This document shows positions 1 through 64,000 of a stretch of DNA of 64,000 nucleotides, piece by piece (position 1 is the stretch's first letter; each line of letters starts with the position of its first letter). This stretch comes from a bacterium (lineage in GTDB: Bacteria > Zhuqueibacterota > Zhuqueibacteria > Residuimicrobiales > Krinioviventaceae), in NCBI GenBank assembly GCA_963675755.2, contig CAXXMD010000002.1, positions 1,024,001-1,088,000 of the forward strand, read 5' to 3'. A program made the position numbers and the translations under genes. Below the pieces are notes generated by a model. The model saw only the letters and a program-made list of their open reading frames with translations, was not told where the DNA came from and made no database searches.

Positions 1-31
1 GAATTAAAACAGGTTTTAAAAAAGATTCCAT
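1..31 (-). CDS. Probable 5' end of the next chemotaxis gene (MESFLKPVLI...), truncated by the window edge
   Basis: ATG at 31-29 with a GAGAG RBS-like sequence at 43-39, 19 nt after the cheW stop; frame open to the edge; identity cannot be determined. Confidence 0.35.
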   Translation of the reverse strand, partial: MESFLKPVLI

Positions 32-50
32 ACTGCTACTCTCTAATTTT

Positions 51-530
51 TCAGGCTGTTAATTGTTCAACATTTGACATTAAAGCATCAATTTCCTGAG
101 TAATCACATTTTCAATATCAAGTAGTATGGTAACTCTGTTTTGCATTTTACCTAAAGCAAGAATAAAGTCTGTATTAATTGCAGTTCCAAAATCGGGTGT
201 GCTTTCAATATTTTCATCGTGAATATCAATAACTTCTTTAACCTGATCAACCAAAAGTCCCATTCTAACTTTGGACGTTTGAATGATTATTATAACAGAT
301 TCATCATCAACAGGCTTTGGAGAGATGCCAAAACGACTACGGAGATCCATAATGGGAATAACCTGATCACGCAAATTGATCAAACCCAGAATAAAATCAG
401 GTGTTTGCGGTATTTCACGTATCTCCATATATTTAATGATTTCTACAATTTTTAATATTTCAATTCCATATTCTTCATGTGCAATTTGAAAAGTTAAATA
501 TTTTCCGCTTAGAGATTCTTTATTTTCCAT
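51..530 (-). CDS. cheW: Chemotaxis coupling protein CheW
   Basis: KYLTF..EEYGI.I..I.EI, IPQTPDFILGLINLRDQVIPIMDLR, GLLVDQV; downstream of cheA and the MCP. Confidence 0.95.
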   Translation of the reverse strand: MENKESLSGKYLTFQIAHEEYGIEILKIVEIIKYMEIREIPQTPDFILGLINLRDQVIPIMDLRSRFGISPKPVDDESVIIIIQTSKVRMGLLVDQVKEVIDIHDENIESTPDFGTAINTDFILALGKMQNRVTILLDIENVITQEIDALMSNVEQLTA

Positions 531-677
531 AATAAAACTCCATATATATTAGTTTATTGGCAGATGGCATTCTTACCGCCATTTCTAATTTTTTGTCAAT
601 TCCCTTTAATTCCCAAAAAAGTTACATTTTTCAAACAACCAATAAGAAAACTTGTCCACCAATAAACTATATCATCA

Positions 678-2516
678 TCATTGTGGTGTTAATTTAAATT
701 TCTCAATCATGCTACGCATATCTGCAGATTGGCTAGCCAATTCTTCAGCAGAACTTGCAGACTCTTCAGAATTTGCAGCAGTTTGTTGCGTAACCTGATT
801 CATTTGTTCAACAGCAGAGTTAACTTGATCAATACCCTGATTCTGTTCATTAGAAGCAGCAGCAATTTCTGCCATAACTTCACCAACTTTGATCACGCGT
901 TCATTAATTTCCATCAAATTACTGAGCACTTTTTCATTCAACTCCACACCGTTGTTAGCATTCTTGACAGATTCTTCAATTAAAGTCGAAGTATCTTTGG
1001 CTGCTTCGGCACTTCGCATTGCCAAATTTCTTACTTCTTCAGCAACTACAGCAAATCCTTTACCTGCTTCACCTGCACGGGCCGCTTCAACTGCAGCATT
1101 CAATGCCAGCAAATTGGTTTGAAATGCAATTTCATCAATTGTTTGAACAATTTTTGATGTTTCATCTGATGAATCTTTAATCTTTTCAATTGCTATTGAC
1201 AAATCATTCATGCTGTCAACACCAGTTGAAGTACTATCCTGGGCACTTTGAGCAAGATTTTTAGCTTCATTTGCATTTGCAGTGGTACGGCTAATGCTTG
1301 ATGACATTTCCTGTAAACTACTTGAGACTTCTTCAAGAGAACTTGCCTGATCTGAAGCACCGTTTGCTACGGATTGACTACCATTACTGATTTCACGTGA
1401 AGCCACGGAAACCTGACCAACCATATTCGCAACTTTACCAAGACTATCATCAAGATGATCGAGTGCAACATTCAAGGTATTAATAATTTCTGCATGTTTT
1501 CCTTTAAAATCACCTTTAACGCGAACACACAGATCATGATTTGCTACCTGATTTAATACTTTAACTAATTCATTTATGGGGCCTAATAATGCATCCAGGG
1601 TATCATTAAAACCATGGATAATTTTTGCAAAGTCACCACCATGTTTGCTTGCATCTGCACGGTAATCAAGATCACCGCGAACAGCAGCATCAGCAAGTGT
1701 ATTGGCATCACTAACAACAGCTTGCACGCTGGCTTTCATTGTATTCATAGCAATACCCAAAGTATCATCATCAGATAATACATGAACATCAACATTGAGA
1801 TTTCCCTGTGAAATCTGATAAGCAACATCTGCACGTTGTTTCTGTGATGTGATCATCTCAGAAAAGGAATCTGCCAATTCTCCAATCTCATCGTTCCGTG
1901 AAATGTTAATCTCTGTGTCCAATTTACCTAATGCAAACTCTTTAGCAATTTTGGTAATTTTTTTAATGGGATTCACAATCATATTTGAAACTATAATAGT
2001 TATAGCAACAAATATTGCAATCATAATAATTGCTAAAATAATTGTAGTACCCTGAGCAGCAGCCAATGCTTTATTACGCTCCTCAAGATGGATACCAATT
2101 GTCATGTTACCTAATTCGGAACCTTCTTCACCAACAGCGCGTTGATAAAAGATTTCATTCTTGATTTTTTTCAATCCTTCTTCAGACTTGTCTGAAATTT
2201 CAGGTACACCTTCGTCACGATAAACAAAAATTTCCGTACCTGCTTTATTCGATACTGAAACATAAGAAATATTTTTTTGAGCGGTAAATGCTGTCATTGA
2301 ATTTCCTACTTCATCAGCATCATCAAATTCCAAACCCAAAGTAACTGCTTCACTGGCAATATCAGTCATCACTTGAAGTGATGATTTTAAATTTTTGTCT
2401 AATGCAGTTTTTGTAATATTAGAATTAATAAAAATAACTCCTAGCATCAAAACAATAATCGTCGCAATAAAGTACACCAGCATCTTTGATCGTAATCCAA
2501 GAGCATTCAAGTTCAT
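678..2516 (-). CDS. Methyl-accepting chemotaxis protein (2 TM, small periplasmic domain, poly-HAMP, signalling domain)
   Basis: Hairpin-tip motif [37 protein letters not shown]; HAMP motif [10 protein letters not shown]; two hydrophobic segments. Confidence 0.96.
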
Positions 2517-2550
2517 TAATTTTCCTCCATCCTTTTTGGTAATAATAAAA

Positions 2551-5094
2551 TTATTCCTGCAACATTTTCGTATTTACAACCTTGGGGTCAACTTCACGCG
2601 CAAGCGTTGTCAATTCCGATGTATCAAGAATTAATCCTACTTGCCCATCACCTAAAATTGCACCTCCGGAAATTCCTTTACTACCGCCCATTTCTTCACC
2701 CAATGACTTTGTAACAACTTGTTGTTGACCCAATAATTGGTCTACCAACAAGGCGCAACGTCTATCACCATCACCAACAATGACCAGTAAACCTTCAGTT
2801 GGATCATGTATAGCATCCGGTATATCAAACAAATTATATAATCGGAAAATAGGAATAAGTTCATTTTGGAACATTACCATTTCCCCTTTTTCTGCAACCG
2901 TAAAAATAGCATCTTTTGCGGGTCTAAAACTCATATGAATATTGATAATAGGAACAATATATCTTTCAACACCTATTTTTACAAGCATACCATCAATGAT
3001 TGCAATGGTTAATGGGAATATCATTGTAAACGTAGTACTTTTTCCTTGAACGGTATCGATATCAATTCGTCCACGTAATTCTTCAATATTCTTTTTTACA
3101 ACATCAAGACCTACACCCCGGCCCGAAACATTTGTCACTTTTTCTGCTGTTGAAAAACCAGGAGCAAATATCAAGTTAAAAACATCGCTATCAGTCAGGT
3201 TTTTATCATTTTCAATAATACCTTTTTCAATTGCTTTGTTTAAAATTTTAACCCGATCAAGACCTCGGCCATCATCCTGGATCCTGATCATAACATTTCC
3301 ACCTGAATGAAATGCAGACATTACGAGTGTACCTACCCGTGATTTTCCCAAATTCTCTCTTTCATCTGCATGTTCAATACCATGATCAACAGCATTTCTG
3401 ATCATATGTACCAACGGATCTTTGATCAGCTCAACCATTTTACGGTCAATTTCTGTATCTTCTCCCTGGATTACAAGATTTACTTTTTTTCCGGTTTTAG
3501 TGGCTGTATCCCTAACAAGACGAGACATTTTTTGAAATGTACCCGCCAAAGGAATCATTCGCATAGACATACTAAGATCTTGAAGATCCCTTACAATTTT
3601 TCCAGCATGAATTACTTTACGGGTAAATTCAGCTTGTTTTTCATCTATAACAATTTCATCTTGAGAAATCATAGAATGGGCAATAACCAATTCTCCGATC
3701 ATTTCAATCAACCCATCAAGACGTTCAGTTCGCACCCTTACAAAATTATCTTTGGGAGTTGATGTAGATGCCGTATCTTGAATTGGAGTTGGCAATTCAA
3801 CTTTGGGGGGAGCTCCATTGCTTTTTGGTGCTGCAGCAACAGGAGCAGCTGCCTTTGGTGCATCCTGAACTTTTTCCGGTTCTACAGAAGGTGCTGCCTC
3901 TGAGGCTTTAGATGGGGATTGAGCAGCCGGTGCTTCATCACTATCAGAAGCTTCTGCATTTGCCAATTCATCTAAAAGTTCATCATAGCCTTGAGGTTTA
4001 ACTAATGGATTCCCATCAAGGGCCATTTCAACCGATTGTACTAATATTTTAACCATATCGATACCACGCAAAGAAAGATCTGCATTAGCACCGGTGCAGG
4101 TAATTTCTCCATCACGGATTCTACTAAAAAAAGATTCAGCTACATGTGCAAAGTGTGATGAAAGATCAAGCTGTAAAAATCCTGAAGTACCTTTGATTGT
4201 ATGAAAAGCCCGAAACACAACATTAATTGCTTCAGAATCATGCGGATTGTTTTCAAGCTGTAACAATGCGGATTCAGCATCTTCAAGATATTCATTAGAT
4301 TCAGCTATAAATTCGTTTATAATATCGCTATCAAAATCACTCGGCAATTCATAAACTTGTTGAGTAACCACTTCTTGTTCTGTAGATTTTTCTTTTTCCG
4401 GGGCTTTCTTTTTCTTTGTTGGCTGCACTTCTTCCAACACTTCAAGTGTATTGCCCAGTAAATCATTAATTTCGATCAATTCATCATCAGTTGTTTCATG
4501 CTTTTCATCCAGCATTAAATCTAATTTACTCAGAACAATATTTATATCTTCCGTTACCTGTTCAGGTACAGAGGAATCATTTTTCACCTTAACCAAAGAT
4601 TCATGAATATTTTCAAATTCTTTACGGTCATTCGGTCCAAGTTGCATTAGTAACGCTGCAACATCATTCAAGATCATTTCAGAAGTTTGATTGCTGAGTA
4701 ATTTTTCAGTTTCTGATAAATAAGGCGAGTGCTCAGGATTACGGCCTAATACAATCCATAATTCATGCCCTGATTGAAAGATTGAATTTTTAATTTTTTC
4801 TTCATCATCCGTATCCAAAGCCTTTGCAATAGCGTGTATTGAAGAACCTGCTTTAGTTTTAAATGCTTCAGGATCTTTATGCTCATTATTATATAAATCT
4901 TGCAATCCTTCAAGACACATGAGAAAAATTGCAATCAATTCAACAAAATCATCAGGAATTTGAGATTTTATTGTTTCAAGCTCCATCCCAACAGTAACAA
5001 TATCCTGTTGGTTTCCTGGATCAATACTTTCAAGTTGATCAGCATATTTGGAAATATCATTAACTAATTTTTCATCAAGCCGTACAATATCCAA
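2551..5094 (-). CDS. cheA: Chemotaxis histidine kinase CheA with a ~250-aa N-terminal extension
   Basis: Hpt [11 protein letters not shown]3 VRVRTERLD, HATPase [26 protein letters not shown]-terminal CheW domain; TTG start with GGAG RBS. Confidence 0.96.
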
Positions 5095-5103
5095 AATAAA
5101 CTC

Positions 5104-5610
5104 CTATTTTCTTTTACCATGAAACTTGCCGGAGGTCAGGTTTAGTGCAAAACCGCCCAGGCTGGATTCATAGTGTAATTGTATACGTGGTAAACGGTCA
5201 GGAACATGTACTTCCATTTGACTGCCGCGTGCAACTGTTGGTAAAGACATATCTACAGAAGCGCCAATTGCATCCAGTTGAGCTACAATATCACCAGCCA
5301 ATACATTAATTAATTCACCGGTAACATCGTCCATATCCACAGAATCATAGTCAATATCAAAACCTGCAAATCTTTTTGCAAAATTAATTGCTGTATCTTT
5401 GGGCATACCTAAAGAAACTGACCAAGACAGGTCACCAATCAAAGAGATGATTCCAACAATTCCTTCAGACATCCACAAACCATCGCCTTGTTTTTCACCG
5501 GTAAACTTTAATGAACCATCGTCAATAAAGAAAAAAGAGATATCAATTGATTTTTTCAAACATTCGATATGCACAGCAGAAAAATCTTCAGAGTTATAAT
5601 TATCAGACAT
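5104..5610 (-). CDS. cheX: CheX-family CheY-P phosphatase
   Basis: GIISLIGD, DVTGELINVLAG (ExxN motif), MSLPTV; between cheY and cheA. Confidence 0.85.
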   Translation of the reverse strand: MSDNYNSEDFSAVHIECLKKSIDISFFFIDDGSLKFTGEKQGDGLWMSEGIVGIISLIGDLSWSVSLGMPKDTAINFAKRFAGFDIDYDSVDMDDVTGELINVLAGDIVAQLDAIGASVDMSLPTVARGSQMEVHVPDRLPRIQLHYESSLGGFALNLTSGKFHGKRK

Positions 5611-5643
5611 TTTAATCCTCTTTACTTTTTTTTTTCAATTCAA

Positions 5644-6069
5644 CTAACCCAAGTTATGAAAAAAGCCTGCTGCTTTGCTGCCTTTATTCAATTTATCAAC
5701 AATAGGTACCAATTTTTTACGTAATTCAAGTGTGGTAAAGGGTTTACATATATAACTGTTTGCACCAGCATCGGAAGCATCAGTCATTTTCCCCATAGTT
5801 TTTTCACTGGTGATCATAATAAATGGAATAGATTCAGTTCCACCTTTGGCTCTCGCCTGGTTTACAAATTCAATTCCATCCATATTTGGCATATGGATGT
5901 CTACAAAAGCAATATCAAACTTTTTGGGACTAAACTTTCTTAAAGCATCTTTACCATCTGACGCCTCAGTAAAGACAAATTCAGCAAGCCCAGTTCGTTT
6001 CAGATTCTCCATCACCATATTTCTCATTACTCGTGAGTCATCAACCACCAGAGCTCTTAGTTTAAGCAT
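5644..6069 (-). CDS. cheY: CheY-like single-domain response regulator
   Basis: LVVDDS, FVDIHMPNMDG (phospho-Asp), MITSE, KPF; position in the che cluster. Confidence 0.8.
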   Translation of the reverse strand: MLKLRALVVDDSRVMRNMVMENLKRTGLAEFVFTEASDGKDALRKFSPKKFDIAFVDIHMPNMDGIEFVNQARAKGGTESIPFIMITSEKTMGKMTDASDAGANSYICKPFTTLELRKKLVPIVDKLNKGSKAAGFFHNLG

Positions 6070-6104
6070 ATTAAAAGTCTCCTATATTTATTTTTATTTT
6101 TATT

Positions 6105-6434
6105 TTATACAGAAAAATCCACCTTATTGCCAACATCTAATTCATCCGTTTTTCTATTTTGGCTTTGCAAAGATTGTTCCTTTTCATCGCTTTCACTGGA
6201 ATCTTTTTCTTCAGAATCATCATTTTTATTACTTTTTTCGTAATGATCCTGAAATTTCTTATTTTTATCTCGTTTTATAATTTGTTTCTTTTGATCAGGA
6301 CCCTTGTTGGTAAATTCCAAGGAAGAATGATCCGCAGAATTATCAGCCACATTGGTTTTTGGTGTTTCTACTACCTTTTCCAGATGTGAAACATGTATAT
6401 TGATATTTTGAGGTATGTCCACAGGTGTTGACAT
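6105..6434 (-). CDS. Hypothetical charged low-complexity protein ending GNKVDFSV
   Basis: Co-oriented between fliA and cheY with an AAGGT RBS; no family recognised with certainty. Confidence 0.7.
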   Translation of the reverse strand: MSTPVDIPQNINIHVSHLEKVVETPKTNVADNSADHSSLEFTNKGPDQKKQIIKRDKNKKFQDHYEKSNKNDDSEEKDSSESDEKEQSLQSQNRKTDELDVGNKVDFSV

Positions 6435-6461
6435 ACAGTCACCTTTAAATCATTTAATACG

Positions 6462-7238
6462 TTATACATGATGTAAATCACGCTTTATTATTTTCGTCTT
6501 TAAAAGCAATAAAGATTGAGCGTGAATTTGGCAAACACGAGACTCGGTAACATCCAGAACAGATGCAATATCCGCCAGATTCAGACCTTCATAATAATAA
6601 AGTGTTAAAACCAGTCTTTCTTTAGTGGGCAGATCCTTTAAAATCCCTTTTATCTGCTTTTCCAGTTCTTCTGTAGATTGGCGCCAGTAGTCATCGTTCT
6701 GTTGATTTTCAACAAAACTATCAAGGCTGGCGTTACCCTCCTCATGCTGAAAAACTATATCTTGTAAAGAAACAAACCTGTCGGTATAGACAGATTCTAA
6801 AATTTTCCTATACTCTTCAACAGATATATCAAGCTTTTCTGCAACTTCATCTTCAGTAGGGTTTCGTACCAACTTGTTTTGAAGCTCAGCAATTGCTTTA
6901 TATACTGATTTTACATTGCTGCGAACCTTGCGGGGCGCCCAGTCAATTTCTCGCAACACATCAAGTATTGCACCCCGTATCCTGAATGTAGCAAATGTTG
7001 TAAATTTAATATTCCGGTCAGGATCAAAACGATCAATCGCCTCAATAAGTCCAATAGTACCAGCGCTAACCAGATCTTCCCAATCGATAACACCGGAATT
7101 ATATGACTGAAATCCTTTTGCTACATAGCCTACAAGATGTTGGTAGTGATAAACCAACTTGTCCCGTAGTGTACGGTTCTTCGTTGCAGCATATTCTTGC
7201 CATAAATTATTTAAATTTTCTTCTGACATTACATTCAA
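6462..7238 (-). CDS. fliA: Flagellar sigma factor sigma28 (FliA/WhiG)
   Basis: EDLVSAGTIGLIEAIDRFD, KFTTFATFRIRGAILDVLREIDW, LYYYEGLNL..IA.VL.VTESRVCQIH. Confidence 0.95.
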   Translation of the reverse strand: MNVMSEENLNNLWQEYAATKNRTLRDKLVYHYQHLVGYVAKGFQSYNSGVIDWEDLVSAGTIGLIEAIDRFDPDRNIKFTTFATFRIRGAILDVLREIDWAPRKVRSNVKSVYKAIAELQNKLVRNPTEDEVAEKLDISVEEYRKILESVYTDRFVSLQDIVFQHEEGNASLDSFVENQQNDDYWRQSTEELEKQIKGILKDLPTKERLVLTLYYYEGLNLADIASVLDVTESRVCQIHAQSLLLLKTKIIKRDLHHV

Positions 7239-7262
7239 ATCCGGTTTTCAAGCATCCCGTAA

Positions 7263-7529
7263 TTATATATTCATTGCAGCCTTTTCAGACCCTACATTTT
7301 CAGTTTCCATAGATTCATAATCTTCTTCTGAATCCAGTTCTTCTTCATCTTCAGCAGTTTTCATGGTAACAGAAGTTAAACCCATTGCTGCATAACCAAT
7401 TAAATTTGTAGCAACAAAAATAACAACTGTCTTCCAGATTGTTGCTTCAAAATCGGCACCAGTAAACATGCAATACACCAAAATGAGTAATGCAATCAAT
7501 CCGCTTATCGATGTAATAATATCTTTCAT
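7263..7529 (-). CDS. Small 2-TM hypothetical membrane protein with an acidic tail
   Basis: Two hydrophobic segments, GAGG RBS, in-operon between flhG and fliA. Confidence 0.7.
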   Translation of the reverse strand: MKDIITSISGLIALLILVYCMFTGADFEATIWKTVVIFVATNLIGYAAMGLTSVTMKTAEDEEELDSEEDYESMETENVGSEKAAMNI

Positions 7530-7544
7530 GGCAGTTCCTCGCTT

Positions 7545-8360
7545 TTATACGGTTTGATTGTTTTCGACAGTATTTCCAATTAATATTTTTGCAACAGTTA
7601 GCATATTCTGACTAGCAACAGAATTTTTATTTAATAACATAAAAGGTTCTTGTTTGATTACCGATTGTCTGACAGCCTGGTCAAATAACAGATAACCGGC
7701 AATGCCAACACTCGTATCGAGGAAATGTTCCAAAACAAGCGACAACCGTTGGTATACATCAGTAACTTCTGACGGTGATGTAACCATATTTAACAAGAGA
7801 TCAATTGATATATTTTTTTTCATCGAATTTAAAATTTTAATCATAGCATAAGTATCATTAATAGCAGTTGGTTCCGACGTTGTTATTAAAATGACCTTGT
7901 CTGCTTTGATAGATATTTCAAGAGAAATAGGCGATAATCCGCCAGCAGTATCTATAATGATATAATCATATTTATTACGTAATTTGAAGAATAACTCGAA
8001 TATTTTTGAATTCAAGCTTTTATCAAGATCAAGCCAATTGCGATTACCAGAGCTGTTTGGAAGAATGGAAATTCCACTTGAATGTTTAATGATAATTTTT
8101 TCAACATTAATGTCATCAAGTATATAGTTTAAAAAATTGAACTTTGGGTTCATACCCAACAGAATGTCAATATTTGCAAGATTCGTATCTGCATCGATTA
8201 CCAGCACATTTTTGCCCAGTTTGGAAAGCGCAATTGCCAAATTTACAGATACATTTGATTTTCCAACACCACCTTTTCCACTTGTAACAGCAATGGTCTT
8301 AGCCTGAGTCTTGGAACTCGAGTTGATCATTTCTTTTATATGTTTCAACTGGTCTTGCAT
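7545..8360 (-). CDS. flhG: MinD-like flagellar number regulator FlhG/FleN
   Basis: Deviant Walker A TSGKGGVGKS, DAD.NLAN, IIDTAGG, EPTAINDTY; follows flhF. Confidence 0.92.
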   Translation of the reverse strand: MQDQLKHIKEMINSSSKTQAKTIAVTSGKGGVGKSNVSVNLAIALSKLGKNVLVIDADTNLANIDILLGMNPKFNFLNYILDDINVEKIIIKHSSGISILPNSSGNRNWLDLDKSLNSKIFELFFKLRNKYDYIIIDTAGGLSPISLEISIKADKVILITTSEPTAINDTYAMIKILNSMKKNISIDLLLNMVTSPSEVTDVYQRLSLVLEHFLDTSVGIAGYLLFDQAVRQSVIKQEPFMLLNKNSVASQNMLTVAKILIGNTVENNQTV

Positions 8361-8363
8361 GTT

Positions 8364-9821
8364 TTACCCTTTAAGAATCATGTGAGATAATTTACTTTCA
8401 TTCGCAAAATCAACATCATCAGGTATAATTGAACCATTGCCCAAATAAGAGAGGGGCTTTTTCATCAAATTTGATACACCAATTACCGTACCAATTTTTT
8501 TAATTTTATCCAGATGTGTTAAAATAATTGCATTATAATCAGTTTTTGCGTATTGCTTTGAAATGCTCTTAAATTCATCAAAAGCCATTTCCATTGACAA
8601 TGTTAAATATACCTGAGATTTTTTTATTTCTTTTAAATAGCTTTTTAAAACTTGTAAATCAGAAACAGCAAAATCAATCACAACCTGATCTTTATCAGCA
8701 TGGACCTTGAGTGCATTTTTAAGGTCCTCAACCCCTGAAATTATTGCAATTGGGAGCTTTGTAGCCAATGAAAGTTGATTTAAATGCTGAATTGATTTCT
8801 TTTGCTCATCACTTACCAGTATCATAGCAACTTTTTTATTCTCAAATAAAGCTGTTTTTAAAGCAATTTTCATACTGGTTATGGTTTTCCCACTTTTTTC
8901 AGGACCAATTAATGAAATGATTTGTGGTCCTTCATTTTTAGGATTATAAACTTTGATATTTTTTTTCAACTCTTCAATAATCAAGGTTTTCAGCTCTTGG
9001 ATTTCGGAAGAAGAATCAAAATTCCACTTGTTATCGGTACATTTTTTCTCAACAGTGGCAACAATTTCTTCTGCAGTCGCTTTATCTACTCCCCTGTCAA
9101 TCAAACGTTTATTGATATTTTTATAAAAAGTTTTTAACGATTCATCATCCTGAACCGTTTGCGGCGCAGCATTTTGTTCCTGTTTTTGTTTTTTCAGCTC
9201 ATCAGCACGTTTTTTGAGTTCACTCAATTCCTGACGTAATATAGATTCTTTTAAATCTACCAATTGTTTTTTGAGTGAATCCAACTGTTTTTCATGTTCA
9301 ATCCAGATCTTGCGCTGCTCATGAGTGGTCTTTAATTCTTCTTTTAATAATTGAGAAAACTCTTTTGCTGTCTGGGTTGCTTCTTCAATCTGCTGAATGC
9401 GTTGTTTTTCCAATTCTTTGATAAAAGCATCATCAACTTTTGACTCAGCTTTAACTTTTTCCGGCTCTTTACCAGCTTTTTCATCGGGGGCTGGTTTTTC
9501 TTCGTTTTCTTTAACCAGACTATTAATATCAAATGAACCCGCTCTACTATAAGATTCAATCTCTCCGAGTGTAGGAGAAGATTTTCGGGGTTTGGTTTGA
9601 GGTTTCGGTTGCAATTTAGATCGCAACTCTTGATCTTTTTGGATCACTTCATCAAGCCAGGAGTTTCCGGTCTTTTGTTGTTCCTGATCACGGGCAGCAA
9701 TAACCTCAATGCCCTCTTTGGTTGTTCGGGTATTTAAAATCACTGCATCATCACCTAATTTTAGTTTAATTTTATCTAATGCTTCACGCATTGTTGCAGC
9801 TTTAATTCTCTCAACTCTCAT
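8364..9821 (-). CDS. flhF: FlhF-like SRP-GTPase with degenerate G motifs and a long coiled-coil region
   Basis: N-terminal MREALDKIKLKLGDDAVILNTR, LIDRGV, GPEKSGKT, THLD, LSYLGNG.IIPDD; between flhA and flhG. Confidence 0.88.
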   Translation of the reverse strand: MRVERIKAATMREALDKIKLKLGDDAVILNTRTTKEGIEVIAARDQEQQKTGNSWLDEVIQKDQELRSKLQPKPQTKPRKSSPTLGEIESYSRAGSFDINSLVKENEEKPAPDEKAGKEPEKVKAESKVDDAFIKELEKQRIQQIEEATQTAKEFSQLLKEELKTTHEQRKIWIEHEKQLDSLKKQLVDLKESILRQELSELKKRADELKKQKQEQNAAPQTVQDDESLKTFYKNINKRLIDRGVDKATAEEIVATVEKKCTDNKWNFDSSSEIQELKTLIIEELKKNIKVYNPKNEGPQIISLIGPEKSGKTITSMKIALKTALFENKKVAMILVSDEQKKSIQHLNQLSLATKLPIAIISGVEDLKNALKVHADKDQVVIDFAVSDLQVLKSYLKEIKKSQVYLTLSMEMAFDEFKSISKQYAKTDYNAIILTHLDKIKKIGTVIGVSNLMKKPLSYLGNGSIIPDDVDFANESKLSHMILKG

Positions 9822-11889
9822 TATTCAGACTCACAGTTCCTAGTGATTGAATTTCCACCTGTGCTGGTATTTCAGCAAAGGACAAAATAATTAAAGATTT
9901 AAAAATCGGTTCTATTAAGCGTCTCAAATAGGGTCTAAGTGTTGGTGATGTAATTACAATGGGCTGTTGGCCTTCATCTTCAAGCTTATTAATTGATCCG
10001 GACAAAACGGTTAACAACCTTTGCAATACTTCTGTAGACAGTGCAAAACCTAATCCCTGTGTATTCATAACACCAGCTTTTTTAGCTTCCTGAATTGCAT
10101 TATTTAATGTCATTTCAAGCCTTTGATCAAGTGTTAATGCACTAATTTTTCCTTCAATATCAAGATATTGCGCAACAATGCTTCTGCCCAATGCCTGTCT
10201 TACATGCTCGGTTAATAAATCAAGATCTTTGACAGTTGTAATATTGTCTGCAATGGTTGTCAAAATAGTTGCAAGGTCGCGAATAGAAACGCGTTCACTA
10301 AGCAGGTTCTTTAATATACGCTCAATGGAACCCATGCTTACCAGGCCGGGTATCACTTCATTAACCAGAGATGCCTGATCACGTTTCAAATTTTCAATCA
10401 GTTCATGTACATCCTGTCTTGTTAAAATCAAATCAGAATGTGATTTTAATACTTCTGCAAGATGAGTACCCAGTACTGCACCCGGAGCGACCAGAGTGTA
10501 ACCGGCAATCTCGGCTTTGTCTTTTTCTTCTCCCCTAACCCATACAGCAGGCAAACCAAATGCAGGTTCTTTAACTTTAACACCACCCAAGTCATCAATA
10601 TCGCCGCCAGGATTCAATGCAAGATAATGACCCAGCTTGAGTGTATTACTTGCAACTTCGTTACCTCGTATTAATATCATATATTCATTTGGCTTTAACT
10701 GCATATTATCACGAATACGTATAGGTGGAATCACTATCCCCAAATCCATTGCACATTGCTTTCGTATTTGCGTAATACGGGCTAATAAATCGCCATGTTG
10801 TTCAACATCTACAAGGGGTATTAAATTATATCCAATTTCAAGCTCTACAGCATCTACATGTAAATAATCTTGAATTTCTGCTTCTTTATCCACTTCAACA
10901 GGAGGTTCTTCTTCAACAACTTCTTCCTCTGGACGGGTTTTAATAACCCAGCCGATAGCTCCCAAACTTGCAGACATTAATGAAAATGGCAGAAAAGGCA
11001 GTCCTGGTGTAATTGCGAGAAACAACAATACTCCCGAAGCGATAAAAGCAACACGAGGATTAATGAACAATTGTGTTGAAAGGTCAACACCCAAACTCTC
11101 TTCAGAGGCTGAGCGGGTAACAATCATACCGGCTGCGGTTGAAATAATCAATGCGGGAATTTGAGAAACCAAACCATCACCCACTGTAAGCATGGTATAT
11201 GTAGCAAGTGATTCAGTAAAACTCATATCCAGTTGCACAATACCTACAATAAATCCACCAATAATGTTCAACGCAGTAATAATGATACCTGCAATTGCAT
11301 CACCTCGAACGAATTTGCTGGCACCGTCCATAGCACCATAAAAATCTGCTTCGCGTGAAATATCTTCTCTTCGTCTACGGGCTTCAGATTCTTCAATCAT
11401 ACCTGCATTCAGATCAGCATCAATACTCATCTGCTTACCTGGCATAGAATCAAGAGTAAATCTTGCTGCAACTTCTGCTACACGTCCCGCACCTTTGGTG
11501 ATAACAATAAAATTGATCAATACAAGGATAAGAAAGATTATAAAACCAACAACATAATTACCTTTTACTACAAAATCTCCAAATGCGGTAATAATTTTAC
11601 CTGCATATCCATCACCCAAAATCAAACGGGTAGTTGCCACATTTAAAGACAATCGAAATATAGTTATAATCAACAATAAACCCGGGAAAACTGAAAACTG
11701 CAAAGGCTTGGTGATATACATGGAAACGAGCAAAATAACTATAGCCAATGTAATATTTAACGCAAGCATCAAATCCATTAAAACCGTGGGAATTGGCATC
11801 AACATCACAATCAGAATACCAATAACACTGATTGCCATTGCAACATCACTATTTTTTGCTAAAAATGATAAATTAAAACCCTTGGGCAT
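9811..11889 (-). CDS. flhA: Flagellar export gate protein FlhA
   Basis: RVAEVAARFTLDSMPGKQMSIDADL, FYGAMDGASKFVRGDA, IRIRDN. Confidence 0.98.
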   Translation of the reverse strand: MPKGFNLSFLAKNSDVAMAISVIGILIVMLMPIPTVLMDLMLALNITLAIVILLVSMYITKPLQFSVFPGLLLIITIFRLSLNVATTRLILGDGYAGKIITAFGDFVVKGNYVVGFIIFLILVLINFIVITKGAGRVAEVAARFTLDSMPGKQMSIDADLNAGMIEESEARRRREDISREADFYGAMDGASKFVRGDAIAGIIITALNIIGGFIVGIVQLDMSFTESLATYTMLTVGDGLVSQIPALIISTAAGMIVTRSASEESLGVDLSTQLFINPRVAFIASGVLLFLAITPGLPFLPFSLMSASLGAIGWVIKTRPEEEVVEEEPPVEVDKEAEIQDYLHVDAVELEIGYNLIPLVDVEQHGDLLARITQIRKQCAMDLGIVIPPIRIRDNMQLKPNEYMILIRGNEVASNTLKLGHYLALNPGGDIDDLGGVKVKEPAFGLPAVWVRGEEKDKAEIAGYTLVAPGAVLGTHLAEVLKSHSDLILTRQDVHELIENLKRDQASLVNEVIPGLVSMGSIERILKNLLSERVSIRDLATILTTIADNITTVKDLDLLTEHVRQALGRSIVAQYLDIEGKISALTLDQRLEMTLNNAIQEAKKAGVMNTQGLGFALSTEVLQRLLTVLSGSINKLEDEGQQPIVITSPTLRPYLRRLIEPIFKSLIILSFAEIPAQVEIQSLGTVSLNNES

Positions 11890-11901
11890 AAATTACTCCG
11901 T

Positions 11902-12966
11902 TCAAGCCTTTTTCTTCATTTGATATACTTGTGCCAGAATCTCAGCAACGACCTGGTACAATTCTACAGGTATTTCATGACCAACTTCAGCGGTCTTGTA
12001 CAATAAACGAGCTACAATCGGTTTTTCGATTATAGGAATATCATTTTCTTTTGCTATTTCTCTTATCTTTAATGCTATCTTGCGCATACCTTTAGCCACA
12101 ACAACAGGTGCCGACATTTTTTCAGAATCAAATCGAAGTGCAACAGCATAATGAGTCGGGTTGGTTATAACTACATCCGCAGTGGGCACATCACTCATCA
12201 TACGATTTCTTGCCTGCTCACGTTGTATTGCACGAATTCGGGATTTAACAAGCGGATCACCTTCAGACTGTTTCATTTCTTCTTTGATTTCCTGCTTGGT
12301 CATTCGCAGGTTTTTCTCATACTCATATTTCTGGTATGCAAAATCAAGAATGGCAAGAAGAATAAAAACCATACCCACTCTGAAAATCAATTTCAAACTA
12401 AGACTACCAATAAAAGCTGTAATCTGGCTGATATCCTGATTTACCAGTTTAAAGAATTCATCCATTTCACCTTTAATGGTTATATAACCCACTATGACAA
12501 TAATTGTCATCTTTAACACATTCTTTATCAATTCAATAAATGATCTTAAAGAAAAAAGGCGTTTGAATCCGGCTATAGGATCAATCTTTTCCAGTTTGGG
12601 TTCAATAGAATGTGTAGAGATAGTAACTCCTGATTGAATGACATTTGCTGCTACACCAGCAACCATAATGGTTAATAGAAAAGGACCCAAAATAAATGCA
12701 AATGCAAGACCAGCGTCTTGAGCCAGTTGCGGCATATTGTTAACAGTCAATTCCATTGTACCAAAATCTCTAAAAACACTTGAAATAAAAACTTTGATAC
12801 TGTTGAACATATGTTTGCCATAGATAACAAAACCCAATCCCGAGATCAACAAAATTACTGCCGAGTTGACCTCGTTACTTCGGGGAATATTTCCTTTTTC
12901 TCGCGCCTCCTGCTTTTTCTTAGGAGTCGCCTGCTCAGTACGTTCTTGAAAGGATTCTTCTGGCAT
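11902..12966 (-). CDS. flhB: Flagellar export switch protein FlhB
   Basis: ERTEQATPKK, EGDPLVKSRIR, autocleavage motif NPTH. Confidence 0.98.
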   Translation of the reverse strand: MPEESFQERTEQATPKKKQEAREKGNIPRSNEVNSAVILLISGLGFVIYGKHMFNSIKVFISSVFRDFGTMELTVNNMPQLAQDAGLAFAFILGPFLLTIMVAGVAANVIQSGVTISTHSIEPKLEKIDPIAGFKRLFSLRSFIELIKNVLKMTIIVIVGYITIKGEMDEFFKLVNQDISQITAFIGSLSLKLIFRVGMVFILLAILDFAYQKYEYEKNLRMTKQEIKEEMKQSEGDPLVKSRIRAIQREQARNRMMSDVPTADVVITNPTHYAVALRFDSEKMSAPVVVAKGMRKIALKIREIAKENDIPIIEKPIVARLLYKTAEVGHEIPVELYQVVAEILAQVYQMKKKA

Positions 12967-12979
12967 TAGCAGTCTCTAC

Positions 12980-13759
12980 TTAGTTTTGCATTAATCGCAT
13001 TAATTGTAAAAAATCAGTTTGAAATTTATGGTAAACACTGGTAAAAAAATACGCAAATAAAGGCAATGAAATTGCCATTGCGGCCAGACCCATTGCAATT
13101 TTTAAAGGCATACCTACAAAAAACACGTTCATCTGAGGTACAGCACGTGCAACCAGTCCTAACGCCACACTTGTTAATAATAACGAAACAATAATCGGTG
13201 CACCAATCTTGATAGCTGCAACAAAAATATCTGCAGCCACTGACATGTGCAAATCAACAATACCTACCCTAAAAGTTGCTGTAGAAGGAGGAATAACCTG
13301 AAAGCTTTTATACAAACCTTCTATTAGAAAATGATGTCCATCAATTGCTAAAAAAACCATCATGGCCAGGTAAAGATAAAATTGACCAACAATGGGAATT
13401 TGTCTGCTGGTTTGGGGATCATAAACATTTACAATACCAAAACCCATTTGCATAGACACCAATTGTCCCGCTAATTCAACGCAAGCAAAAATCATCGAGG
13501 CTAAAAATCCCAAAACCAGTCCTACCAGCACTTCTTTTACAAGTACAAAAATAATTTGTGCTACTATTTCCGGAACAACCATTTGTGATGAAATAACCAA
13601 CGGTGAAATAATTAATGACAATACCAGGCTGATACCAATTTTAGCTGGTGTAGGAATATACAACGAATTGAACACAGGAAATACGATCATTGCCGAAGAT
13701 ATTCTCAGCAATATCATCAAAAAGACTACGATTTCATTTTGTGTAATTCCTAATAACAT
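12980..13759 (-). CDS. fliR: Flagellar export protein FliR
   Basis: Hydrophobic; AGQLVSMQMGFG, DGHH, RAVPQMNVFFVGMPLK. Confidence 0.96.
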   Translation of the reverse strand: MLLGITQNEIVVFLMILLRISSAMIVFPVFNSLYIPTPAKIGISLVLSLIISPLVISSQMVVPEIVAQIIFVLVKEVLVGLVLGFLASMIFACVELAGQLVSMQMGFGIVNVYDPQTSRQIPIVGQFYLYLAMMVFLAIDGHHFLIEGLYKSFQVIPPSTATFRVGIVDLHMSVAADIFVAAIKIGAPIIVSLLLTSVALGLVARAVPQMNVFFVGMPLKIAMGLAAMAISLPLFAYFFTSVYHKFQTDFLQLMRLMQN

Positions 13760-13767
13760 GGATATTC

Positions 13768-14037
13768 CTATTTACTAATCATGGGTATTGTTGTAAATAA
13801 ATTGCTGGTAAAACCGACAAACTTGCCAATCATCCAGGGCAATAAAATCAACATGGTAAATACAATTGCCAAGATCTTTGGGATGAATGTAAGTGTCATT
13901 TCATGAATTTGTGTTACAGCTTGTAAAATTGAAACAGCAAGACCTACCAGCAAACCTGCCAGTAACATGGGAGCCGCTATTATCAAAGTTGTCATAATGG
14001 CCTGATTGGCCAATTCCAATACCATTTCCTGGGTCAT
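13768..14037 (-). CDS. fliQ: Flagellar export protein FliQ
   Basis: SILQAVTQIHEMTLTFIPKI. Confidence 0.97.
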   Translation of the reverse strand: MTQEMVLELANQAIMTTLIIAAPMLLAGLLVGLAVSILQAVTQIHEMTLTFIPKILAIVFTMLILLPWMIGKFVGFTSNLFTTIPMISK

Positions 14038-14049
14038 TGTATATTCCTA

Positions 14050-14802
14050 TTATTTAAATCCTGTGATGATAGATTCTACTATCAAATACCATCCATCCAC
14101 AAGTACAAAAAGCAATAGTTTGAATGGTAGAGAGATAGATATAGGTGGTAACATCATCATACCCATTGACATCAGCACACTAGCTACAATCATATCTAAC
14201 ATGAGAAAAGGTATGAATAACAGAAAACCAATTTGAAAAGCAATTCTAAATTCACTGATAATAAATGAAGGTATTAAAACCTGTGTGGGTACATCCTCAA
14301 AATTCTCAGGTTTTGATAAATTTGCCATTTTCATAAACAAACCTAAATCTTTTTCACGGGTTTGTTTGAACATGAACAACCTCAAGGGCTCCATGGCTTT
14401 TTGATACGCTTCACCCTGGCTGATTTGCTGATCAAGATAAGGCTGCAGCGCATTCGTATTGATATCCTGCCAAACGGGGGCCATAATAAAAATGGTCAAA
14501 AACACTGCAAGACCAATCATCACCTGGGTTGGCGGAGCTTGTTGGGTTCCCAAAGCCTGTCTTAAAAAGGAAAAGACAATCATAACACGGGTAAATGAAG
14601 TAACCATGATCAATAATGCAGGTGCAAGTGAAAGCACCGTTAACAAGAGAATAATCTGCAAAGTTACAGCAACATCACCCGGATTCTGAGCCTGATCTAA
14701 ACCAATTGTCACCTTGGGAAGGGGTTGTGCATTGGCAAGTACCGGCAAGAGAAACATTGTGATCAATACCAGTACATATATATGTTTATTCTTGATTCGC
14801 AT
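14050..14802 (-). CDS. fliP: Flagellar export protein FliP
   Basis: TSFTRV, LRQALGTQQAPP, GMMMLPP..ISLPFKLLLFVLVDGW. Confidence 0.98.
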   Translation of the reverse strand: MRIKNKHIYVLVLITMFLLPVLANAQPLPKVTIGLDQAQNPGDVAVTLQIILLLTVLSLAPALLIMVTSFTRVMIVFSFLRQALGTQQAPPTQVMIGLAVFLTIFIMAPVWQDINTNALQPYLDQQISQGEAYQKAMEPLRLFMFKQTREKDLGLFMKMANLSKPENFEDVPTQVLIPSFIISEFRIAFQIGFLLFIPFLMLDMIVASVLMSMGMMMLPPISISLPFKLLLFVLVDGWYLIVESIITGFK

Positions 14803-14803
14803 T

Positions 14804-15292
14804 TTAATGTTTTACCGATCCGCTTAGTTTCGACACTTGTTCTGAAAGGGTTTTAGAAAATGGTTTGGCCTTTTCTTTTTTCTCTGCCAGTTCTTTTTTT
14901 TCATCTTCACCGAGTTCAAGCAAAAGGTTTATACCTGTTTCTGAAGCACCAACAAGTATAACCCGATTCATCACTTGTACAAGATGTAATTGACGTTTGG
15001 GGCCAATAGAAAGAGAATCTTGAATTGACATATTGTGGTATTTGTAATATCCGGATTGGGTTTTAGACTGCAGCCACTTTAAACCATAAACAAATAAAAC
15101 AAGCAAAACAATTACAACAGCCAATGATAAAATGGTTTTAAACAGCAATGCTGCAAAATTGAGGTTCCCGGTAACCGGGGCAGATATGACTTTGGTACTG
15201 TCAGATTGAACTTGTGCCAAACCAACAGAATTAACCAATACCAGTAATATAGAAATAAAACTGGTCAAAAAGTAATTGACTCGTATTTTCAT
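14804..15292 (-). CDS. fliO: Flagellar biogenesis protein FliO/FliZ
   Basis: Signal peptide plus TM, then LSIGPKRQLHLVQV..RVILVG; between fliN and fliP; ATG at 15292 preferred over 15301. Confidence 0.85.
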   Translation of the reverse strand: MKIRVNYFLTSFISILLVLVNSVGLAQVQSDSTKVISAPVTGNLNFAALLFKTILSLAVVIVLLVLFVYGLKWLQSKTQSGYYKYHNMSIQDSLSIGPKRQLHLVQVMNRVILVGASETGINLLLELGEDEKKELAEKKEKAKPFSKTLSEQVSKLSGSVKH

Positions 15293-15320
15293 GTTTCCCA
15301 AAAAGTTGTATTAATAAAAA

Positions 15321-16199
15321 TCAAACGCGCAAAGAAGCAAACCTGTCTCGTTTGGCAACCAGCGATGTAATTCTAACTGCAAAGTTCTGATCGATAACCA
15401 CAACTTCACCTTCAGCAAATTTTTTGTTATTTACATACACTTCTACCGGCTCACCTGCAAATTTGTTCAGCTCCACAATACTTCCAGGTCCTAATGCCAG
15501 CATGTCTTTAAGTGTCATCGTTACACGACCCAATTCTACGGTAACCAACAGTTCAAGGTCATGTATAAAATCAATAGATTGTTGTGCGTCAATATGTTCT
15601 TCCGCATCAGAAAAATCTTCAAAGTCTTCGCTTTCAACTCCACCATTCTCACCAGCTTGATCCTGATCGAAATATTCAGCCACGATGTCGGCAGGAATCA
15701 TACGGACCAGAGTAATGTTGTTTTTTTCTCCGATCTGCATTTTGTAAAAAGTGAGAATGCTTTCACTGAAAATCATATCTATTGAACCATCCCATGCTGA
15801 TAAAGCTGGGCTGTCAAATTCTACACCCTTTGATAGGACTTCATCAAAACATTGTTTTTTGATCATAGATAATTGCTCAGATACATCCATAATCATTTGC
15901 ATGGAATCCGGAATATTGGGCGGATTATCACCGTCGTCAGACAAATATCCCGTTAAATCAGGTAAAAGCTTACCATTTGCAAAATAAGTGAGTCCTTTAT
16001 CTTTACCGGGAATATTAAAATCCAACCGTAGTGATGGAATACCCACAGAGTTTTTTAAAAGCTCGGGATTAAATACCTTGGAATTTTCAACAACAATGCT
16101 GACTTTTTCATTAAAAATCGTTTCAAGCAGGTTTGATGCCTGATTGACAAATGCATTATCGAAACTTTCCAATGTTGTAAAAACAGCTTCCTGATTCAA
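15321..16199 (-). CDS. fliN: Motor switch protein FliN with a long N-terminal (FliY/CheC-like, degenerate) domain
   Basis: C-terminal SpoA domain VTVELGR..GSIVELNKFAGEPV..GEVVVIDQNFAVRI; TTG start with AGGAG RBS. Confidence 0.88.
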   Translation of the reverse strand: MNQEAVFTTLESFDNAFVNQASNLLETIFNEKVSIVVENSKVFNPELLKNSVGIPSLRLDFNIPGKDKGLTYFANGKLLPDLTGYLSDDGDNPPNIPDSMQMIMDVSEQLSMIKKQCFDEVLSKGVEFDSPALSAWDGSIDMIFSESILTFYKMQIGEKNNITLVRMIPADIVAEYFDQDQAGENGGVESEDFEDFSDAEEHIDAQQSIDFIHDLELLVTVELGRVTMTLKDMLALGPGSIVELNKFAGEPVEVYVNNKKFAEGEVVVIDQNFAVRITSLVAKRDRFASLRV

Positions 16200-16238
16200 A
16201 ACAGTCTCCTCGAAATTTGTTGCAAGTTCTTTTTGATA

Positions 16239-17138
16239 TTACTGTTGTGTAATATCAGTAACCACATCAGTTATTTTAATAGACTTGTGCTTGCTTCGAA
16301 CACCTGGCACGCCTCTAAATCTGACAGATCCATCAACCAGAACATCCAGTGGTTTTTTCACCCATTGATTCAAAACCATCAAATCACCTTCTTCAAGATT
16401 CATCAACTCTTTAAATTTCAATTTGGTTTTGCCGAGGTTGACAATAACCGGAAAGTCAGTTCGAAGAATCGTTTCCCGCATCTGCTCACGCTGGTAAACG
16501 GCAGCTTCCTGACTTTTAATTGAAATTGACCATTCCTTAATTGCTTTGAAAAAGGGACCCATCATGGGAATGGGTAAACAAATACTAAGCTGATGTCTGT
16601 CATTCTGCATGGTCACATCATATACAACCAATATTGTTGGTTCACTACGACCAACAACCTGCGCCATGTATGGATTGGTTTCAAAAGATTTAACTGTAGA
16701 TTCTACTGCAATCATGTTATACCATGCACGATCTAACATTTGCAGCATACGATCCAGAACACGCGTAATAATGTTTTTTTCAATGGCAGTATTTGGTCTT
16801 TCAAGTACCTTGGGAATTCCTAATCCGCCAAATAAACGGTCAATTATCAAAAAGATAAATGTTGGTGGAAGTTCAAAAATACCGGGTTGATCAGATTTAT
16901 TGGTTGTAAATATACAAAGTCCATCTGGCTCAGTACGTGAACCAATAAAATCACCAAACATAACTTCATCAATTCTTGACAATTGAACATCAGTTAGAGT
17001 TCTTAACAAGGTCGTAAAATATGCACCCAGCAGCTTGGCATATGCTTCATAAACCAATGATAGTGCAGACCGCTGTTCTTTTGTTAAGCGTCTGGGATGA
17101 CGAAAATCATATAACGATACCTTGACATTTTTACGCAT
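16239..17138 (-). CDS. fliM: Motor switch protein FliM lacking the N-terminal CheY-binding peptide
   Basis: YDFRHP, IDRLFGG.G, R..TAIE, ETNP, C-terminal SpoA domain. Confidence 0.92.
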   Translation of the reverse strand: MRKNVKVSLYDFRHPRRLTKEQRSALSLVYEAYAKLLGAYFTTLLRTLTDVQLSRIDEVMFGDFIGSRTEPDGLCIFTTNKSDQPGIFELPPTFIFLIIDRLFGGLGIPKVLERPNTAIEKNIITRVLDRMLQMLDRAWYNMIAVESTVKSFETNPYMAQVVGRSEPTILVVYDVTMQNDRHQLSICLPIPMMGPFFKAIKEWSISIKSQEAAVYQREQMRETILRTDFPVIVNLGKTKLKFKELMNLEEGDLMVLNQWVKKPLDVLVDGSVRFRGVPGVRSKHKSIKITDVVTDITQQ

Positions 17139-17188
17139 AGTTTTTCAGATCCTATATTTATACAGTTGCATAGAAACACATGAATCTT

Positions 17189-17205
17189 TACAAACTATGT
17201 GCCAG
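17189..17205 (-). promoter_or_regulatory. Putative sigma54 -24/-12 promoter for the fliM operon
   Basis: Minus strand CTGGCAC-ATAGT-TTGTA versus consensus TGGCAC-N5-TTGC, 50 nt upstream of the fliM ATG. Confidence 0.7.
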
Positions 17206-17286
17206 TAAATCAACATAGAAAAAGATGTCGTAACTTTATAATTTACAACAAGAAAGATGTCGGAAGGATATTATAGAAAATAAACA

Positions 17287-17302
17287 GGGTAAAAATTTAC
17301 CC
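17287..17302. promoter_or_regulatory. Putative enhancer (UAS) palindrome for the sigma54 activator
   Basis: GGGTAAA-AA-TTTACCC about 85-100 bp upstream of the -24 element. Confidence 0.5.
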
Positions 17303-17362
17303 AATTCTTGGGATTTCTTTCCTATAAAAATTTAAACTACTATCCCCCTAATAAACAGTAGA

Positions 17363-17965
17363 TTATTGGAATAAATATTTGGTAAAATAAACGCGTAAAA
17401 CCTTGACATCACCCATTACGGATTCAATTAATAATTTAATTTCTTCACGCAAATAAGGTCGGTTATCAATATCAGACAACCAAAGCACTGTTTTACGGGA
17501 AATGAGTGTATTGACCGCATCATTAATTGCCGGCAATTTTGCATCCCACTTGCTTTGTACATCTTTACCATTAATAACAAGGTTCATAGACATAACAATG
17601 TACCGGGTTCCTCGCGTTTGAGCAGGATTGATAATCAAGTCATCTAGTGTTAATGTTATTGCACCTTTTAATTCTTTTTCTGGTATTTCTTCTTCCAGAT
17701 AATCTGATAATTCATTATAAAATTCAGCTTCTTTAATAGAATCTGCTTCAGCAAGCGCGGCATCCTCTTCGCTTCCTAGTGTTTCACCGGAACCCTCACT
17801 TCCATCTCCCTCCTGGACATTTGAAACAACTAATCCACCACTATCTGCAGCGGGTTGAACAGGTTTACTGGGAGGTAATATATAAGTAACCAGACCATAA
17901 GCCAGCCCAATCTGCAATATTATGATTGCAGCAAAAATACCAATTTTAGGAAGATGCTCTTTCAT
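17363..17965 (-). CDS. fliL: Flagellar basal body-associated protein FliL
   Basis: N-terminal TM, LDDLIINPA..GTRY, INDAV, LREEIK, RVYFTKYLFQ; ATG at 17965 has a GGAG RBS. Confidence 0.88.
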   Translation of the reverse strand: MKEHLPKIGIFAAIIILQIGLAYGLVTYILPPSKPVQPAADSGGLVVSNVQEGDGSEGSGETLGSEEDAALAEADSIKEAEFYNELSDYLEEEIPEKELKGAITLTLDDLIINPAQTRGTRYIVMSMNLVINGKDVQSKWDAKLPAINDAVNTLISRKTVLWLSDIDNRPYLREEIKLLIESVMGDVKVLRVYFTKYLFQ

Positions 17966-17989
17966 TAAAAATCTCCAATATTCCAAAAA

Positions 17990-18760
17990 CTATTTTAAAT
18001 AGTTTCTTGATTCTATCAACTCTTGTCCACTTAGATACATATAATTTAAATATATTTCCACTCGACGATTCTTTGCACGATGTTCGGGTGTATCATTCGG
18101 AGCAACCGGTTTATACTCGCTCCTACCGATAGCAATAATAGTTTTAGGATTAACTCCCATCTTGTCTACAAAAAACCTCAATACATTCAGTGCCCTTGCA
18201 GATGAAAGTTCCCAATTTGATCCATATTGAGGAGTATTAATAGGGACATTATCCGAATGCCCTTCAACAACAACATGATAATCATACAAAACTATCATCT
18301 TTCCAATTCTGGCCAATAAATCAAACGCACGTCCTTTTAGCTCTGCTTGACCAGGTTCAAAAAGCATGGTATTACCCAGACGAATGATTAAACCATCATC
18401 AACTTTTTCAACAGCTATCTGATCGCTATCTGCTTCTTCCATATAACTATTTTCAACTTGTTCCAGAAACTCGTCAATAGCATCATGAGCTGATATTGTT
18501 TCTTTCATATCCGGACGCGGGATCTGTTTAGGCATAATGCTTGAACCGGGTGCGTCTGTCAATGCACCTGTAGATCCTTGCAATGCACCCATGGCTTGAC
18601 GAAACTTTATAAGTTCTGTATTCGAAAAAGACACAATCAGGATAAAAAAGGTCAACAAAAGTGTCATCAAATCCGCAAAACTCGCCATCCAACCGGGAGC
18701 ACCTTCCTCAGCAGGTTTTTGCTTTTTAGGAGGAGGACATTTTGGGGCTTCATCACTCAT
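17990..18760 (-). CDS. motB: Flagellar stator MotB (PomB/MotS-like)
   Basis: WMASFADLMTLLLTFFILI TM with the critical Asp; OmpA-like domain GHSD, NWELSSARA, NRRVEI. Confidence 0.95.
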   Translation of the reverse strand: MSDEAPKCPPPKKQKPAEEGAPGWMASFADLMTLLLTFFILIVSFSNTELIKFRQAMGALQGSTGALTDAPGSSIMPKQIPRPDMKETISAHDAIDEFLEQVENSYMEEADSDQIAVEKVDDGLIIRLGNTMLFEPGQAELKGRAFDLLARIGKMIVLYDYHVVVEGHSDNVPINTPQYGSNWELSSARALNVLRFFVDKMGVNPKTIIAIGRSEYKPVAPNDTPEHRAKNRRVEIYLNYMYLSGQELIESRNYLK

Positions 18761-19541
18761 CTAATCGGTTCTCATCTACTCCTGCGGTCTGTTCTCTCTG
18801 ACTTGGTGAAAGAATGGACAGCAATTTATCGTTCAGCAATCTCGGGTTATCACCAGCTTGTATAGAATAAATGGCATTAACAATGAGTTGTTTTACAGCT
18901 ATTTCTTGTTCTGATCTTGCTGCTAACTTTGATGACATGGGTATAAAAATCAAATTTGCAAATATACTTCCATAAAAAGTAGTTACCAATGCAGTTGCCA
19001 TACCCACACCAATCTGTGAAGGATCACTTAATGATGAAAGCATCTGGATCAATCCAATAAGCGTTCCAACCATACCAAAGGCAGGACACAAAGCACCCAT
19101 AGTTTTGAACATTTGCTGGCCAATTTGATGGCGTTCTTCAATATGGTTCATTTCCATAACAAGAATATCATTAATTACTTCTTTCTTGATACCATCCACC
19201 ATTAATTGAATACCTTTTCTGGTAAAATTATCATTGGTTGCATAAATATCTTCTTCCAAAGCAAGTAAACCATCTTTTCTCGCTTTACGTGAAAGTACAT
19301 ACCAGAATTCAACAGTTTCCTGTATTGAATCCAGCTTTTCGGTGAATGCGTTTTTAGAAATTTTAATAACCTTAACAACATCACTTACCGGATGACTTAC
19401 AAAAGTTGCGGCAACTGTACCACCCATTACAATCACAAAAGAAGGAAAATTAAAGAAAAATTGCCATCCCTGACCTAAAAAGATCATTGCAAAGATCAAA
19501 ACAAAACCGGATGACATTCCAATGACTGTACCTTTGTCCAT
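18753..19541 (-). CDS. motA: Flagellar stator MotA (PomA/MotP-like)
   Basis: ARKDGLLALE, PAFGMVGTLIGLIQML, ALVTTFYG. Confidence 0.95.
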   Translation of the reverse strand: MDKGTVIGMSSGFVLIFAMIFLGQGWQFFFNFPSFVIVMGGTVAATFVSHPVSDVVKVIKISKNAFTEKLDSIQETVEFWYVLSRKARKDGLLALEEDIYATNDNFTRKGIQLMVDGIKKEVINDILVMEMNHIEERHQIGQQMFKTMGALCPAFGMVGTLIGLIQMLSSLSDPSQIGVGMATALVTTFYGSIFANLIFIPMSSKLAARSEQEIAVKQLIVNAIYSIQAGDNPRLLNDKLLSILSPSQREQTAGVDENRLDE

Positions 19542-19596
19542 AACTAACCATTTATTTTTATATAGTGACTATACAATTAAGTTTTATACATTATTA

Positions 19597-19623
19597 TTAT
19601 CGGTAAAACCCGTATAAACTTGA
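19597..19623 (-). promoter_or_regulatory. Sigma28 promoter for motAB-fliL
   Basis: Minus strand TCAA-N15-ACCGATAA versus consensus TAAA-N15-GCCGATAA, directly after the flgE terminator. Confidence 0.75.
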
Positions 19624-19626
19624 ATT

Positions 19627-19662
19627 AAAAGAAAACGGGGGCGAGCTTTTTTACTCACCCCC
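19627..19662 (-). terminator. Rho-independent terminator after flgE
   Basis: Minus strand GGGGGTGAG-loop-CTCGCCCCC followed by GTTTTCTTTT. Confidence 0.85.
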
Positions 19663-19670
19663 TATTTATA

Positions 19671-21707
19671 TTATCTTGTTTTCAATTGAACAATTTCATT
19701 CAACAAGGTATCACTGGTTGTGATAATACGTGAATTTGCCTGAAAACCTCTCTGAGAAATAATCATATTTGCAAATTCTTCAGCAAGGTCAACATTAGAC
19801 ATTTCAAGATTTTCAGGTGCTATTTCAGCCTGAATAGTTGAACCTGCCCAACCACGGACCGGCATACCACTATTGGCGCCAACCTGAAAAACATTTTCAC
19901 CAACTTGGTCAAAACCCTGAGGATTATTAACAGTTGCTACAGCAACCTGGGCGATTGTCTGACTTACACCATTGGTGAAATGTCCGGTAATTGTTCCGGT
20001 TTCATCAAATGAAAAGTCATAAAGTTCACCCATTCCGTAACCATCCTGCATACTGGGTACAGCAGAGGTAGTGCTGTTAAACTGGGTCAAGCCATTAAAG
20101 TAACCTGCTTCACCAGGATCAAGAACAACTTCCATTGTGGCAGAACCATCACCTGGTTCAAAAGTTAATGGATTACCATCCTCAATCTCAATTGCTGACA
20201 AACTACCATCAGGATTAAACTTACAATAGCCTCTGTTACCGGCGGTTGGTTCAATTGTACCATCATCAATAGTACATTCCCATTTCCACAAGTCAGGGTC
20301 AGTCAATGTTGAAATATTGGTGAACTCGATTTCCAATGTATGAGGCGTACCTTTGGAATCATAAATCAAAATACTTGTAGTATGTACACCTGCATCCTGA
20401 CCTTCAATTTGAGTATTGAATGTAGGAGTAGAAACAGAGTTGTAATTCTGGTCTGTCATACTGATAGCACAAGTACGCTCAGAAACACCAGCTTCTGCAT
20501 CTGATACAGTTACATTACCAGCAGAATCGATTGTAACTTCGGCACCAGGGAAAACGGAATCAATTGCTGCTAACAAATCACCAACAGTACTGGGGTTACC
20601 CATACCGTCAGCGTCAGCCTGGTAAACAAATACACCGGATTTACCATAACCATCTTTATCAGCACCGTTGATATTGATTTCATCACCATCAACAAGAACA
20701 CCGTCAAAAAATGGAACATCATTCAACGAAGTTGTTGCAGTTGTTCCATATTCAGTCCCGGTTATACCCAAAGTTGAACCTGCATCTGAAAAAGTACCGC
20801 CAATAGTAATAAAAGTATCAGCACCACCGGTATCAGTTGTACGGATTCTGAGATAATCCATATCATTTTCTGTTATAGATTCAGCAACAATTTCACTAGT
20901 TAACTGGCGTGTTGAATCTATCTGATTATTGATTTCAGCTACCAATTCTTTCAATGTACCATAAGTACCATTTGTAAGTGTCAAAGTAGCAGTTAAACTT
21001 TCATCAGCATCATCATCAATAGAAATCTCTATCTGATTATTTGTATCATCAATTACAATACCATTGGGATCAGCAGCCAAAACATCTGCCCAGGAATTCA
21101 CACTGGTTACTGCGGCATTCTTGGAATAGTCAGCAGCAAGAACTTTGGAAACTTTACTGGTATCAGAATTCAAATTACCTGTTAATTGAACCTGAGAAGT
21201 GGCCTGTGCAGGCGCTTTTTGGCCAAAAGGTAAAGCGATACTCGAAATATCTGTAGAATTGGTTAAATCGCCTGTAGCATCGGCTGTACGTCCCTGTACA
21301 CGAAGACCGGTATTTCCATATACCAAATAACCGCTGCTGTCAATGGTAAAATTACCTGCACGGGTAAAGTATTCCTGTTCGCCATCGCTGAGTAAAAAGA
21401 ATGCATCTCCATCAATAGCGAGATCCAGACTGCTGCCTGTACTTTGAAAATCTCCCTGGGTAAAAAGTTTATCAATACTACCTATTGACATACCAATACC
21501 AACATATTGGGGATTCACACCACCTGTAGCTGAAGAAGGTTGAGAACCAATGGTAAGAGCTTGGGAAAGGTTTTCTTCGAAATTTACACGAGCTGCCTTG
21601 TAAGCAGTTGTGTTAACATTTGCAATATTATTACCAATTACGTCTAACTGGACTTGATGATTACGAAGTCCAGAGACCCCTGCGTATAATGAACGTAACA
21701 TTTTCAT
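19671..21707 (-). CDS. flgE: Flagellar hook protein FlgE, long form with acidic insertions
   Basis: MLRSLYAGVSGL..HQ..LDVIGNNIANVNT, DLAIDG, TRAGNF, LEMSNVDLAEEF..MIISQRGFQANS. Confidence 0.96.
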   Translation of the reverse strand: MKMLRSLYAGVSGLRNHQVQLDVIGNNIANVNTTAYKAARVNFEENLSQALTIGSQPSSATGGVNPQYVGIGMSIGSIDKLFTQGDFQSTGSSLDLAIDGDAFFLLSDGEQEYFTRAGNFTIDSSGYLVYGNTGLRVQGRTADATGDLTNSTDISSIALPFGQKAPAQATSQVQLTGNLNSDTSKVSKVLAADYSKNAAVTSVNSWADVLAADPNGIVIDDTNNQIEISIDDDADESLTATLTLTNGTYGTLKELVAEINNQIDSTRQLTSEIVAESITENDMDYLRIRTTDTGGADTFITIGGTFSDAGSTLGITGTEYGTTATTSLNDVPFFDGVLVDGDEININGADKDGYGKSGVFVYQADADGMGNPSTVGDLLAAIDSVFPGAEVTIDSAGNVTVSDAEAGVSERTCAISMTDQNYNSVSTPTFNTQIEGQDAGVHTTSILIYDSKGTPHTLEIEFTNISTLTDPDLWKWECTIDDGTIEPTAGNRGYCKFNPDGSLSAIEIEDGNPLTFEPGDGSATMEVVLDPGEAGYFNGLTQFNSTTSAVPSMQDGYGMGELYDFSFDETGTITGHFTNGVSQTIAQVAVATVNNPQGFDQVGENVFQVGANSGMPVRGWAGSTIQAEIAPENLEMSNVDLAEEFANMIISQRGFQANSRIITTSDTLLNEIVQLKTR

Positions 21708-21720
21708 ATCTCCTTAAATA

Positions 21721-21780
21721 GAGTTCTAAAACCGCATCTGTCATTCAGCGGTTTAGAGCCTCCCACTTGGGGTCCGGCCC
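21721..21780 (-). ncRNA. Candidate cis-regulatory two-hairpin RNA in the flgE 5' UTR
   Basis: GC-rich island in an AT-rich spacer; hairpins GGGCC-GGA-CC..GG-GA-GGCUC and UCUAAACCGC-UGAAUGACAGAU-GCGGUUUUAGA, just upstream of the AAGGAG RBS. Confidence 0.6.
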
Positions 21781-21792
21781 TTTTAATTCAAA

Positions 21793-22197
21793 TTAATTAA
21801 TTACTAGTGCACTATCGATATTTGTGAACACATTTTCACGTAAACCTTCACTGTCCATGGCAGTGATCACAGTTCGATTCGCAGCACTGACAACAAAGGC
21901 ATTGTTATCCATAAGAATCAGGGATTCATTTCCGCCTTTTTCAAGAATTTTGTCAATGCCGTTTTGCAATCGCATTCGGTCTTCATCAGATAATTGAATA
22001 TTCCTTTCCTGAATACGATTTTGCGCGTGTACGGAAAACTTTAGATCATCAGTCTGTTGACTGGTTTGTTGATCAAGAATTTCCTGAAAACTGGTTCCGA
22101 TTTGTGCCTGAGCATTAATACTTTTCTTAATTCGCTCAGCACCTGACGGTCCTCGGATACCAGAAATATTGTTTATGTTCTCAGGCAAAAAACTCAC
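21793..22197 (-). CDS. TIGR02530-family flagellar operon protein
   Basis: SFQEIL, LKFSVHAQNRIQERNI, KGGNESLILMD, NRTVITAMD, ENVFTNIDSA; between flgD and flgE; GTG start with GGAGG RBS. Confidence 0.9.
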   Translation of the reverse strand: MSFLPENINNISGIRGPSGAERIKKSINAQAQIGTSFQEILDQQTSQQTDDLKFSVHAQNRIQERNIQLSDEDRMRLQNGIDKILEKGGNESLILMDNNAFVVSAANRTVITAMDSEGLRENVFTNIDSALVIN

Positions 22198-22216
22198 CTC
22201 CTTTCAAAGATTTTTT

Positions 22217-22912
22217 TTATGATTCAGTATCTGTATTTTCTTCACTTTCTTCTGCTGCAACAATTTCAAGTACTTCACTGATAGAAATCTCTGCATCTCC
22301 GACCATAAAAGTTGGGGTGCCATCATTATAACGCAATCCAGTGACCGTTCCACGGAAAACGGGAACAAAATCAACCTTTTCACCACTGTCGTTATATGCT
22401 GCAACATCCATATAATAAACACCTTCGCTCACAGTACCACCACCTAAATTGGTACCATCCCAGGTTGCGGTTACATTTCCAGCATTCTGGTAATCCAAAT
22501 CAATTGTTTTAACCAGACTACCATCTTCAGTGTATATGGATACAGTTACATCTGAAGCATCTTCAGCTAGAGTAAATTCGACCTCTTTTTCACCACTTCC
22601 TGACCAAATGACAGAATCTGACTGGGCAAGAATATCTTTACCAATTACCGAAGACACTATAGAGTTATGCATTGACTGTGTCAGGTATGCATCTGTCTCA
22701 AGCTGTTCATTCACTGTATATAACTGTTCAAGTGAACTAAACTGTGCCAATTGGGCAACATACTCTGTGTTGTCCATAGGGTCTAAGGGATCCTGATATT
22801 TTAATTCAGTAACCATCAGGTTCAAAAAAGCATCTTTATCCATTTCACTGGATGCCGAGCTATCTGAATTTACACTGTATTCGTAATATGTACCAACCGA
22901 TGAAATTGGCAT
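22217..22912 (-). CDS. flgD: Hook capping protein FlgD
   Basis: DAFLNLMVTELKYQDPLDPMDNTEYVAQLAQFSSLEQ; Ig-like domain with WDGTN. Confidence 0.96.
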   Translation of the reverse strand: MPISSVGTYYEYSVNSDSSASSEMDKDAFLNLMVTELKYQDPLDPMDNTEYVAQLAQFSSLEQLYTVNEQLETDAYLTQSMHNSIVSSVIGKDILAQSDSVIWSGSGEKEVEFTLAEDASDVTVSIYTEDGSLVKTIDLDYQNAGNVTATWDGTNLGGGTVSEGVYYMDVAAYNDSGEKVDFVPVFRGTVTGLRYNDGTPTFMVGDAEISISEVLEIVAAEESEENTDTES

Positions 22913-22927
22913 AATAAACTCCTAAAT

Positions 22928-25900
22928 TTAAGCAAGGGTTTCATATACAGATTGAAACTCTGTATACTGTTTATCCGAGTTTCTGCTTTTTGAAATGGCA
23001 GAATTGTTTTGATTATTTTGCTGTTCCTGTCGCTGCCTGTTAAATGCATGCTGTCTTGACGCATCCTGCTGATCTGAATTCTCTGAATAGACAATGCGTA
23101 ATTCCTGTACCTGGATCTGAGATTTTGATAATGTTTGTCGTAATTCCGGCATTGCCTGTTCGAGCATACGTTGTGACTGTTCGGACTGAACTTTTAACAC
23201 AACCTGCACATCATTGTCTTGTTTAGTTAATTCTATTCTTATCAAACCCAATTCTGCAGTGCGAGCGCTTAGAGACAATTTCTCGTCAGCATTACGAGTC
23301 AACAACATCTCATATCCTTCATGGATCTGTTGACTGAGATATGATAACTCAGATTTGGAAGCAACAAGTGTTGCATTCATCTGACTTGAAAATGTTGCAT
23401 TGTTAACAGCAGAATTTGAAAATACTGTCTGACCTTTAAAATTTGATTGATCAGAAAGATTCTGTTCATTAGAGCCCATATCTTTTTGAAAATCTTCTGT
23501 AACAGCTTTTTCAGTAACCAGAGTTACAGGTTTGCCTGTTTGGGACTGATTCGAATTTGATTGCGATTTATTAACCGCTACGGATTTATTTTCAGATGGT
23601 GCAACATATACATGTTTATTTTCAACATTTTCCTTATCACTATTTACCTGTGATTGGAATGTTGTTTGAGTAGATACCTGTTTTTTAGTTGTATTCACAT
23701 CAGATTGTTCAACAGTTTGAGATGTTTCATTTACATTTTTCTCAATTTTAGCTATCATACTGCCTGTTACCTGACTTTTAGCTTTACCTTCTGAATCAGT
23801 AGATGAAAGTTGATTATCAGTTTCTTTCAAATCCGCATTACTCGCTTCTATACTACGGGTATTGGGCACAGCAAGCCTGGATTGAATTGTTTTATTTGTA
23901 TCAACTTTTGTTTGAGGTTCAGTTGCAGTTTTATCAAGTATAGTATTTTCATTAGATTTTGTATTATCCTGATTGATTTCTGTAATATTCTGATTCTGCA
24001 AAACCGTTTTATTATCCTGACTCTGAATTTTATTGTATTTGCTTTCAGTTTTTGGTGCAATAATTTTTTCAGGTTTTTCATCCAATACAGAATTCGATTT
24101 ACCTTTAACCGATTCAGTTTCAATATGTGAAATTGTTTTATATTCATTTTCACTTTTAACAGATACTGTTGCTGTTTTTATGGAATCTTTAGTTGCAAAA
24201 GTAGTAGTGACTTTTTTGTTTGAAACAGTACTGGTTGCCTTTTCCGGTGTTGTTTTCTCAATAATAACAGACTCTTTCTTTTGCCCGGCTAAATTATCAA
24301 CAATGCTTGGGGATTTTTTAGGTTCAGTATTATTTTTCGCAATAGAATCAGCTACAGCTTTATCATTCTGGGTAGAAACTGCCAAAGATTCCTGACCTTT
24401 TGATGAAACTACTTTTTTATCACTTTTTTCATTAACAAGTGTATTTTTTTGTTTATGATTTTGAACAGTTTCATTAACAATCGGTTTTATTTCTCCATCT
24501 GTATCAGTTATTAACTGCTTATTACTCTCATCCACTTGAACACTGTTGTCAATAATTGAAGCATTATTAGCAACTTTGGCTGGATTTGATTTATTTAATA
24601 CAGTCAAAGGTTTCTGATTTTCAGAATTTGTTACATTAACATTAGTATTATTTGCAACAATCTGTTCTTTTGCTTCAGCAACGGTTTGATTTAAAGTAGT
24701 ATTGGAAACTGCATTATTTTTAACCTGTGCTGTTTTTGCTTTAACAACTGATTGTGCTGGTGTAGAAACATTTTGAATTTTATTTTCATCATTAATTACT
24801 GAACTTTTAATTACATTGCTGACCGAATCACTTTTACTCTCTACCAATGGTGTAGCTGGTTGTGTTTTGGCAACATTATCAGATTGATTAGATTTCACAA
24901 TAAATTGCTTAATCTTGGTAATCACATTCTTGGTATCTACACCTTGATCATTTTTAGAAACAGACTTGACATCCGTATTTTTATCATTAGTTTTGATAGA
25001 TTCAGGTTTTGAATAGGTCATCAACTTCATTTCTCTTTTTGCCGCAAGCTTGTTAATTTCCGTATCAGCAAAAATATTCGTTTTAATTTCTTCAGGTATA
25101 GATTCAACTTTAACATTTGAATTGTTGGATGTAACTGTATCGATCTTTTTACTTTCGACTGTGTTTTGTTGAACTGCTACAGGTTTTGTATTTACTGTCT
25201 TGATAGTATTGACTTTAACAGAATCTGTAACCGGTTTAACAGATTCTATTTGTTTATCAGTACTAACTGATTGTACTGATGATTTGTTTTCTGCAGGAAC
25301 CTGATTTTGTTCAGTTGCAGTTTTCTGTATAGAAGGACTGGTTACATCAGCTTTATTATTTACAGTATTTTTAACAGTAGGTTCTATATTGATTTTATTA
25401 TCAGCTTTTTGCACAATTTTTGAATTGTCAGGAACCAGAGTTTCCTTTTTATTTGCTGTTATTACATTCCGAGTTTTTGACTCTGAATTTGCCAACGAAA
25501 CTTTATCATTTCGGACAATAGATTTATTTCCATCTTGAACAATTTCTTGAATCCGTGCATTGTTCATATCAGTCGATTTAGCAGTTACATTTTCTGATTT
25601 ACTATAGCTAACAGATTCAATAGCAGGATCAGACATTCTCAAAGATTCAGCTTTAACTTCATTACGGCCATTGTTTTGCAAAATTTTTATTAACTCTTTT
25701 GTATCAGCAGATTTAATCTCTTTTGTTTCAAGATTATTTTGAGTCTGAAGCTTGTTCGATATTTGATTATCAACTATATTTTCAACTTTGGGTGATGCTT
25801 GCAAATCATTTTTTACTGTGGAATTATCTTGAACGGGTTTATTTACAACCACAGTTGTATCTTTTACATCTTTTGCATCAATAGTTTTACCGTTATCAAC

Positions 25901-27193
25901 TTTTACACTTGTTTCATTATCATTATTCTGTACAATTGGTGCAGAATTATTACGGATGCGTTCAACAACAGATACCGTTGAAGATTTTCTATTATTCTCG
26001 TTATTTATAAAAGCACTTGCTTCTTTAATGGATTGATTGTTATTGTTCAATACCGTTCTAGTTTCTTCACTTTGTGAATCAGATATCTTTTGTTCATTTG
26101 TAGTCAAAGAATCTTTGGGTATTGATTTTACCTTCTCATCGGTTTTCAAGTTGATACTGTTGTCAACGGTTTCAATAATAGTATTCTTAACAATAGTTGA
26201 ATTTTCAGATTGGTTCTGTTTTTGTGACAATGGGATACTTGCATTCGTAGTTTTTTTCTCGCCAGCATTGTCTAATTTTTCATCTGTAACTATTTTAGCA
26301 TCTGCTTTTACGGGCTGTATATCCTGATTACTTTTTTCAATTGTTGTTGCGGTTTTAACATTATTATTTATCACAGCAGTATTATTATCACTGTTTTGAT
26401 TTTCCTGTTTTATGACAGGAATTGAACTGGTTTTATTTGAATCACCTTTAATATTTTTTACTGATCCATGGGTATCATCAACTTTGACTGCTTGAAGCGG
26501 ACTATAACTTTTTTCAACAGATTTTGATTCTACTGTATCAATCATTTTTGCATCAGCATCTAATTGCTGTTTTTCAAAAATAGACACGGAATTCTTTAAA
26601 GTCACATCAGATTGTACCTGATTAGGTATACTAACAATATGTGGAGATTCAACAGTATTTGATTCAACATGAGCTTTTGATGATTTTTTAGGTTCATCTG
26701 TTGTTTGATTATTAGATTCATCAATAATTTCAGTTTTACTCAGTTCATCAGTTTTTACAGCTTTATCATTTGATGCAGATTTGGATTTATTTCCTGAAAC
26801 AACAGTTTTCGCATCATTTTTCACAACTGTTTTAGATTCATCTTTTCCTGTTTTAACTGAAACGGCTGGATTTATAATAAATTGTCTTACACGTTCAGTA
26901 TTTTCTGCTTTGAGTGCATTGGTATTGATTTCAGCAGTATTCGAATCAGAATTATTCACATTGCTTGTTGATATATCAATATTTTTAGTTTGTGTACCAT
27001 TAACATTTTTACCAAAAGTTGAAACTGTAGATTTCTGAACAGATTGAGTACTTTTAACATTACCCAACATCTGTTTGAAAACAGAATTACCGGCAGATTC
27101 AGCGGTTGCCTGTTGTTTTCCGGAAAATATTTGCATCAATCCACTGTTTTTAAATTTACTAAACAATTTCCCGATGCTTGTCATCTGTTTCAT
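22928..27193 (-). CDS. fliK: Very long hook-length control protein FliK
   Basis: About 1250 aa of S/T/N/K/V low complexity, then a Flg_hook-like domain (ELGLIRIEL..LEQAMPELRQTL); directly upstream of flgD. Confidence 0.85.
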   Translation of the reverse strand: MKQMTSIGKLFSKFKNSGLMQIFSGKQQATAESAGNSVFKQMLGNVKSTQSVQKSTVSTFGKNVNGTQTKNIDISTSNVNNSDSNTAEINTNALKAENTERVRQFIINPAVSVKTGKDESKTVVKNDAKTVVSGNKSKSASNDKAVKTDELSKTEIIDESNNQTTDEPKKSSKAHVESNTVESPHIVSIPNQVQSDVTLKNSVSIFEKQQLDADAKMIDTVESKSVEKSYSPLQAVKVDDTHGSVKNIKGDSNKTSSIPVIKQENQNSDNNTAVINNNVKTATTIEKSNQDIQPVKADAKIVTDEKLDNAGEKKTTNASIPLSQKQNQSENSTIVKNTIIETVDNSINLKTDEKVKSIPKDSLTTNEQKISDSQSEETRTVLNNNNQSIKEASAFINNENNRKSSTVSVVERIRNNSAPIVQNNDNETSVKVDNGKTIDAKDVKDTTVVVNKPVQDNSTVKNDLQASPKVENIVDNQISNKLQTQNNLETKEIKSADTKELIKILQNNGRNEVKAESLRMSDPAIESVSYSKSENVTAKSTDMNNARIQEIVQDGNKSIVRNDKVSLANSESKTRNVITANKKETLVPDNSKIVQKADNKINIEPTVKNTVNNKADVTSPSIQKTATEQNQVPAENKSSVQSVSTDKQIESVKPVTDSVKVNTIKTVNTKPVAVQQNTVESKKIDTVTSNNSNVKVESIPEEIKTNIFADTEINKLAAKREMKLMTYSKPESIKTNDKNTDVKSVSKNDQGVDTKNVITKIKQFIVKSNQSDNVAKTQPATPLVESKSDSVSNVIKSSVINDENKIQNVSTPAQSVVKAKTAQVKNNAVSNTTLNQTVAEAKEQIVANNTNVNVTNSENQKPLTVLNKSNPAKVANNASIIDNSVQVDESNKQLITDTDGEIKPIVNETVQNHKQKNTLVNEKSDKKVVSSKGQESLAVSTQNDKAVADSIAKNNTEPKKSPSIVDNLAGQKKESVIIEKTTPEKATSTVSNKKVTTTFATKDSIKTATVSVKSENEYKTISHIETESVKGKSNSVLDEKPEKIIAPKTESKYNKIQSQDNKTVLQNQNITEINQDNTKSNENTILDKTATEPQTKVDTNKTIQSRLAVPNTRSIEASNADLKETDNQLSSTDSEGKAKSQVTGSMIAKIEKNVNETSQTVEQSDVNTTKKQVSTQTTFQSQVNSDKENVENKHVYVAPSENKSVAVNKSQSNSNQSQTGKPVTLVTEKAVTEDFQKDMGSNEQNLSDQSNFKGQTVFSNSAVNNATFSSQMNATLVASKSELSYLSQQIHEGYEMLLTRNADEKLSLSARTAELGLIRIELTKQDNDVQVVLKVQSEQSQRMLEQAMPELRQTLSKSQIQVQELRIVYSENSDQQDASRQHAFNRQRQEQQNNQNNSAISKSRNSDKQYTEFQSVYETLA

Positions 27194-27204
27194 GCCAGTC
27201 TCCT

Positions 27205-28050
27205 CTACTGCACCATATACTTACAAATCTGTGTTGCTTTCCCAGGCTCCATTGCTTCAAGTATTTTGGCTGCCTGTCTCTCACGTATTTTCATTAACAT
27301 TTGCGCAGCGGTTTCAGAATCAAAATCAGCAAGAATCGTTGCTGCTTGTTTGGGTTTCATTGAACTATAAATTTTTGCACTATTTGCCAAAGCCTTATCA
27401 CGCTCTATCTTTTCCTGTTCAAGCTTGGCCAGTCTTGCCTGTTCTTTTTTAGCTTCAAGTTCCTGTTCAAGCTTTTTTTCTTCTATACTTGGAGTTGTAT
27501 CTTGAACAACAATTGTTTTGGGCTCTACTAACTTTAGTGAATCCAGTTCCTGTGACATCTGTTCGATATCAGCAGCTTGTTTTTTCAAATTTCTTAATTC
27601 ACTCCAGAGAAAATCAATTTCACGTTTCCTGCGACCATTTTCCATTTTGAGAATTTGCATATGATCTTCAACGGTTAAAAAACCTTCAGGAGGTACATAA
27701 TAGCCATTACCTTTTACGGTATCACCCAAAGATATTTCATGAATTGAATTTGAATCCACAGGGGCCATAGCCAAAGAATCAACATTCATGGTGGAATCCA
27801 CATCAACTACTGATTGATTTTGAAAAAGATCAAATGAATTTTGGTTTCGTTTATGAACTATAAAATACATAAATACAAATACAATAAAGAATGACCACAT
27901 TAGTGCAATACCCCACATGAGCAAATTCTTGGGGAGCCATTTTTTACCGCCTTCATCGTAATCATCAAAATCGGTAGGACCAAAATCCTCTACCTCTTCA
28001 TTCAAATCACTGGATTCATCATCAAATTGATTTTCGAATTCTTCATCCAT
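27205..28050 (-). CDS. MotE/FlbB/YlxF-like flagellar protein (TM, coiled coil, MgtE_N-like domain)
   Basis: AKIYSSMKPKQAATIL..RQAAKILEAMEP; position between fliJ and fliK. Confidence 0.8.
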   Translation of the reverse strand: MDEEFENQFDDESSDLNEEVEDFGPTDFDDYDEGGKKWLPKNLLMWGIALMWSFFIVFVFMYFIVHKRNQNSFDLFQNQSVVDVDSTMNVDSLAMAPVDSNSIHEISLGDTVKGNGYYVPPEGFLTVEDHMQILKMENGRRKREIDFLWSELRNLKKQAADIEQMSQELDSLKLVEPKTIVVQDTTPSIEEKKLEQELEAKKEQARLAKLEQEKIERDKALANSAKIYSSMKPKQAATILADFDSETAAQMLMKIRERQAAKILEAMEPGKATQICKYMVQ

Positions 28051-28053
28051 ATT

Positions 28054-28506
28054 CTATACTCTGTTACGTTTTCTAATTGAATCAATTACTGCGACCTCGT
28101 CAATGAACTTTTGTTCTTCAGCTTCGGCCAATTTCATATAACTTTCATATTGTTTTTCATCAAGCTTTTCAAGTATCTTTTTGTCTTTTTGTGCAGATAT
28201 TGCTTGAATTATTTTTTCATTTACAACTTTTTGTGCCTTTTGAATATTTTCAACTTGTAACTGTTTAAGTAATTGTTTCCCATCAATATTTCTATAGACT
28301 GTATTTAACAAAACAGACGACTGATGTTGTTCTTTTAATAATTGAATTAAAGCATTAGCTTCCATCTCTTCAGCTTTTAGTTTTTCAAGCTTTTCCATTT
28401 CCTGGTTTAATTGCTGAAATGCCTCAGCCAATTCTTTTTGCTTTTCCTTTTCTCTAATCTTTCTGACTTTTAAGACTTGTTCAAGTGAAAATTTATATCG
28501 TTTCAA
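28054..28506 (-). CDS. fliJ: Flagellar export chaperone FliJ
   Basis: YKFSLEQVLKVR, coiled coil, KILEKL, EQKFIDE; follows fliI. Confidence 0.9.
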   Translation of the reverse strand: MKRYKFSLEQVLKVRKIREKEKQKELAEAFQQLNQEMEKLEKLKAEEMEANALIQLLKEQHQSSVLLNTVYRNIDGKQLLKQLQVENIQKAQKVVNEKIIQAISAQKDKKILEKLDEKQYESYMKLAEAEEQKFIDEVAVIDSIRKRNRV

Positions 28507-28523
28507 TATTCTATCCAGTCTGT

Positions 28524-29852
28524 TTATTTAAATATGGTCAACAATTGTTCTATAGTCTGACTAAAATCCGCTTTTTCATATTGACGTTGTTTTAAAAATG
28601 TACGTATGTTTTCAATATGATTTATAGCAAAGTCAATTTTGGGATTATTGCCTTTAATATATGCGCCAATATTGATCAAATCTTCAGCTTCCTGATAAGT
28701 TGCAAGCGCATCTCTTAATTTTAATGCTGATAACAAATGCTTTTCCGGGATAATATCATTCATCACACGGCTTACACTTTGCAATACATCTATAGCAGGA
28801 TAATGATTCTGTTCTGCCAAGCGTCTGGACAAGACCATGTGTCCATCCAAAATAGATCGTACAGTATCAGCTATCGGATCATTCATATCATCACTCTCAA
28901 CCAAGACTGTATAAAATCCTGTTATACTGCCTTTATCAGACATACCGGCACGTTCAAGCAATCTTGGCATTAAAGCAAATACAGAAGGTGTATAACCTTT
29001 GGTAGTTGGAGGTTCACCCACAGCTAAACCAATTTCACGCTGAGCCATTGCAACACGGGTCACTGAATCCATCATTAATACTACCCGGTTTCCCTGATCT
29101 CTAAAAAACTCTGCAATAGAGGTGGCTATTTGTGCGCCACGGATTCTTAAAACGGCTGCCTGATCAGATGTTACAACTACAACAACTGATTTTTTCAATC
29201 CATCTTCGCCCAGACTGTTTTCAATAAATTCATTGACTTCACGCCCACGTTCACCAATCAGTGCAATAACATTTACATCAGCATTACTGCTCCTGGCAAT
29301 CATTCCTAATAATACACTCTTGCCAACACCACTTCCGGCAAATATTCCCATTCTCTGGCCTTCGCCACAAGTGATCATGCTGTCAATAGACCTTATGCCT
29401 GTTGTTAAAGGTTCTGTGATTCTGGGACGCGACAATGCAGATGGTGGATCCTGATTGATGTTGGCTTTCTCTGTAGTAATGATAGGGCCCTTGCCATCAA
29501 TAGGATTTCCATAACCATCCAGTACCCGTCCCAACAGATTGGTGCCAACCTGAAGTGTCAACGTTTGTTTCTCTGTTGATACTTTACAACCGGCACTTAT
29601 GCCATTTGTATCTGAAAATGGCATAAGCAGCACATGATCTCCATCAAGTCCAACAACTTCTGCAGCTTTTTTTTCACCAGGTGTTGTTGTCTCTATCCAG
29701 CAGATATTACCAACTGATACATTCGGACCACGAGATTCAACCAAAAGGCCTTTAACACGAGATACCTGACCTCTAAACTGAATGGCATTGCATTCTTCCA
29801 GAGCCTTGATAGCATTGTTCATAATCAAATTGTTATATTCAATCATTGCCAT
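28524..29852 (-). CDS. fliI: Flagellum-specific ATPase FliI
   Basis: Walker A GSGVGKS, LIGERGRE, MMDSVTR, GEPP; ATG at 29852 has a GGAG RBS. Confidence 0.97.
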   Translation of the reverse strand: MAMIEYNNLIMNNAIKALEECNAIQFRGQVSRVKGLLVESRGPNVSVGNICWIETTTPGEKKAAEVVGLDGDHVLLMPFSDTNGISAGCKVSTEKQTLTLQVGTNLLGRVLDGYGNPIDGKGPIITTEKANINQDPPSALSRPRITEPLTTGIRSIDSMITCGEGQRMGIFAGSGVGKSVLLGMIARSSNADVNVIALIGERGREVNEFIENSLGEDGLKKSVVVVVTSDQAAVLRIRGAQIATSIAEFFRDQGNRVVLMMDSVTRVAMAQREIGLAVGEPPTTKGYTPSVFALMPRLLERAGMSDKGSITGFYTVLVESDDMNDPIADTVRSILDGHMVLSRRLAEQNHYPAIDVLQSVSRVMNDIIPEKHLLSALKLRDALATYQEAEDLINIGAYIKGNNPKIDFAINHIENIRTFLKQRQYEKADFSQTIEQLLTIFK

Positions 29853-30471
29853 CAGTATCTCCAAGAAAACTTTCAATGAGCGATTTTTGCAATATTTCTA
29901 GCTGCTTATCAATACGCGCGTCAATATCACCACTTTCAGTAGCAATTATGCAACTGCCTTTATCAATATCCGCATGTTCTTCAAGCTTGATTTTTTTGTC
30001 GAAATAATCTTTTTTAATTGCAGGTAAATGCTTTTCAAGAATTTTTTTATCATCAGGATTCACCTGAATCAAAAGTTCATCATCATTTCCGCTTGAACGA
30101 ATAGCATTATTTACAATATCTAGTATAAATGTATCATCAATTTCTATTTTATCATAAATTACTTTTTGTGCTACTGCCATTGCAAGTGTAGCAACCTTTG
30201 TATTAAATTCATCATAAAAGATAGCACGACTGTTCATGAAAAGATTCACCTCATGAGATAAAGCAGTCAGCAAAGCATTCACATGAGCCAGTTCCTGCAC
30301 TTTACTCTTTTCAATCTGCAGGTTATCATATTTTAATTTGATTTCCTGTGCAGCAAGATCAAGTTCTTTTTGCCGTGTCTCCATTTCGGCTTTTTTAATA
30401 ATGGTTTGTTTCGGTTTGAGTTGCTCAGCAACCCGCCTAACATCTTCCATTTCTCTAACCGGGAATGGCAT
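29839..30471 (-). CDS. fliH: Flagellar assembly protein FliH
   Basis: VNPDD and GSCIIATESGDIDARI C-terminal motifs; between fliG and fliI; ATG at 30471 avoids overlap with fliG. Confidence 0.85.
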   Translation of the reverse strand: MPFPVREMEDVRRVAEQLKPKQTIIKKAEMETRQKELDLAAQEIKLKYDNLQIEKSKVQELAHVNALLTALSHEVNLFMNSRAIFYDEFNTKVATLAMAVAQKVIYDKIEIDDTFILDIVNNAIRSSGNDDELLIQVNPDDKKILEKHLPAIKKDYFDKKIKLEEHADIDKGSCIIATESGDIDARIDKQLEILQKSLIESFLGDTDGND

Positions 30472-30484
30472 ATTTAATTTAAGA

Positions 30485-31498
30485 TTATACATAAACTTCA
30501 CGATCCGATGTTGGCAGTGCAACTTCGCCAGCTTCAACAAGCTTTTTAATCTGCTGTGCAATTTGTTGTTGTACAGCTTCCACTTCAGACAACCTGACTT
30601 TACCAAGATATTCAACTTCTTCGTTAAGAATATTTTTAGCACGATCAGACATATTGTCAAAGATCCTGTTTTTCAATTCATCTGGTGATACCTTGAGAGC
30701 AAGTGCAAGATCTTTCATTTCAATATCACGCATGAGACGTTGAATTGCATTATCGTCCAATTGAATAATGATATCGAATACAAACATACGTTTTTCAACT
30801 TCTTTAGCCAGATCATCATCATAATCTTCAAGGGCTTTAAGAGCACTTTTCTCAGCTTTCTGACCGATAAAGTTAAGTATAGCAGCAACCTTGTCGGCAC
30901 CACCAGCTTTTTCATGCCTAATTCTCAGATCCATACTGGATGAGAGAGCATGTTCAACTTCACCAACAAGACTACTATCAATGGATTTCATAAGAGTAAG
31001 ACGGATGATAATCTCATTTCGCATATTCTCATCAAATTTTGAAAGAATGGAACCAGCTTGTTCAGAATCCAACTGCGAAAGAATAAAAGCAACTGTTTGT
31101 GGATGTTCTTCAGAAAGCATCTGAATAAATTGTTCAGGGTGCAATTTACCGATAACACCAATATCATGTACATCATTGGTACGACGAAGTTTATCGATAA
31201 TTTTCATTGCACGACCAGAATCAAGTGCTTCAACAAGTACGTCACGGGCATAATCAATACCACCCGCAACCATATATTTTTGACCCATGATTAAATTTTG
31301 AAATTCTTCAATCACCTGTTCAAATTGATCAGAGGGAACATTTTCAAGAATAGCCATTTCCCTGGTGATTAATTCAATTTCCTGATCATTGAGTTCTTTA
31401 AAAACAGCAGCAGCAGCTTTTGAACCTAATCCGATTAGTAAAATGGCTGATTTACGAATACCAACACCATGACTACTAAGTTTGTTTTCACCATCCAT
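30485..31498 (-). CDS. fliG: Motor switch protein FliG
   Basis: GGIDYAR, EHPQ, MFVF, NMSDRA, VE.VQQQI. Confidence 0.97.
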   Translation of the reverse strand: MDGENKLSSHGVGIRKSAILLIGLGSKAAAAVFKELNDQEIELITREMAILENVPSDQFEQVIEEFQNLIMGQKYMVAGGIDYARDVLVEALDSGRAMKIIDKLRRTNDVHDIGVIGKLHPEQFIQMLSEEHPQTVAFILSQLDSEQAGSILSKFDENMRNEIIIRLTLMKSIDSSLVGEVEHALSSSMDLRIRHEKAGGADKVAAILNFIGQKAEKSALKALEDYDDDLAKEVEKRMFVFDIIIQLDDNAIQRLMRDIEMKDLALALKVSPDELKNRIFDNMSDRAKNILNEEVEYLGKVRLSEVEAVQQQIAQQIKKLVEAGEVALPTSDREVYV

Positions 31499-31501
31499 AT
31501 C

Positions 31502-33067
31502 TTAACCTTCCGACAACCAGGCACGGATCAATTGTGCCGTCATACTTGGATTATTAACTATATAATTTGAAATATCTTCATTACGCTGTAATGGGCCAGC
31601 AGTAGCTTTTTCAATTTCTTCTAAAAAGTCGATATCATCTTCCTCTGGTGCTTCAAGTGATCCTGCCATTTCAGAATCATAATCTCCACCTTCAAGTTGA
31701 GGAGTAGAATCTCCAAAAATCTCTCTTTTACCTCTGTTCATTCGAGCTCTGAATATTAAAAATCCTACAACTAACAGTAATACTGTTGCTGCTTTTTGAA
31801 TCAGGTCTCCCCATTTTTCCCAGAATGTTATTTGTTTGTTTAATTCTTCCAGGGTTAACCAGGTTTGGCCTTCAAAAGCAAGATTATGTACAACCAGCTG
31901 ATCGCCACGATCATCACTAATACCAATTGCATTTCGTGTTAATGTTTCAATCTGGGATATTTCTTCAGGGGTACGGGGGCTGTATTCAATAACCGTTTCA
32001 CCATCTTCATTTGTGGTTTTTACCTGACGGTCATTTAAAGTTACAGCTACAGAAAGGCGTTTAATGCTGCCAATATCTTCGATGATATGTTCAACAGATT
32101 TTGCCAATTGATAATTGGTAACAATATGTTCAACATTGTTTTCACCATAATTGGCAGAATCCGAAGCGGTCTGAGTTTCAGTTTCTTCAGATAATACAAC
32201 TGTATTTTCCGGATCATAGATCTCATTTGTTTTTTCTATACGACGGAAATCAAGCTCAGCGGTTGCCCTTACAATAGAATTACCCTGACCTAAAAACTGA
32301 TCGAGCATGGTTTGAGCTTTATCTTCAAGGTATGATTCAAGTTGAGATTGCAGTTGCAACTGGCCTTCATTCAATGCTGCAATAGAATCAGACTTGCGGT
32401 TTTTAGTAAGGATATTACCCTTATCATCAACTATTGTAACATTTTCATTTTCAAGGCCTTCAACACTACCGGCAACAAGTTGGGCAATACCTCTAATGTG
32501 CTCTTCACTTAAACGGGCACGACCTTTTAAAAGTAAAAAGATAGATGCGGAAGGTTCTTCCTGATCTTCTTTGAAAACACGTTCTTTGGGGAAAACGAGG
32601 TGTACGCGCGCTTTATCAACTTCTTCCATTGATTGGATGGTTCGGCACAATTCGCCTTCAATAGCGCGTCGATAGTTTAATTGCTGAACAAATTCAGATA
32701 CACCAATATCGTTTTTATCGAAAAGTTCGTATCCAAATCCGGTTGAATTTGCAGGCAAACCATTTGAAGCCAACTTCATTCTGGCTTCATACAGTTCTTT
32801 ACGGGGGACCATTAAACCCCGGCCACCCTGTGTAATTTTATAAGATATATTTTCTGATTCAAGTTGATCTATTACAGCCTGTGCATCAGAAGGCTCAAGT
32901 TCAGTTATCAATATAGCATAATCTGGCTTAACAGCCCAATTGATCACTCCACCCAGCAACACAAAAGCCATAACAAATACAAGAATAATAGTAGCGCGCT
33001 GTGCCATTGTTAAATTAACAAACGGCTCCGCAAAGCGCTCCCGAAGAACACTCAATAATTCAGCCAT
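31502..33067 (-). CDS. fliF: MS-ring protein FliF
   Basis: GYELFD, YRRAIEGEL.RTI, ARVHL, SVEGL, IKRLSVAV, RGD, two TMs, IRAWL. Confidence 0.97.
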   Translation of the reverse strand: MAELLSVLRERFAEPFVNLTMAQRATIILVFVMAFVLLGGVINWAVKPDYAILITELEPSDAQAVIDQLESENISYKITQGGRGLMVPRKELYEARMKLASNGLPANSTGFGYELFDKNDIGVSEFVQQLNYRRAIEGELCRTIQSMEEVDKARVHLVFPKERVFKEDQEEPSASIFLLLKGRARLSEEHIRGIAQLVAGSVEGLENENVTIVDDKGNILTKNRKSDSIAALNEGQLQLQSQLESYLEDKAQTMLDQFLGQGNSIVRATAELDFRRIEKTNEIYDPENTVVLSEETETQTASDSANYGENNVEHIVTNYQLAKSVEHIIEDIGSIKRLSVAVTLNDRQVKTTNEDGETVIEYSPRTPEEISQIETLTRNAIGISDDRGDQLVVHNLAFEGQTWLTLEELNKQITFWEKWGDLIQKAATVLLLVVGFLIFRARMNRGKREIFGDSTPQLEGGDYDSEMAGSLEAPEEDDIDFLEEIEKATAGPLQRNEDISNYIVNNPSMTAQLIRAWLSEG

Positions 33068-33109
33068 GTTTCCCTTTTCAATATTAAACTACAAAAAACT
33101 CACTTATGC

Positions 33110-33415
33110 TTACATTTGCATTCGTGTGACCTCACGATATGCTTCTATCAATCTGTTTCGTACCTCCAGTACCAATTCCAATCCAACACCGGCTTTTTCA
33201 GCAGCAATCATTACATCATGTACGTCTTCAATTTCGCCAGAGGCAAACTGCTCAGCTATTTCTCCTGCCTCTAATTGAGAGTCGTTGATCTCACCCAAAA
33301 TTTGTTTAACCCGTGTACCAAAACTGCTCACATCCTGGTTCGGATTATTATTTCCCTTTTGGGGATTAATTTCGGGAAGTAATGAACTTCCTGTGATTGA
33401 ATTAATGGAACTCAT
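33110..33415 (-). CDS. fliE: Hook-basal body protein FliE
   Basis: DVHDVMIAAEKA..LEVRNRLIEAYREVTRMQM. Confidence 0.96.
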   Translation of the reverse strand: MSSINSITGSSLLPEINPQKGNNNPNQDVSSFGTRVKQILGEINDSQLEAGEIAEQFASGEIEDVHDVMIAAEKAGVGLELVLEVRNRLIEAYREVTRMQM

Positions 33416-33425
33416 ACATAAACTC

Positions 33426-33773
33426 TTATGTTGTTAAATCCAGTTTTGTGCCGATAGAGTAACTGTTAGAAACTGTATTGTTCATCTTGTATGCATCAAT
33501 CCCCCAGTTACTGGAATTTCCGGGGAAAAGTTCTTGAAGCATTGATTTTTCTTCAGGCTCTATCACTTCATCCAATGTCTTTGGTAAATTTTGTAAACTA
33601 ATATCAACATTTGCAGCTTTGGTAGTAGACTGTGCAGTCTGTGCTTTGGTTTGTGACTGCTGTGTCTGAACCTGATTCTGCTTTTGAACTTCAGCACCAG
33701 TTCCCTTTTGGGTCTGCTGCTGAGGCATGCTAGATATCATATTACGTGAATATGCACTGGATTCAATTCTCAT
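33426..33773 (-). CDS. Gln-rich hypothetical protein inserted between flgC and fliE
   Basis: In-operon with GAGG RBS; ends IGTKLDLTT. Confidence 0.75.
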   Translation of the reverse strand: MRIESSAYSRNMISSMPQQQTQKGTGAEVQKQNQVQTQQSQTKAQTAQSTTKAANVDISLQNLPKTLDEVIEPEEKSMLQELFPGNSSNWGIDAYKMNNTVSNSYSIGTKLDLTT

Positions 33774-33793
33774 TATTTACCTCAAATTTATAA

Positions 33794-34291
33794 TTAAATT
33801 TCGAGTGCCTTTTTAAACATATCTTTGGCTGCATTAATAACTGTGGCATTGGCCTCATAAGCTCTTGCCGCAGACATTAACTTTACCATTTCTTCAATAG
33901 AATTTATATCAGCAACTTCAACATAACCCTCTTCATTTGCATGAGGATGTTCAGGCGCATAAATCAATTTCGTATCACTATTTTCAAGTTCATATGCTTC
34001 TGCTCGTACACCTGTTTCTGCTTCGTTTGCAGTCAGTTTTTTTTGTATACCATTCATATGTTGAGCATATGAACGAACCAATCGGGTTTGAGATCGCTGC
34101 AAAGATCCTTTAAATGAATCCTCTTCCCTGGCAATAAATTCTAAATCTTTGGGTTTATAAGGTTCACCGGTCTTGCTGTCTATACTTTCGGCATTTGCAA
34201 TATTTTCAGCACGTACTTCTAGGTTTTTGCGCTGTGCGCTTAGACCACTTCCGCTTATTCCAAAAACACCAAATATTTTTCCGATTGCCAT
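33794..34291 (-). CDS. flgC: Basal-body rod protein FlgC
   Basis: ISGSGLSAQR..AENIANA, Y.PEHPHANEEGYV, EMV.LMSAARAYEAN. Confidence 0.96.
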   Translation of the reverse strand: MAIGKIFGVFGISGSGLSAQRKNLEVRAENIANAESIDSKTGEPYKPKDLEFIAREEDSFKGSLQRSQTRLVRSYAQHMNGIQKKLTANEAETGVRAEAYELENSDTKLIYAPEHPHANEEGYVEVADINSIEEMVKLMSAARAYEANATVINAAKDMFKKALEI

Positions 34292-34306
34292 AAAAAAACT
34301 CCCTGC

Positions 34307-34708
34307 TTATTTTCCGGTTATTGCTTTATGCAAAGATTTAAATTTTGCCGCAGTAATACGGGAAGTAGCAGAATAATACAACTGGTTCTCAGCTGTTTTA
34401 ACCATTTCTTTATCAATATCTACATTATTAACACCACTTTCCAAGATCTGGGAATTGTCTCGTTCAATCACAATATTCTCCGATGAGCTGGAACCACCAA
34501 TAGGAATATGTCTATAATCAGAACGAAGCGTTTCCAGCTTGCTTGTTTTGGCATTTAACAATTCTGTAAAATCAACATCTTTGGTTTGGTAACCAGGTGT
34601 ATTAATATTTGAAATATTTTCTGCAATTGTACGCTGTCTGGCTGCAGAACCATCAAGCATGCGGTCGAACAGGGGTACATTTACTTTGTCAAATATGGCT
34701 TTAAACAT
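34307..34708 (-). CDS. flgB: Basal-body rod protein FlgB
   Basis: RQRTIAENISNINTPGY..KDVDF, NNVDIDKEM; ATG at 34708 with AGGT RBS, downstream of the sigma54 promoter. Confidence 0.95.
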   Translation of the reverse strand: MFKAIFDKVNVPLFDRMLDGSAARQRTIAENISNINTPGYQTKDVDFTELLNAKTSKLETLRSDYRHIPIGGSSSSENIVIERDNSQILESGVNNVDIDKEMVKTAENQLYYSATSRITAAKFKSLHKAITGK

Positions 34709-34748
34709 GTTTACACCTAAAAAAATTTTATACCTACAGTGCAAAACT

Positions 34749-34765
34749 AGCAAGGCCTGTGCCAA
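34749..34765 (-). promoter_or_regulatory. Sigma54 promoter for the flgB operon
   Basis: Minus strand TTGGCAC-AGGCC-TTGCT, a perfect -24/-12 match 40 nt upstream of flgB. Confidence 0.88.
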
Positions 34766-34785
34766 ATTGTTTGACACAGGCCTTG
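34751..34785. repeat. 15-bp inverted repeat overlapping the flgB sigma54 promoter (possible terminator of the upstream regulator gene)
   Basis: CAAGGCCTGTGCCAA-attgt-TTGACACAGGCCTTG; the one mismatch is a G-U pair in minus-strand RNA. Confidence 0.75.
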
Positions 34786-34874
34786 TGTTTAAATACATTG
34801 ATTTTATTTAACTTATAACTAAAAGGGTAAGATCAGAAGAAAAAACAAAAATTTGAAAGAGAAAAAAGTTACAG

Positions 34875-36245
34875 TTATTGGGAATTTTCTTCCCAAACTT
34901 GTTCACCATAACTTTTTAATTTATTGCGAAGAGTTTTAACAGTAATTCCTAAAGCATGGGCTGCTTTGGTTTTATTGTTACTAACCTTTTTAAGTGTTTT
35001 CAGAATCAATCGTCTTTCTGCTTCATAGATAGTCAAATCTTCATCTGCATTAAACAGATAATCAAAAAGATCACCATACTCGTCAATAAATTCAAGGTCT
35101 TCAGCAGTTATTGAATTGTCTTCTGCAATAACAGATACTTTTTCTATAGTGTTTTGTAATTCTCGAACATTTCCGGGCCAATCATAATCTGTCATTCGTT
35201 TCAAGGCATCTGAAGAGAATGATTTTTCAAGGCCGTGTTCTTCATTAACTCTATTAATAAAAAAGTCAACAAGCAATGGAATATCATCTTTGCGCTGTCT
35301 GAGGGATGGAACATTGATCTTGATAACATTTAACCGGAAATACAAATCTTTACGAAAGCGTCCCTCTTTAACTTCTTCTCGCAGATCTCGGTTTGTGGTT
35401 GCAATAACACGTGTATTGACTTTGATACTTTTAGCATCACCTAATCTTTCAAATTGCTTGGTTTGTAATACACGCAATAATTTGGCCTGCAAGGTAAGCG
35501 GCATTTCACCTATTTCATCTAATAAAATGGTTCCACCATCTGCCTGTTCAAAACGACCTTTACGTCGCATATGTGCGCCAGTAAATGCACCTTTTTCATG
35601 CCCAAACAATTCGCTTTCAATTAATGTTTCGGGTAGGGCTGCACAATTCACTTTAATATAAGGCTTATCTCTACAAGTGCTTGCTTTATGTATAGCATCA
35701 GCAATAACTTCTTTACCGGCACCTGTTTCGCCTTCAATCAATACACTGGCTTGGGTAGGAGCTACTCGTCGAATCAAAGCCATAATATTCATCATTGTCT
35801 CAGATTTGCCAATAACCAGATCACTAAAATCCTGGCTTGAAGGTTCCTGCTGTGCAGTAGCTCGGGTTGCGGTATTTCTTTGTTTTAATACTCGACGGAT
35901 GAGTTGTTGAATATCTTTTTTAGAATAAGGTTTGGTAAGATAATCAAAAGCCCCTTTTCGCATGGCTTCAACAGCATTTTCTATTGAACCATAAGCAGTT
36001 CCAATAACAACATCAATTTCTGGTTTTACTTTTTTGATATGTTCCAGTACTTTGATACCGCTTAATTCGGGGATTCGCAAATCCGTAAACACAATATCAA
36101 AATCTTTTTCTTCTATTGCATTAATTGCTGCTTTTCCATCACCTACACTGACTGTTGCACAATCAATATCTTTAATAACAACTTCTAAAAACTGTCGTAC
36201 TGTAGGATCATCTTCAACAACAAGGACATTTGGGATTCCCTGCAT
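34875..36245 (-). CDS. Sigma54-dependent response regulator (REC-AAA+-Fis HTH), FleR/FlrC/FlgR-like
   Basis: VEDD, FTDL, KP; GETGAGKE, ESELFGHEKGAFTGA, LLDEIG, WPGNVREL; HTH at the C-terminus. Confidence 0.95.
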   Translation of the reverse strand: MQGIPNVLVVEDDPTVRQFLEVVIKDIDCATVSVGDGKAAINAIEEKDFDIVFTDLRIPELSGIKVLEHIKKVKPEIDVVIGTAYGSIENAVEAMRKGAFDYLTKPYSKKDIQQLIRRVLKQRNTATRATAQQEPSSQDFSDLVIGKSETMMNIMALIRRVAPTQASVLIEGETGAGKEVIADAIHKASTCRDKPYIKVNCAALPETLIESELFGHEKGAFTGAHMRRKGRFEQADGGTILLDEIGEMPLTLQAKLLRVLQTKQFERLGDAKSIKVNTRVIATTNRDLREEVKEGRFRKDLYFRLNVIKINVPSLRQRKDDIPLLVDFFINRVNEEHGLEKSFSSDALKRMTDYDWPGNVRELQNTIEKVSVIAEDNSITAEDLEFIDEYGDLFDYLFNADEDLTIYEAERRLILKTLKKVSNNKTKAAHALGITVKTLRNKLKSYGEQVWEENSQ

Positions 36246-36976
36246 TATTCTCTCCCAGGTAATTTAGGTATAATTATGCTCACTTTTGTTCCAATTTTAT
36301 CTTTACTTTCGATAGATATATCACCTTTATGTAACATAATATAATTTCTTGAAATAACCAAACCTAAACCTCGTCCATTATGCTTGGTGGTGAAAAAAGG
36401 AGTAAAAAGTTTACTAAAATTTTGTCTTTTGATTCCAGTACCAGTATCGTTAATTACAAGTGCAATCGATTCTCTGTTATCATGGTTTATAATTTTAGAA
36501 GAAATAATTATAGTACCTTGATTTTTAACCGCATCAACAGCATTATCAAGTATATTAACTATTGAACTTTGTAATAAAATCAAATCAGCCCAAATATAAA
36601 CATTATTATCTAAAAAATCTAATTTATATTCAATTTCTTTATCAATAAAATATTGTCGAACTACCTGTTCAACAAACGATGCAAAATTCAATTTGATAAA
36701 TGACGGATTAATGGGCCGCGTTAATAAATAAAGATCTTCAATAAAGCTGTCAATTCGCTGAATACATGTATCAATCGTTTCAACTTTGGCTTCATCTATA
36801 TGGTCTTTTAACTCTTCTTTCAGGATCGAAACAGTACCCGCGATTCCTGCAAGTGGATTTCTAATCTCATCGGCAATTGAATCAGCCATTTGAGATAAAA
36901 AATTATAAAATGCCGGATTTAGATGATTCACTTGATCTGAAACAATGATATCATCAAAAGTCTCAATTTTTTTCAT
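36245..36976 (-). CDS. Sensorless NtrB-type histidine kinase (FleS/FlgS-like) with Asp in place of the H-box His
   Basis: IADEIRNPL, N-box NILDNA, DTGTGI, LFTPFFTTK, GRGLGL; stop codon overlaps the regulator start. Confidence 0.85.
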   Translation of the reverse strand: MKKIETFDDIIVSDQVNHLNPAFYNFLSQMADSIADEIRNPLAGIAGTVSILKEELKDHIDEAKVETIDTCIQRIDSFIEDLYLLTRPINPSFIKLNFASFVEQVVRQYFIDKEIEYKLDFLDNNVYIWADLILLQSSIVNILDNAVDAVKNQGTIIISSKIINHDNRESIALVINDTGTGIKRQNFSKLFTPFFTTKHNGRGLGLVISRNYIMLHKGDISIESKDKIGTKVSIIIPKLPGRE

Positions 36977-37002
36977 AAATAATAGTCAGTTAATGTGTGA
37001 AT

Positions 37003-37335
37003 TTACTTATCAATAACCAATGATTGGGTGTCTTGGTGATAATCCAAGTCAATGTTAATGACTTGACCACATACACAGGTTATTTTAATAGCAGAAACAG
37101 AGTCTCCATCCTTAACCAATTCAATTTCTGGTTGAGCATCTCCATGCGACATATGATTCCCTTGAAATGTCGTAATGGGTGGAGTATTACCATTCTTTTT
37201 GCTACTGGCAGAAATGTCATCCTTTTTCACAATTTTATTACCACTTTTGGAAAAATCATTCCCATTGGAATTTTGATTCAACCAATCTGTTAAATCCTGA
37301 AAAGAGACTTTATCATTCTGTTTCTTCAAAATCAA
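37003..37335 (-). CDS. Small hypothetical protein with a CxCG motif, first gene of the regulator operon
   Basis: IKITCVCGQVINID; TTG start with AAGG upstream; co-oriented with the kinase and regulator. Confidence 0.7.
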   Translation of the reverse strand: MILKKQNDKVSFQDLTDWLNQNSNGNDFSKSGNKIVKKDDISASSKKNGNTPPITTFQGNHMSHGDAQPEIELVKDGDSVSAIKITCVCGQVINIDLDYHQDTQSLVIDK

Positions 37336-37368
37336 CCTTGTACTTTAGACAATCTACTAGTCTTTTTC

Positions 37369-37385
37369 ACCAAAGAATGTGCCAA
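37369..37385 (-). promoter_or_regulatory. Putative sigma54 promoter for the CxCG-kinase-regulator operon
   Basis: Minus strand TTGGCAC-ATTCT-TTGGT (-12 is GG instead of GC). Confidence 0.55.
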
Positions 37386-37419
37386 AAAAAATGCCGCGCT
37401 GGCAATAATAACGCGGCGT
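37384..37419 (-). terminator. Rho-independent terminator-like hairpin
   Basis: Minus strand GCCGCG-loop-CGCGGC followed by A and 8 U. Confidence 0.7.
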
Positions 37420-37499
37420 ATAAAAAAGGCCATCTTGATATTGTGTTGGATTAATCCAGCCAGTAAAAAATTCAACACATAAACTATTATTTACATTAC

Positions 37500-37528
37500 A
37501 ATATAGTCTATTTTAGTTTTATTTGCAA
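37500..37528 (-). promoter_or_regulatory. Putative sigma70 promoter
   Basis: Minus strand TTGCAA-N17-TATATT; the region is AT-rich, so a chance match is possible. Confidence 0.45.
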
Positions 37529-37633
37529 ATAAAAACATAATTTTTAATTTAATGAATTTTATTTTAATTCATCAATATTTATTACATTAAAATTACCGGG
37601 TATATTTTACCCATTCCTATACAAAACGAATTT

Positions 37634-38896
37634 TTATAATGATGTAACGGGTTTGTGTTTTGATAGATAATCAGGATCAATAGTAATACCTAATCCCGGG
37701 CCTGTTGGAACTGTAACTTTACCATTCTCACTTTTGAGTGACGAGGTTTTGCATTCAAAACGTACATTCTCACTCAAGCCCTTAAACTCGTGAAAATCAC
37801 CCGCATTTTTAAGAGTAGAAACAAAATGTACCATGTACAAATATCCCAACCCAGAACCCGAAATATGGGGCACACACTTTTTACCCACGAGTTCTGCCAT
37901 TCTGGCGACACGTGTACAACGGATCATTCCACCAAAATAAAACAAATCCGGTTGTACAATATCCAACGCATCATTTGCTATAAGCCATCTGAATCGGTGC
38001 ATACTGGTTTCCTGCTCTCCACCCGATACAGGAATAGTCAATGCGTCTTTAATCATTTTGGTTTCTTCTAACCAGTCAAACGGACAAGGTTCTTCATAAA
38101 AGCTGTAATTGTATTTTTCTAACAAATGTCCTATCTCAATTCCCTTGTCTACGGTATAGGATCCATTTGAATCCGCATACAGTATCATATCATCTCCAAA
38201 TGTTTCCCGTACCAGTGGAATTAACTTTACAGTACGATCCGGAGGATAGTCTTTATTGTTACTCATGCGTCCACCAATTTTAACTTTTAAAGCTTTGGTT
38301 TGGCTTTTTTCAACATTTGCTTTAATAGTTTCAATTGATTTTTCAGCAGTTTCACCACGATAATTATTGGCACGATAAACATTGATACTATCCTGGTATT
38401 GTTTACCAATTAATTCAGTGACGGATTTATTTGCAATATTCCCAAGCATATCCAGAACAGCAAATTCCATAGATGCAAGCGATATCCACAAGGCAAGGCC
38501 CTGGAGTTTGTAATTACTATTAGAAATATAAACCTTGTGCAACAATGCTTCCAACTCTCTTGCATCCTGTCCCACAAACAGAGGTTTAATTTTAATCAAG
38601 AACAAAGGATATAAATATCTCATATGAGCATTATTACATACAGCATACCCTTCTGCCCCATCTTTTGAACGGACTTGTACAATAAAATTCTCATTATAAT
38701 GTAGTAAAGAAACAGACTCGATTATAACCGGAGATGTAAACAATTTTTTTTTCAATACCGGTTGATTCAAAATTTGATCAAATTCAGAATAATCAACAGA
38801 TTTTGATTGTGGAGCAGCACAACCAGTTGTACCCAGAGAAATTGCAGCACATCCGGTGCCCAGTGTCTTGAAAAATGTTCTTCTTTTTTGTTCCAT
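37634..38896 (-). CDS. Mandelate racemase/muconate lactonizing (enolase superfamily) enzyme with a Tat/lipoprotein signal
   Basis: KRRTFFK twin-arginine, LGTTGC; KxK (LKVKIG); metal ligands DSN/EEP/GEQ; QPD, PH, PTGPGLG. Confidence 0.9.
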   Translation of the reverse strand: MEQKRRTFFKTLGTGCAAISLGTTGCAAPQSKSVDYSEFDQILNQPVLKKKLFTSPVIIESVSLLHYNENFIVQVRSKDGAEGYAVCNNAHMRYLYPLFLIKIKPLFVGQDARELEALLHKVYISNSNYKLQGLALWISLASMEFAVLDMLGNIANKSVTELIGKQYQDSINVYRANNYRGETAEKSIETIKANVEKSQTKALKVKIGGRMSNNKDYPPDRTVKLIPLVRETFGDDMILYADSNGSYTVDKGIEIGHLLEKYNYSFYEEPCPFDWLEETKMIKDALTIPVSGGEQETSMHRFRWLIANDALDIVQPDLFYFGGMIRCTRVARMAELVGKKCVPHISGSGLGYLYMVHFVSTLKNAGDFHEFKGLSENVRFECKTSSLKSENGKVTVPTGPGLGITIDPDYLSKHKPVTSL

Positions 38897-38917
38897 TATA
38901 TACCTCCAAATGGATAA

Positions 38918-39931
38918 CTAATTAACAGCTAGTCTGAATAAACGAATTTCATGAGAATGGTTTTCCCGAGCAGCTTCGGCATATACCCACAATTCATTAT
39001 TAACCCACATCCAATGAGAATAACGTAAAGTATAAAACTTGTTCGCCGTAGTGCTCATTACCAAAGGTGAATCAATAGTTAAATCTTGAACATTATTTAA
39101 ATCAAAAGTAAAACCCAATCCTGTTACAACATTATAAACCGGATCATACCAGGTTGAATTTGAACCTTCATATATAAAAAGATAACCTACCCCCAAGGGG
39201 AGTACGCTGGCTGGGCGGATAAAAAAGTCGTGCCAACCTGCAAGCTTAATCACTGGATTATTAGGATGTCCAACCGGTGACCAGTTTTCACCATCTTTAC
39301 TGGTATAATGATATATGCGTTCCAATCTGCGTAAATATCCGATAACATAACAATGGTACATTCCATCAGCAAAAATTATTACAGGGTCCTTATAACCGTC
39401 TATAGTAATATCACGTTCCCAAGTCTTTTGGGGAGGAGAAATAACCGCATGGGCTGTTGATGGAATAAATTTGGTAGGATCTTGTGCGTCATCAAATTTA
39501 ATAATTGACCAGATTCCGTCTTTGAATGCACCACAAGCATATAGTTTAAACATTCCTGTCTCGGGATCAATTAACAGTGCAGGTCTTTCAAAACCGGGGA
39601 TGGGTACATCAGTTCGATGAATACTTTTTCTTTTTTCGAAATGAATTCCGTCTTTACTACTCAAGATACGTAATTCATATCCCCGGTTTCCTCTGGGTGC
39701 TTCAGGTGATCGCATTCTACATGCCATCCAGAATGTTCCATCCTTATCAATTACAACAGAGGGAGCACCTGCCCACCATTCAGCGGCATTTTTATCCGGT
39801 TCAAGTACAACATCATAGTTGTTAAAACGATCGGAAATATTTTGAAAATCAGGTGCAACTTGAGGGATTAAGTTTTGAGCCGATACATAACAAGCAGAAA
39901 TTAACGTTAATACTATAGTGAGTACTTTCAT
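38918..39931 (-). CDS. Secreted five-bladed beta-propeller glycoside hydrolase-like protein (GH32/43/130-like fold)
   Basis: Signal peptide; WAGAPSV, SKDGIHF, FERPAL, YKDPVI, TSKDGENW. Confidence 0.7.
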   Translation of the reverse strand: MKVLTIVLTLISACYVSAQNLIPQVAPDFQNISDRFNNYDVVLEPDKNAAEWWAGAPSVVIDKDGTFWMACRMRSPEAPRGNRGYELRILSSKDGIHFEKRKSIHRTDVPIPGFERPALLIDPETGMFKLYACGAFKDGIWSIIKFDDAQDPTKFIPSTAHAVISPPQKTWERDITIDGYKDPVIIFADGMYHCYVIGYLRRLERIYHYTSKDGENWSPVGHPNNPVIKLAGWHDFFIRPASVLPLGVGYLFIYEGSNSTWYDPVYNVVTGLGFTFDLNNVQDLTIDSPLVMSTTANKFYTLRYSHWMWVNNELWVYAEAARENHSHEIRLFRLAVN

Positions 39932-39957
39932 CTAAAGCCTCTCATAATAAATAAATA

Positions 39958-40803
39958 TTAAAATTCATGCCATTTTAAATTGGGTTGCAGGCCCCCAACA
40001 ATTTGTTTACTGTCCTGTTTATTTTCATCAGTTAAAAAAAATTGATCAACCGGTAAACGATCACGGTAACTGCTTAACTCCTCTATTTCCAGATTGTAAG
40101 CATTTTCAACTGCCTCATAAAAAGGAATTCCAGTTACCCATTCTTTTATATAAAACACAGGTGAAAACAAGGCAAAGCTGTTAATGGATACAGCACCATT
40201 AACAGCCTGAATCCCATATTCTTGCCAATCGTCAACCATTCCGGAACCATTACAGCAGGTTTGATATAATGAACGGATTTGAATATCTCTGTCATTTAAA
40301 TCTTGAATAAATTTATCAATAAGACAATAATTTGTATAAAAGGAAATCCCGGAACTACTGCCATGTAGATTAAAAATCATATCAATAGAATATCCCTGTT
40401 CTGATAACAAGGACAATGAATCAATTAAAACAAAATACGAAGCCGTTTCATCAGTCAGAGAAATAAATTTATCATAATATTCAGATGAAATGTCCTCAAT
40501 CTCTTTAATTTGCCATGCTTCACCATAAACATCAATAATTTGGTTCAATGTCATGTTTTTCATGGAATCTTTGGGAACATTGAAAAAATCTGAAAATACA
40601 GGTAAAATTGAATTTTTAAATATTTGAAATGCAGTTTCAATACTTTGTCCCCCTACTGAATTGTTATTTTCAATAACACAAACCAATGCTTTGGGAGATT
40701 CCAAATTACCAGGTTCTTTTTCAGGTTCATTGGGATTTTTCTGACAAGCAATAAAAAGTACGAGAATAAATGTAAAACTGTATTGTAAAATATTACGCAT
40801 CAT
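39958..40803 (-). CDS. Hypothetical lipoprotein, possible clan CD cysteine peptidase
   Basis: Lipobox FIAC; MIFNLHG and LYQTCC motifs. Confidence 0.6.
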   Translation of the reverse strand: MMRNILQYSFTFILVLFIACQKNPNEPEKEPGNLESPKALVCVIENNNSVGGQSIETAFQIFKNSILPVFSDFFNVPKDSMKNMTLNQIIDVYGEAWQIKEIEDISSEYYDKFISLTDETASYFVLIDSLSLLSEQGYSIDMIFNLHGSSSGISFYTNYCLIDKFIQDLNDRDIQIRSLYQTCCNGSGMVDDWQEYGIQAVNGAVSINSFALFSPVFYIKEWVTGIPFYEAVENAYNLEIEELSSYRDRLPVDQFFLTDENKQDSKQIVGGLQPNLKWHEF

Positions 40804-40815
40804 TTGTCCAGGTAT

Positions 40816-41469
40816 CTATTTCATCATAGTTGTGGCTGAGAAATACAAACGTGAAAGTTTTTTCATTTTATTAACAATATTTAAATTATTTTTTTTGAAC
40901 ACAAATTCAAGGTAAGAAATAGTAATATTATTCGAACCAATTTCCCAAAAATGATGATCAGTAGAGAGCTTCTTTTTAGGCAAAGAGAGTTTTAATTCAC
41001 GATTACCCAACTTGGGTATTCGGGCTTCTAATCTTAATAATACATATTCAGAAATAGGTACGCTACAAAAAAAGTAACCTGTACAAATTTGATTAAACAA
41101 TGCAAGAAATTTTTCAAATTCAGTAAATGGAATATGTTCAAAAACCTCAAAAGCCAGAATATGGTCAAAGGAATAACTACTCCAATCAAATGTTACAACA
41201 TTTGCAACAATATCAGGATTTTTATCTTTATCTATATCAATTGTTGTTACTTTAACACCCTTAGATCTTAGATAATTTGCAGTAAAGCCGCTACCTACAC
41301 CTATTTCTAATATATGTTGACCTGCACTGATATGGTTTTGCATCAATCTTTGCTGCTGCCAATACAAACGCCAATGGTTCTCAGTTTCCAGGGTATGAAT
41401 CCAATCAGATGAGTAACGGTATACAATTTCCCCTACTTTTTCAGTCTTTTCAGTATCGGATTTTCGCAT
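40816..41469 (-). CDS. Class I SAM-dependent methyltransferase
   Basis: ILEIGVGSG, VTTIDID, FDHILAFEVFEH. Confidence 0.88.
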   Translation of the reverse strand: MRKSDTEKTEKVGEIVYRYSSDWIHTLETENHWRLYWQQQRLMQNHISAGQHILEIGVGSGFTANYLRSKGVKVTTIDIDKDKNPDIVANVVTFDWSSYSFDHILAFEVFEHIPFTEFEKFLALFNQICTGYFFCSVPISEYVLLRLEARIPKLGNRELKLSLPKKKLSTDHHFWEIGSNNITISYLEFVFKKNNLNIVNKMKKLSRLYFSATTMMK

Positions 41470-41553
41470 AATTTATAGGTCCTTGATTAAATAACAGTAT
41501 AACCATACTAGATAAATAAATCAAGAACAATAAATTTGGTTTTGGAGGGAGAT

Positions 41554-41581
41554 AAAAAAAAAGGCGGTTCAAAACCGCCTT
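41554..41581 (-). terminator. Rho-independent terminator after the doxX-like gene
   Basis: Minus strand AAGGCGGTT-TTG-AACCGCC followed by a long T run. Confidence 0.85.
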
Positions 41582-41588
41582 GAAGAAA

Positions 41589-41954
41589 TTAACTTTCACT
41601 TTTTCCAGAGAAAAATAAAGCAGCTCCGGATAATGCCAGGTCTTTAAGGAAACTTGGCATAGACATTTGCATAGTTTCCGGATTCAACACACCCGGGAAA
41701 TGCACAAGAAACGCAAATAAAGCAAGCATGATTCCAAGCAATAATGCAGCAAGCTTATCATATTTTTTTGCAATAATACTTACAGCTGCTGCAATTAAAG
41801 CAAGACCAGTTAAATATACCCAAAAGACTTTAAAAGGCAAAAAAGCAGGTACAATACCACTCATTGCACTACCATTCATTAAATGCAATAAACCAAATAC
41901 GGCTAATGGTACAGCATATACCAAACGTGCTACAATTCCAGTTACTAGTTTCAT
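41589..41954 (-). CDS. DoxX-family membrane protein
   Basis: 4 TM; FGLLH, FWVYLTG, LVH.P, FLKDLALSGAA. Confidence 0.85.
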   Translation of the reverse strand: MKLVTGIVARLVYAVPLAVFGLLHLMNGSAMSGIVPAFLPFKVFWVYLTGLALIAAAVSIIAKKYDKLAALLLGIMLALFAFLVHFPGVLNPETMQMSMPSFLKDLALSGAALFFSGKSES

Positions 41955-41978
41955 GATGTTCTCCTTTTTATTATTTTT

Positions 41979-42431
41979 TTAATCCCTCAAGCGATCTAAA
42001 AGTTCATTCATGATTTTAGCATCACTTTCAGAGATGTTTTGAATTTTACTTTCCCATTTTATTGCAACGTCATCCAATTCAGCTAACAGGTCCATGCCTT
42101 TATCTGTGATATATACATCAACAGCTCGACGATTATCATCACAAATTTCACGCCTGACCAATCCTTTAATTCTCAAACGTTCGACAATTCTTGACGCATC
42201 AGACATTTTGTCCAACATTCTTTCCCGTATCAATTTAACTGTTACTGGTTCAGGGTTCTGCCCTCTTAGAATTCTCAAAACATTATATTGTTTTGGTGTA
42301 AGACCATAAGGTTTTAATCCCTCAACTGTAAGTTCAACAATCCAATTACTTGTGTACATGATGTTGATCAATAATTTTTGATACTCGGTTCTAAATACCG
42401 GTTGACTGATTTCCTTTTCAATTTGTACCAT
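41979..42431 (-). CDS. MarR-family transcriptional regulator
   Basis: GLTPKQYNVLRILRG, SRIVERL..KGLV.R, NRR.V.VYITDKG. Confidence 0.93.
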   Translation of the reverse strand: MVQIEKEISQPVFRTEYQKLLINIMYTSNWIVELTVEGLKPYGLTPKQYNVLRILRGQNPEPVTVKLIRERMLDKMSDASRIVERLRIKGLVRREICDDNRRAVDVYITDKGMDLLAELDDVAIKWESKIQNISESDAKIMNELLDRLRD

Positions 42432-42465
42432 TTATAGCTCCCTCAATTTTAACAGATACAACAAC

Positions 42466-42481
42466 TAATGTTTAAACATTA
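42466..42481. promoter_or_regulatory. Putative MarR operator
   Basis: Perfect 16-bp palindrome TAATGTTTAAACATTA, 35 nt upstream of the marR start. Confidence 0.6.
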
Positions 42482-42513
42482 TTCCAGAAAAAGAATTAAT
42501 TTAATTATTAAAC

Positions 42514-42546
42514 AATAAAAAACCCTGTTATTATTAATAACAGGGT
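42514..42546 (-). terminator. Rho-independent terminator
   Basis: ACCCTGTTATT-3nt-AATAACAGGGT followed by TTTTTATT on the minus strand. Confidence 0.8.
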
Positions 42547-42560
42547 ATAATTTTCAAGTA

Positions 42561-43688
42561 TTATTTAAGCAGTGTCATCTTTTTAACTTTATTAAACTCC
42601 ATTCCATTTTGATCGTGCGCTTTAAATTGCAGAAAATATAATCCCGATGGTTGCTTATTTCCATATAAATCATCTCCATACCATGACCAACTGTACTGAC
42701 CTTCTTGCTGGTTGATAAAATGGATTTGTGTTACCATTTGTCCAAGTTGGTTGAAAATAGTCATCGTTACATCAGATTGATTGGGTAACGAATAGGTAAA
42801 AACTGTTGATGGATTGAATGGATTTGGATAATTGTCTGATAGCTGATAATGATCAACATTTTTACTATTATTTCTTACTAGCGTATTCAACTCTACATCA
42901 CGGGTTAACACACCATATTCATGTGCATCAAATGCACCTGTCATATGATAATATACAATAAATTGATCGGGGCCATAATTACCCTTCACTTCAGCAGTTA
43001 TACCAATGGATTGATAAGCTATTGTTCCGTTAATTTCACCATTAGAAACAATTATACTCCCCTGCCAGGGATCTGATGCGGTAAAAACAACAGAATCGCC
43101 TGCATCATTCACACTACCCGTAAGCGTATAACTTACCGGATTAGGATCACCAAATATTCCCCAGGCAGTCAGTGTTAATACTGCGGTTTTATTATTATCC
43201 TGCATTTCAACCATAGCAGTTGCAGAACCATTTACATCATAGGTAGGATTATCCCAAACTCCTTCCCACTCGTCAACCAGATCTAACAAAGGTACAACAT
43301 CAGGAAATTCAATTTCAACAAAATTTATATTATGAGTAAAATCCAATTGTACATCATCCTGAACATTGGAAACCATCAATTCCCAAGCATGATCGACAGG
43401 CGGTACATCATATGACTTGTTATTATTAAAATCAGCATAAAAACTTATTTTATAATCATGAGATTTTACGAGCACCCAAAGATCAATGCTGAAAGAAGCC
43501 TCGGGAATAGCATCAAGTGTTTTCCTTCCAACTTCAAGGCCATTATCAAGATCTACCACTCGTAATTGAAGCATCTGTCCAATATGTGGTGACATTGAAC
43601 TAAAATTAACGGTCAACTTGTAATTTGCAAAAGAGACAGATGTCAAGAGTAAAAGCAAATATACAATCATGTTCTTAATATTTTTCAT
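42561..43688 (-). CDS. Secreted protein with a C-terminal T9SS-type A/FlgD-Ig sorting domain
   Basis: Signal peptide; NYPNPFNPST...SGLYF...KKMTLLK; ATG at 43688 with GGAGG RBS. Confidence 0.8.
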   Translation of the reverse strand: MKNIKNMIVYLLLLLTSVSFANYKLTVNFSSMSPHIGQMLQLRVVDLDNGLEVGRKTLDAIPEASFSIDLWVLVKSHDYKISFYADFNNNKSYDVPPVDHAWELMVSNVQDDVQLDFTHNINFVEIEFPDVVPLLDLVDEWEGVWDNPTYDVNGSATAMVEMQDNNKTAVLTLTAWGIFGDPNPVSYTLTGSVNDAGDSVVFTASDPWQGSIIVSNGEINGTIAYQSIGITAEVKGNYGPDQFIVYYHMTGAFDAHEYGVLTRDVELNTLVRNNSKNVDHYQLSDNYPNPFNPSTVFTYSLPNQSDVTMTIFNQLGQMVTQIHFINQQEGQYSWSWYGDDLYGNKQPSGLYFLQFKAHDQNGMEFNKVKKMTLLK

Positions 43689-43935
43689 ATTAACCTCCAA
43701 ATGAATTTAATTCATATAACTATTAAAAACAGGGCTGAAAAATGTATTATTCCTTAAAATAAATGTTGCAACATATATTTTATTAAATAAATATTGTGAA
43801 TAAAATTCATTCTACATATATTGTCTAGTCCATTTAATACCAGAAATATGAATTTAATAATTAGTTAACAATTGCTACATGGACTAATTATTTAATTTTC
43901 ATAAAATATGGAAAAAGTTAATTAAAGGAGTGTGT

Positions 43936-45291
43936 ATGAAACTTGAAAAAATGGCGGGACTGTTTCTAAGTGTATTATTAATTTTCACCTTTGCTTGTGA
44001 AAAAGATAAAGAGCCCACAAAGCCGGAAATAGTCCAAAAATCCGCATCAATTGCAGTACTTTCCGATCTCCATTATTACGATCCCACTCTGGGAACATCC
44101 AGTGATGCTTTTGAGGAATATCTTGCTCATGATCGGAAACTCATCAAAGAGAGTGAAGCTATAATGGAAGCCGTAGTCGATTTGATTTCTGATGAGAATG
44201 TAGAGATTGTACTCGTTCCTGGTGACTTGACTAAAGATGGTGTTAAACAATGCCATGAAAATGTTGCGCAATATCTTGCAATGTTGGAAGGCGCTGGTAA
44301 AAAAGTTTATGTTGTTCCGGGTAATCATGATATAGGTAATACCGATTCATATAGCTATCCTGATAATAGTGACCCTGTACTAGAGTCATCAATTACTGCA
44401 GATGAATTCAGCAGTATTTATAATGATTTTGGTTTTTCAGAAGCAATTTACAAGGATGCTTCTTCCCTTTCTTATATTGCAGAACCCAAAGATGGAATTT
44501 GGATTTTAGGTATTGATGGATGTAATTACAACTCAAAGTATCCTGAAATTTCATGGGTTGGTGGTAAATTAACCACTGAAACATTAAACTGGATTTCAGA
44601 AAAAATGCAATTCGCAAAAGAAAATGATATTACAGTTTTTACTTTTGCACACCATGGTGTAGTTGAGCATTTCCCGGAAATGGATATGTTATTTGCTGAC
44701 TATTTGTTTGTGGACTGGGAAAATGTAGCTGCTCAATTAGCCAACATGGGTATAAATCTTGTTTTTACAGGACACCATCATGCAACTGATATAAACAATT
44801 TACCGGTTGATGATACATATATAATTGATATTCAAACAGGGTCTACAGTTACCTGGCAATGTCCATATCGTTTGGTTAATTATGATGGTGAAAACAACCT
44901 GGTAACCATTAACACCAAAGTCATTACCAGTATTAATTATGATCTGGGTGGACAGGATTTCCAAACCTATGCCAAAGATTATCTGGATAATGGTATGCAA
45001 GATCTCATTGTAACAGAATTGGGGAAAATGGGAATTCCTGCTGGAATAGCAGGTCTATTGGTACCCAATATTGCTCCCACTCTGATGGCCTATTATCATG
45101 GGGATGAACCAAACATGCAAAGTGAATATCAGGATGTAATTACCAGGATCAATCAGATGACAACCAACTCAGATGAATTGATTGCCGGTTTAGGTGCTAT
45201 TCTATTGGGTGTTTGGAATGATACTACTCCGGATAATAATGTTATTATTGATTTAAATACAGGAACAATCAGCTACAATTCAGGTTCCTGA
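43936..45291 (+). CDS. Calcineurin-like metallophosphoesterase lipoprotein
   Basis: Lipobox TFAC; SDLH, PGDLT, PGNHD, HH, GHHH; ATG at 43936 with AAGGAG RBS. Confidence 0.9.
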   Translation: MKLEKMAGLFLSVLLIFTFACEKDKEPTKPEIVQKSASIAVLSDLHYYDPTLGTSSDAFEEYLAHDRKLIKESEAIMEAVVDLISDENVEIVLVPGDLTKDGVKQCHENVAQYLAMLEGAGKKVYVVPGNHDIGNTDSYSYPDNSDPVLESSITADEFSSIYNDFGFSEAIYKDASSLSYIAEPKDGIWILGIDGCNYNSKYPEISWVGGKLTTETLNWISEKMQFAKENDITVFTFAHHGVVEHFPEMDMLFADYLFVDWENVAAQLANMGINLVFTGHHHATDINNLPVDDTYIIDIQTGSTVTWQCPYRLVNYDGENNLVTINTKVITSINYDLGGQDFQTYAKDYLDNGMQDLIVTELGKMGIPAGIAGLLVPNIAPTLMAYYHGDEPNMQSEYQDVITRINQMTTNSDELIAGLGAILLGVWNDTTPDNNVIIDLNTGTISYNSGS

Positions 45292-45301
45292 GTTTATTAT
45301 A

Positions 45302-45332
45302 TTCCTGCCCTTTTACAAGTCAAGGGCAGGAA
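45302..45332. repeat. Intergenic hairpin with no U-tract
   Basis: TTCCTGCCCTT-9nt-AAGGGCAGGAA. Confidence 0.6.
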
Positions 45333-45394
45333 ATAAATGAACTTTTTCATGATAAAAAAGTAAAATTAAAATACGATAAAACAAGGGGTTTATC

Positions 45395-46912
45395 ATGAAA
45401 AATTCAATTTTGTTTGCTTTTCTGATTTTAATATCCTTTTCAAATTGTGCAGTAAAAGAGTTAAACTCTGCAAAAGTCTATTATGCAATGGAAATGGAAG
45501 ATAATTTATACAATACAGAGGAATACAGCAAAATTGATGAAAGTGGATTTATAAATGCACTTTCTAATCCTCTCTCAACATTTGCGGCTGATGTAGATGC
45601 AGCTTCTTATTCTAATGCGAGACGCTTTTTTATGCAGGACAAAATTCCATACAAGGATGTGGTTCGTAGTGAAGAATTTATCAACTATTTCAATTATGAT
45701 TATCCAATACCCAATGATGATCATCCCCTATCCATTTGTATGGAATATTCGGATTGTCCGTGGAATGCAAACAACAAACTGGTTCATATAGGTATTCAGG
45801 GTAAACAATTACAGAACGATAAAAGACCTGCGAGCAATCTGGTTTTCTTGTTGGATAAATCAGGATCAATGAAAGATGCCAATAAATTACCACTGTTGAA
45901 AAAATCATTTCATTTTTTGATCGATCAATTGGATGAAAATGATATAATTTCAATTGTAACCTATGCCGGAAATGCAACTATTGTTTTGGGACCCACACCT
46001 GGAAGCGATAAAGCAAAAATTATTAAAGCCATAAACAGACTTGAGGCCGGGGGTTCTACAGCAGGCGGTAAAGGAATTCAACTGGCTTATAATGTAGCAA
46101 AAGAAAACTATATTGATGGTGGTAACAATCGTGTTATTCTGGGCACTGATGGTGATTTTAATGTTGGTATTTCCAGCACGGCAGAGCTCACAAGATATAT
46201 TGAAGAAAGAAAAAAAGATGGCATCTATCTTACTATATTGGGATTTGGGATGGGAAATTACAGAGATTATCGATTGCAGGAGCTCGCGGATCGGGGGAAT
46301 GGTAATCACGCCTATATTGATAATATTATGGAAGCCAATAAAGTTTTTGGAAATGACCTTAACGGCACACTGTATACAATAGCAAAGGATGTTAAAATTC
46401 AGGTCGAGTTTAATCCTGCTTTGGTTGAATCTTATCGTTTAATTGGATACGAGAACCGTGAATTGGCAACAAAAGATTTTAAAGATGACTCAAAAGATGC
46501 AGGCGAAATTGGCGCCGGGCACACGGTAACAGCGTTGTATGAAATTATACCTTCTAACAATAAACCAGAGAGCCAAGATTTAAAATACACACAAACCACC
46601 ATTAAAGATGATGCTACAGCATCAAATGAATTGCTCACGGTTCGGATTCGATATAAAGAACCTGATGGTGAATCGAGTCAGGAACTATCTGCGGTCCTCA
46701 ATGAATTTACCCAGTTAACCAGTACATCAGATAACTTTAGGTTTTCTGCTTCTGTTGCACAATTTGCAATGTTGATCAGAGATTCAGAATTCAAGGGCGA
46801 TTCTAATATTAAAAATACTAAAGATTTGGCAAATTCTGCAATAGGTGAAGATCCATTTGGGTATAGAAAAGAATACCTCACCCTACTGGACCGTTTTGAG
46901 CTATTACAATGA
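45395..46912 (+). CDS. YfbK-like VWA-domain protein (vWF_A, VWA, DUF3520)
   Basis: STFAADVDAASY, EEFINYF.YDY, MIDAS DKSGS, TDGDFNVG, YRLIGYENR, DAGEIGAGH. Confidence 0.92.
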   Translation: MKNSILFAFLILISFSNCAVKELNSAKVYYAMEMEDNLYNTEEYSKIDESGFINALSNPLSTFAADVDAASYSNARRFFMQDKIPYKDVVRSEEFINYFNYDYPIPNDDHPLSICMEYSDCPWNANNKLVHIGIQGKQLQNDKRPASNLVFLLDKSGSMKDANKLPLLKKSFHFLIDQLDENDIISIVTYAGNATIVLGPTPGSDKAKIIKAINRLEAGGSTAGGKGIQLAYNVAKENYIDGGNNRVILGTDGDFNVGISSTAELTRYIEERKKDGIYLTILGFGMGNYRDYRLQELADRGNGNHAYIDNIMEANKVFGNDLNGTLYTIAKDVKIQVEFNPALVESYRLIGYENRELATKDFKDDSKDAGEIGAGHTVTALYEIIPSNNKPESQDLKYTQTTIKDDATASNELLTVRIRYKEPDGESSQELSAVLNEFTQLTSTSDNFRFSASVAQFAMLIRDSEFKGDSNIKNTKDLANSAIGEDPFGYRKEYLTLLDRFELLQ

Positions 46913-47024
46913 TAAATGCACTGTAAAATTTTTTAAAAAATCGATTGAATACAGTTCATATTTTACAAACTGTTCAACTTTGTAAAATTGTAAAATTTTT
47001 AACAAATTAGAAAATATTTATTGG

Positions 47025-47053
47025 TTGACACGTGTCATGTTATTCATTATCAT
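47025..47053 (+). promoter_or_regulatory. Sigma70 promoter
   Basis: TTGACA-N17-TATCAT upstream of the gene at 47143. Confidence 0.7.
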
Positions 47054-47142
47054 TGAATACAGGGCGCAAAACGTGTACCCTGGGGAAAGATGTTACATAA
47101 CTCTGTTATGTAAAGTAGTATTAAAACATCATGGGAGGTACT

Positions 47143-47862
47143 ATGAAACAATTAACCATTGTTTCCGTGTGTGTATTAACATGTGCTTTACTGTTTTTTA
47201 GTTGTCAAAAACAGCCCTCACCTATGGATCCCCTAACTCAGAATACGGACAATACGACAATTGCCAAAAAAACAGATGGATGCGTTTCAATTCAAGATGG
47301 AGTCTTGACCTATTCAGCAGGACATTATCTTGCCGGCCAACCCCTTGTAGTTGGTTTTGATGATTATGGGTACAACTACCAAGGCAAAATGTTCAAAGGA
47401 TCTTATGCAAATGTTTATTTAGGTGGCGCTGGCTTTCCACCTTATACAGGAGATGATGAAAGTTACCTTGCAGACAATCCTGCTGCAGCAAATCACTGGG
47501 CATGGCCATACCGTGACATACAATTACTCATGAAATGGAACGATGCCTGGCTTTCCAATACCGATTGTGATGGTGATGGAAAACTTGACCGTCATTATGG
47601 CTATCCGTCTTATATAGGTTCTGGGGCATGGGAAACAAACCATATGGTCGGAGGTGAACAATCAGAACACTGGACCTATTTTACAAAAATAGTAGCAGCA
47701 CCTGAAGATGCAGTAATAGATGGCGGTTTGTGGTATACTGCTGATGGTGTTGAAATTGGACCTGTTATTTGGGGAGAATTTGCTACAATACAAGAAGTTG
47801 AAAGTGGTTCTGGTGCTTTTTACATCAGTCCTGCTGGACCTGGTTTTGGAAAATGGAAATAA
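47143..47862 (+). CDS. Hypothetical Gly/Trp/Tyr-rich lipoprotein
   Basis: Lipobox FFSC; GGAGG RBS before the ATG at 47143; own promoter and terminator. Confidence 0.8.
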   Translation: MKQLTIVSVCVLTCALLFFSCQKQPSPMDPLTQNTDNTTIAKKTDGCVSIQDGVLTYSAGHYLAGQPLVVGFDDYGYNYQGKMFKGSYANVYLGGAGFPPYTGDDESYLADNPAAANHWAWPYRDIQLLMKWNDAWLSNTDCDGDGKLDRHYGYPSYIGSGAWETNHMVGGEQSEHWTYFTKIVAAPEDAVIDGGLWYTADGVEIGPVIWGEFATIQEVESGSGAFYISPAGPGFGKWK

Positions 47863-47874
47863 TGGATTACAATT

Positions 47875-47897
47875 ACCCCGGTACTGCCGGGGTTTTT
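47875..47897 (+). terminator. Rho-independent terminator
   Basis: ACCCCGG-TACTG-CCGGGGT followed by TTTT. Confidence 0.8.
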
Positions 47898-47974
47898 CAT
47901 TTAAAATAAAAATAGGCTTTGAAATTTGCTCTTGTTTCTGTATGTTTAGGATTCAGAAACAGGAGCTTTTATTT

Positions 47975-48712
47975 ATGTATCGCAAATTGTTTTACAATAT
48001 TTGTATCATTCTTATTATATACAGTACTATTTTACCTGCTCAAAAACGTTTTGTAGACAATGATCTTTCAGGACTTGCATTTGTTTCGCTGGGAACGCAC
48101 AATATAAATCTAGAAGAATTTGATACTGCACTTGCTAATAGTTCACTACCCTATCCCCCGCTAGCAACATCAATGTACACATTTGGGGCTGGTGGAGTTA
48201 TTATAATCAAAGACTGGATCATTTCCGCAGAAGGATCAGGATTACTTGCCAATAGTAATACTTTTGGAGACTATAACTCTAAACTCAGCGGCGGTTATGT
48301 GACACTGAACACTGGTTTTTTGTTAGCAAAAAGCAGATCATTCATGGTCTACCCACTTGTGGGAATTGGTGGTGGTTCCATAAATTATAAAATATATCAA
48401 GAACCCGATGATATGCTTTTTGCAGATATATTGGAAAATCCAAGTACAGAAATAACTTTGGATAATAAATCTATTTACATGAACCTTGCAATGTCTGTTC
48501 ATTATAATATCCATACTTTTCGGGATGACCAGGATAGCGGAAACTTTTTTATCGGTGCTAAAGCCGGTTATAAAGCAACTATAAAATCTTTTGATTGGTA
48601 TATCCAGGGCACCAGTACAAAGCTTGCAGAAGGTCCAATTACCGGTCTTGATGGTTATTATATTGAATTTGTTTTCGGCATTGGAGGATTCAACTTTTCT
48701 GATGTTGATTGA
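47975..48712 (+). CDS. Hypothetical exported protein, probable small outer-membrane beta-barrel
   Basis: AGGAG RBS before the ATG at 47975; signal peptide; alternating strands (YPLVGIGGG, IGAKAGY, GYYIEFVFG). Confidence 0.65.
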   Translation: MYRKLFYNICIILIIYSTILPAQKRFVDNDLSGLAFVSLGTHNINLEEFDTALANSSLPYPPLATSMYTFGAGGVIIIKDWIISAEGSGLLANSNTFGDYNSKLSGGYVTLNTGFLLAKSRSFMVYPLVGIGGGSINYKIYQEPDDMLFADILENPSTEITLDNKSIYMNLAMSVHYNIHTFRDDQDSGNFFIGAKAGYKATIKSFDWYIQGTSTKLAEGPITGLDGYYIEFVFGIGGFNFSDVD

Positions 48713-48810
48713 TTCATACCTTAAATATTTCCATTCATGATTATATTCATATTCCAGTACTAGAAAATAATTTTATCCAACGAGTTTAACTGACCGACAG
48801 GAAGGTATTA

Positions 48811-49698
48811 ATGAGATTATTATTGCTGGTAAATCCATTAGCGGGTAAAAAACAGGGGAAATCTGTAGCTGAAACTGCATTGGATAGATTGAAAAACAGT
48901 AATCTGGACGTAGAGTGCATTTTTTCAGAAAAACCAACACATTTAATTGATGTTGCGCGTGAACAGGTAAATGAAAAATGGGATGGTATAGTAGCTGTTG
49001 GTGGTGATGGTACCCTGTTCGAAGTCATAAATGGAATGATGAAGGGAAATCCCGCTCTCCCTATTCCACTGGGCGTTATACCGGTTGGTACCGGTAATTC
49101 ATTTTCCAAGGATCTCAACATTAATTCTCTGGATGACGCCATAGATAAAATTATAAACGGTCAGACAAGAAATATTGATCTCGGTAAAATTTCAACCCAA
49201 AATGATATCTATTACTTTATAAATATTGTAGGTTTTGGATTTGTATCTGATGTTGTAAAGCGAGCATCTTTGTATAAAAAATGGGGTGATCTCAGCTATA
49301 TCATTGGAGTTATGCAGGTAACAGCTAAACTGAAATCATATGAAATGGAATTTGAAATAGATGGGCATGAATTCAAACGGGACAATATCTTTGTAGAAAT
49401 TTGCAATTCCACAAAAACAGGTGGTGATATGATAATGGCCCCGGAAGCTGAAATAGATGACGGTTTGCTGGATGTTGTGATCTTGAATAAACTATCAAAA
49501 AGAAAACTGCTTGCAACCTTTCCCAAAATATTCAAAGGGACGCACATACATATTCCGGAAATTGAAACCTTTAAAGCCAAAGAAATGACATTTAAACCCG
49601 CAATTTCTAAAATTTTGACTCCTGATGGGGAAATTGTAGGAAACACTCCAATTTCGGTAACTGTATTACCAGGTAAAATCAAGGTATTTGATTCATGA
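48811..49698 (+). CDS. Diacylglycerol kinase-family lipid kinase (YegS/BmrU)
   Basis: VNPLAG, GGDGT, IPVGTGN.F, DDGLLD, DGE. Confidence 0.93.
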   Translation: MRLLLLVNPLAGKKQGKSVAETALDRLKNSNLDVECIFSEKPTHLIDVAREQVNEKWDGIVAVGGDGTLFEVINGMMKGNPALPIPLGVIPVGTGNSFSKDLNINSLDDAIDKIINGQTRNIDLGKISTQNDIYYFINIVGFGFVSDVVKRASLYKKWGDLSYIIGVMQVTAKLKSYEMEFEIDGHEFKRDNIFVEICNSTKTGGDMIMAPEAEIDDGLLDVVILNKLSKRKLLATFPKIFKGTHIHIPEIETFKAKEMTFKPAISKILTPDGEIVGNTPISVTVLPGKIKVFDS

Positions 49699-50411
49699 AA
49701 AAAATATTCGAAATTCTGATCTCGGCTCTCTCCTGGACCATTGGCATTGTTTTGTTTATACCCTTTGGATTGTCAATTATATTAACCAGTTTTGTGATGA
49801 ATCCAAAATATATTGATGGAAATATCAAAGCCGGATGTCGGTTTATCATGTGGATGATGGGCATTCACATCTCCACTGAAGGTAAATCTCTGATTGATAA
49901 AAATAAAACATATATCTTTATGGCCAATCATGTTAATCTTTTTGATGGTTTGGTGCTTTATGGACACATCCCTAATTATGCCAGAGGTGTTGAACTGGAC
50001 AAACATTTTAGCTGGCCATTTTGGGGTTACCTGATACGTAGAATGGGAATGATCCCCATCAGCCGTACCCAGGGCAAAAGCGCACTTGCAAGTCTTGAAA
50101 AAGCGAGAAAGAGCATTGAACAGGGAACGTCAATCATCATCCTGCCGGAAGGTACACGTACTCTTGATGGAAACCTGAAACCTTTTAAAAGAGGTCCATT
50201 TTATTTGGCGTTAAAGGCACAGGCAGACATTGTTCCTGTTGCCATGCTGGATGCATTTCGTATTAAGCGCAAAGGGAGCTGGCTCATTAAACCCGGCAAA
50301 ATGAAAATTAGATTTGATAAGCCCATACCTTTTGATCAAATAAAGGATATGGAAATCGCTGACATTCACACCCTGGTAAAAACAAAAATATCACAATTAA
50401 TTGAGTCCTGA
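49695..50411 (+). CDS. Lysophospholipid (PlsC-like) acyltransferase
   Basis: NHxxxxD (NHVNLFD), PEGTR, FKRG.F; 4-nt overlap with the kinase gene. Confidence 0.92.
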   Translation: MKKIFEILISALSWTIGIVLFIPFGLSIILTSFVMNPKYIDGNIKAGCRFIMWMMGIHISTEGKSLIDKNKTYIFMANHVNLFDGLVLYGHIPNYARGVELDKHFSWPFWGYLIRRMGMIPISRTQGKSALASLEKARKSIEQGTSIIILPEGTRTLDGNLKPFKRGPFYLALKAQADIVPVAMLDAFRIKRKGSWLIKPGKMKIRFDKPIPFDQIKDMEIADIHTLVKTKISQLIES

Positions 50412-50417
50412 TGTTAT

Positions 50418-50456
50418 AAAAAAAAAGGCAGCTGGAAATAATCCTGCTGCCTTTTT
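50418..50456. terminator. Bidirectional terminator between convergent genes
   Basis: A-run, GGCAGC..GGA-loop-TCC..GCTGCC, T-run. Confidence 0.82.
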
Positions 50457-50481
50457 AGCTTGGGTAAAGAAAACAAACGTA

Positions 50482-52140
50482 TTAATCTATAACGACAACA
50501 TCTTTATCAACATTCTCACCACATTGAATTACCGGCTTTTTATCCATAAACATATCCCCTTGCAGTTTAATATTTTTACTTTTTTCTCCATCAACATGAA
50601 TTTCAAAATTTTCCGGTAAAGGTACATACAATTGTGAGAATGAAATATTTTCACCCTGCATAATTTCTATTATTGGATTTTCTTTTACATTCAAAATTGT
50701 GTTTTCAAATTTAATATTATCTGTGAAAATACATTTGACACCTTTTTCAGAACTCATTTTCATATTATTAAAATGAATATCTTTGATATATAACTCGGGT
50801 AGTCCGCGTATAAAAACCGAAGTTTCAGCATTTAAACTGGTAATGGTATCAAAATCAATATTGCGAAATATTGGCGTACCTTCATCAACTTTTGGTATAT
50901 CATCAACTAGACCAATATTTTCATAAAACAAATCAAACAAGATGGCCTCAAAAAGAACATCAATCATTTGAATATTTTGAAAATACATATTTTCTACAAC
51001 GCCACCCCGGCCTCTTATGCTTTTAAATCTCAAACCAACATCCGTGCCGATAAAAGTACAATCGGAAACCCAAACATTATTTACGCCACCAGACATTTCG
51101 CTGCCGGTGGTTACCCCTCCATGTCCATGATAGACTGTGCAATTGTAGATAATAATATTTTCGCTGGCGACACCGCGTTTACGGCCAAATTCATCTCTTC
51201 CCGATTTAATACAAATTGCGTCATCTCCCACATCAAAGCTGCAATCATAAAGCAGAACATTTTTAGAGGATTCCAGATCAATTCCATCACCATTTTGTGA
51301 AAACCAGGGGTTCCTTACAGTAATATTGCGAATAATTATATTTTCGCACAACAAGGGATGAATATTCCATGCCGGAGAGTTTTGAAAAGTAGGCCCATCA
51401 ATAAGAATATTTTTACTATTTACCAGTCTTAACAATACAGGTCTTAGAAAATCTCTGGCTGGGAGATAATCTTCAATCTTGACATCAGGTTTATTCTCAA
51501 GAGAACGAATATATTCAGCACCCTGCATGGCACCTGGTGAAGGCCACCAAATATCACCATCCTCCTGAACTACGCCGCCAGATTCTTTTAATGCATTCCA
51601 TTGCTTAAAAGTCATTTTAAATCTTTTAACAGGGCGCCATGCACCACCAGAACCATCAATAATACCGGAACCGGTTATGGCAACATTTTCCGCATCTACG
51701 ATATTTATTGGGCTTGTACTACGCACTTGTTCCAGGCCTTCAAAGGAACTGTGAACCAGAGGATAATCACTTAAATCCTTACTAAATAAAAGCACAGCAC
51801 CTTTTTCCAAAAACAATTCCATATTACTTTTTAAATTGATAGGTCCAGTCAACCAGATTCCTTCCGGAACCAATATCCTGCCCCCTCCTGCTTTTTCACA
51901 ATCATCAATAGCTTTTTCAAATGCTTTTGTATTCTTTTCCAATCCGTTTCCGGTTGCATTGTAATCTAAAATATTGAATTCTTTTTCCGGAATGGAAGGT
52001 TCATAAATATCTCCCATTTCAAATGGAACCGGACCGGTTTCAGCTAATATCCATTCGGTTAAATTTTCAGTAAAACCAGCTGAACTGAAAAATATAAAAA
52101 TCAATACTACAAAATTTATTATGACATGTTCTTTTCTCAT
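50482..52140 (-). CDS. GH28 polygalacturonase-family glycoside hydrolase
   Basis: NGDG, GDD, GHG and RFKS catalytic motifs; beta-helix pattern; signal peptide. Confidence 0.93.
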   Translation of the reverse strand: MRKEHVIINFVVLIFIFFSSAGFTENLTEWILAETGPVPFEMGDIYEPSIPEKEFNILDYNATGNGLEKNTKAFEKAIDDCEKAGGGRILVPEGIWLTGPINLKSNMELFLEKGAVLLFSKDLSDYPLVHSSFEGLEQVRSTSPINIVDAENVAITGSGIIDGSGGAWRPVKRFKMTFKQWNALKESGGVVQEDGDIWWPSPGAMQGAEYIRSLENKPDVKIEDYLPARDFLRPVLLRLVNSKNILIDGPTFQNSPAWNIHPLLCENIIIRNITVRNPWFSQNGDGIDLESSKNVLLYDCSFDVGDDAICIKSGRDEFGRKRGVASENIIIYNCTVYHGHGGVTTGSEMSGGVNNVWVSDCTFIGTDVGLRFKSIRGRGGVVENMYFQNIQMIDVLFEAILFDLFYENIGLVDDIPKVDEGTPIFRNIDFDTITSLNAETSVFIRGLPELYIKDIHFNNMKMSSEKGVKCIFTDNIKFENTILNVKENPIIEIMQGENISFSQLYVPLPENFEIHVDGEKSKNIKLQGDMFMDKKPVIQCGENVDKDVVVID

Positions 52141-52147
52141 AAGTTCC

Positions 52148-53299
52148 TCAATAAACGTCCGAATCTAAAACATCATGCTCAATTGAATTTTTCTCCAACC
52201 AGTGTGGGTAATCATTGTTTAACAATGAAGCGGGCCAATAACCTAACCAGCCATATTCATTTCTACGCTCACTAGAAATTTCGGACAACTCTGTATAAAT
52301 TTTACCATCCCTGTCACTAAAAAAAGGACGGTTATCATTGATATTATAAAATCTGGCCCAAAGTGGAGGTGCATAATCATCATGGATCACTATCCTGTCA
52401 AATCCTGTTGGGCTTTCAGAGTCAGGTTGTTCAATAATCCGTTTCTGTTCTATCCTGACTTTGTGTAACCAGGTAATACCTGATTGAATAGATGTAACAA
52501 TTTCTTTTGAAGGATTCTCAATAGTCATTAAAAACCGCAAAATCCCGACAGTTGCCTTGCCGCTTATAGATACAAGCTCATAACTTCTTGCCTGTCTGGG
52601 TTCCAGCGTTCTTTCATCATATTGAGCGCACCAACCTGTTAATTCCCCATTAACCTTGATTTGACTTTCCAGTATACAATCTATTCCTTTGTCGATAGCC
52701 TTTTTAGCCTTGCTTTTTCTGCTTTGATCAACAAAAGAAAATTGCTCATTATGAACCGTTTCATTCAGTAAAAAAAGAATACCGGTCATTGCATCATCAT
52801 TAAAAGTGATATGTGAATAATATCCCCTTCTCAATGGATAATATTGCGGCCAGCCCCCATTATCATATTGAGCTGCTAAAATATAATCCAGGCCTTTTAA
52901 AAAGGCCAAAACATAACGATGATCACCGGTATAACGATATATTTGGGCAAGAAAAAAAAGCTGGGTATAGGTTGCACCATTATCAAAAGTTGCCAGCATT
53001 TCATTGGGATATTCAGCAAATCGATTCATAACCTCACTGCTCAATTCAACTGAATAATCCACATTCTTGGGCCATCCCCCCGAATCACGTTGATAAACAA
53101 GAACCCGTTCTGCAATTTGTTTTGCATCATTTGAACGGAACCATTCTGTATCATGGTCCATAAAAAATGCCCATAAATTTGATTGAACTGTCTTGTCAGC
53201 GTATACCAATTGATTGATTTCATTCGTACTATTGGCAAACGAAAAAATTGGTAATATCAAAAAAATCAAAACAATTATTTTTTTTATCAACGAATCCAT
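52148..53299 (-). CDS. pelA: Pectate lyase, family PL10 (PelA-type)
   Basis: GGWPKN, TFDNGAT, NGGWPQYYP, ITFNDDAM, ARSYE, WARFY, ERR.EY.W. Confidence 0.92.
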   Translation of the reverse strand: MDSLIKKIIVLIFLILPIFSFANSTNEINQLVYADKTVQSNLWAFFMDHDTEWFRSNDAKQIAERVLVYQRDSGGWPKNVDYSVELSSEVMNRFAEYPNEMLATFDNGATYTQLFFLAQIYRYTGDHRYVLAFLKGLDYILAAQYDNGGWPQYYPLRRGYYSHITFNDDAMTGILFLLNETVHNEQFSFVDQSRKSKAKKAIDKGIDCILESQIKVNGELTGWCAQYDERTLEPRQARSYELVSISGKATVGILRFLMTIENPSKEIVTSIQSGITWLHKVRIEQKRIIEQPDSESPTGFDRIVIHDDYAPPLWARFYNINDNRPFFSDRDGKIYTELSEISSERRNEYGWLGYWPASLLNNDYPHWLEKNSIEHDVLDSDVY

Positions 53300-53330
53300 T
53301 AAAAAAGCAGACCTTGTCTAAATCATTCAA

Positions 53331-53370
53331 AACAAAATAAACAGGGGCAAAAGCAAAACTTTTGCCCCTG
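53331..53370 (-). terminator. Rho-independent terminator after the repeat-protein gene
   Basis: CAGGGGCAAAAG-5nt-CTTTTGCCCCTG followed by TTTATTTTGT on the minus strand. Confidence 0.8.
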
Positions 53371-53377
53371 AACTCGA

Positions 53378-56300
53378 TTATTTCAACAACATCATTTTAT
53401 TAACTTTGGTAAAGTTATTGACTTCCATCCGGAAAAAGTAAAGACCGGATGAATAGTTTGCAGCGTTAAAAGATACCTGATATCGGCCGGCACCATACTG
53501 ACGATCAGCAAGCACTGCTACCTGCTGTCCCAGTGTGTTATAGATGGTAATCTTGACACGACCAGCTTCAGGCAACTGGAATGGAATCACTGTAACAGGA
53601 TTAAACGGATTCGGATAATTCTGTTTCAGATCATATGTTTGAGGTACGGTAGATTCAGTATCATAAGTGATAGCAGTATTAATTTTATCCACATACAATT
53701 CTTCAGGAATAGGTTCACCTTCATCCGGGCCATATGCGCCAGATAGATCAAGAATACACCAATCCATATATCCACCAATAGCATCTCCGGATCCATCACC
53801 AACTTTGATATAATTATCACTGTTAGACTCGCCGGATACACCTACCATAAAAGGCACAGGATTTTCATCGATATAGATTGTCGAAGTATCACCACTTATT
53901 GCAACACGGATGGTGTGCCATTCATACAGACTGAAATCACCTTGTACTTCAACACTGGATTTTTCCAGTTCAAGAGTGCTGTCTGCACCCCATATACGCA
54001 ACTCGTCACGTGAGCCAACATTTGCATTACGCCATTGCAGATCAAAGATACGGTCATAGGTAGAATCTGCCTCACCTTTGATTCTGGCAATCATGGTATA
54101 TGCTTTTTCACCATAACCTTCGGGGAAACTGTAACGGTACATACGTGTTCCGTTTGGCTGCAGATATTTGAATATCTTGTTGCCTTCAATATCGGGATCA
54201 TCAATAATCTCTTCAACCATATCCGCACCTGGTGCATCCTGACTCAGATCAGAAAGATCAAGGGTACAGATACTGGTATCAGAATCCGTTGGTAATACAC
54301 TTGCATCATATACCATCCAGCCGGGTTCAATAGGTGCAATATAAGGATCTACATAGATGCCTTCAGGAATTGCAAGGCCATCATTTGCACCATGTGCACC
54401 ATAAAAATCTACCATAATCCAGTCCAGATAACCACCAATGGCATCACCTGAACCATCACCAATTTTAATATAGGTATCGCTAGAAGTTTCAGTAGAACGT
54501 CCGGCAATATAAGGTGTTGAACGTTCATCAACAAAGACTGTTGCAGAATCACCACGTACTTCAATACGATAAGAGTGCCAACTGTACAAATTCAAATCAA
54601 CTTTAACTTGTACATCCGCTTTTTCAAGTTCAAGTGTGCTGTCTGCAGGCCAAATACGCAGTTCTTCACGGCTGTTGGCATTACCATTTCGCCATTGAAT
54701 ATCAAACACACGGTCATAAGCTACATGGTTTATGCCTTTCAGACGTACGAAAATGGTAAAAGATGAATCGGTAAATGTTTCAGCAAAACTGTGACGGTAC
54801 ATTTTGGTACCATCGGGCTGCAGATATTTCAAGACTTTATTACCTTCAATTTCTGCATCATCCGAAATTTGTTCAACAAAAGTTGTTCCGGGGGCATCCT
54901 GGCTCACTTCAGAGAGATCCAGGGTATCACCATTGCTGGTTGTTTCAGATGGTAAAATACTGGCATCATATACCAGCCAATGTGGAATTTCAGGTTCAGG
55001 GCCTGTATCAACCTGAAGATAACCGGGAACCGGTAGTCCCGCACCTGGAGCATAAGCACCGGAAACATCCATAATAAACCAATCAACATAACCACCGATT
55101 GCTTCACCAGAACCATCACCAATTTTTACATACTTGTCAGTACTTGCGGATTCAGAAACACCCGAAAGAACGGGTTGATCATTTTCATCAAGGTATATAT
55201 CTGCCTTGTCGCCGGTTACAACAATTCTGAATGTATGCCATTCATAAAAATCAACATCCAGTTTAATGCTAATATCTGCTTTTTCAAGCTCAATAGTACT
55301 GTCTACAGGCGAAACGCGAAGTTCTTCACGGGTACCTGCATTACCGTTTCTCCATTGAACATCAAAGACGCGGTCGTAGGTTTCCGGATCATTTTCGCCT
55401 TTCATACGGATCAGCATGGTCAAAGTAGAATCCGTGTAGCTTTCATCCAAATAATGACGATACATGGTTTTACCATCGGGATGCAGATATTTCAAAAGTT
55501 TATTCTCGGCAATATCAGGATCATCAACAATTTCCTGGATAAAACCTGCACCGGGAGAATTATCACTTACACTTGTAAGATCAAGGGTATCTCCTCCACC
55601 ATCAGTAAACTCGGGAAGTACACTTGCATCATATACCAACCAACTAGGTACATTGTTTTCCTGACCGTCTACAAAAAGAGTTTCAGGAATTTCCAAACCT
55701 TCTCCAGGAGCAAAAGCACCCGCTTTATCAAAAATAACCCAATCAACATAACCACCAATAGCATCACCGGAACCATCACCAATCTTGATGTAATTATCAC
55801 CACTGGTTGAACCGGAAATACCAGTTAGCACAGTAATGGGATTTTCATCAATGTACAAAGTTGCTTCATCGCCATTAACAGCAATACGATAGGTATGCCA
55901 TTCGTAGAGGTTCATATCAACTTTAATCTCTACATCAGCTTTTTCCAATTCAATGGTGCTGTCAGCAGGCCAGATACGTAATTCATCACGGCTGTTGGCA
56001 TTTCCATTGCGCCATTGTAAATCAAATGCTCTGTCATAAACCGAGCCAGTATCTGCTTTAACACGTGCAATCAATGTAAATGCAGAATCAGTATAACTTT
56101 CTTCAAAATAATGACGATACATGGTTTTACCATCAGGGTGCAAATATTTCAGTAATTTGTTACCGGAAATATCAACATCATCAATAATTTCCTGAATAAA
56201 ACCGGCACCTGGGGAATTATCACTCACACTGGTAAGATCAAGTACATCTCCACCTACTCCTGTTTCAGAAGGTAGAACACTGGCATCATAAACCAGCCAT

Positions 56301-57028
56301 TTTTGTACATCATCCATTAAACCATCAACATAATAGTCTTCAGGAAAAGCAGTTCCTTCACCGGGGGCATAAGCACCACTGTTGTCAAAAACAACCCAGT
56401 CAACATAACCGCCAATAGCATCACCAGAGCCATCACCAATTTTGATGTAATTGTCACCACTTGTTGATGTAGAAGCACCGCTAACAACAGCAATAGGAGC
56501 TTCATCAACGTAAACAGTAGCTTCATCACCATTTACAGCAATTCGGTAGGTATGCCATTCATAGAGATCCATATCAACTTTGATCTCAACATCTGCTTTT
56601 TCCAACTCGATAGTACTATCAGCAGGCCAGATACGTAATTCATCACGGCTATTGGCATTACCATTACGCCATTGCAGGTCAAACGCGCGGTCATAAACCG
56701 AACCCGTATCCGCTTTTACGCGTGCAACCAGGGTAAAAGCAGAATCCGTATATGCTTCATCAAAATAATGACGGTACATGGTTTTACCATCGGGATGAAG
56801 ATACTTTAAAATTTTATTACCCGTGATTGCAGGATCATCAATAATTTCCTGGATAAATCCTTCACCGGGTGAATCGTCACTGACACTTGTCAGATCGAGT
56901 ACATCACCGCCAGTTCCCGTTTCAGACGGCAACACACTTGCATCGTAGGTTAACCATTGTGCCTGTAACTGCGTTACGGCAAACAGCATCATTACGACAG
57001 CTAGTAGTACCAACCCTTTACTTTTCAT
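53378..57028 (-). CDS. Secreted protein with five tandem ~220-aa ConA/LamG-like modules and a C-terminal sorting domain
   Basis: Signal peptide; WLVYDASVLP...EWHTYRIAV.GD...IKIGDGSGDAIGGY repeated five times; NYPNPFNP..SSGLYF..KMMLLK. Confidence 0.88.
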   Translation of the reverse strand: MKSKGLVLLAVVMMLFAVTQLQAQWLTYDASVLPSETGTGGDVLDLTSVSDDSPGEGFIQEIIDDPAITGNKILKYLHPDGKTMYRHYFDEAYTDSAFTLVARVKADTGSVYDRAFDLQWRNGNANSRDELRIWPADSTIELEKADVEIKVDMDLYEWHTYRIAVNGDEATVYVDEAPIAVVSGASTSTSGDNYIKIGDGSGDAIGGYVDWVVFDNSGAYAPGEGTAFPEDYYVDGLMDDVQKWLVYDASVLPSETGVGGDVLDLTSVSDNSPGAGFIQEIIDDVDISGNKLLKYLHPDGKTMYRHYFEESYTDSAFTLIARVKADTGSVYDRAFDLQWRNGNANSRDELRIWPADSTIELEKADVEIKVDMNLYEWHTYRIAVNGDEATLYIDENPITVLTGISGSTSGDNYIKIGDGSGDAIGGYVDWVIFDKAGAFAPGEGLEIPETLFVDGQENNVPSWLVYDASVLPEFTDGGGDTLDLTSVSDNSPGAGFIQEIVDDPDIAENKLLKYLHPDGKTMYRHYLDESYTDSTLTMLIRMKGENDPETYDRVFDVQWRNGNAGTREELRVSPVDSTIELEKADISIKLDVDFYEWHTFRIVVTGDKADIYLDENDQPVLSGVSESASTDKYVKIGDGSGEAIGGYVDWFIMDVSGAYAPGAGLPVPGYLQVDTGPEPEIPHWLVYDASILPSETTSNGDTLDLSEVSQDAPGTTFVEQISDDAEIEGNKVLKYLQPDGTKMYRHSFAETFTDSSFTIFVRLKGINHVAYDRVFDIQWRNGNANSREELRIWPADSTLELEKADVQVKVDLNLYSWHSYRIEVRGDSATVFVDERSTPYIAGRSTETSSDTYIKIGDGSGDAIGGYLDWIMVDFYGAHGANDGLAIPEGIYVDPYIAPIEPGWMVYDASVLPTDSDTSICTLDLSDLSQDAPGADMVEEIIDDPDIEGNKIFKYLQPNGTRMYRYSFPEGYGEKAYTMIARIKGEADSTYDRIFDLQWRNANVGSRDELRIWGADSTLELEKSSVEVQGDFSLYEWHTIRVAISGDTSTIYIDENPVPFMVGVSGESNSDNYIKVGDGSGDAIGGYMDWCILDLSGAYGPDEGEPIPEELYVDKINTAITYDTESTVPQTYDLKQNYPNPFNPVTVIPFQLPEAGRVKITIYNTLGQQVAVLADRQYGAGRYQVSFNAANYSSGLYFFRMEVNNFTKVNKMMLLK
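53690..56956 (-). repeat. Five tandem intragenic repeats
   Basis: Repeat-initial Trp codons at 56956, 56299, 55642, 54979 and 54319 (periods 657, 657, 663, 660 nt); similarity is visible at DNA level; the lower boundary is approximate. Confidence 0.9.
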
Positions 57029-57102
57029 TACTCCTCCTTTTTAGAAATTAAATTTGTCTACCCATTTTATTTAATTCTATTATTATCTTTTCCGGCAGGA
57101 TG

Positions 57103-58122
57103 TCAAAAAGCAACACCTATTGAAAAACGGTTCACATTTTGGAACACCTCAAACTCCGAATAAGAGTAATCAAATGAAATCTTGTAACCACTGAAACCGG
57201 TTGCCAAACCCAAACCACATGACCAGGAAGCAATATCCTGGTTGGTCTGATAACCTCCGCGAAACGAAATACTTTTCATAAAAACATATTCAAGACCAAA
57301 ATTGGCCCGTTCTGTATAGTTATTGGGATGCAGAAAATCAACTGCAAGCATCAATTCATTTTTATCATTTCTCAACGCGGGAAATACCTGAAAAATATCC
57401 ATTGCAGCACCCATGGTAAATAACAAGGGTAAGGGTTCATATACTTTTTCGCGTTTGAGATTTGAAGAAAAATTGCGAATAGCCATTCCAAAGCGCAGGC
57501 TCTTTAAACCAGTGTAATATTTTACACCGGCATCAAAAACCAGCTTTACCGCTTTATTTTCTATCGTTTCACCGGTAGAAAAAGTATTGCTGCCCAAATT
57601 GTGCTCAACATAACGCAGATTTCCACCAATAAGGAAACGATCACTGATAGCGCGTCCATATGTCAAACCGATTGCTATTGCACCAACATCATCCAGGGCT
57701 CCGTCATCTCTGTACCCCAGAGGATACATGCTGCTCTCTGCCTCTGTAATTAAGCTGGTTCCGTTGATTGTACCGTAATCAACCCAAAGCACACTCAGAC
57801 CAAAAGAACCCATATTGCCTGCATTCCAGACAATGGCATCTGCCATGTAATTAATATCCGCAATCCAACGAGTATCACACATTTTAAAATCAAAGCGGGA
57901 CGGAGATTCAACAATACCCGCAGGATTAAAAAATATACTTTCTGCACCTTCGCCAACTGCAATAAATGTTTCACCCAAAGCTGCCGCCCGGGGAGAAACA
58001 TTGACCAGCAAAAAGTTCATGGTGCTCTGACCAACCTTTTTCAACCCCACTTGCGCCGTAGCAACCGTACTGACTGCAAGCATGATGACCAGGTTTAGCA
58101 GGATTAATTTATATAGTTTCAT
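57103..58122 (-). CDS. PorV/PorQ (UPF0164)-family outer-membrane beta-barrel
   Basis: FL..SPRAAALGE, SIFFNPAG, W.ADI, LP..F..G, DYSY, C-terminal Phe. Confidence 0.85.
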   Translation of the reverse strand: MKLYKLILLNLVIMLAVSTVATAQVGLKKVGQSTMNFLLVNVSPRAAALGETFIAVGEGAESIFFNPAGIVESPSRFDFKMCDTRWIADINYMADAIVWNAGNMGSFGLSVLWVDYGTINGTSLITEAESSMYPLGYRDDGALDDVGAIAIGLTYGRAISDRFLIGGNLRYVEHNLGSNTFSTGETIENKAVKLVFDAGVKYYTGLKSLRFGMAIRNFSSNLKREKVYEPLPLLFTMGAAMDIFQVFPALRNDKNELMLAVDFLHPNNYTERANFGLEYVFMKSISFRGGYQTNQDIASWSCGLGLATGFSGYKISFDYSYSEFEVFQNVNRFSIGVAF

Positions 58123-58143
58123 TAATGTCTCCTTGCTTCCGAA

Positions 58144-60306
58144 TTATCTAACGACAACGAGTTTTTGGTAAGAAACCTGTCCATCAGGGGTTTCAAAAAC
58201 CGCGATATAAACACCACTGTGAATCACCTGTTGGCTGGATGTTAACATGTCCCACTCGGTATGGCCCGATTTTACAGGACTGTCATGCTCCAGTGTTTGT
58301 ACAAGGTCACCATTTTCAGTAAAAATCTTTATTGTTACTTTGGCCGGCAGATTAAAAAACTGCACTGCACGCTGATCGGTAAATCCATATTCTATCAACA
58401 AGGGATCACTGATATTATAGGGATTGGGAACAATTCGAATTTTACTGAGATCATCTTGAGTAAAATGTGGGGGCTTAACCCAGGTAATATTGGGATCTAG
58501 AACGCGTGCACTGTAAATCACATTACCACGGGAAGTGGGATACGCGTTTATATCATCATTATCTATAGTGGCTTTGGCTTGAACGTAATAATAGTAATGC
58601 GCGCCAATTAAAACTTCTTTATCCACATATAAATGCTCGGCAGCAACATCATCAGGACCGGATGAATAGATTTCCTGGAATAATACTGTGTCCATATTAG
58701 AAATACGACGCATGATTCGGTAGCCGGCAAAATTTTCCATTGTTTCCGCTTCTTCATCTACCCACTTGATTTCTACGCCTGTACCCAGGCCGGTAATCTC
58801 TACACTTGATGGTGGTGGAGGTGCCTGTGGGACTTTATAACCATGATCAAAATTCCATTTAGCCCGGCTTGCACTCTGCATTACAGAATCAACACCGGTA
58901 CTAACCCAGCGATTTTTAATCTTGTCGCGTTCAGTTGCACCGGAGGGATATACAAAATTATCGGGGAAATATCCGGTAACCGCATTGGGAATACCTGGTG
59001 GTTCTTCCAGATTATTTTTTGACCATTTGTAACCAATTTCTTTGGATTTACTGATACTTAACCCAGAGTAACCACTGGCATAAACCACATGAAGCTTTGT
59101 TCCGGGTAAAAATGTATATGGACCAAAACTGCTCCACATTTTTGAATCATTATTCTGATGCGTTCCTGCGGGGTGACTTGCAAAATCGGCACTGCCCTGC
59201 TCGTCACTGTTACCACCATGATATGTATCCGGCCAGGTATTTCCACTCATTGGGAAATATTCTGAATACCCGCCACGTATAGCCCAAAAGTTTTTACTGC
59301 CGAATTCATCACCCTGTTCGTTATAAGGTATCAGGTTATCTTTACCTATATAAGTTACTTTCGGTTGTAAAAAATCATCCTGATCATTAACATCCGATGT
59401 ATAGGGTTCTTCTGAGGCATGCAAAATGGAATACCAAACAAATTTTGAATTCAGCAATCTACCGTTTTGTGAAACAGCAGGTGCGCCCATATCGTCACCT
59501 GTAGTTTCAGGGTCATCTGCACTGTATTCATAAAAAACACGCAGAGAATCACCTACACGGCCGCCATAATAATGCTGCCAGGTAATTGAAGGATCATAAC
59601 GTTCACCGGATGCAGGTGCCGGATTATTTCCATATGAACGTAAAGTATTGCTGCCATTGAGCTGCATATTGATAAAAAAGTCCGTCAATGTGTCATCTGA
59701 AACATTGGTAAACGTTACGTCTGTAATGATATAATCATTATGAAAATTCTGGGACCAGGCCATAACTGTGCGATCTATTTGAACTCCCAGAATATTTTCA
59801 GTTGTAACTTTAATAATTTGATCACAAGTCATGTCACCAAATTGAGAAGGATCAATTTCTCCGAATGGATCAATAGTAGATTCTTCAAAATCAACTACCC
59901 TGTCCGCATATGTATATCGGACATAATTGGTCATGGGCTCAACAACTTTACCTACAGGTTGAAAGTCATTTGTTGGACCATACACAGCAACAGTATGCAA
60001 TGTATCAATAGGATCTACCCAATCAGTAGTAGCTAACAGCAATCCACCACCAACCCAGGCATCGCGATATTGTCCACGGGCACCCAATATATCAAAATCA
60101 TTGGGAAAGAATCCTGCCCGAAAATCAAAGCTGCCTTTATCTCCATTGGCAGTAACACCGCTCCACACAGTTCCCATACGGATCTGTGCTTTTTCCAGTT
60201 CTGCCTGCGTTTGTGAAAAAGCATTCACAAACATGAACAACAGCAGGAACAGGATTACAGAGATTGTAATAATTCTGTTATGATAACAGGGTTTTGGAAA
60301 ATTCAT
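58144..60306 (-). CDS. Large exported hypothetical protein with an FN3-like domain and a C-terminal PNPY/Ig sorting-type domain
   Basis: Signal peptide; PQAPPPP, FAGYRI.R, YVD..V..G..YYYYV, IRIVPNPY, IKIFT..GDLV, WD, SGVY. Confidence 0.8.
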   Translation of the reverse strand: MNFPKPCYHNRIITISVILFLLLFMFVNAFSQTQAELEKAQIRMGTVWSGVTANGDKGSFDFRAGFFPNDFDILGARGQYRDAWVGGGLLLATTDWVDPIDTLHTVAVYGPTNDFQPVGKVVEPMTNYVRYTYADRVVDFEESTIDPFGEIDPSQFGDMTCDQIIKVTTENILGVQIDRTVMAWSQNFHNDYIITDVTFTNVSDDTLTDFFINMQLNGSNTLRSYGNNPAPASGERYDPSITWQHYYGGRVGDSLRVFYEYSADDPETTGDDMGAPAVSQNGRLLNSKFVWYSILHASEEPYTSDVNDQDDFLQPKVTYIGKDNLIPYNEQGDEFGSKNFWAIRGGYSEYFPMSGNTWPDTYHGGNSDEQGSADFASHPAGTHQNNDSKMWSSFGPYTFLPGTKLHVVYASGYSGLSISKSKEIGYKWSKNNLEEPPGIPNAVTGYFPDNFVYPSGATERDKIKNRWVSTGVDSVMQSASRAKWNFDHGYKVPQAPPPPSSVEITGLGTGVEIKWVDEEAETMENFAGYRIMRRISNMDTVLFQEIYSSGPDDVAAEHLYVDKEVLIGAHYYYYVQAKATIDNDDINAYPTSRGNVIYSARVLDPNITWVKPPHFTQDDLSKIRIVPNPYNISDPLLIEYGFTDQRAVQFFNLPAKVTIKIFTENGDLVQTLEHDSPVKSGHTEWDMLTSSQQVIHSGVYIAVFETPDGQVSYQKLVVVR

Positions 60307-60344
60307 ATAAACTCCATCCCATTTTAATATCGAACTCGATTAAA

Positions 60345-63300
60345 TTAAAAGTTGAAACGTAAACCAAACCAGATATCACGAGGTTGCCCATATAGCCAAT
60401 ATGTATTGATGGGATCGTTGATATAGGGTTTATCATCTGATCGAAGATCGCCAATCTTGTCATCACCGGGCAGATAATAACCTTCATGCTGTTCACGGAG
60501 ATTGTCATATTTGGGTGAATCATATTCGGGCAATCTCAAAGATGCCATATAGTTTATAAAATCAGAACGCTCATCCAGATCCTGACCAGAGACATATTCA
60601 AACGCGTATCCGCGGTGCATGATACTGTTCTTTATATTGAAAACGTTACTGACATCCACATAAAAAGTAGTATTAATATTGGCAACCTTGAAAGTTTTGG
60701 CAATTTTCAAATCAACCATATAAAATGAAGGCCAGCGCATATTATCGTTTACATAAGGTTCATCAAGCGGATTCCAGGTAAAATAATCACCTGCTTCCCA
60801 TTCAGCAAAAAAGGTTATGTTCCATCCACCCAGAGGACTACTGCCCATTATTTCAGGACCAAAACTGAAAGGTGAACGAAAAGTAACATTCGCATTTAAC
60901 TGAGGAATGGGTAATGAACGGGTTTCCTGTCCTTCGTATAAACCTTCACGGTCATCCAAAACATCTTCTTCAGTATACTCTTCACGTCCGGTCAGACCGG
61001 ATTTTTTCAGCATATAATTGAAATTCAACCAGCCATTAATCCAACTGTTATCCTGTTTCGAGATATTAAGCTCAAATCCCTGAATGTCTTCATATTGGTT
61101 ATTCATCCAGAAATCATAATCAATACCTTCGCTATTCTTATAATTCACATCTCCATTCTCACCGGTCACATCTTTAGAGTATCCGGAAAGTTTTACAACA
61201 TAGCTATCCAAAACATTCAAAGCCGCTCCCAACTCGTACGATATAGTTCGCGGTGGTGCAAGGTTTGGATTCGCCATATCATACAATCCATTCTTTGTAT
61301 AACGGTAGCGATACAGATACATTGTGGAATAAGGAGGATTAGAACGAAAATGTCCGTAATTGAAATAAAATTTAGAGTTGACTGTAATGGGAAAAGATAC
61401 ACCAATACGGGGACTGACAGTAAAATGGTTTTCAATAGGCTGCAGAAATCCCGGATGTTCCTTATCATAAGCTTCCCACAAATCCCAGATATAAGATCTG
61501 CCCTGTTCCAGATAATCAAACAATACTGAATCTTCAGCAAAATTCTGGGGAGTAAACATTTCAACATTATAGGCATCACCAGAGGGCCACTTGCCACCTC
61601 CGCCATAATAATAATCAAAACGCAGACCTACATTCGCAACGATTTGAGAATAACTCATCTGGTCCTGAATAAAAAAGCCAGTCTGGCTCGGAGTACGGTG
61701 ATAATTGAATTCGTAAACGTTATAATAATTTTCATTCCATTTCTGCCAGTGCTGATGATCAAGATCCATATAATTGTATTCAAAACCCGCCTTGGCATAA
61801 TGATTCGAACCAAATTGTGAGGTCAGCTCAAACTTGGCACGATATTGGGATGTACTGGTATTGTCGTACAAGTCACCTTCTTTACGTCTAAAACGTCTTG
61901 AAAGTCCAGGCAGAGCATCATAACTGGGATACTCGTATCCATCCAGCTCGTTGGTACCATACTGCATTTTTCCATATGGCATTTCAGATACGGGAAACGG
62001 GCCAAAATACGTTAGAATGGTATTATCACGTGTATTGCCGGTTGGTGTATCATTCTTTATATTTAAAGCGCTTAGAGTCAATTCCCAAAACATGGTAGGA
62101 TTGAGTATATGGTTTACTGTTAAACCACCCATCATTGTCTTTTGCTTCAGGATGGGGAAAAACGGTTGGTCATACCAATAATCGGGATTTTTGTACACAT
62201 ATTTAACATTATTGATGGGCATAAAACCACCTTCACGGCTTGCATCCGGGAAATCACCCCATGCCGGGCGAATCGGGCTAATACCTTCCTGATATTTCAT
62301 CAAACCGTTAAAGGTTAATGAAAGATTTTCAGAGGGTTGGGCTTTCATCGTTGCCAGGGTGGTGTAGGTTTTCTCGCTACGAAGCGTAACCGGCATTACA
62401 TAATGACGCTCACGGGAATTGTTGGAAATATAAAATGTAGCATTACCCAGCATCTTGCCTATAAGAGGTACCGGACCGCCAAAACCACCATCAAAATTCC
62501 AGTCACTGCCGTCTTCCTGCATTTTATGTTCTGCAAATAGCTTCTTATGCTCATCTGAAACCGTATAGCCTAATTCAGCAAGGCCTTCATAATCGGGTTC
62601 TGCCATGTGCATCCAGGCGGCTAATAAATAATAATCTAAAGGAGTGGCCTGGTCTTCCGGCTCTTTACCCATATTATAGATTTGGGCTGCGGTATTCCAT
62701 CCCATAAAACTGAGATGCTGTTCACGCAGATAATCATTATCTTTCCATGCTTCTTCTGTTCCTACAAAAGCCACCTTAGGATCAAGTAACGGGCGTAATG
62801 CAGGACTATTGGGATCATAAAACGAAGGTCCAAAACGACGAATATGAGAATTATCCATTGAAAACTGGACTGTTCCATGATAGCCGTCATGTGTTCCGCT
62901 TTTGGTTGTTACATTGATCAAACCTGAACGGAAATTACCATATTCAGCATTATAACCACCGGAAAGCAGAGACACCTGTTCTACCGCACTGAGTGGAATG
63001 CTGGTTTCGGCATTACCCACAGCAGCATTCATATATGACAATCCGTTAACCATCATACCCGTTTGATCAGCAGAACCGCCGCGAATGGTCAGGTAGCCGT
63101 TATTTTCAGAAACACCAGGTAACTTTGATAGAAAGGAATTAATTTCGCGGATACCGGTAGCATCCTGTAATTGCACATCCGAGACCACCAATTGCGTGTT
63201 AGAGACTTCAACATGCAGCTGGTCTTTTTCAGCCAGCACAACAACTTCGGAACCCTGAAGCACCTGTGAACTGAGTGAAAAATTAACCTCGGCTCTGCGA

Positions 63301-63596
63301 TCAAGCGAAACCATAAGGTCTTTTTTTACCTGGGTTTCGTATCCCATCATGGTTGCTCTGACAGTATATTTTCCTACCGGAACGTTAATAATGATAAAAC
63401 GTCCATTCAGGTCTGTCGCGGCACCCAAATTGGTCCCTTCAATCATCACATTGGCACCAGCCAATGGATCACCGGTGCCCGCTTCTTTAACGGTACCGGC
63501 AATTCGACTTCGGGTTTGAGCAAAACCAACACTGCTTATAAAAAGTATAAGCAGCAAAATTACCGGGACCCGTTTAATGAAATGATTTTTTAACAT
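60345..63596 (-). CDS. TonB-dependent outer-membrane receptor (CarboxypepD_reg N-domain, plug, barrel)
   Basis: G.PL.GANV..GT..GAATD..G.F.I; plug motifs LPGV, IRGG, GGYNAEYG..SG; SPRIG.SFPIT; C-terminal PR.I.FGLRFNF. Confidence 0.93.
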   Translation of the reverse strand: MLKNHFIKRVPVILLLILFISSVGFAQTRSRIAGTVKEAGTGDPLAGANVMIEGTNLGAATDLNGRFIIINVPVGKYTVRATMMGYETQVKKDLMVSLDRRAEVNFSLSSQVLQGSEVVVLAEKDQLHVEVSNTQLVVSDVQLQDATGIREINSFLSKLPGVSENNGYLTIRGGSADQTGMMVNGLSYMNAAVGNAETSIPLSAVEQVSLLSGGYNAEYGNFRSGLINVTTKSGTHDGYHGTVQFSMDNSHIRRFGPSFYDPNSPALRPLLDPKVAFVGTEEAWKDNDYLREQHLSFMGWNTAAQIYNMGKEPEDQATPLDYYLLAAWMHMAEPDYEGLAELGYTVSDEHKKLFAEHKMQEDGSDWNFDGGFGGPVPLIGKMLGNATFYISNNSRERHYVMPVTLRSEKTYTTLATMKAQPSENLSLTFNGLMKYQEGISPIRPAWGDFPDASREGGFMPINNVKYVYKNPDYWYDQPFFPILKQKTMMGGLTVNHILNPTMFWELTLSALNIKNDTPTGNTRDNTILTYFGPFPVSEMPYGKMQYGTNELDGYEYPSYDALPGLSRRFRRKEGDLYDNTSTSQYRAKFELTSQFGSNHYAKAGFEYNYMDLDHQHWQKWNENYYNVYEFNYHRTPSQTGFFIQDQMSYSQIVANVGLRFDYYYGGGGKWPSGDAYNVEMFTPQNFAEDSVLFDYLEQGRSYIWDLWEAYDKEHPGFLQPIENHFTVSPRIGVSFPITVNSKFYFNYGHFRSNPPYSTMYLYRYRYTKNGLYDMANPNLAPPRTISYELGAALNVLDSYVVKLSGYSKDVTGENGDVNYKNSEGIDYDFWMNNQYEDIQGFELNISKQDNSWINGWLNFNYMLKKSGLTGREEYTEEDVLDDREGLYEGQETRSLPIPQLNANVTFRSPFSFGPEIMGSSPLGGWNITFFAEWEAGDYFTWNPLDEPYVNDNMRWPSFYMVDLKIAKTFKVANINTTFYVDVSNVFNIKNSIMHRGYAFEYVSGQDLDERSDFINYMASLRLPEYDSPKYDNLREQHEGYYLPGDDKIGDLRSDDKPYINDPINTYWLYGQPRDIWFGLRFNF

Positions 63597-63641
63597 TTAT
63601 CTCTCCCTTGAACAAGTACAACTTACCTGTTCTGACAACCA

Positions 63642-64000
63642 TCATCGAATTAATTGCATTTTTATAATTTTAGAGCTTTTTCCGTAACGTAAATATGCAA
63701 AATATAATCCCGAGCTCACCTGTACATTATTTTCATTTGTACCGTTCCAATTCAGCTCATAAGCACCATTATTATGAAAACCTTCAGATAGTTTCTTAAC
63801 CAGTCGTCCTCTTACATCATAGATGCCCAGTGAGATATAATCCGGGGTTGGTATGCTAAAGGAAATAGTTGTAACAGGATTAAATGGATTGGGATAGTTT
63901 CTCAACAGTACAAGACTTGTTGGCACAGTTGCTTCTCTAATATCTGTAGTTGAATTGGGAACCAGGCTATTGATATAATTTTCCAACATGGTATAACCAT
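63642..64000 (-). CDS. 3' end of a secreted protein with a sorting CTD, probably a PL1-type pectate lyase (truncated)
   Basis: Frame open to the edge; GYTMLENYINSL resembles the GYTNxExYxNxL tail of Bacteroidetes-type PL1 lyases; NYPNPFNP..WNG..SSGLY. Confidence 0.65.
   Translation of the reverse strand, partial: GYTMLENYINSLVPNSTTDIREATVPTSLVLLRNYPNPFNPVTTISFSIPTPDYISLGIYDVRGRLVKKLSEGFHNNGAYELNWNGTNENNVQVSSGLYFAYLRYGKSSKIIKMQLIR

What the first reader, a model, noticed from the sequence alone, without database searches (positions are those of the whole stretch)
21708..22197. Candidate protein-plus-RNA module: TIGR02530 gene followed by a structured tandem-GA RNA in the flgE leader
Seen: the 85-nt spacer holds a GC-rich element, GGGCCGGACCCCAAGUGGGAGGCUCUAAACCGCUGAAUGACAGAUGCGGUUUUAGA, that folds into two adjacent hairpins. 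Each can form tandem G.A/A.G pairs (GGA..GA in hairpin 1; CUGA..AGAUG, resembling a k-loop, in hairpin 2). It ends about 8 nt before the flgE Shine-Dalgarno. Known: TIGR02530 proteins sit between flgD and flgE, and I know of no assigned function. Inference: the FSxHAxxRxxER helix plus beta-meander ending in VIT resembles RelE/DUF4258-like RNA-binding or RNase folds. The protein may bind or cleave this RNA to set the high FlgE:FlgD stoichiometry or time hook synthesis. I recall similar GGCYGGACC..GGRAGGC..CYGCYGA spacers in other TIGR02530 loci, but this is unverified.
Basis: partly seen in the sequence, partly recalled or inferred. Interest (0 to 1): 0.82.

Follow-up and report, generated by a model that had tools for sequence, protein, structure and literature searches.

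The report
Undescribed hook-gene leader RNA motif
The short spacer in front of the flagellar hook gene holds a conserved two-hairpin RNA that matched no catalogued RNA family and was found only next to one small flagellar gene of unknown function, so the pair probably controls hook-protein production.

Summary
On the minus strand the order is flgD, a TIGR02530 gene (109 bits, cut-off 83.2), an 85-nt spacer, then flgE. The spacer folds into two hairpins.

Alone the fold is unremarkable (z -2.1). Comparison makes it convincing:
- The same element follows the TIGR02530 stop codon in all 8 flagellated relatives.
- It is clear in 77 of 80 loci from many phyla.
- 15 of 16 base pairs show compensatory changes. 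93.7% of cells pair, against 36-56% with slid partners.
- The unpaired GG in hairpin 1 and three GA dinucleotides in the hairpin-2 loop are invariant.
- No Rfam family matches.

In a 151-genome class sample, all 62 genomes with the RNA carry TIGR02530, and 0 of 44 flagellated genomes without the gene have a hit. Seventeen flgD-flgE junctions lacking the gene score at most 6.9 bits.

The protein resembles DUF4258 nuclease-toxin domains only weakly (hhalign 78%), and Foldseek finds no solved relative.

Best reading (about 0.5): a flgE leader recognised by the TIGR02530 protein. Binding is inferred, not shown. Earlier agents of this scan reported the same pair on other genomes.

The parts
22217..22912 (-). 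flgD (hook cap / hook assembly protein), the gene upstream of the module
   Evidence: Pfam FlgD 84.8 bits and FlgD_ig 62.2 bits. NCBIfam FlgD models match but below their cut-offs.
21793..22197 (-). TIGR02530 / PF12611 (Flagellar_put) gene. It is 134 aa from GTG 22197, more likely 131 aa from TTG 22188. The N-terminal ~35 residues are predicted disordered. The core is a compact alpha/beta domain with invariant FSxHAxxRxxxRxI and C-terminal NVFTNIDSA.
   Evidence: TIGR02530 109 bits, cut-off 83.2. PF12611 46.1 bits. Alignments A1 and A7. AlphaFold models with pLDDT 79.1 (full length) and 91.6 (core). Start codon.
21725..21782 (-). The conserved two-hairpin RNA motif, as the full covariance-model match
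   Evidence: R1 71 bits. R2 61.2 bits, and the only match in the 6.48-Mb genome. Covariation.
21756..21780 (-). Hairpin 1: GGGCC | GGA | CCC-CAAGU-GGG | A | GGCUC. The GG of the internal loop is invariant across the family.
   Evidence: Sequence. Fold. All 5 outer pairs and 3 of 4 inner pairs show compensatory changes. Internal loop is GGA 47, GGC 9, GGU 2 of 58.
21729..21754 (-). Hairpin 2: a variable stem (AAACCGC/GCGGUUU here) closing the 12-nt loop UGAAUGACAGAU (consensus NGAnnGAnnGAn)
   Evidence: Sequence. All 6 core stem pairs show compensatory changes. Loop G2A3, G6A7 and G10A11 are invariant in 55 of 55.
21710..21715 (-). flgE Shine-Dalgarno AAGGAG, 13 nt after the hairpin-2 stem
   Evidence: Sequence
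19671..21701 (-). flgE (hook protein). The probable start is ATG 21701; the listed ORF begins two codons earlier at 21707.
   Evidence: Pfam Flg_bb_rod, FlgE_D2 and Flg_bbr_C. NCBIfam FlgEFG subfamily 260.5 bits. Homologues start MLRS or MMRS.
19637..19662 (-). Strong terminator-like hairpin plus T-run directly after flgE. It marks flgE as the last gene of this transcription unit, ahead of motA.
   Evidence: 10-pair stem with 7 GC pairs followed by GTTTTCTTTT

Best explanation
The spacer encodes a cis-acting, structured leader RNA on the flgE message. It has two adjacent hairpins that display an invariant unpaired GG (hairpin 1 internal loop) and three invariant GA dinucleotides (hairpin 2 loop).

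I propose that this RNA is the specific binding site of the product of the gene just upstream, the TIGR02530 protein. This is a small alpha/beta protein distantly like DUF4258 (BECR-fold) nucleases. Bound 13-40 nt ahead of the ribosome-binding site, the protein would set how much hook protein is made from the polycistronic flagellar mRNA. It could do so by hindering or helping 30S loading, or by cutting the message so that flgE gets its own 5'-structured, stable transcript.

Shown here: the RNA structure, its conservation, its position, and its strict co-occurrence with the gene.

Inferred only: that the protein binds the RNA, the direction of the effect (repression or activation), and any link to hook assembly.
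For: (1) The structure is real. On 58 sequences from many phyla, 93.7% of cells pair, against 72.1% for shuffled partners and 36-56% for slid partners. 15 of 16 pairs show double changes. The covariation score is 0.631 against 0.211. That alignment was fitted to the model, which leans towards the structure.

(2) Unpaired nucleotides are more conserved than the stems: GG in 58 of 58 sequences, and the three GA dinucleotides in 55 of 55. This is the usual mark of a recognition surface.

(3) Co-occurrence.
- Relatives: the RNA, TIGR02530 and FlgE occur in the same 8 of 41 genomes, one RNA copy each.
- Class sample of 151 genomes: RNA in 62, TIGR02530 in 69, flagellar rod/hook genes in 113. All 62 RNA-positive genomes are TIGR02530-positive.
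- The 7 TIGR02530-positive genomes without a filtered hit do have the motif when their loci are searched unfiltered (20.1-39.1 bits).
- 0 of the 44 flagellated TIGR02530-negative genomes had a hit.
- 20 regions upstream of hook/rod genes from 18 such genomes, 17 of them true flgD junctions, scored at most 6.9 bits unfiltered.
- Second phylum sample of 151 genomes: the 5 strong hits (50 bits or more, each beside the gene) lie in the 5 TIGR02530-positive genomes, while 78 genomes have FlgE_D2.

(4) Synteny. flgD-TIGR02530-RNA-flgE occurs in 77 of 80 loci. The RNA lies a median 7.5 nt after the stop codon and 31 nt before the flgE start.

(5) A natural experiment. In genome G346, flgE sits at a second locus. 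There it is preceded by a 92-aa TIGR02530 paralogue lacking the N-terminal region and by a second, weaker RNA copy (24.5 bits). The original locus keeps TIGR02530 plus the RNA (46.5 bits) without flgE.

(6) The protein carries an invariant His/Arg/Arg helix that aligns with the only invariant His of DUF4258. DUF4258 is listed among BECR-fold RNase toxin families (PMC11980606, passages read).
Against: - There is no direct evidence of binding. No tool here models protein-RNA contacts, and no RNA-seq holder was listed.
- The gene and the RNA are physically adjacent. Joint loss by a single deletion would produce the same co-occurrence, and related genomes are not independent samples.
- The DUF4258 likeness is sub-threshold and only 78% by hhalign.
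- Foldseek finds no solved RNase or RNA-binding fold.
- Family charge is not conserved. The median pI is 8.2, but the window protein has pI 4.8 and net charge -5, which is unusual for an RNA binder.
- The disordered N-terminus fits a type III export substrate or chaperone as well as it fits a regulator.
- Three of 80 loci (two Armatimonadota-labelled, one Gaiellaceae-labelled) have the gene but only a degenerate motif or none (L068 11.9 bits, L073 12.5 bits, L089 none).
- One genome (G222) has a second good copy (42 bits) after an unrelated EF-hand-like ORF, with no TIGR02530 or flgE nearby.
- CsrA is encoded in the window's genome and in 59 of 62 RNA-positive genomes, so another binder is not excluded.
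Confidence: 0.5

Rival explanations
1. The RNA is a processing or stability element used by general RNases or the ribosome. For example, it could be a 5' stabiliser that gives flgE mRNA a longer life than the upstream cistrons. TIGR02530 would then be a hook export or assembly factor unrelated to the RNA, and the two co-occur only because they are adjacent and are lost together.
For: FlgE is needed in far larger amounts than FlgD (established knowledge of hook structure). The element lies between cistrons and has no T-run in most loci. The protein has a disordered N-terminus, and in this window it is acidic. Adjacency alone can explain joint presence and absence.
Against: A plain stabiliser needs stems, not invariant unpaired GG and three invariant GA dinucleotides across phyla. 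None of 17 flgD-flgE junctions without the gene keeps any trace of the RNA (best 6.9 bits), although those hooks need the same stoichiometry. When flgE moved in G346, a copy of the protein core moved with the RNA.
Confidence: 0.17
2. The RNA is bound by CsrA or another global RNA-binding protein. The GGA of hairpin 1 and the GGA in the Shine-Dalgarno would serve as the two sites, as in CsrA control of flagellin leaders.
For: GGA occupies the hairpin-1 internal loop in 47 of 58 sequences, and the SD is AAGGAG. csrA is present in the window's genome, about 38 kb away, and in 59 of 62 RNA-positive genomes of the class sample.
Against: The A of GGA is not conserved (GGC 9, GGU 2 of 58). The three invariant GA dinucleotides have no place in the CsrA consensus (recalled). 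33 CsrA-positive genomes of the same sample lack the RNA, and 3 RNA-positive genomes lack CsrA. The RNA tracks TIGR02530, not CsrA.
Confidence: 0.1
3. The RNA serves the upstream gene. It could be a 3' element that senses or controls translation termination of TIGR02530, including autoregulation or coupling of flgE initiation to the terminating ribosome, rather than a flgE leader as such.
For: The motif abuts or overlaps the stop codon in 29 of 74 loci and starts within 8 nt in 38 of 74 (my count of the table). In a divergent subfamily the ORF reads into hairpin 1. In G346 the first locus keeps the gene plus the RNA without flgE.
Against: The distance from stop codon to RNA reaches 82-320 nt in 5 loci, where the RNA stays 39-47 nt from flgE. 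In the window the gap is 10 nt. The relocated flgE in G346 also carries an RNA copy.
Confidence: 0.13
4. The RNA is a small-molecule riboswitch, or an SD-occluding RNA switch acting without a dedicated protein.
For: Conserved unpaired nucleotides. In many Bacillota-type loci the flgE SD carries an unusual extension, GGAGGUC (20 of 59 leaders against 7 of 239 other SD-like sites in the same loci). That extension is complementary to the 5' strand of hairpin 1 (GACCUCC), so an alternative pairing is possible.
Against: The motif is very small, with no multi-helix junction or pocket-like architecture. The alternative pairing is absent in the window's own clade (hairpin 1 is GGACCCC, SD is AAGGAG). 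It also does not fit the Geobacter-type loci. A metabolite sensor gives no reason for the strict link to one protein gene.
Confidence: 0.05

Closest known systems
CsrA-FliW control of flagellin mRNA leaders (B. subtilis hag is recalled; for C. jejuni flaA I saw only the search listing and abstract of PMC4894983)
   Same: A flagellar structural gene whose 5' leader carries conserved hairpin-displayed purine motifs near the SD. These motifs are presumed to be read by a small dedicated protein encoded in the flagellar regulon.
   Different: The RNA (two hairpins, GG plus three GA), the target gene (hook, not filament) and the candidate protein (TIGR02530, not CsrA) all differ. The RNA tracks TIGR02530, not CsrA. 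No partner-switch component is known.
Termite-flg RNA motif, Rfam RF01729 (Weinberg et al. 2010, PMC2864571; I read the table passages only)
   Same: A conserved structured RNA reported in presumed 5' UTRs of flagellar genes. The gene association is recalled; the table I read gives only the name, the taxa and the accession.
   Different: RF01729 gave no match in the window at E<=10, in 20 loci at gathering score, or in 12 loci at E<=5, including Spirochaetia- and Fibrobacterota-labelled ones. It is therefore not the same family as modelled in Rfam 15.
DUF4258 (PF14076) / BECR-fold RNase toxins. I read passages of PMC11980606 and of bioRxiv 10.64898/2026.08.28.747851.
   Same: A small alpha/beta domain that begins with an (F/I)SxHAxxR..R.I helix bearing an invariant His. 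hhalign gives 78.4% over 53 columns, and 17 of 25 members give weak Pfam hits.
   Different: The window protein is below the Pfam cut-off (12.2 against 25 bits). The second conserved His of the DUF4258 set is not aligned to a His. There is no antitoxin-like neighbour; the neighbours are flgD and flgE. No structural match to solved BECR toxins was found. The C-terminal NVFTNIDSA block is specific to TIGR02530.
Archaeal box C'/D' K-loops bound by L7Ae (recalled)
   Same: The hairpin-2 loop reads stem-N-GA-(6 nt)-GA-N-stem. Both GA dinucleotides are invariant, and the flanking 1/12 position is often a pyrimidine mismatch (CC 12, UU 6 of 55). This is what a tandem sheared G.A closure would look like.
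   Different: The central GA of the loop is also invariant, which a K-loop does not require. Position 1/12 is Watson-Crick or wobble in 26 of 55. No L7Ae-type partner was tested. Hairpin 1 cannot form tandem G.A pairs.
HutP and TRAP leaders of Bacillus, and FlbT on the Caulobacter flagellin leader. These are recalled; FlbT is listed as a regulator of flagellin in PMC13277936, Table 1 passage.
   Same: Short purine repeats at fixed spacing in an mRNA leader, read by a dedicated small protein to control the downstream gene.
   Different: The repeat unit and spacing differ (GA every 4 nt, inside a hairpin loop). The protein family is unrelated, and no oligomer is known for TIGR02530.

Membership tests
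TIGR02530 / PF12611 (Flagellar_put) protein family | HMM score above the curated cut-off | tested here: met
   TIGR02530 109 bits against 83.2. PF12611 46.1 bits against 21.1.
TIGR02530 / PF12611 (Flagellar_put) protein family | Gene lies between flgD and flgE | tested here: met
   Window. The same order occurs in 77 of 80 fetched loci.
DUF4258 (PF14076), BECR-fold toxin domain | Pfam gathering score | tested here: not met
   The window protein scores 12.2 bits against 25 (E 0.24). 17 of 25 family members give sub-threshold hits, best E 0.0055. A genome search with PF14076 at E<=1e-5 does not pick the gene up in G000.
DUF4258 (PF14076), BECR-fold toxin domain | Profile-profile similarity and the invariant N-terminal His | tested here: inconclusive
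   hhalign of A7 against A8 gives probability 78.4%, E 1.7e-5, 53 columns. The FSxHA His aligns with the only invariant His of the DUF4258 set.
RelE/ParE-type (BECR) fold | Structural similarity to solved members | tested here: not met
   Foldseek against the PDB gives best E 0.69 (full-length model) and 0.24 (core model, pLDDT 91.6), with TM at most 0.34. No RelE, ParE or colicin entry ranks significantly. The PDB may hold no DUF4258 structure, so this does not exclude the DUF4258 link.
Type II toxin-antitoxin module | Adjacent small antitoxin gene | tested here: not met
   The neighbours are flgD and flgE in the window and in 77 of 80 loci.
Any Rfam 15 family, including Termite-flg RF01729 | Covariance-model match | tested here: not met
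   No relevant hit at E<=10 in window 21400-22400. None at gathering score in 20 loci. None at E<=5 in 12 loci.
K-turn / K-loop | Tandem sheared G.A / A.G pairs next to a helix | tested here: inconclusive
   Hairpin 2 has G2A3 and G10A11 invariant in 55 of 55, so the sequence requirement is met. Geometry cannot be tested with these tools. Hairpin 1 has only one 3' purine, so the requirement is not met there.
CsrA-binding leader | GGA in a loop plus a second GGA at the SD; RNA distribution follows csrA | tested here: inconclusive
   GGA in 47 of 58, GGC in 9, GGU in 2. csrA is present in G000. However, 33 CsrA-positive genomes lack the RNA and 3 RNA-positive genomes lack csrA.
Intrinsic terminator / attenuator | GC-rich hairpin followed by a U-run | tested here: not met
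   The scan calls no terminator on the minus strand here. Hairpin 2 is followed by UUUU only in the window, its congener and L001, not in the other relatives.

The most novel reading that the evidence does not exclude
TIGR02530 is a domesticated BECR-type (DUF4258/colicin-like) endoribonuclease that recognises the GG and GA-loop hairpins and cuts its own polycistronic flagellar mRNA at this site. In many genomes the site lies at or within a few nucleotides of its own stop codon. The cut would release a flgE transcript with a structured 5' end, uncoupling hook-protein output from the rest of the operon. The protein's export-signal-like N-terminus could tie its cytoplasmic level to the activity of the flagellar export gate. 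That would make a toxin-derived checkpoint for hook synthesis.
Probability: 0.12. Interest if true: 0.9.

Novelty: new variant of a known kind. Interest (0 to 1): 0.72.

Why it matters
The hook is made of roughly a hundred FlgE copies from a gene buried in a long operon. How bacteria outside the enteric models set that output is largely unexplored.

This motif is short, sharply defined, and present in flagellated members of many phyla. By record labels these include Bacillota with Negativicutes, Geobacteraceae, Kryptoniota, Calditrichia, Cloacimonadota, Fibrobacterota, Eremiobacterota, Omnitrophota, Bdellovibrionota and others.

It gives a concrete, testable function to a widespread flagellar gene. 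A 2026 survey still lists that gene as 'Function unknown' (PMC13277936, Table 1 passage).

If the protein reads the RNA, this would be a new RNA-protein recognition pair and a second post-transcriptional checkpoint in flagellar assembly beside CsrA-FliW. It might also be an example of a nuclease-toxin fold recruited for housekeeping regulation. At the least, it is an RNA family that could be added to Rfam.

Tried and rejected
- Single-sequence folding gives z about -2.1, too weak to carry the case alone.
- Terminator reading: rejected.
- Repeat or mobile-element reading: rejected, because the element is single-copy in its genome.
- Rfam, including Termite-flg: no match.
- PDB by sequence profile: only a chance hit, E 3.6.
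- Foldseek against the PDB, twice: nothing significant.
- ESM Atlas: returned only clusters of the same flagellar family, scores 0.84-0.86, with no structure search possible.
- RNA-seq: no RNA holder was listed. The 2 holders are contigs from one study, and read laying was not used.
- Complex prediction of FlgE (676 aa, no alignment) with TIGR02530 (alignment A1): no answer, score 0.00.
- SD occlusion by the 5' strand of hairpin 1: suggestive in Bacillota-type loci. It does not hold in the window's clade or in Geobacter-type loci, so I did not adopt it as the general mechanism.
- My reading of a 'single-hairpin variant' in a divergent protein subfamily was wrong. I had started the spacer at a stop codon that lies inside the motif. 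An unfiltered model search shows the normal two-hairpin motif there.
- Correlated changes between protein and RNA variants: I looked by eye at sequences and saw none that was convincing.
- Weak model hits in three TIGR02530-negative genomes (G240 36.2, G331 30.7, G291 30.0 bits) lie inside long open frames of GC-rich DNA. For the two genomes that have a FlgE_D2 match (G240, G291), the hit lies on a different contig from it. Two of the three lack the GA loop. I treat them as probable chance hits, though G240 keeps a CGACCGACUGAA loop and is not fully explained.
- CsrA presence or absence did not discriminate.
- Phage record MT835480.1, found with the protein, simply carries flgD-TIGR02530-RNA-flgE. 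It gives no independent test.

Literature. I found no paper on this RNA or on the function of the protein.
- For some searches I saw only the listings.
- I read passages of PMC2864571, PMC5737381 (no 'flg' or 'hook' in its main text), PMC13277936, bioRxiv 10.1101/2024.12.16.628780, PMC11980606 and bioRxiv 10.64898/2026.08.28.747851.
The motif lists in the supplements of the 2010 and 2017 Weinberg papers could hold a related motif that never reached Rfam.
Full report
**What is in the window**

A long flagellar operon runs on the minus strand. Around the finding, the gene order is:
- a 1421-aa ORF (27193..22928);
- flgD (22912..22217);
- a small gene (22197..21793);
- a spacer;
- flgE (21707..19671);
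- a strong terminator-like hairpin (19662..19637);
- motA (19541..18753).

The small gene scores 109 bits against NCBIfam TIGR02530 (cut-off 83.2). It also matches Pfam PF12611 at its C-terminus. Its start is probably TTG 22188 (131 aa), because the GTG at 22197 overlaps the Shine-Dalgarno GGAGG. The 98%-identical database cluster representative is 131 aa. flgE most likely starts at ATG 21701, which gives the MLRS N-terminus of its homologues.

**The observation**

- Hairpin 1 (21780-21756) has a 5-pair outer stem with one G-U, an internal loop of GGA opposite a single A, and a 3-pair inner stem.
- Hairpin 2 (21754-21729) has a 7-pair stem and the 12-nt loop UGAAUGACAGAU.
- The SD AAGGAG follows 13 nt later.

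ViennaRNA predicts both hairpins as the minimum-energy fold. The energy is only about two standard deviations better than shuffles (z -2.10, 8 of 200 shuffles as good; z -2.20, 3 of 200). The element occurs once in the 6.48-Mb genome, so it is not a dispersed repeat.

**Comparative evidence for a structured RNA**

Among 41 genomes of the window's genus, family and order, 8 carry TIGR02530. All 8 have the same two-hairpin element between its stop codon and the flgE SD. The hairpin-2 stem differs by compensatory changes from genus to genus.

A scan of one genome per species with a 25-sequence protein alignment found 573 relatives, and I kept the best 80 loci. By their record titles they come from:
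- Bacillota (Clostridia, Negativicutes, a Brevibacillus-labelled MAG);
- Geobacteraceae;
- 'Bacteroidota'-labelled MAGs;
- Kryptoniota, Calditrichia, Cloacimonadota, Omnitrophota and Fibrobacterota;
- Eremiobacterota, Armatimonadota, Actinomycetota, Bdellovibrionota and Spirochaetia.

A covariance model built from 12 sequences (R1) was searched over 488,404 bases on both strands. It gave 86 matches at E<=1.
- 84 matches lie at the expected place, on the gene's strand, just after the TIGR02530 gene. These are 76 of the 80 loci, the 7 relatives' loci and the window.
- The other two are weak strays (E 0.51 and 0.82).
- Of the 4 loci without a match, an unfiltered search with the second model found L057 at 30 bits. 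L068 and L073 gave only degenerate traces (11.9 and 12.5 bits), and L089 gave nothing.

So 77 of 80 loci have a clear copy.

On the 58 best matches, the structure pairs 93.7% of cells. This compares with 72.1% when 3' partners are shuffled and 36-56% when they are slid by 1-3 columns. 15 of 16 pairs show changes on both sides (214 cells). The covariation score is 0.631 against 0.211, and 0 of 500 shuffles reach it. That alignment was fitted to the model, which favours the structure. However, the stems were already visibly covarying in the raw sequences.

G-U pairs, including one in the window's hairpin 1, together with the strand-specific hits, indicate the sense RNA.

**Anatomy of the family**

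The consensus reads:
- (R)GGCY | GG-N | CC(YC)-loop-(GR)GG | R | RGCC(Y);
- then 1-8 nt;
- then a 5-9-pair stem of free sequence closing N-GA-nn-GA-nn-GA-N.

The unpaired GG is present in 58 of 58 sequences; the third loop base is A in 47, C in 9 and U in 2. The single 3' purine is A in 44, G in 11 and AA in 3. In hairpin 2, G2A3, G6A7 and G10A11 are invariant in the 55 sequences that have the 12-nt loop. Three sequences have another loop.

Positions 1 and 12 of the loop are CC 12, CG 10, GA 8, UU 6, UG 5, UA 5, AU 3 and others 6. The first and last GA could therefore close the stem as tandem sheared pairs next to a frequently non-canonical pair, as in a K-loop. But the equally invariant central GA is not explained by that, and geometry cannot be tested here. 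The apical part of hairpin 1 tolerates insertions of up to about 30 nt.

**Not a known RNA family**

Rfam 15 gave no relevant match in three searches:
- the window region at E<=10;
- 20 loci at gathering score;
- 12 loci at E<=5.

The flagella-associated Termite-flg motif is RF01729 (PMC2864571, table passage) and did not match. Literature searches found nothing on this RNA. Supplements were closed, so unpublished-in-Rfam motif lists could not be checked.

**Does it go with the gene or with flagella?**

In the relatives, the RNA, TIGR02530 and FlgE_D2 occur in the same 8 of 41 genomes. That comparison cannot separate the two possibilities.

I therefore sampled 151 genomes of the class that holds locus L076.
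- The RNA is in 62 (one copy each).
- TIGR02530 is in 69, of which 61 are over the cut-off.
- Rod/hook genes (TIGR03506) are in 113.
- Every RNA-positive genome is TIGR02530-positive.
- None of the 44 flagellated genomes without the gene, and none of the 38 non-flagellated ones, had a hit.

The 7 gene-positive genomes without a filtered hit were fetched. All have the motif when searched without filters, at 20.1-39.1 bits. In six of them the protein is a divergent, longer form whose reading frame runs into hairpin 1.

As a matching control, I fetched 20 regions upstream of hook/rod genes from 18 gene-negative flagellated genomes. Seventeen of these have flgD directly upstream. The best unfiltered score is 6.9 bits, E 0.67.

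A second sample covered 151 genomes of the phylum that holds the Geomonas locus.
- TIGR02530 is in 5, and strong RNA hits (50-60 bits) next to the gene are in those same 5.
- FlgE_D2 is in 78.
- Weak hits (30-36 bits) occur in three gene-negative genomes. They lie inside long open frames, and in the two genomes that have a FlgE_D2 match they are on a different contig from it.

These counts are over related genomes and are not independent. The gene and the RNA are also adjacent, so a single deletion removes both.

**Position**

flgD, TIGR02530, the RNA and flgE are in that order in 77 of 80 loci. Two exceptions are contig ends and one is L079.
- The model match begins a median 7.5 nt after the stop codon (range -6 to 320; 74 loci).
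- It ends a median 31 nt before the flgE start (range 13 to 123; 71 loci).
- It abuts or overlaps the stop codon in 29 of 74 loci (my count of that table), so a terminating ribosome must often melt hairpin 1.
- Where the spacer is long, the RNA stays near flgE in 5 loci (L033, L041, L043, L067, L085) and near the stop codon in 4 (L026, L050, L066, L080).

Position alone therefore does not say which gene it serves.

**A natural experiment**

In the Anaerovibrio-labelled genome (L079 = G346), the usual locus reads flgD, TIGR02530, RNA (46.5 bits), flbD-like, fliL-like, fliM-like, with no flgE. flgE lies on another contig. There it is preceded by a 92-aa TIGR02530 paralogue that lacks the N-terminal region. 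It is also preceded by a second RNA copy (24.5 bits; hairpin 1 intact, hairpin 2 degenerate) that ends 33 nt before flgE. So the protein core, the RNA and flgE moved together, and the gene and RNA also stay together without flgE.

Conversely, genome G222 has a second good copy (42 bits) after an EF-hand-like ORF and before a terminator, with neither gene nearby. It could be a trans-acting or decoy copy, or a relic.

**The protein**

The family has 1105 hits at E<=0.001 in the 90%-clustered collection.

Its invariant residues are:
- F-S-x-H-A-x-x-R-x-x-x-R-x-I at the start of the folded core;
- K-G;
- N-(R)-T-V-x-T-A-x-D;
- the C-terminal N-V-F-T-N-I-D-S-A.

AlphaFold2 predicts a disordered N-terminal ~35 residues and a confident core. 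Full length gives pLDDT 79.1. The core gives 91.6 with pTM 0.81 and the order strand, helix, helix, three strands, short helix, strand.

Foldseek against the PDB finds nothing significant for either model (best E 0.69 and 0.24, TM at most 0.34). A sequence profile against PDB chains also finds nothing.

- 17 of 25 members give sub-threshold DUF4258 hits on the His/Arg helix.
- A profile of 40 cores against a profile of 17 DUF4258 domains taken from the relatives' genomes gives 78.4% probability (E 1.7e-5, 53 columns). The invariant histidines are aligned.
- DUF4258 is listed among BECR-fold toxin families with unknown target (PMC11980606). A 2026 preprint places it in the colicin-like branch.

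Family pI has a median of 8.2 but ranges from 4.8 to 10. The window protein is acidic, with pI 4.8. A 2026 survey of flagellar genes lists 'Flagellar_put' as function unknown (PMC13277936).

**A side observation on the ribosome-binding site**

In the fetched loci the flgE SD is often followed by unusual bases.
- GGAGG+UC occurs in 20 of 59 leaders and GGAGG+GU in 12 of 59.
- The canonical GGAGG+UG occurs in 1 of 59.
- Among other SD-like sites in the same loci, the figures are 7, 7 and 59 of 239 (Fisher 1.4e-10; kin are not independent).

GGAGGUC is complementary to the 5' strand of hairpin 1 (GACCUCC). An alternative, SD-occluding pairing is therefore possible in Bacillota-type loci. It is not possible in the window's clade (GGACCCC; AAGGAG) and fits poorly in Geobacter-type loci. 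I report it as a lead, not as the mechanism.

**Interpretation**

The RNA is real, old and under selection on both its stems and its unpaired nucleotides. It is tied to TIGR02530 rather than to flagella or flgE as such.

The most economical reading is that the protein recognises this RNA and thereby controls flgE expression after transcription (confidence about 0.5).

The main rivals are:
- a general processing or stability element whose link to the gene is mere adjacency (0.17);
- a 3' or termination-coupled element of the upstream gene (0.13);
- a CsrA-type site (0.10);
- a protein-free switch (0.05).

Nothing here shows binding, cleavage or a regulatory effect.

**Relation to earlier notes of this scan**

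After forming this reading, I looked up earlier notes. Follow-up agents on at least five other genomes reported the same RNA-plus-gene pair with similar conclusions. One judged an L7Ae-type K-loop unlikely, and one described a three-helix form in Clostridia. These are unchecked AI notes. I re-derived the structure, the Rfam blank and the co-occurrence independently here. I did not test the three-helix claim.

**Verdict**

This is a confirmed, undescribed, widespread flgE-leader RNA motif with a strong genomic link to a flagellar gene of unknown function. It is a new variant of the known kind 'protein-read mRNA leader'. The mechanism remains inferred.

Noticed in passing
L079 (2402-3171) and L155 (1440-1824); genome G346: One genome has two copies of the module. 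The usual locus keeps flgD-TIGR02530-RNA but is followed by flbD-, fliL- and fliM-like genes. flgE sits on another contig behind a 92-aa TIGR02530 paralogue without the N-terminal region and a weaker RNA copy.
   Followed up: yes
L132 (G222:C24:1010-1066, minus strand): An orphan copy of the RNA motif (42 bits) lies just after an EF-hand-like, low-complexity ORF and before a terminator-like hairpin. It has no TIGR02530 or flgE nearby, in a genome that also has the normal locus.
   Followed up: partly
L120-L127 (genomes G158, G183, G075, G171, G144, G050, G114, G130): A divergent TIGR02530 subfamily scores 60-73 bits, below the cut-off, in open frames of 150-265 aa. It has VSxHAxxRMxERGI, closer to the DUF4258 consensus. 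Its reading frame runs into hairpin 1, so the stop codon lies inside the RNA motif.
   Followed up: partly
flgE leaders of loci L010-L089: The flgE Shine-Dalgarno has clade-specific, gene-specific 3' extensions: GGAGGUC, GGAGGGU or GGAGGCA instead of the usual GGAGGUG. In Bacillota-type loci the spacer to the start codon (UCAUUUAUUAUG) is also conserved.
   Followed up: partly
window 22928-27193 (-): A 1421-aa, low-complexity, Asn/Ser/Lys/Thr-rich ORF lies directly upstream of flgD, in the position of the hook-length protein FliK. It is unusually long. I did not scan it against any family.
   Followed up: no
window 19542-19670 (-): flgE is followed by a strong terminator-like hairpin (10 pairs, 7 GC) and then motA. 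No flbD-like small gene lies between them, unlike in L079.
   Followed up: no
L133 (MT835480.1 34633-40950): A record labelled 'UNVERIFIED: Bacteriophage sp.' from a faecal sample carries flgD-TIGR02530-RNA-flgE. This stretch of the scaffold looks like a bacterial flagellar operon rather than phage DNA. Separately, a preprint reports a TIGR02530 homologue in megaphage G, which my search did not recover.
   Followed up: partly
L129 (G240:C15:72524-72585): A 36-bit model hit lies inside a long open frame of a TIGR02530-negative, GC-rich genome. It keeps a CGACCGACUGAA loop but lacks the hairpin-1 internal loop. It is probably chance but not fully explained.
   Followed up: partly
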